Positions 1-16,387 of a DNA stretch of 16,387 nucleotides are shown here, in pieces. Source of the DNA: Candidatus Eiseniibacteriota bacterium. Its GTDB lineage: Bacteria > Eisenbacteria > RBG-16-71-46 > CAZAMP01. The stretch lies in the NCBI GenBank assembly GCA_965224245.1, contig CBDCYW010000017.1, positions 1 to 16,387 of the forward strand, read 5' to 3'. A program made the translations under genes and the position numbers. Positions within the stretch are counted from its first letter, which is position 1, and every line of letters begins with the position of its first letter. The notes under the pieces were generated by a model that saw nothing but the letters and a program-made list of their open reading frames with translations, searched no databases and was not told the DNA's origin.

Positions 1-1893
1 ATCGTCATCCGCTCGATGAGCGACGATCCTCGCCGTTGTTCAATCGATTGCGAATCGGTAGATGAGGACCCACGCCGAGGCTTCATCTTCGATTCCAACG
101 AGACTGCTGCGTCGATCCTCCGGGGAGTGACAATCACGCACGGCGCATCTGAGACTGCGCCTGGAGGTGGAGCGTTCCTGTGCATGCAGGCATCCCCCAC
201 GTTTCGCCGAGTGATCTTCGAGCAGAACTACAGTTACGACCGAGGCGGGGCAGGCACTCTCATAGAGTCGAACGCGCGATTCGATGAATGCGAGTTCGTC
301 GGCAATTTCTCTCTCGACGCTGGCGCCTCTCTATTCTCCTCGACAAGTGCGCTCGAACTGAACGCGTGCCGATTCCGGCAGAATAGTCAAGGGGACCTGG
401 CTGCTGGGATTGACGCATCTGGCGGCTCGCTGACTTTGCGACGCTGCGTGTTCGAGAACCAGTACGGGTCCGGAGTACTCGCCCAAGGGGTGAGTGCATT
501 GGTTCTGATCGACTGCAGATTCGTCGGAACCGGACGCACATACGGGGGTGGTGGCGCAGTAGGAGTTGAGACCTCGAGTGCCACCCTGGCCAACTGTATC
601 CTCGATCGGAACAGTGCTGGAACGGGCGGTGGCCTCTACGCTTCCGGCTCGAACGTCACGATGACGGACTGTAGTGTGCGGTCCAACGTGGGCGGTGGAG
701 TGTGGAGCCAGCAGTCGACTATCGAGCTGGAGCGCTGCTACATCGCGGGCAACCATCCCGTCAAGGACACACCGGGCGCGTTCTGGATCACCAACAGTCA
801 GGTGAGTGTCATCGACTGCGTCGTAGCGGACAACTATGGCTATTACTCGCCTGGGATCAGGGTCTCTGGTGCGACCAGCGATGTGACCATCCAGGGCACG
901 ACCATCGTGGGGAACTGGAGCAACGAACCTTCGAGTGCCGTGTCCATCGTCGATACCGACGTCACTATAGCGCGGACGATCATCGCCAATCATCTGACGG
1001 CGTCCGCTATCGAGTGTGAGGGAACGGGATCGGTTGAAGTCACATGCACGAACCTGGTCGGAAACACTACCGACTGGGATGGCTGTGTGAGCGGGCTCGA
1101 CGGGGTCGATGGCAACTTCTCACTGGACCCACTGTTCTGTGACGATACGGGCGACTACCGGTTGGAGACCGAGTCCCCCTGTCTGCCGGGAAACCACCCC
1201 GATGGTGCGGCATGTGATCTGATAGGCGGACTTTCCGAGGGCTGCGAGTCAGCGTTCCTGGATCTGGTTGCGGTGGGCTTCGTGTGCATGCCCGACACCG
1301 TGCTGTCGTGGAGTTCGAACCCAGATCAGCTGGTCATTGGCGGTATCGTCAGAAACGACGGTGATCTGTCGACCCACATCTTCGGCGTGACCGTTGACGT
1401 TGACGGCTGTGTGTCACCCAGAGGTCGGACAACGTTCGTCGGTCCGCTCGCTCCTGGCGAAGCCGATACGGTGTTCGTGGGGCCCTTTGGGGTACTACCG
1501 TCGGATTGCACGGCATCGATGTCCGTGGACATCGACGATTACGTTTCAGAGGCCGACGAGCTGAACAACGAGCTCATAGACGAGCCCGTGTGCACGGTAG
1601 TTGGCGCGCCGGGTGCGACGGCAAACTTGCCAGCTATCCAGATCGCGCCACGGCGAAACCCCATCTTCGGCGAATCTGTCGCTCTCGACTATGCCGGCAG
1701 GCCAGGTGTGGTTGTCGAAGTGATCGATGCTGCCGGTCGCCGCATTCGACGGTGGGAACCTAGGCTGAGTGTCGGCAGCCTGGTCTGGGATAGGCGGGAC
1801 ACTGCAGCTCGCTTGGTTGGGCCAGGTGTCTACTTCGTGAGGGCAATCGTGGGAACCGATAGAGCCGTTTCCAGAATAGTCATAGCCCGATAA
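1..1893 (+). CDS. Secreted right-handed beta-helix repeat protein with CARDB-like domain and C-terminal FlgD-Ig/T9SS-like sorting domain (5' truncated by window)
   Basis: The frame is open from base 1 (IVIRSMSDD...). It has parallel beta-helix repeats (CxFxxN..GGG), the motif GNFSLDPLFC...SPCLPGNHP...CDLIG, a CARDB-like segment (VRNDG...GPLAPGEADTV...VSEADELNN) and a terminal 'VIDAAGRRIR...WDRRDTAARLVGPGVYFVR'. Confidence 0.8.
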   Translation: MVIRSMSDDPRRCSIDCESVDEDPRRGFIFDSNETAASILRGVTITHGASETAPGGGAFLCMQASPTFRRVIFEQNYSYDRGGAGTLIESNARFDECEFVGNFSLDAGASLFSSTSALELNACRFRQNSQGDLAAGIDASGGSLTLRRCVFENQYGSGVLAQGVSALVLIDCRFVGTGRTYGGGGAVGVETSSATLANCILDRNSAGTGGGLYASGSNVTMTDCSVRSNVGGGVWSQQSTIELERCYIAGNHPVKDTPGAFWITNSQVSVIDCVVADNYGYYSPGIRVSGATSDVTIQGTTIVGNWSNEPSSAVSIVDTDVTIARTIIANHLTASAIECEGTGSVEVTCTNLVGNTTDWDGCVSGLDGVDGNFSLDPLFCDDTGDYRLETESPCLPGNHPDGAACDLIGGLSEGCESAFLDLVAVGFVCMPDTVLSWSSNPDQLVIGGIVRNDGDLSTHIFGVTVDVDGCVSPRGRTTFVGPLAPGEADTVFVGPFGVLPSDCTASMSVDIDDYVSEADELNNELIDEPVCTVVGAPGATANLPAIQIAPRRNPIFGESVALDYAGRPGVVVEVIDAAGRRIRRWEPRLSVGSLVWDRRDTAARLVGPGVYFVRAIVGTDRAVSRIVIAR

Positions 1894-1957
1894 CGCCTCG
1901 AACGCAGGGGCTTGGACGGTCGCTGACCTCGGGTCGACAGTCGAAACGGGGACCAGG

Positions 1958-4596
1958 ATGCATTCTGATAGGTTCTCCTTGATCGTGCTCGGGGCTGCAC
2001 TTGCCTGTAGGCCCTGCGCGGCATCGGCGATGTCTGGCGGCTGGAGTCCATTTGCAGGTGCTATTGGCCTCGATGATGAGGTGATTGCGATCGCCTCTAT
2101 GCCATTCCAGTACAGCGAACCGCACGCGCGAGCTGCGCTTGTCGTTGGCGGGGAATTCACCGCGATCGATGGCTCACCACCATCCTACTTGGCTCAATGG
2201 GACGATGGCTCTTGGTCCAGTCTGGGAGCTGGCGTCGATGCGCGTGTTCGCGCCCTAGCCTACTATCGTCGAGAGTTCATAGCGGCTGGCGACTTCATGA
2301 CCGCAGGCGGCACCAGCGTGGACCGAATCGCATCTTGGGACGGTCAGGACTGGAGCGCCCTCGGAGCCGGCATCAATGCCAGCGGGCGCGTCATGACGGT
2401 CTTCGACGACAACCTCGTCATCGGAGGCAACTTCACCCAGGCTGGCGGCGTTGCCGCGAACCACATCGCGCTATGGAATGGAGCGGGCTGGGGCAGCCTT
2501 GGCTCAGGGCTCAGCACTTCCCCGAACGATCTCGCGGTCTTTCAGTCCGAGCTGTACGCGGGCGGCGCCTTCACCGAGGCGGGAGGTATAACCGTCTCAC
2601 GATTGGCACGCTGGGACGGCTCGACATGGCGCGATGTCGGGGGCGGTACGAATGCTAGCCCGCGTGCGCTGCTCGTCTATGACGGTGCCCTCGTCGTCGC
2701 AGGCAATTTCTCATCGGTCGGCGGTGAGCCGATTCCGTTCATCGCGCGCTGGGACGGCACGTCATGGTCCTCTCTGGGCGGCGGCGTCAACGGCCAGGTT
2801 CACGCGCTTGCTCACTACCGAAACGACCTGATCGTTGGCGGCGAGTTCAGTCAAGCAGGCGGTGAGCCTGCTTCGCACATCGCGAGGTGGAACGGCGCGG
2901 AGTGGTCATCCATGGCGGACGGTTTCGACGATCGCGTCGGCGTGCTCTTTCCTCACAACGGTCACGTCTTTGCCGGCGGGGTTTTCACCACGGCCGGTGG
3001 CGTGCCCTCGCCGTACTTCGCGCAGTGGGGACGATCTGTCGGCCGACCCTGTTGTCTACGAAGTACAGCCTGCCGGTGATGGAGACTTCCCGACAATCCA
3101 GGCTGGCATCTTCGCCGTGGCGGACGGGGATACAATTGAACTGGCGGATGGCATCTTCCGCGGAGATGGGAACTGGGACCTAGATACGGTTCAGAAAGAG
3201 GTAACGATCCGCTCGAAGAGCGGTGTTCGGGAGCAGTGCGTGATTGACGGTGAAGGGAGTCATCGGGGCTTCTACTTGCACTCCGCCGAGGACTCCACCA
3301 CTGTAATCAGTGGCTTGACGATTCGGAACGGATTCGGGTCGAGACTTCCATTTGCGGTGGAAGGCGGCGGCGGGATCGCTGCGAACATCTCGTCTCCGCG
3401 GGTTCGTGGTTGTCTCATTGAGAACTGTGAGGCCACGTACGGTGGGGGAATCTATGTTGTGGACTTCAACTACTTCCGATTGGAGGACACGGTTATTCGA
3501 GGATGCACAGGAGGGGGGGTCGTGGCGGACAACGGCCTCTTTGACATGGTATCCAGCGTCGTGTCGCGGACTTCCGGCCACGGGATACAAATACAGAACG
3601 CTGTCAGACTGCGCGGGTGCACGATCGTCGACAACACGGGCGCTGGTGTCTATGCAACCGGCACATCGGCAGATATCGAACTGCGTGAGACCATCTTCGC
3701 GTCGAATGGAGTTGCCGCGGTCGTTGGTACGTTCTCGCTCCCGATCGTATTCTGCACGGATGTGTGGGGTCACGCGAGTGGTGACTGGATAGGCGCGCTC
3801 GCTGGATACGGCAGCATCAACGGCAATTTCTCTGCCGACCCGCTCTTCTGCGACGCACCAGCCAATGACCTAACACTAGAGTCCAGCTCACCGTGTCTAC
3901 CGGGGCAACACCCAAATGGTTATGACTGTGATCTCATCGGCGCACTCGGTCAGGGCTGTGAAGGTGCCCTCGCGAACCTAGCGCCGGCCGGTTTCGTTTG
4001 CCTCCCCGACTCGGCCACAGCATGGGCCGATGACCCCGACAGCCTCCGCATCGGTGCCATCGTCATCAACGACGGAACCCTCACGTCAGGCACCTTCGAC
4101 GTACGCATCGAGATCGAGGGCTGCGTCGGGTTCTGGGGCGACACGCAGGCGATCGGGCCGCTGAGCCCGGGAGAGGTGGACACCGTCTTTGCCGGGCCGT
4201 TTGCGGTCGAGCCCGAGCAATGCAGCGCGTCCGTCTTCGTGGACTACAACGATGACGAGGCGGAGTCATCGGAGCTGGACAACGACATCGTGGATGCGTC
4301 GGTGTGCACTGTCGTTGGGGTCCCGGGAGAGGGGAGCAACGCACCCCGGGCCTGGACTGCGTGGCCCAATCCATCACGCGGGAGCGTACGGTTTGGTGGC
4401 CCCTCACGTATCACCCAGGTAACAGTCTTCGATGTACACGGCCGTCGAGTGCGCGGGCTCAGTGCTCTGGACGGTGGCCAGGTGCGCTGGGATCGAGAGG
4501 ACAGATCGAGGGGGACGCGTGGCACCGGGAGTCTACTTCGCTCGTATCACGTCGTCCGCGGGTGAGGTAACCCTCCGCGTACTCTTGAGCGAATGA
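1958..4596 (+). CDS. Secreted multidomain protein (signal peptide, ~7-bladed beta-propeller, beta-helix, CARDB-like, FlgD-Ig-like tail); one gene split by two apparent +1 frameshifts at 3027-3030 and 4510-4514
   Basis: ORF 1958-3079 has a Sec-like signal (MHSDRFSLIVLGAALAC...ASA) and ~46-aa GGxFxxAGG...IAxWDG..W..LG repeats. Removing one G from G4 at 3027-3030 joins ...YFAQW to DDLSADPVVYEVQPAGDGDFPTIQ of ORF 2835-4565. Removing one G from G5 at 4510-4514 restores GRVAPGVYFARITSSAGEVTLRVLLSE-stop(4594-4596), matching the paralog's tail. Reconstructed length is 878 aa. Confidence 0.75.
2138..3028 (+). repeat. Intragenic ~138-bp (46-aa) tandem repeats, six complete plus a partial seventh (beta-propeller blades)
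   Basis: Repeated LxxGGxFTxAGG....IAxWDG..WSxLGxG.N..V.AL units in the translation. The N-terminal GWSPFAGAIGLDDEVIAI segment could supply the missing half of blade 7. Confidence 0.7.
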
Positions 4597-5207
4597 TGGT
4601 ACGTGACGCGCGCTGGGCGGGGGAAAATGACGTTACTGACAAGGCTGATGTCATTGGGCGCGTCTGTGAAGCACTTGCGTCGGGACAGGGCGCCGAGGCG
4701 CAGGCCATCGCGAGAGCCGAGTACCCGTTTGAGCCCACCCTCTCGTCGAAGCGCCGATACAGCGAGGCTGCGTCGCTCCGCATGTTCTTGCGAGACGGCT
4801 TCATCGATCGATACTCCGGTCGTCGCCTTGTGTTTCCTGGGACGCTTAGGCTTCTATCCATCCTGCTTCCTGACGAGTTCCCTGCCCACGTGAACTGGAA
4901 GATGAGCGAGAGTCACCTCATGTTCTGGGAGCTGTTCCCAACCATCGATCACGTCGAGCCGGTGTCTAGAGGCGGCGTTGATGCCGAGGAGAACTGGGTC
5001 ACGACGTCGATGCTGCGAAACCAGGCAAAGTCGAGCTGGACGGTCGACGAACTCGGCTGGCGGCTCCTGCCCATCGAGGGGCTTGACCGGTGGGATGGAT
5101 TGATGGCGTGGTTTCTGGACTACGCGAGTCAGCAGCCCGAGATCCTCGACAACTCATACCTGTCGCGCTGGCACCGCGTAGCGCGTCGCCTCCTAACCCA
5201 TGGATAG
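4593..5207 (+). CDS. HNH endonuclease family protein
   Basis: 'FLRDGFIDRYSG...TIDHVEPVSRGGVDAEENWVTTSMLRNQAKS' matches the HNH pattern (RD..., DHxxP.SRGG....N......N..K). The exact start is uncertain (4593, 4596 or later). Confidence 0.8.
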   Translation: MMVRDARWAGENDVTDKADVIGRVCEALASGQGAEAQAIARAEYPFEPTLSSKRRYSEAASLRMFLRDGFIDRYSGRRLVFPGTLRLLSILLPDEFPAHVNWKMSESHLMFWELFPTIDHVEPVSRGGVDAEENWVTTSMLRNQAKSSWTVDELGWRLLPIEGLDRWDGLMAWFLDYASQQPEILDNSYLSRWHRVARRLLTHG

Positions 5208-5937
5208 CGCATGGTCCGAGAATATGAATGCTCAACGCTACAGACTGCTCGATCGCTGTGTCCCGACGAGTCTTGACTCGGTTCCGCGGGAGTTCATCTT
5301 GCACGCAGAAGGCTCGCTCCGCGTAGTATGGGCCCCTTTCGATCACATCAATCGGCTAGCGCGCGTCGCGATCGTCGGAATAACGCCGGGCTGGCAGCAG
5401 ACGGAGATCGCGTACGCTGCGGCACGAGAGGCCCTCGACAGGCAGCAAGACTACGGAAGTGCGTGCGAGGTTGCGAAGGCTCAAGCGAGTTTCGCCGGCG
5501 TGATGCGCAGGAATCTGATCAGAATGCTAGACGATATTGGCGTCAACCGGATGCTCGAGGTCGACACGACGGAAGCACTGTTCGCTAGTCCGCACGCGGA
5601 TCTCCACACAACCTCCGCGCTGAGATACCCAGTCTTCAAGAGCGGTGAGAACTACACCGGCTATGCTCCTGATCCGCTCAGGAATGCATACCTTCGCTCA
5701 ATGACCGAGACGCTGCTAGTCGAGGAACTTTCGGCGGTTGCACCGGCACTCGTGATACCGCTAGGTAAGCCGGCGTGTGTGCGGCACGCGATGGGTTCGC
5801 GCATCACGGGCGTCCTGTTGCTCGACGGCTTCCCACACCCGTCGGGTGCTAATGGCCACAGAGTCAGGCAGTTCGCGGAAGCACAACACAGGCTATCGGC
5901 GGTCGTGACGCGAGCGGCGGAGTCGATCGTACGATAG
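5200..5937 (+). CDS. Uracil-DNA glycosylase superfamily protein
   Basis: Motif-A-like 'PFDHIN..ARVAIVGITPGWQQ', central 'VIPLGK' and motif-B-like 'FPHPSGAN'. It overlaps the HNH gene by 8 nt; an alternative start is 5224. Confidence 0.7.
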   Translation: MDSAWSENMNAQRYRLLDRCVPTSLDSVPREFILHAEGSLRVVWAPFDHINRLARVAIVGITPGWQQTEIAYAAAREALDRQQDYGSACEVAKAQASFAGVMRRNLIRMLDDIGVNRMLEVDTTEALFASPHADLHTTSALRYPVFKSGENYTGYAPDPLRNAYLRSMTETLLVEELSAVAPALVIPLGKPACVRHAMGSRITGVLLLDGFPHPSGANGHRVRQFAEAQHRLSAVVTRAAESIVR

Positions 5938-6056
5938 ATGTTTTGCCTGAGTCGCAACCAAGGATCGGCGAGATCGGGGCAGGCCAGCGCATGCTGGCGA
6001 ACGAGGGTACCCGGCGCACCCGCACCGGGCAAGTAGAACCGTCTGGAACGTGACTG

Positions 6057-6650
6057 TCAGCCTTTCAGTACCGCCCTCAACCGGTTCTGCAACGACCCCT
6101 GCTTGTTCCCGACCACGTCCCTCGGCCCGATGTGCTTCTCGCAGTACTGCTCGGCCGACTTCCCGATCGAGACCTCGAGCTTCTCCATCGGGATCACCTC
6201 CTCGGTCTCGGGCCGGCCCTTGACCGTGACCTTGAGCCCCTTCGAGACCTTGACGACGTCGAAGCTGACGCGCTCGGAGACGTTGGTGGCGCGGCCGCCG
6301 GTGAACTCGCACCGGACGCCGGCGTTCCGGCACGCGTCCCGGTAGGGGGCGAGGGCGGCCCGGTAGGCGTCCTTGGCCGCGGCGACGATGGTCCTCGCCT
6401 GCGCCTCCAGCGCCTCGGCCTCGGTCCTGGCCCGGGCGACGGCCGCCTCGGCATCGGTGACGGCGGCCCGGAGGGCGTTGAGGTCGGGCGTGTCGCCGCC
6501 GGTCGCGGCCCGTGTGCTCGTCTTCTTCGCGGGCACGGCCCCGGGGGCCCTCTTCGCCCGAGCCTTCGCCGTGCGGCCCGATTTCGCCCCGGTGCCGCCC
6601 TTGGTCGCCTTCGCCGCTGTCTTCCTCGGAGCCTTCTTCGTCGTCGCCAT
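6057..6650 (-). CDS. Hypothetical protein with histone-H1-like Lys/Ala-rich N-terminus and coiled coil (possible nucleoid-associated protein), 197 aa
   Basis: ATG at 6650 preceded by GGAGGA (6655-6660). The sequence begins MATTKKAPRKTAAKATKGG...AKKTSTR, followed by an Ala/Glu heptad helix and a globular C-terminus. Codon third positions are strongly G/C in this frame. Confidence 0.7.
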   Translation of the reverse strand: MATTKKAPRKTAAKATKGGTGAKSGRTAKARAKRAPGAVPAKKTSTRAATGGDTPDLNALRAAVTDAEAAVARARTEAEALEAQARTIVAAAKDAYRAALAPYRDACRNAGVRCEFTGGRATNVSERVSFDVVKVSKGLKVTVKGRPETEEVIPMEKLEVSIGKSAEQYCEKHIGPRDVVGNKQGSLQNRLRAVLKG

Positions 6651-6702
6651 CTCGTCCTCCTCGGCTGTGTTGCAGGCGTCGCGGGATGCGCGCCACTCCG
6701 AC

Positions 6703-6735
6703 ACATGCACGCTCGAGCCTGGCGAGGTCATCAAG
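6703..6735 (-). promoter_or_regulatory. Motif A copy 1 (CTTGAT-N15-GAGCG-N2-CATGT), putative promoter/operator of the histone-like gene
   Basis: The minus strand reads CTTGATGACCTCGCCAGGCTCGAGCGTGCATGT, 52 nt upstream of ATG 6650. It closely resembles the copy at 10941-10972. Confidence 0.55.
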
Positions 6736-6757
6736 TCATTTCAGGGGAATAAGTTAG

Positions 6758-6789
6758 CTTGATTTGGCGCCCATCGGAGCGAACCATGT
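6758..6789 (+). promoter_or_regulatory. Motif A copy 2 (CTTGAT-N13-GAGCG-N3-CATGT), back-to-back with copy 1 and pointing to the tyrosine recombinase
   Basis: The plus strand reads CTTGATTTGGCGCCCATCGGAGCGAACCATGT. It is separated from copy 1 by a 22-bp AT-richer spacer. Confidence 0.5.
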
Positions 6790-7069
6790 GGTGAGCGAAG
6801 GGGGCTGGAGAACTCCCTGCATCGCGGGGCCAAACACGGACGCTGGGAGCGGCGTGAGGCACTGATCGCCACGGCGAGCGGTTGGGCGAGGGAAGCGGCG
6901 ACATCCGGATACCACGACGCCCCCGACGACGCTCTCTGCCGCGCCGAGGGGGCGGGGTATCTAGTTCCCCACGCCGATGAGGTGATGCGGAAGCGAAGGT
7001 GCAGAGCGCTGATGCTTGGGGAACGCGGGGACAGTACCACACGTCGTCGCGCGAGCGAGTTAGGAGAGC

Positions 7070-7666
7070 GTGAGGATGCCATATCGTGCCCCCGAGACCA
7101 TGACCACCGCCGAGCAGCGACGGCTCCTCGACGTCAGCGCTGAGAGTCCGAGACCACGCGACCACGTGATGATCTCGCTCGCGCTGGGCACCGGGCTTCG
7201 GCTCGGCGAGCTGCTCGCGCTCGACGTCGGCGATGTGAGTCCCGACGGCGTCCACGTGCGCACACGCGTGAAGCTGCGCGTCGAGACGACCAAGGGCGCG
7301 CGCAAGGGCGAGGTGTTTCTGCCCGATCGGGTCGTCGAGAAGCTGACGCGGTTCCTGGCGTGGAAGTCGATGATGGGGGAGTCGCTCGATGGCGACGCGC
7401 CGTTGTTCATCTCATCGTGGGGGAGACGGTTGTCGGCGAGGCGGACGCAGATGATGTTTCATGGATGGCAGCGCAGAGCCGGTTTTGATCGACTGTACAA
7501 CTGGCACTGCACCAGGCATTCGGCTATTTCCAACGTCTACCGAGCGTCTCGGGACCTCTTCCTCGCCCAGCGGTTCGCTCGCCACGCGTCACCCCTCACC
7601 ACCATCATCTACACCCACGTATCGGATGAGGAGATGGCGGAGAGAGTGAAGGAGCTGCCGTGTTGA
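7070..7666 (+). CDS. Tyrosine recombinase/integrase, catalytic domain only (~197 aa)
   Basis: RDHVMISLALGTGLRLGEL (box I Arg), TKG (Lys), HCTRH (box II), ARHAS (His) and TTIIYTH (Tyr nucleophile) are all present. AGGAG precedes GTG 7070; an alternative start is ATG 7076. Confidence 0.9.
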   Translation: MRMPYRAPETMTTAEQRRLLDVSAESPRPRDHVMISLALGTGLRLGELLALDVGDVSPDGVHVRTRVKLRVETTKGARKGEVFLPDRVVEKLTRFLAWKSMMGESLDGDAPLFISSWGRRLSARRTQMMFHGWQRRAGFDRLYNWHCTRHSAISNVYRASRDLFLAQRFARHASPLTTIIYTHVSDEEMAERVKELPC

Positions 7667-7787
7667 CGTGGGTTGCGGTCGTCATGGTTGGCACGCTCGC
7701 GGCCCTCTGAGTCTCGACGCGCGTTCCGGCGGGAACTGTCGTAGCGTTCCATGCGGTTTCCTCGCGGAAGTCGCCGGTGTGGACTGC

Positions 7788-8435
7788 CTACGGAATGACG
7801 TAGAGGAACACGGCAAAGAAGTGACAAATGCTGCCGCCGAGCACAAATACGTGCCAGATCGCATGATGGAACGGTCGTCGCGAGACGAAGAAGACGATGC
7901 CGAGCGTGTACGCGACACCGCCGGCCAGGAGCAAGGCGAGTCCAGCAGGCGCGAGTTCTGTCAGCAATGGCCGGGCAGCGCCGACGATCCCCCAGCCCAT
8001 CAACACGTAGAGCAGCAGCTGGAGGCGACGCGCACGACCGCGCGAAACGGCTTCCAGCACGATCCCCCCGATCGCGAGGCCCCAGACCACGGCGAAGAGG
8101 CTCCATCCCCAGCGCCCATCGAGCGTAATGAGAGCGAAGGGTGTGTAGGTACCCGCGATCAGCAGATAGATCGCGGAGTGGTCGAGAATGCCGAAGACCC
8201 GCTTGCCACGTCCAGACGGCAGCGCGTGATAGACCGTTGACGACGCATACAGGACGACCAGCGTGGCCCCGTAGATGGTGCAAGAGACCACGTCGATCGC
8301 GGAGCCCCTCCGAGCCGCAAACACGATCATGAGAACGAGCGCCGCGATCCCGATCAGCAAGCCGACGCCGTGAGTCAGGCTATGGGCCAGCTCCTCGGCG
8401 GCCGTGAACTTCTCGTCGGGATCTTTGGCAGGCAT
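7788..8435 (-). CDS. trhA: Haemolysin III / PAQR family membrane protein
   Basis: EELAHSLTHGVG, YASSTVYH, DHSAIYLLIAGTYTPF and HAIWHVFVLGGSICHF signatures, with about 7 hydrophobic segments. Confidence 0.92.
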   Translation of the reverse strand: MPAKDPDEKFTAAEELAHSLTHGVGLLIGIAALVLMIVFAARRGSAIDVVSCTIYGATLVVLYASSTVYHALPSGRGKRVFGILDHSAIYLLIAGTYTPFALITLDGRWGWSLFAVVWGLAIGGIVLEAVSRGRARRLQLLLYVLMGWGIVGAARPLLTELAPAGLALLLAGGVAYTLGIVFFVSRRPFHHAIWHVFVLGGSICHFFAVFLYVIP

Positions 8436-8533
8436 GGTTCGGATCTACAACGCTCCTCACATCGATCTGGTGGAGGCGGCAGCATAGCAAAGGGCCAGGG
8501 TAGGGACATTCTGGGGCACGAAAGCGGCAGCGG

Positions 8534-8863
8534 TCAGGGCAGGGCGCGGCGCTGGTCCGTCCACGAGATCGATCGCAGCGCGGCCCGAAGCCGGGTCTCC
8601 CCAACCACGATCGTCCCATCGAGCAGCCCCACCTGGATGTCCGGCGCCAGTCCCAGCAGCGCCGTGATCTGCGAGAGCCGCGCCCTCGACACCCCGGCGA
8701 CCCGAGCCACCTCGGCGAACGACTCCACACGCCCGTCGCGCACCATCTCGTCGAGCATGAGCGCCAGCGCCATGAGCCGGGCCGATCGGGGCACGGTGGG
8801 GACATCGGGTTCGGCGGCAGGGGCAGACTTGGGGCGAAACGTGGCGCGTATCGTCACGCTCAT
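8534..8863 (-). CDS. Small HTH-like protein coupled to the serine recombinase
   Basis: 'ALALMLDEMVRDG...SFAEVARVAGVSRARLSQITALLGLAPDIQ' is HTH-like. There is an ATGA overlap with the recombinase stop (8860-8863) and GGAGG upstream. Confidence 0.75.
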   Translation of the reverse strand: MSVTIRATFRPKSAPAAEPDVPTVPRSARLMALALMLDEMVRDGRVESFAEVARVAGVSRARLSQITALLGLAPDIQVGLLDGTIVVGETRLRAALRSISWTDQRRALP

Positions 8864-10410
8864 GGGCCACCTCCGGGCAGAAGCGAGGCCGCTTCCTCGC
8901 GAAACGTAATCGCCACCTCGCCTGACGCCCCGTCGTACTCGACACGCTCGACGAGCAGCGCCAGCGCCTCGTGCTTCTCACGCGCCGTCAGACGCGCCCA
9001 CAATGCGTCGAACTGCGACATGGCTTCCGACACGCCCGTGCGGTTGATCGCGCGGCCACGGACGGCTGTGAGCGTCTCCTGGGCCACACGGCGGCGGTGC
9101 TCGGTGGTCTTGACCCGTCGCGTGATCTCGGTGATCCGATCGTCGTCGGCATCGCCACGGGCGCGGTTGAGTTCTCCACGCATCTGCTTGATCTCGGCGT
9201 CGAGCAGGCGGACGTCGTTGGCCAGTTCCTTCGCGCGGGCTTTCGCCTGGGCCTTCGCCGACGCGACGGTGGCGGCGATGAGCTTCGGGTCGCTGCCGAT
9301 GCCCCGGATCTGGTCGATGACGAACGCTTCGATCTCGCCAGCGGCGACGGGAGCGGTGGCGCAGACGTGGGCGCCTTCCTTCTGGCGGCGGACGCAGGTG
9401 TAGTACTTGTATCGGCGCCTCCCCTTCGTCGTGGCGGTCCGGGTCATCGCGGCGTCGCAGGCGGAGCAGCGGAGGAGGCCGGCCAGGAGCGCCGTGCGCT
9501 TCGTCCTCGGGGCCGAGCCGTTGATGACGCGGTTCCCCTGGAGACACGCCTGGACCGCCTCGAACGTCTCGACGTCCACGATGGCCTCGTGTTCAGCCTC
9601 CACGACCTCGTCACCGGCCCGGATGCGGCCGACGTAGAGCACGTTCGTCAGGAGCTTCTGGAGGGTCGACTTGCCGAAGTCGTTGCCGCCGTAGGTCTTG
9701 CCTGCCGCTGAGGTCCAGCGCTTCGTGGTCCAGCCTCGACGTCGCAACTCAGCGACGGTGGCCGAGAGGGATCGTGTCGCCAGGTACATCCCGAAGACCG
9801 CACGGACCCGCTCGGCCTCGCCCTCGTTCACGACGAGGCGACCACCGCCGTCCGCGATGTCGTAGCCGAGCACTGGAACACCGCCCGTCCACTGGCCCCG
9901 ACGACGCGCAGCCCGCATCTTGTCCCGAGTCCGCTCGCAGATCATGGACCTTTCGAATTCGGAGAAACTGAAGAGCAGGTTCATCGTCAGCTTGCCCATC
10001 GAACTCGTCGTGTCGAGCTGCTGGGTCACGCTGACGAGCCCGACGCCATGACGGTCGAGCGTCTCCATGATCCGGACGAAGTCGGCGAGGCTGCGGCTCA
10101 GCCGGTCGATGCGGTGGACGACGATGCGGTCCACTTCGCCGGCCTCGACGTCTCGCAGCAGCCGCTGGAACGCCGGCCGGCGCGTGTCGCCGCCGCTGAA
10201 GCCTCGGTCCTCGTAGACGTCGGGGAGCGCGGTCCATCCGGCGTGGCGCTGGCTGGCGACGTAGGCCCGGACGGCCTCCTGCTGGGCTTCCGTCGAGCTG
10301 AAAGCCTGGTCGGGGGCGTCGTCGACAGAGACGCGGGTGTAGACGGCGCACCGGACAACAGCGGGTTCCACGCCCTTCCCGTTGCGCGATGTCGTCGACA
10401 GGACGGCCAT
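8860..10410 (-). CDS. Large serine recombinase (integrase), 516 aa
   Basis: Catalytic 'AVYTRVS', 'YEDRGFSGG..RRPAFQRLL', 'DRLSRS', recombinase domain, zinc ribbon (LLRCSACD...YYTC...C) and coiled coil. ATG 10410 has GAGGGA upstream; the longer ORF start at 10629 overlaps DUF2924. Confidence 0.93.
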   Translation of the reverse strand: MAVLSTTSRNGKGVEPAVVRCAVYTRVSVDDAPDQAFSSTEAQQEAVRAYVASQRHAGWTALPDVYEDRGFSGGDTRRPAFQRLLRDVEAGEVDRIVVHRIDRLSRSLADFVRIMETLDRHGVGLVSVTQQLDTTSSMGKLTMNLLFSFSEFERSMICERTRDKMRAARRRGQWTGGVPVLGYDIADGGGRLVVNEGEAERVRAVFGMYLATRSLSATVAELRRRGWTTKRWTSAAGKTYGGNDFGKSTLQKLLTNVLYVGRIRAGDEVVEAEHEAIVDVETFEAVQACLQGNRVINGSAPRTKRTALLAGLLRCSACDAAMTRTATTKGRRRYKYYTCVRRQKEGAHVCATAPVAAGEIEAFVIDQIRGIGSDPKLIAATVASAKAQAKARAKELANDVRLLDAEIKQMRGELNRARGDADDDRITEITRRVKTTEHRRRVAQETLTAVRGRAINRTGVSEAMSQFDALWARLTAREKHEALALLVERVEYDGASGEVAITFREEAASLLPGGGP

Positions 10411-10412
10411 CG

Positions 10413-10907
10413 TCAGTCCCTCGCTCCCTTCAGACCCCAGAAGGTCTTCCCGTTCCAGTTCACGCCCGTCGCCGCCCGCGCCGCCCCACTGAGCGAGCGG
10501 TACACGTCGCCGTCGAACTCGAAGCCGTGCTCGAGGACGCGGCACTCCAGGACGCGGCCTCTGTACTCGCGACGCAGCACCGTGCCGGCGGGGGGCAGGT
10601 TGAGATCGTGTGATGGCAGGCGCTTGCATGTGCGACGAGTCGTATGGGCGACTGCCTCGGTGCCAGACGGCGGACGCGTCCGCAAGAACGCGAAGTCCGC
10701 CAGCTCCCTGGCTCTCGCCATGACCGTCTCAGGGAAGCCGCTGAACCCCTCGGCATCAGCCTGGAGCTTCCAGGCGATCCGCTTCACCAAGTGCGCCTTG
10801 CTGTGCGACCGCGTCTCCTCGCCCCACACTTTCCGGTAGCGTTGACGAAGCTCACGAACCGTCATGTCCCGAAGCGTCTCCAGCTCCTGGTTGATATTCA
10901 AGCTCAC
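10413..10907 (-). CDS. DUF2924 domain-containing protein
   Basis: 'LVKRIAWKLQ...GTVLRREYRG....RVLEHGFEFDG..YRSLSGAARAATGVNWNGKTFWGL' is the DUF2924 signature. GTG start with GAGGAGGA RBS, in the usual position just upstream of a serine recombinase. Confidence 0.85.
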   Translation of the reverse strand: MSLNINQELETLRDMTVRELRQRYRKVWGEETRSHSKAHLVKRIAWKLQADAEGFSGFPETVMARARELADFAFLRTRPPSGTEAVAHTTRRTCKRLPSHDLNLPPAGTVLRREYRGRVLECRVLEHGFEFDGDVYRSLSGAARAATGVNWNGKTFWGLKGARD

Positions 10908-10940
10908 GCGTCCTCCTCTCTCGGGGTGTCAACCGCGATG

Positions 10941-10972
10941 ACATGGACGCTCGGAGTGGCGGGGACATCAAG
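10941..10972 (-). promoter_or_regulatory. Motif A copy 3 (CTTGAT-N14-GAGCG-N2-CATGT), putative promoter/operator of the DUF2924-recombinase operon
   Basis: The minus strand reads CTTGATGTCCCCGCCACTCCGAGCGTCCATGT, 33 nt upstream of GTG 10907. Confidence 0.55.
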
Positions 10973-11074
10973 TGGATCGTCGGGGGACTCGCCGGTAGTC
11001 AAGCGGAGGTAGGCGCGGGCCAGCAGAGTCGCGAGCGTCGTGTGATCCAGGACATCGCTCATGCTGACCATGCG

Positions 11075-11326
11075 CTATCGCGTCGACGAGGCCGCGCTGG
11101 GTGCGATCGTCGGTCGCGGGGTATCGACGGACTGGATGGCCCGTTTCACACAAGCCGCGACGTCTTGCCGAAGACAGGCGCGGAGCCGAACAGCCAGCCG
11201 AAACGACGGGTCGCTTGAATCGCAGTCGCGCGTCGCGATCGCCAGGATCGGGACGAGTCGCTGCCAGATCGCATCGGTGAGGTCTGTCGTCAAGCTGTGC
11301 GGGAAATCGGATCTGCACGCGGTCAT
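11075..11326 (-). CDS. Small hypothetical protein (83 aa)
   Basis: ATGA overlap with the stop of the sigma-like gene (11323-11326), and it fills the gap before DUF2924. No recognised motif. Confidence 0.4.
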   Translation of the reverse strand: MTACRSDFPHSLTTDLTDAIWQRLVPILAIATRDCDSSDPSFRLAVRLRACLRQDVAACVKRAIQSVDTPRPTIAPSAASSTR

Positions 11327-13023
11327 GGCTGTCGTCCGCGAAACATCCACTCGTAGCCTGGCTCGGACATGAGAGCATGCTGGAGCTTTACGCGCGCCCG
11401 CTTTATCCGCTGTCCTACGGCCTGTTGAGAAACACCAAGGCGCTCCGCGATAGTGGCTTGCGACTGGCCGTCGCAGAAGTGTGCCACGAGGACGTCCCGT
11501 TCCTTATCCGTGCAGAATCGAGAGGCGAGATCGTTCAGTGACTCAGCCAGTTCCGGCTGCATGGGGTGGTCCGTGTCACGGAGATCAAACTCGCGACTGG
11601 CGTCGCGTGCTTCGCCGCCAAGCTCTCGATCGTCCGAGGCCACCAAGAGAAGCCACACAGGGTAGAAGTTCAGAAACAGGTGATATCGACGTCGAAGCTC
11701 CGCTGCAGCGGTGGCAGTTCCTCGCTTGAGAACTGCGGTGGAGAGCCAGAGGGCAAAGGTTTTGTAGTCGGTGTTGGCTACGAAAGACCGAATGACTGGG
11801 TCCAAAAGCGGGATGACGTTGCCGAGGGACGGCTGCCGGAAGTACATGAGCTGAAACAGTCGCCGTTCCGCTCGGCTGAGCTCCTTCCGGACCTTGCGGT
11901 AGATTTGTCTGGCTATCGCATCGTGGAACGCGAGCTCGCGGTTTCTGGCATCGAGCGAAATCAGCTTCAATGACGGTGCGAGGTCTCCATGGCGTGAGAC
12001 GATGAGATAGAGCGCTTCGAAGTACATCAGCGGGTCAAGCTGTGCGAGGGCTCCCTCGATCACGGCAACTGCGTGTGCCGGATCGTCGTGATCGAGGGCT
12101 TCCGGATCGCGTTCGATGATGACGACGGCCTCCCGGATCGCGTCATCATCGAGCAAACTCCGATAGTACTCAGCAGTATCTACGAGAAGGTCTGTCGCAG
12201 CATCCGGATCAACGTTACGTGCGATGAGTTTCGCAAAGCGTTCTGGTAGAGCGTTGCGGAGCGTCTGCGGGCGGATGTCTACACGCGTGAGTATCCGATC
12301 CAGCCGATCGAGAATCGCTGTGGCACGGTCTCCGAAGTCGGTCCGAGGGGTACTTCTGGACTCCGCAATCAGCTCGCGAGCCGCTCTCCCGTAGACCTCA
12401 TCGGTGTCGACCTCCACCCGTTCCATGACTTCGGAGATGGACAGCCGGATGCCTGCGTCGCGTCTTGCTTCGCGGACGGCACGTCCCGCAAGCTCAAGCT
12501 GCGTGTCGAAGAGCTGGCTATCCAGTCTCTCAAAGGTCTCGTAGCACTCCTCGACGACTTCGATATGTCGGAAGATCGGGACTCGTAGTCGGATCTCCGG
12601 GTCGTCGCGTCGAGCCCTCGCGAGCAACACGTTACCGTCGTCTGTCACCGGTCCGCCGAGTTCGGCGATCTGCTCCCAAAGAGAAGCTCCGGTAGAGCGA
12701 GAGAGCCTCAATGCCGCGCAGAGCGTCGGCGAATGCAGCAGCGTTGCTGGCTCGAACATCCGCTCGCGCAGGGGGACGACCCGCGATCCCAGCGACGCAA
12801 GAAACGGATCAGCCATCTCTAGGTCCACGGTTCCACGGCGCCGCATGTGCCGCAGAACGGCCGTCTCGACCGGGCATCTGGCGGACTCAGCGTCCGGCAT
12901 GATGAGGCGGACGGTTTCCGCAGCGGAGTCGCCGCAGGCCGAGAGTGCGATGGGCAATGCGTCCGCTTCGATGTAGCCGATGCATGACGTGCTGTCCGGG
13001 TCGTCGAATCTGAGCCGTTCCAT
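11323..13023 (-). CDS. Large protein (566 aa) with C-terminal sigma70 region-4 HTH
   Basis: C-terminal 'CTDKERDVLVAHFCDGQSQATIAERLGVSQQAVGQRIKRARVKLQHAL'. ATG 13023 is preceded by GGGAGGCAGG. The ~480-aa N-terminal part is helical-looking and unrecognised. Confidence 0.75.
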   Translation of the reverse strand: MERLRFDDPDSTSCIGYIEADALPIALSACGDSAAETVRLIMPDAESARCPVETAVLRHMRRRGTVDLEMADPFLASLGSRVVPLRERMFEPATLLHSPTLCAALRLSRSTGASLWEQIAELGGPVTDDGNVLLARARRDDPEIRLRVPIFRHIEVVEECYETFERLDSQLFDTQLELAGRAVREARRDAGIRLSISEVMERVEVDTDEVYGRAARELIAESRSTPRTDFGDRATAILDRLDRILTRVDIRPQTLRNALPERFAKLIARNVDPDAATDLLVDTAEYYRSLLDDDAIREAVVIIERDPEALDHDDPAHAVAVIEGALAQLDPLMYFEALYLIVSRHGDLAPSLKLISLDARNRELAFHDAIARQIYRKVRKELSRAERRLFQLMYFRQPSLGNVIPLLDPVIRSFVANTDYKTFALWLSTAVLKRGTATAAAELRRRYHLFLNFYPVWLLLVASDDRELGGEARDASREFDLRDTDHPMQPELAESLNDLASRFCTDKERDVLVAHFCDGQSQATIAERLGVSQQAVGQRIKRARVKLQHALMSEPGYEWMFRGRQP

Positions 13024-13067
13024 CACCTGCCTCCCGGTTCGGGCCGCGCGTGGAGGGTCCACGCTCT

Positions 13068-13101
13068 ACCCGGTACGGACGCCACCGGTCCATCCTACAA
13101 G
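13068..13101 (-). promoter_or_regulatory. Motif B leftward copy (CTTGTA-N9-GGTG-N2-GTCCGTACCGGGT)
   Basis: The minus strand reads CTTGTAGGATGGACCGGTGGCGTCCGTACCGGGT and ends 44 nt before ATG 13023. Confidence 0.6.
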
Positions 13102-13197
13102 CCCCGGGATCGTTTTTCTTTCCAGCCGGCCTAACGGCCTGTCCTGAAGCAACTTAGGGTCCCGTTCCGTAGCCCGCGACCTTTCTGCCTTTCGCGA

Positions 13198-13231
13198 CTT
13201 GTAAATCGCGCTGGTGCTGTCCGTACCGGGT
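13198..13231 (+). promoter_or_regulatory. Motif B rightward copy (CTTGTA-N9-GGTG-N2-GTCCGTACCGGGT)
   Basis: The plus strand reads CTTGTAAATCGCGCTGGTGCTGTCCGTACCGGGT and ends 44 nt before ATG 13276. Confidence 0.6.
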
Positions 13232-13345
13232 GAGGGCCACATGGTCCGTGGCCACTCAATAGCAAGGAGGCAGGCATGCCGGCGGCACCCCCGCCAGCGG
13301 ACAGGTCCCGAATGGTGGGGTGGCCGCCGCGCGAGGCGGGTCACG

Positions 13346-13936
13346 GTGAGTGAGCCATGGACACCGACGAGCCCTTACACACGCGTACCCCACGAGGTCC
13401 TCGAAGTGATCGCAAGGGGCTGGTTCACGGGCTCCCAGACCCGCGTCCTGCTCGCGATTGCGCGGCACTCGTGGGGGTTCCATCAAGTCGCGAGCAGGTG
13501 TGGAGTCCGGCAGATCGCCGCCACGTGCCAGATGCACCCGAGCACGGTGAGCCGGGTCATCCGGAGTCTCGAAGAACGCCGCGTTGTCCAGAAGGAGCAT
13601 GCGATGCGAGGGCAGCAAGCGTCGATACGGATCGTCGAGCAGGTGCGATTGTGGCAACCGCCAGCACCTCGGAAGCCCAGGAAACTGCCGCAGTCGGTCT
13701 GGAAGCCGAAGATGGAGGATGGCGAGAGTGTTGACCTGGGAGTCAACACTTCGCCCGCTGGGAGTGTTGACCTGGGAGTCAACAGGGGTGTTGACCTGGA
13801 AGTCAACGGTAGTGTTGACCTGGGAGTCAACACTACAAAGATATATAGAGATACAAAAGATAGGCGGGTTCGTGGGAGGCCGAACGAGGAGTCGCCCGCC
13901 CCGGAGGTCGAAGGGGACGCGGAGGTGGTGCCATGA
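13346..13936 (+). CDS. Phage replication initiator, lambda-O-like N-terminal winged-helix domain
   Basis: 'YTRVPHEVLEVIA...FTGSQTRVLLAIARHSWGF...QIAATCQMHPSTVSRVIRSLEERRVV' resembles the Phage_rep_O N-terminus. It contains iterons and has an ATGA overlap with dnaB. The start is either GTG 13346 or ATG 13276 via a frameshift. Confidence 0.78.
   Translation: MSEPWTPTSPYTRVPHEVLEVIARGWFTGSQTRVLLAIARHSWGFHQVASRCGVRQIAATCQMHPSTVSRVIRSLEERRVVQKEHAMRGQQASIRIVEQVRLWQPPAPRKPRKLPQSVWKPKMEDGESVDLGVNTSPAGSVDLGVNRGVDLEVNGSVDLGVNTTKIYRDTKDRRVRGRPNEESPAPEVEGDAEVVP
13728..13862. repeat. Putative replication origin: four 20-bp palindromic iterons plus AT-rich tract
   Basis: GTGTTGACCTGG(G/A)AGTCAAC starts at 13728, 13764, 13788 and 13812, followed by ACTACAAAGATATATAGAGATACAAAAGATA (13832-13862). 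Confidence 0.8.
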
Positions 13937-15285
13937 CCCGTCAGGACCTCCTGTGTGATCTCGACGCCGAACGGGCGCTCCTTGGCGCCATGTTCCTCGC
14001 CGGCGTGGATATCGATGGACTGGAGGACTTCAACGCCACCTGGTTCCACTATGAAAGCCACCGAGCCATCTACGATGCGATCTGCTCTCTCGAAGCTGAT
14101 GGCTACCCGATCGACTTGTCGCTCGTGAAAGGGCGTCTCGAACAGTCCGGGAAGATCGATCTGGTCGGGGGTGTGAGCTATCTCGTAGACCTGGTGGACA
14201 GCATCGGCTGCTCGACGGCCACAGCCCCAGCCATGATCGAGCGCGTGCGCAACGCCGCCGTTCGTCGCCTGGTCCGATCCGCGTGTGACTGGGCATCCGT
14301 CGAGGTCGTGGACTTCACGTCTCCGGTCAACGAGACCATCGATGGACTGATGACGCGCCTGGTGGAGGTCGGCGCTCCACGAGAGCGCGGACTCGTCCTG
14401 GCCGGCGAAGTCGTACCGCAAGCGATCAAGGAACTCGACGATCCGGTGCTCGCCAACGCGGACGTCGTTCTCAGCGAGCTCGGAGACGTCGATCGGCAGA
14501 TCGGCGGCTGGCGCCCTGGCGAGCTGATCGTGATCGGTGCCCGCCCGTCGGTGGGCAAGACGGCGCTTCAGCTCGGGTTCGCGGCAATGCCCGCCGTCCG
14601 GCACGGGCTACCGGTCGCCTTCTTCAGCCTGGAGATGCCGACAAAGTCGATCCTGTACCGGGTCGCTGCTCAGCTCTCCGGGGTCGACCTCCAGCGTGCC
14701 ATTGGGGGGCGGCTCGACCAGGCGGAGCGACGTTCCTTCGGAGACGCGCTGAGCGCGCTCAAGACGGTTCCGCTCTACATCGCCGACGCGAGCGCTCCGC
14801 GGGTGTCCGAGATCCGGCGACATGCGAAGCGCCTCAAGGCTCGTCACGGGCTCCGGCTGATCGTGGTCGACTATCTCCAGCTCGTGGCCGGCCAGCCGAA
14901 CGCCCAGACTCGTGAGCAGGAAGTCGGCGGAGCATCGCGTGAACTCAAAGCGCTGGCGAAGGACCTGGGTGTACCGGTGATCGTCGGAGCGCAACTGAAC
15001 CGGCAGGTCGAGAACCGCGCCTCGTCTCGTCCCGTGCTAGCGGATCTTCGTGAGTCGGGTGCGATCGAGCAGAACGCCGACATCGTGTGCTTCATCCACC
15101 GACCCCACAAGGACAAGGAGAAGGCGACCGTTGACGAGCTTCGAAAGACGACGCTGATCGTGGCCAAGCATCGCAACGGTCCGACCGGGGATGTGCCACT
15201 CGTGTTCGAGCCGACGTGTGCGCGTTTCTCGGGACTGTCGCCGGCGACAGCGCCGATTGCTCGGAGGCGACGCAATGCCGCCTAG
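13933..15285 (+). CDS. dnaB: Replicative DNA helicase (element-encoded DnaB)
   Basis: N-terminal 'DAERALLGAM...HRAIYDAI', Walker A GARPSVGKT, FFSLEM, IVVDYLQL, QLNR, LRESGAIEQNAD and KHRNGPTG. Confidence 0.95.
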   Translation: MTRQDLLCDLDAERALLGAMFLAGVDIDGLEDFNATWFHYESHRAIYDAICSLEADGYPIDLSLVKGRLEQSGKIDLVGGVSYLVDLVDSIGCSTATAPAMIERVRNAAVRRLVRSACDWASVEVVDFTSPVNETIDGLMTRLVEVGAPRERGLVLAGEVVPQAIKELDDPVLANADVVLSELGDVDRQIGGWRPGELIVIGARPSVGKTALQLGFAAMPAVRHGLPVAFFSLEMPTKSILYRVAAQLSGVDLQRAIGGRLDQAERRSFGDALSALKTVPLYIADASAPRVSEIRRHAKRLKARHGLRLIVVDYLQLVAGQPNAQTREQEVGGASRELKALAKDLGVPVIVGAQLNRQVENRASSRPVLADLRESGAIEQNADIVCFIHRPHKDKEKATVDELRKTTLIVAKHRNGPTGDVPLVFEPTCARFSGLSPATAPIARRRRNAA

Positions 15286-16367
15286 CAAACGACGACGGAT
15301 CTACGACGCACTGCCGCCGTATCTTGGCGGCAAGCGCCGGTTGGCGCCGTTGGTGTTCCGCGAACTCGACCGTGCCCTCCCACGCCGCCTGTGGGGGTGG
15401 CGCGCGCTTCGTCGACGCGTTCGCCGGCGGCTGCTCGGTCTCGCTCTACGCGAAGGCCCAAGGCTTCCTTCACGTCCACGCCATCGACGTCGCCGAGCGG
15501 TCGGTGATCGTGGCCCGGGCGTTGATCGCGAATGGTCGCGTGCATCTCACCGAGGCCGATCTGCTCCGCATCGCCAGCGCGGAGATCCGGAGCCCCGGAC
15601 CCATCGAGGCGCTCTACGCCCCGAGCGTGTTCCCGGCGAACGTCGCGCGATGGCTCGACCGTGCGCTCGCCTCCGCCGAGGCGACCGCCGATGGTGCGAA
15701 GGCGAACCTCATCAAACTCCTAGCGATGAAGGTGGCGATGGCGAGTCATCCAATGGCGCAAGTCCGACCTGGTACGGCCCACCGCGTCGTGACAGGAGAG
15801 CTGGAGGCGATCACCGAGAGCTGCGTGAAGGTGTACATCGATGCGAAGCGGCTCACGAGTCCCGAGAAGCTCCGCTCCATGATGCACGCGATCAACGGCG
15901 GCGTCATCACCGGCGAGGGTGAGGTCACGAAGGGCAGTGCGATCGACGTCCTGCCGACGCTGAAGGCGGACGTCGCGTATCTCGATCCGCCGTACGCGTC
16001 GACATCGAGTTACGAAAAGGAGTATCGCATCCTCGACGAAATCTTCGCCGGTGAGGCCAAGCCGGTCAGCCGGTTCAGCGAGTCGGTCGATCTCCTCGAT
16101 GCGCTCTTCGAGTCGGCGCTGCACATTCCGGTCTGGCTCGTGAGCTACGGCAACGCCGAGCTGTCCGGCGCCGACCTCGAAGACCGGGTCGCGGCGTTCG
16201 GTCGCGAGACCCGGCTGATCGAGGTGCCCTACGCTCACAAGGCGTCGGTCGCCCGAGCTGACACCCGCGCCCGTAATCGCGAGCTTCTCGTCGTCGCCGT
16301 CGACCCCGAGCACCGGCTCATCGAGCGCATCCGCGAGAGGAGGGCCGTCGATGCCTTCGAGTCCTAG
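15275..16367 (+). CDS. Dam/D12-class N6-adenine DNA methyltransferase with one apparent +1 frameshift at G5 15393-15397 (363 aa reconstructed)
   Basis: ATG 15275 with GGAGG gives 'LPPYLGGKRRL' (motif X). Removing one G continues into 'FVDAFAGGCSVS' (motif I) and later 'AYLDPPY' (motif IV). Confidence 0.85.
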
Positions 16368-16387
16368 CACGGTGCCCGAGACGCGTG
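16351..16387 (+). CDS. Start of a further gene, truncated by window end (MPSSPSTVPETR...)
   Basis: ATG 16351 is preceded by GAGGAGG and overlaps the methylase stop. The frame is open to the window edge. Confidence 0.4.
   Translation, partial: MPSSPSTVPETR

Follow-up and report, generated by a model that had tools for sequence, protein, structure and literature searches.

A conserved pair of mirror-image arms between a sigma-region-4 protein gene and a lambda-like replication operon in an Eisenbacteria genome

Introduction

What is the role of two mirror-image sequence arms that face outwards from a short gap between two divergent gene groups? The arms lie in a 16,387-nt stretch of DNA (the window, on contig C18) from a bacterium of the barely studied phylum Eisenbacteria. 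The whole control gap is 252 nt, with the gene of a 566-aa protein on one side and replication genes on the other. The gap is best explained as a bidirectional control region belonging to an integrative element that is mosaic and prophage-like, and the arms most likely make up a private on/off switch of that element. The original prediction had described two promoters served by one dedicated factor in the place of a lambdoid cI/cro switch. Here we analyse the arms, their conservation, and the proteins encoded on both sides.

Results

Arms and leaders in the control gap

The features in and beside the gap were as follows.

11323..13023, minus strand: gene of the 566-aa protein, with a C-terminal sigma-70 region-4 domain (residues about 489-556), the rest helical and of unknown family
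13026..13034, minus strand: Shine-Dalgarno-like GGAGGCAGG preceding ATG 13023
13048..13064, minus strand: leader hairpin GCGTGGA-CCC-TCCACGC, beginning 4 nt past the minus-arm motif
13068..13101, minus strand: minus-arm 34-nt motif CTTGTA-N9-GGTG-N2-GTCCGTACCGGGT, directed towards the 566-aa gene
13070..13088, minus strand: 5-bp dyad or hairpin CCGGT-N9-ACCGG within the minus arm
13102..13197, unstranded: 96-nt centre separating the arms, with the island TGAAnCAACTTA at 13145-13157
13145-13172, plus strand: ECF-like TGAAGC-N17-CGTA in the 96-nt centre
13198..13231, plus strand: plus-arm 34-nt motif CTTGTA-N9-GGTG-N2-GTCCGTACCGGGT, directed towards the upstream ORF and the rep operon
13211..13229, plus strand: 5-bp dyad or hairpin CTGGT-N9-ACCGG within the plus arm
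13235..13253, plus strand: leader hairpin GGCCAC-N7-GTGGCC, beginning 4 nt past the plus-arm motif
13266..13274, plus strand: Shine-Dalgarno-like GGAGGCAGG preceding ATG 13276

Both predicted 34-nt bipartite motifs were found, facing outwards, exactly at 13101-13068 (minus strand) and 13198-13231 (plus strand), and both leader hairpins and both GGAGGCAGG sites were present as originally described. ATG 13023 was confirmed as the start of the 566-aa gene, and the motif-to-ATG distance was indeed equal, at 44 nt, for 13023 and 13276. The bipartite motif had 2 matches in the window and 0 in 200 dinucleotide shuffles. Its 13-mer was exact in both arms, and the CTTGTA and CCGTAC blocks of each arm were separated by a 17-nt gap. 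A repeat search returned the arms as a 39-nt inverted repeat, 72%-complementary, with 86 nt between. The leader hairpins differed in sequence between the arms and had position and size in common. The 5-bp dyad within each arm, CYGGT-N9-ACCGG, is an addition to the original prediction.

Conservation in a sister module

The arm pair recurred a single time, on contig C22, where a sister element carries it beside a 77%-identical paralogue of the 566-aa protein. The cargo downstream was different, a Zn-ribbon/AAA_24/DUF669/ERCC4/Prim-Pol operon standing in place of rep-dnaB. The C22 counterpart of the minus-arm motif had 2 mismatches, and that of the plus-arm motif had 0 mismatches at specified positions. 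Between C18 and C22, 2/46 positions of the specified motif blocks differed, as did 5/22 positions of the N9 and N2 spacers and 41/97 aligned columns of the 96-nt centre, which was poorly conserved save for the island TGAAnCAACTTA. The 566-aa genes had diverged by ~0.3 per synonymous site, with 126 codons changed synonymously only and 124 non-synonymously, out of 560. The minus leader as a whole differed at 3/45 positions, a conservation equal to that of the motif, so that the C18/C22 comparison does not single out the blocks on the minus side. Both leader hairpins had conserved stems in C22; the loop was 1 nt longer on the minus side and different on the plus side. These data support the view that the arm pair is real, selectively conserved and directional.

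Another sister element, on contig C9, carries rep and dnaB homologues (67% and 77%) with similarity from window position 13349 onward, and has neither the 566-aa gene nor the motif. The arms travel with the 566-aa gene and not with the replication genes, as supported by these contexts. Since there are only two copies of the module, both in one assembly, the linkage argument rests on n = 2.

Searches for the motif elsewhere

In the whole 6.9-Mb assembly, CTTGTA-N15-GTCCGTAC occurred with 0 mismatches in the four arms only; allowing up to 2 mismatches raised this to 18 matches, versus 15 with a reversed control. In the phylum's other 205 genomes there were single matches with 1-2 mismatches only, about as many as the reversed control gave, and exact copies of the motif were confined to this genome. 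There was no match in IMG/VR viral contigs and no comparable mirrored pair in the sister elements. The searches support that the arms are private to the module bearing the 566-aa gene. The loci of distant 566-aa homologues had no CTTGTA...CCGTAC motif, and no occurrence turned up beyond the two modules that would serve a MEME-type comparison. An exact 13-mer on contig C21 had a coding-like context and no CTTGTA, and was taken as chance. PADLOC found nothing relevant, and keyword literature searches returned no paper on the 566-aa protein family or on a twin-cassette design.

Promoter character of the arms and the gap

Host tRNA promoters were canonical (TTGACA-N16-18-TAnnnT), 16 being found upstream of 55 tRNAs. 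A sigma-A matrix was trained on these promoters, which themselves score 17-22. The best score of this matrix in 13000-13300 was 3.3, random 300-nt windows having a median of 2.3, and the arms themselves scored -2.1 and -4.4. A generic promoter scan of the gap returned 0 sigma-A-type promoters. The gap has no host-type sigma-A promoter, which makes a non-housekeeping factor plausible.

The resemblance to ECF promoters that had been proposed for the arms held for the CGTA block and its spacing, present in four of four arms, but not for the AAC of the -35 element. The bases after CTTGTA vary over the four arms (AAT, GGA, ATC and GGC), and TGTAAn is present in the plus arms only. Because their -35-like block lacks a conserved AAC, the arms are not standard ECF promoters. 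Two further readings were dropped by eye, sigma-54 for the absent -12 GC and a MerR type for a dyad that is off-centre in respect of a 19-bp spacer. We infer from sequence that the arms are promoters, and likewise the transcript starts given below.

The 566-aa protein

Region 4 of the 566-aa protein was matched by PF04545 at 6.1e-11 and PF08281 at 2e-10 (Pfam), and by TIGR02937 with 48.8 bits (cut-off 42.9). NF005385, 'positive control sigma-like factor', matched with an E of 1.4e-5, under its cut-off. In the AlphaFold model (pLDDT 86.5), residues 490-556 superimposed on SigR region 4 with a Z of 9.8 and an rmsd of 2.2 A over 65 aligned residues. The recognition-helix stretch GVSQQAVGQRIKRAR was identical in the window protein and the C22 paralogue. 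The region-4 domain is therefore genuine.

Region 2 was a different matter. Pfam found Sigma70_r2 in 0/22 homologues and not in the window protein, hhalign against three sister sigma factors aligned region 4 alone, and a PDB profile search matched only region 4 with the preceding linker. A separate model of residues 340-488 (pLDDT 87.9) had no sigma-2-like fold match, the best structural matches being at Foldseek E 2.2 and VIA Z 6.1, to long-helix proteins. Sigma factors appeared in a Foldseek search with the whole model at E 0.1-0.5. The adjacent protein had been proposed as the dedicated factor; it has the region-4 domain of a sigma factor, but neither sequence nor fold comparisons detected a region 2. 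As it shows region 4 only, it cannot be called a sigma factor, and with no region 2 detected both the 'dedicated sigma' and the 'positive feedback' are no more than candidate roles. In sister elements, genes of small sigma factors (Sigma70_r2/ECF) lie between the recombinase and replication modules, and element-encoded transcription specificity is thus a trait of this element family.

Replication genes and other neighbours

The genes further out on both sides were as follows.

8860..10350, minus strand: large serine recombinase gene (ORF open up to 10629)
10413..10907, minus strand: DUF2924 gene, co-oriented with the 566-aa gene and downstream of it
13276..13353, plus strand: 25-codon upstream ORF (MPAAPPPADRSRMVGWPPREAGHGE) in frame 1, whose TGA at 13351-13353 overlaps the rep start (GTGAGTGA)
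13346..13936, plus strand: phage O-like replication initiator, rep (PF04492, TIGR01610, PHROG replication initiation O-like), with a putative start at GTG 13346
13728..13866, unstranded: four iterons (about GTGTTGACCTGGGAGTCAACA) and an AT-rich stretch inside rep, candidate origin
13933..15285, plus strand: DnaB-type helicase gene, its start overlapping the rep stop

The original prediction implied that ATG 13276 starts rep, which proved incorrect: it opens the 25-codon upstream ORF in frame 1, and the Phage_rep_O match is in frame 2. The frame-2 rep ORF runs from 13214 to 13936, with the Pfam match from residue 55. We placed the start at GTG 13346 from the C9 Rep homologue, to which similarity sets in near that codon; rep has a plausible GAGG of its own 9 nt upstream. 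C22 has a 10-codon upstream ORF at the corresponding place. As the C9 Rep has an in-frame extension, the upstream ORF could alternatively be a frame-shifted N-terminal extension of rep.

The rep product matched PF04492 at 4.6e-12 and TIGR01610 at 6.2e-11 (42.6 bits versus a cut-off of 45.5). Within the gene lie four ~21-nt repeats (13728-13833) and an AT-rich stretch (13835-13866), and these together with the O-type N-terminal domain make up a replication module of the lambda type.

Discussion

We propose that the arms belong to twin non-canonical promoter-leader cassettes under the control of the module's own 566-aa protein, a reading to which we give a probability of roughly 45%. Each arm would form a complete outward-facing expression cassette. 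It would start with a non-housekeeping promoter comprising the -35-like CTTGTA, 17 nt and the -10-like CCGTAC/CGTA block. With the -10 element at CCGTAC, transcription may begin some 7 nt further, where the leader hairpin has its first base. The stem-loop would then stand at the extreme 5' end of the transcript, with a strong ribosome-binding site and the ATG after it. On the left, the cassette would drive the gene of the 566-aa protein, and the DUF2924 and serine-recombinase genes beyond would probably be expressed along with it. On the right, expression would cover the 25-codon leader ORF, translationally coupled to the lambda-O-like initiator, whose gene holds a candidate iteron origin of its own and is followed by dnaB. 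One module-specific factor would read or gate both cassettes. The 566-aa protein is the most likely candidate, working through the sigma-region-4 helix-turn-helix at its C-terminus, and its action on the arms would be positive. Synthesis of the 566-aa protein and replication would be switched together in this way.

The same layout could serve repression of the immunity type. The 566-aa protein would then be a maintenance repressor, a cI or ImmR analogue, that binds as an oligomer to the arm dyads CYGGT-N9-ACCGG, silencing the replication operon and restricting its own production, with the arms as operators over weak host-polymerase promoters. We consider this rather unlikely but a serious rival, and it accounts for several observations: the regulator gene adjoins the recombinase operon and diverges from the replication genes, it moves jointly with its sites as an exchangeable module as immunity regions do, a dyad lies over the putative -10 in each arm, and sigma region 2 was not detected in the protein. 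A region-4-like helix-turn-helix is also found in repressors such as KorA, and the 566-aa protein had a KorA-type match (PF16509, E 0.0011; 5clv, Z 7.0). However, the gap has no detectable host-type promoter for a repressor to act on, and Pfam found no repressor features of the HTH_3/S24 type. The motif is also strongly asymmetric, with the highest conservation in the distal CTTGTA and in the dyad's 9-nt 'spacer'; a symmetric dimer operator would not account for this. Finally, DNA symmetry is broken by the one double change seen in the dyad (G-C to U-G).

That double change bears on a reading in which both transcripts start in the 96-nt centre and the arms act as RNA. CUUGUA and a hairpin with a conserved loop (CYGGU-GNNGUCCGU-ACCGG) would work like lambda boxA/boxB nut sites or a translational operator, bound by an element- or host-encoded factor. 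Across the four arms of C18 and C22, 20/20 cells of the 5-bp stem pair; one pair is altered on both sides and another on one side (C-G to U-G), and the C22 minus arm has its two mismatches at precisely these partner positions of the stem. With its compensatory-looking double change, the 5-bp dyad points to an RNA hairpin or a dimer operator more than to a bare promoter. In addition, the loop is conserved, a second hairpin of variable sequence stands at a fixed distance, and the plus strand of the centre holds an ECF-like TGAA(A/G)C-N16/17-CGT whose -35 part is conserved in C22. Yet 96/500 shuffles reached an equal number of such pairs, and with four sequences only the double change could be chance, at a rough estimate of a few percent. 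The centre has no recognisable leftward promoter, and the fold of the whole leader is not conserved in C22. Rfam cmscan of 12800-13500 at E up to 1 found no family, its lone match (MEG3_2, 18.6 bits versus a gathering score of 60) being chance. We regard action in RNA as improbable, though a serious rival. Far less probable still is that the arms are recombination sites, the inverted repeats of a small invertible segment at 13068-13231 that the nearby serine recombinase flips, redirecting a promoter in the centre. Inverted repeats with 13-nt identical cores do flank 138 nt, a large serine recombinase gene is 2.4 kb away, and the candidate promoter of the centre points one way only. Against inversion, the centre has the same orientation in 2/2 assembled copies (C18 and C22), and the recombinase is of the integrase type, common to about nine sister elements without arms. 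Inversion also does not require bipartite arms with variable spacers and a fixed distance to outside ribosome-binding sites. Contigs from three DNA runs showed no joint over the region, though their depth of about 2 says little; one spans 12000-13094 and ends inside the minus arm, and another of 151 nt runs from 13245 into the C22 version.

In a lambda-type switch, cI and the PRM/OR/PR region precede cro, O and P. The original placement of the gap in the cI/cro slot was borne out, as its position matches cI/PRM-OR-PR and the rightward operon has a lambda-like O gene with internal iterons. The window resembles lambda in having an integrase-side regulator divergent from an early operon whose O-type initiator holds an iteron origin, and in having regulator and cis sites as an exchangeable module of a mosaic element family. 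Unlike lambda, it has no HTH_3/S24 repressor by Pfam, no sigma-A-type promoters in the gap and no three palindromic operators, the repeats found being the two arms only; its first rightward ORF is the 25-codon upstream ORF and not cro-like, and the part of the regulator is taken by the 566-aa protein, which bears a sigma region-4 domain. The gap is accordingly not a lambda-type immunity region, having no cI-like repressor, cro-like first gene or tandem palindromic operators. In ICEBs1, ImmR, a small HTH_3 repressor with the partner protease ImmA, controls the divergent PimmR and Pxis promoters. The window is similar in that a regulator and recombinase operon diverges from an excision/replication operon and one protein is proposed to act on both promoters, but it has no ImmR/ImmA-type genes.

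As a separate observation, the 566-aa gene occupies the slot where temperate elements usually keep a repressor, and this counts against the twin-cassette reading.

With autoregulated ECF/group-4 sigma factors and PBSX Xpf-type activators the 566-aa protein shares a C-terminal region 4. As with ECF/group-4 genes, a bipartite promoter-like motif with a CGTA -10-like block precedes its own gene, and sister elements have real small sigma genes in the corresponding slot. It differs from them in showing no region 2 by sequence or fold, in the -35-like block without AAC, in that no anti-sigma gene was recognised, and in about 480 residues of unknown helical domains ahead of region 4; N-terminal extensions of ECF factors are described as rare and short (PMC7826278).

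The leader invites another comparison. Replication initiators of plasmids can be coupled translationally to leader peptides, as in tap-repA of R1 and repY-repZ of IncB/I. Like these, the window has a short leader ORF, served by a strong ribosome-binding site, that ends a few bases past the initiator start (GTGAGTGA), and a predicted leader fold (-75 kcal/mol, z -3.91) in which 13244-13258 would pair with the rep start region at 13347-13362. In contrast to them, no antisense RNA or pseudoknot was identified in the window leader, rep has its own GAGG, and the fold is not conserved in C22 with its different cargo (z 0.22 versus -3.91).

If the 566-aa protein does serve the two arms as promoters, a temperate element would be switched by positive, factor-specific transcription and not by a repressor pair of the cI/Cro type. 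This would also give the first functional handle on an uncharacterised protein family. The system is compact, with a 252-nt gap and one gene, and could provide a self-contained module for expression in both directions, should it prove orthogonal to host sigma-A. Were the 566-aa protein a repressor, the gap would be an ordinary immunity region with an unusual repressor.

It is doubtful, and in our estimate slightly more so than action in RNA, that the ~600-aa family represents a new mobile-element sigma-like factor. Region 4 would have been kept and region 2 replaced by an unrelated conserved helical module (YR..R..LT..ERR.F.LMY ... RRWRAYLRFYPYW). Such a factor would steer host RNA polymerase to two private mirror-image promoters, and a self-amplifying switch would fire its own gene, the recombinase operon and the lambda-like replicon together, where sister elements use ordinary small sigma factors. 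A search of 1.84 billion representative proteins gave the family 91 matches with E no higher than 0.001, only the paralogue being close, and in a word-indexed set of 5.8 billion the C22 paralogue was the sole relative. The ESM Atlas contained neither the 566-aa protein nor the one homologue looked up. No match was found in a phage collection, and a plasmid collection gave one weak match, to a Bacillus plasmid. Loci were searched with a 12-sequence alignment of the family. Distant homologues (up to 34% identity) were found at 2 genome loci and 7 metagenome loci, and at none in IMG/VR. Their contexts differ from the window and include HTH-IrrE, MazF, transposase and DUF1573 genes, and these loci have upstream repeats of their own.

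The twin arms and gene layout

Two outward-facing copies of a 34-nt motif (CTTGTA-N9-GGTG-N2 followed by a common 13-mer) were noted originally at 13101-13068 on the minus strand and 13198-13231 on the plus strand. Both arms were found there, with no match in 200 shuffles, and the hairpins, the common GGAGGCAGG and the spacing of 44 nt from motif to ATG on either side were all as described. The arm pair is real and beyond chance; a private regulatory module in a mosaic prophage-like element has its control region here. The window (16,387 nt, 64% G+C) is a contig in full, from an assembly of one 6.45-Mb contig at 69% G+C and 26 small contigs of lower G+C. The genes on either side of the 252-nt gap between the divergent ATGs (13023 and 13276) are listed below.

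Genes flanking the gap
11323-13023, minus strand: 566-aa protein gene, downstream of the gap
minus strand: small ORFs, downstream of the gap
10413-10907, minus strand: DUF2924 protein gene
8860-10350, ORF open up to 10629, minus strand: large serine recombinase gene
plus strand: O-like replication initiator (rep) gene
13933-15285, plus strand: DnaB helicase gene
plus strand: D12-class methyltransferase gene

Inside the rep gene are four iterons of about 21 nt each (GTGTTGACCTGGGAGTCAACA, 13728-13833), every one an inverted repeat TGTTGAC-N6-GTCAACA, and then an AT-rich stretch to 13866. This matches phage lambda, whose origin sits inside gene O; by analogy, the iterons and AT-rich stretch probably form a lambda-style origin within the initiator gene.

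Comparison with sister elements

About ten diverged relatives of the element were located in the same assembly, on C1 (~6.098-6.117 Mb), C6, C9, C10, C11, C15, C20, C22 and C23, mostly small low-G+C contigs. Their recombinases are 77-87% identical and modules have been exchanged. The relatives may represent variants of a single prophage locus within the population, or many elements that reside together.

Among them, window 11030-13302 is common to C22 only, which carries both arms (0 and 2 mismatches) and, at 77% identity, a paralogue of the 566-aa gene, in unchanged arrangement. To its right lies another replication set (Zn-ribbon ORF, AAA_24, DUF669, ERCC4 and Prim-Pol). C9 shares rep, dnaB and methylase from window 13349 on; its upstream module is different and the motif is absent from the element. 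These two cases indicate that the arms travel with the 566-aa gene, and the module border falls within the leader ORF that begins at ATG 13276.

Differences between the window (C18) and C22
specified motif blocks: 2/46
N9+N2 spacers: 5/22
minus leader: 3/45
plus hairpin: 3/22
centre (between the arms): 41/97
13254-13275: 11/22
adjacent 566-aa gene: of 560 codons, 126 differ synonymously only and 124 non-synonymously

Across the whole assembly the motif occurred at control level (18 matches versus 15), and the only exact matches were the four arms. It was not found in IMG/VR or in 205 other genomes of the phylum. Distant homologues of the 566-aa protein lie in unrelated gene contexts without the motif. 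Upstream of one such homologue (Gemmataceae MAG, L043:2397-2591) are two perfect 23-nt direct repeats and a 15-nt inverted pair separated by 115 nt, and a 14-nt direct repeat precedes another (locus L042); the homologues may bind at these repeats of their own. On C23, a 58-nt inverted repeat (L054:2937-3117, 71% complementary, rich in GGGTAGGT units) lies before the 796-aa primase gene of a sister element, possibly a further origin or control region.

The 566-aa protein

The protein is nearly an orphan, with 2 matches in a word-indexed search; an exhaustive search raised this to 91 at E up to 0.001, of which 44 reached 1e-10 or better. Apart from the paralogue, none exceeded 34% identity, and most were 560-650 aa long. 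The sole named homologue is a hypothetical protein of a Planctomycetota MAG. The conserved core of the family spans residues ~350-554. Pfam detected sigma region 4 in 13 of the 22 homologues scanned, and never region 2.

The AlphaFold model was confident (pLDDT 86.5, pTM 0.75), and in it residues 490-556 clearly take the region-4 fold (Z 8-9.8 against SigR, SigD, WhiG, SigF, CnrH and SigL). Residues 340-488 modelled alone (pLDDT 87.9) matched long-helix proteins only, the best at Z 6.1, with no sigma factor among the matches. Foldseek with the whole model returned many sigma factors, but weakly (E 0.1-0.5). The protein was not filed as a sigma factor because region 2 was undetected by Pfam, residues 340-488 lacked a sigma match and the whole-model sigma matches were weak. 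It is, as modelled, large and helical, and ends in a DNA-binding domain of the sigma-4 type. Since sister elements carry ordinary small, divergent sigma genes (Sigma70_r2/ECF matches) between their recombinase and replication modules, an analogous role for it is conceivable.

Small sigma genes just upstream of replication genes
L051:3269-4012, minus strand: C9 element
L052:3744-4376, plus strand: C1 element
L056:5833-6420, minus strand: C6 element

Function of the arms

Host tRNA genes have textbook promoters, TTGACA-N16-18-TAnnnT, 16 of which were found upstream of 55 tRNAs (11 with an 18-nt spacer, 4 with 17 nt and one with 16 nt). The region 13000-13300 held no promoter of this type (the best matrix score there was 3.3, whereas training promoters scored 17-22 and random windows had a median of 2.3), and a generic promoter scan of the gap found none. 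The geometry of the arms is promoter-like: a 6-nt block, a 17-nt gap and then CCGTAC/CGTA. We tentatively read them as twin promoters, at a probability of about 0.45. Transcripts would then start at the base of the leader-hairpin stems; these hairpins differ in sequence between the arms and share position and size; as 5'-terminal stabilising stem-loops they would complete a coherent picture. An AAC in the -35 element defines ECF promoters, and the resemblance of the arms to these is only partial because their conserved -35-like block lacks it.

Each arm also contains a 5-bp dyad, CYGGT-N9-ACCGG, paired in 20 of 20 cells across the four arms, which keeps two other readings alive. The arms could be repressor operators, since such a dyad fits a dimer operator; we regard this as unlikely. 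They could also be RNA leader elements (nut-like or operator hairpins), in which case transcription would start in the centre. The C22 minus arm has just two mismatches, both at dyad partner positions where pairing is kept as G-U, and a second pair varies between arms as C-G/U-G. In four sequences this pattern is no more than suggestive, and the RNA reading seems rather improbable. That the arms are inversion sites is hardly to be expected, and part of the probability is assigned to no reading.

The original prediction, that twin promoters resembling alternative/ECF-sigma ones are read by one dedicated factor, plausibly the adjacent sigma-region-4 protein, in a positive-feedback switch in the place of cI/cro, competes with two other live readings and has partial support. 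The link of the arms to the neighbouring protein is supported by co-inheritance of the module (n=2); a sigma-factor identity for that protein is not supported, and it may activate or repress. The design varies a well-known theme, the divergent early control region, and stands out mainly for a regulator family that is uncharacterised and for its lack of housekeeping promoters.

The centre (13102-13197) holds a conserved TGAAnCAACTTA island that contributes to an ECF-like TGAAGC-N17-CGTA (13145-13172, plus strand), upstream of the plus arm; within the assembly, TGAA(A/G)CAACTTA occurs in C18 and C22 only. At 13167-13171 the CCGTA box recurs a third time, in degenerate form.

Leader ORF and rep start

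ATG 13276, previously implied to be the rep start, does not share the frame of the Phage_rep_O match and opens a 25-codon ORF (13276-13353) with its stop at 13351-13353. Similarity to the C9 Rep homologue, in DNA and protein, begins at about GTG 13346, so the leader-ORF stop and the probable rep start overlap (GTGAGTGA). In the predicted leader RNA fold, 13244-13258 pairs with 13347-13362 (-75 kcal/mol, z -3.9, 0/200 shuffles as stable), and rep translation would therefore depend on leader-ORF translation. The ORF contains a proline run, APPPAD. Its C22 counterpart has 10 codons and ends RPPD-stop, with a 3-nt indel between the two versions that keeps the frame. The ORF may encode a leader peptide that is translated, prone to stalling and coupled to rep. 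It could instead be a frame-shifted N-terminus of Rep, because C9 Rep carries an in-frame N-terminal extension of similar composition.

Other features of the window

A stretch of up to 76% G+C at 6000-6800, repeated at 72-94% identity in many places on C3, C10, C11, C23 and C1, adjoins a 198-aa tyrosine-recombinase fragment (7070-7666) and an HlyIII-family gene (7788-8435). At the left end (16-4565), genes for two large beta-helix/CARDB proteins and one for a DUF5122 beta-propeller protein are followed by an HNH-like gene and a UDG-superfamily gene. The left-end genes may encode tail-fibre or surface proteins belonging to the element, or may come from the host.
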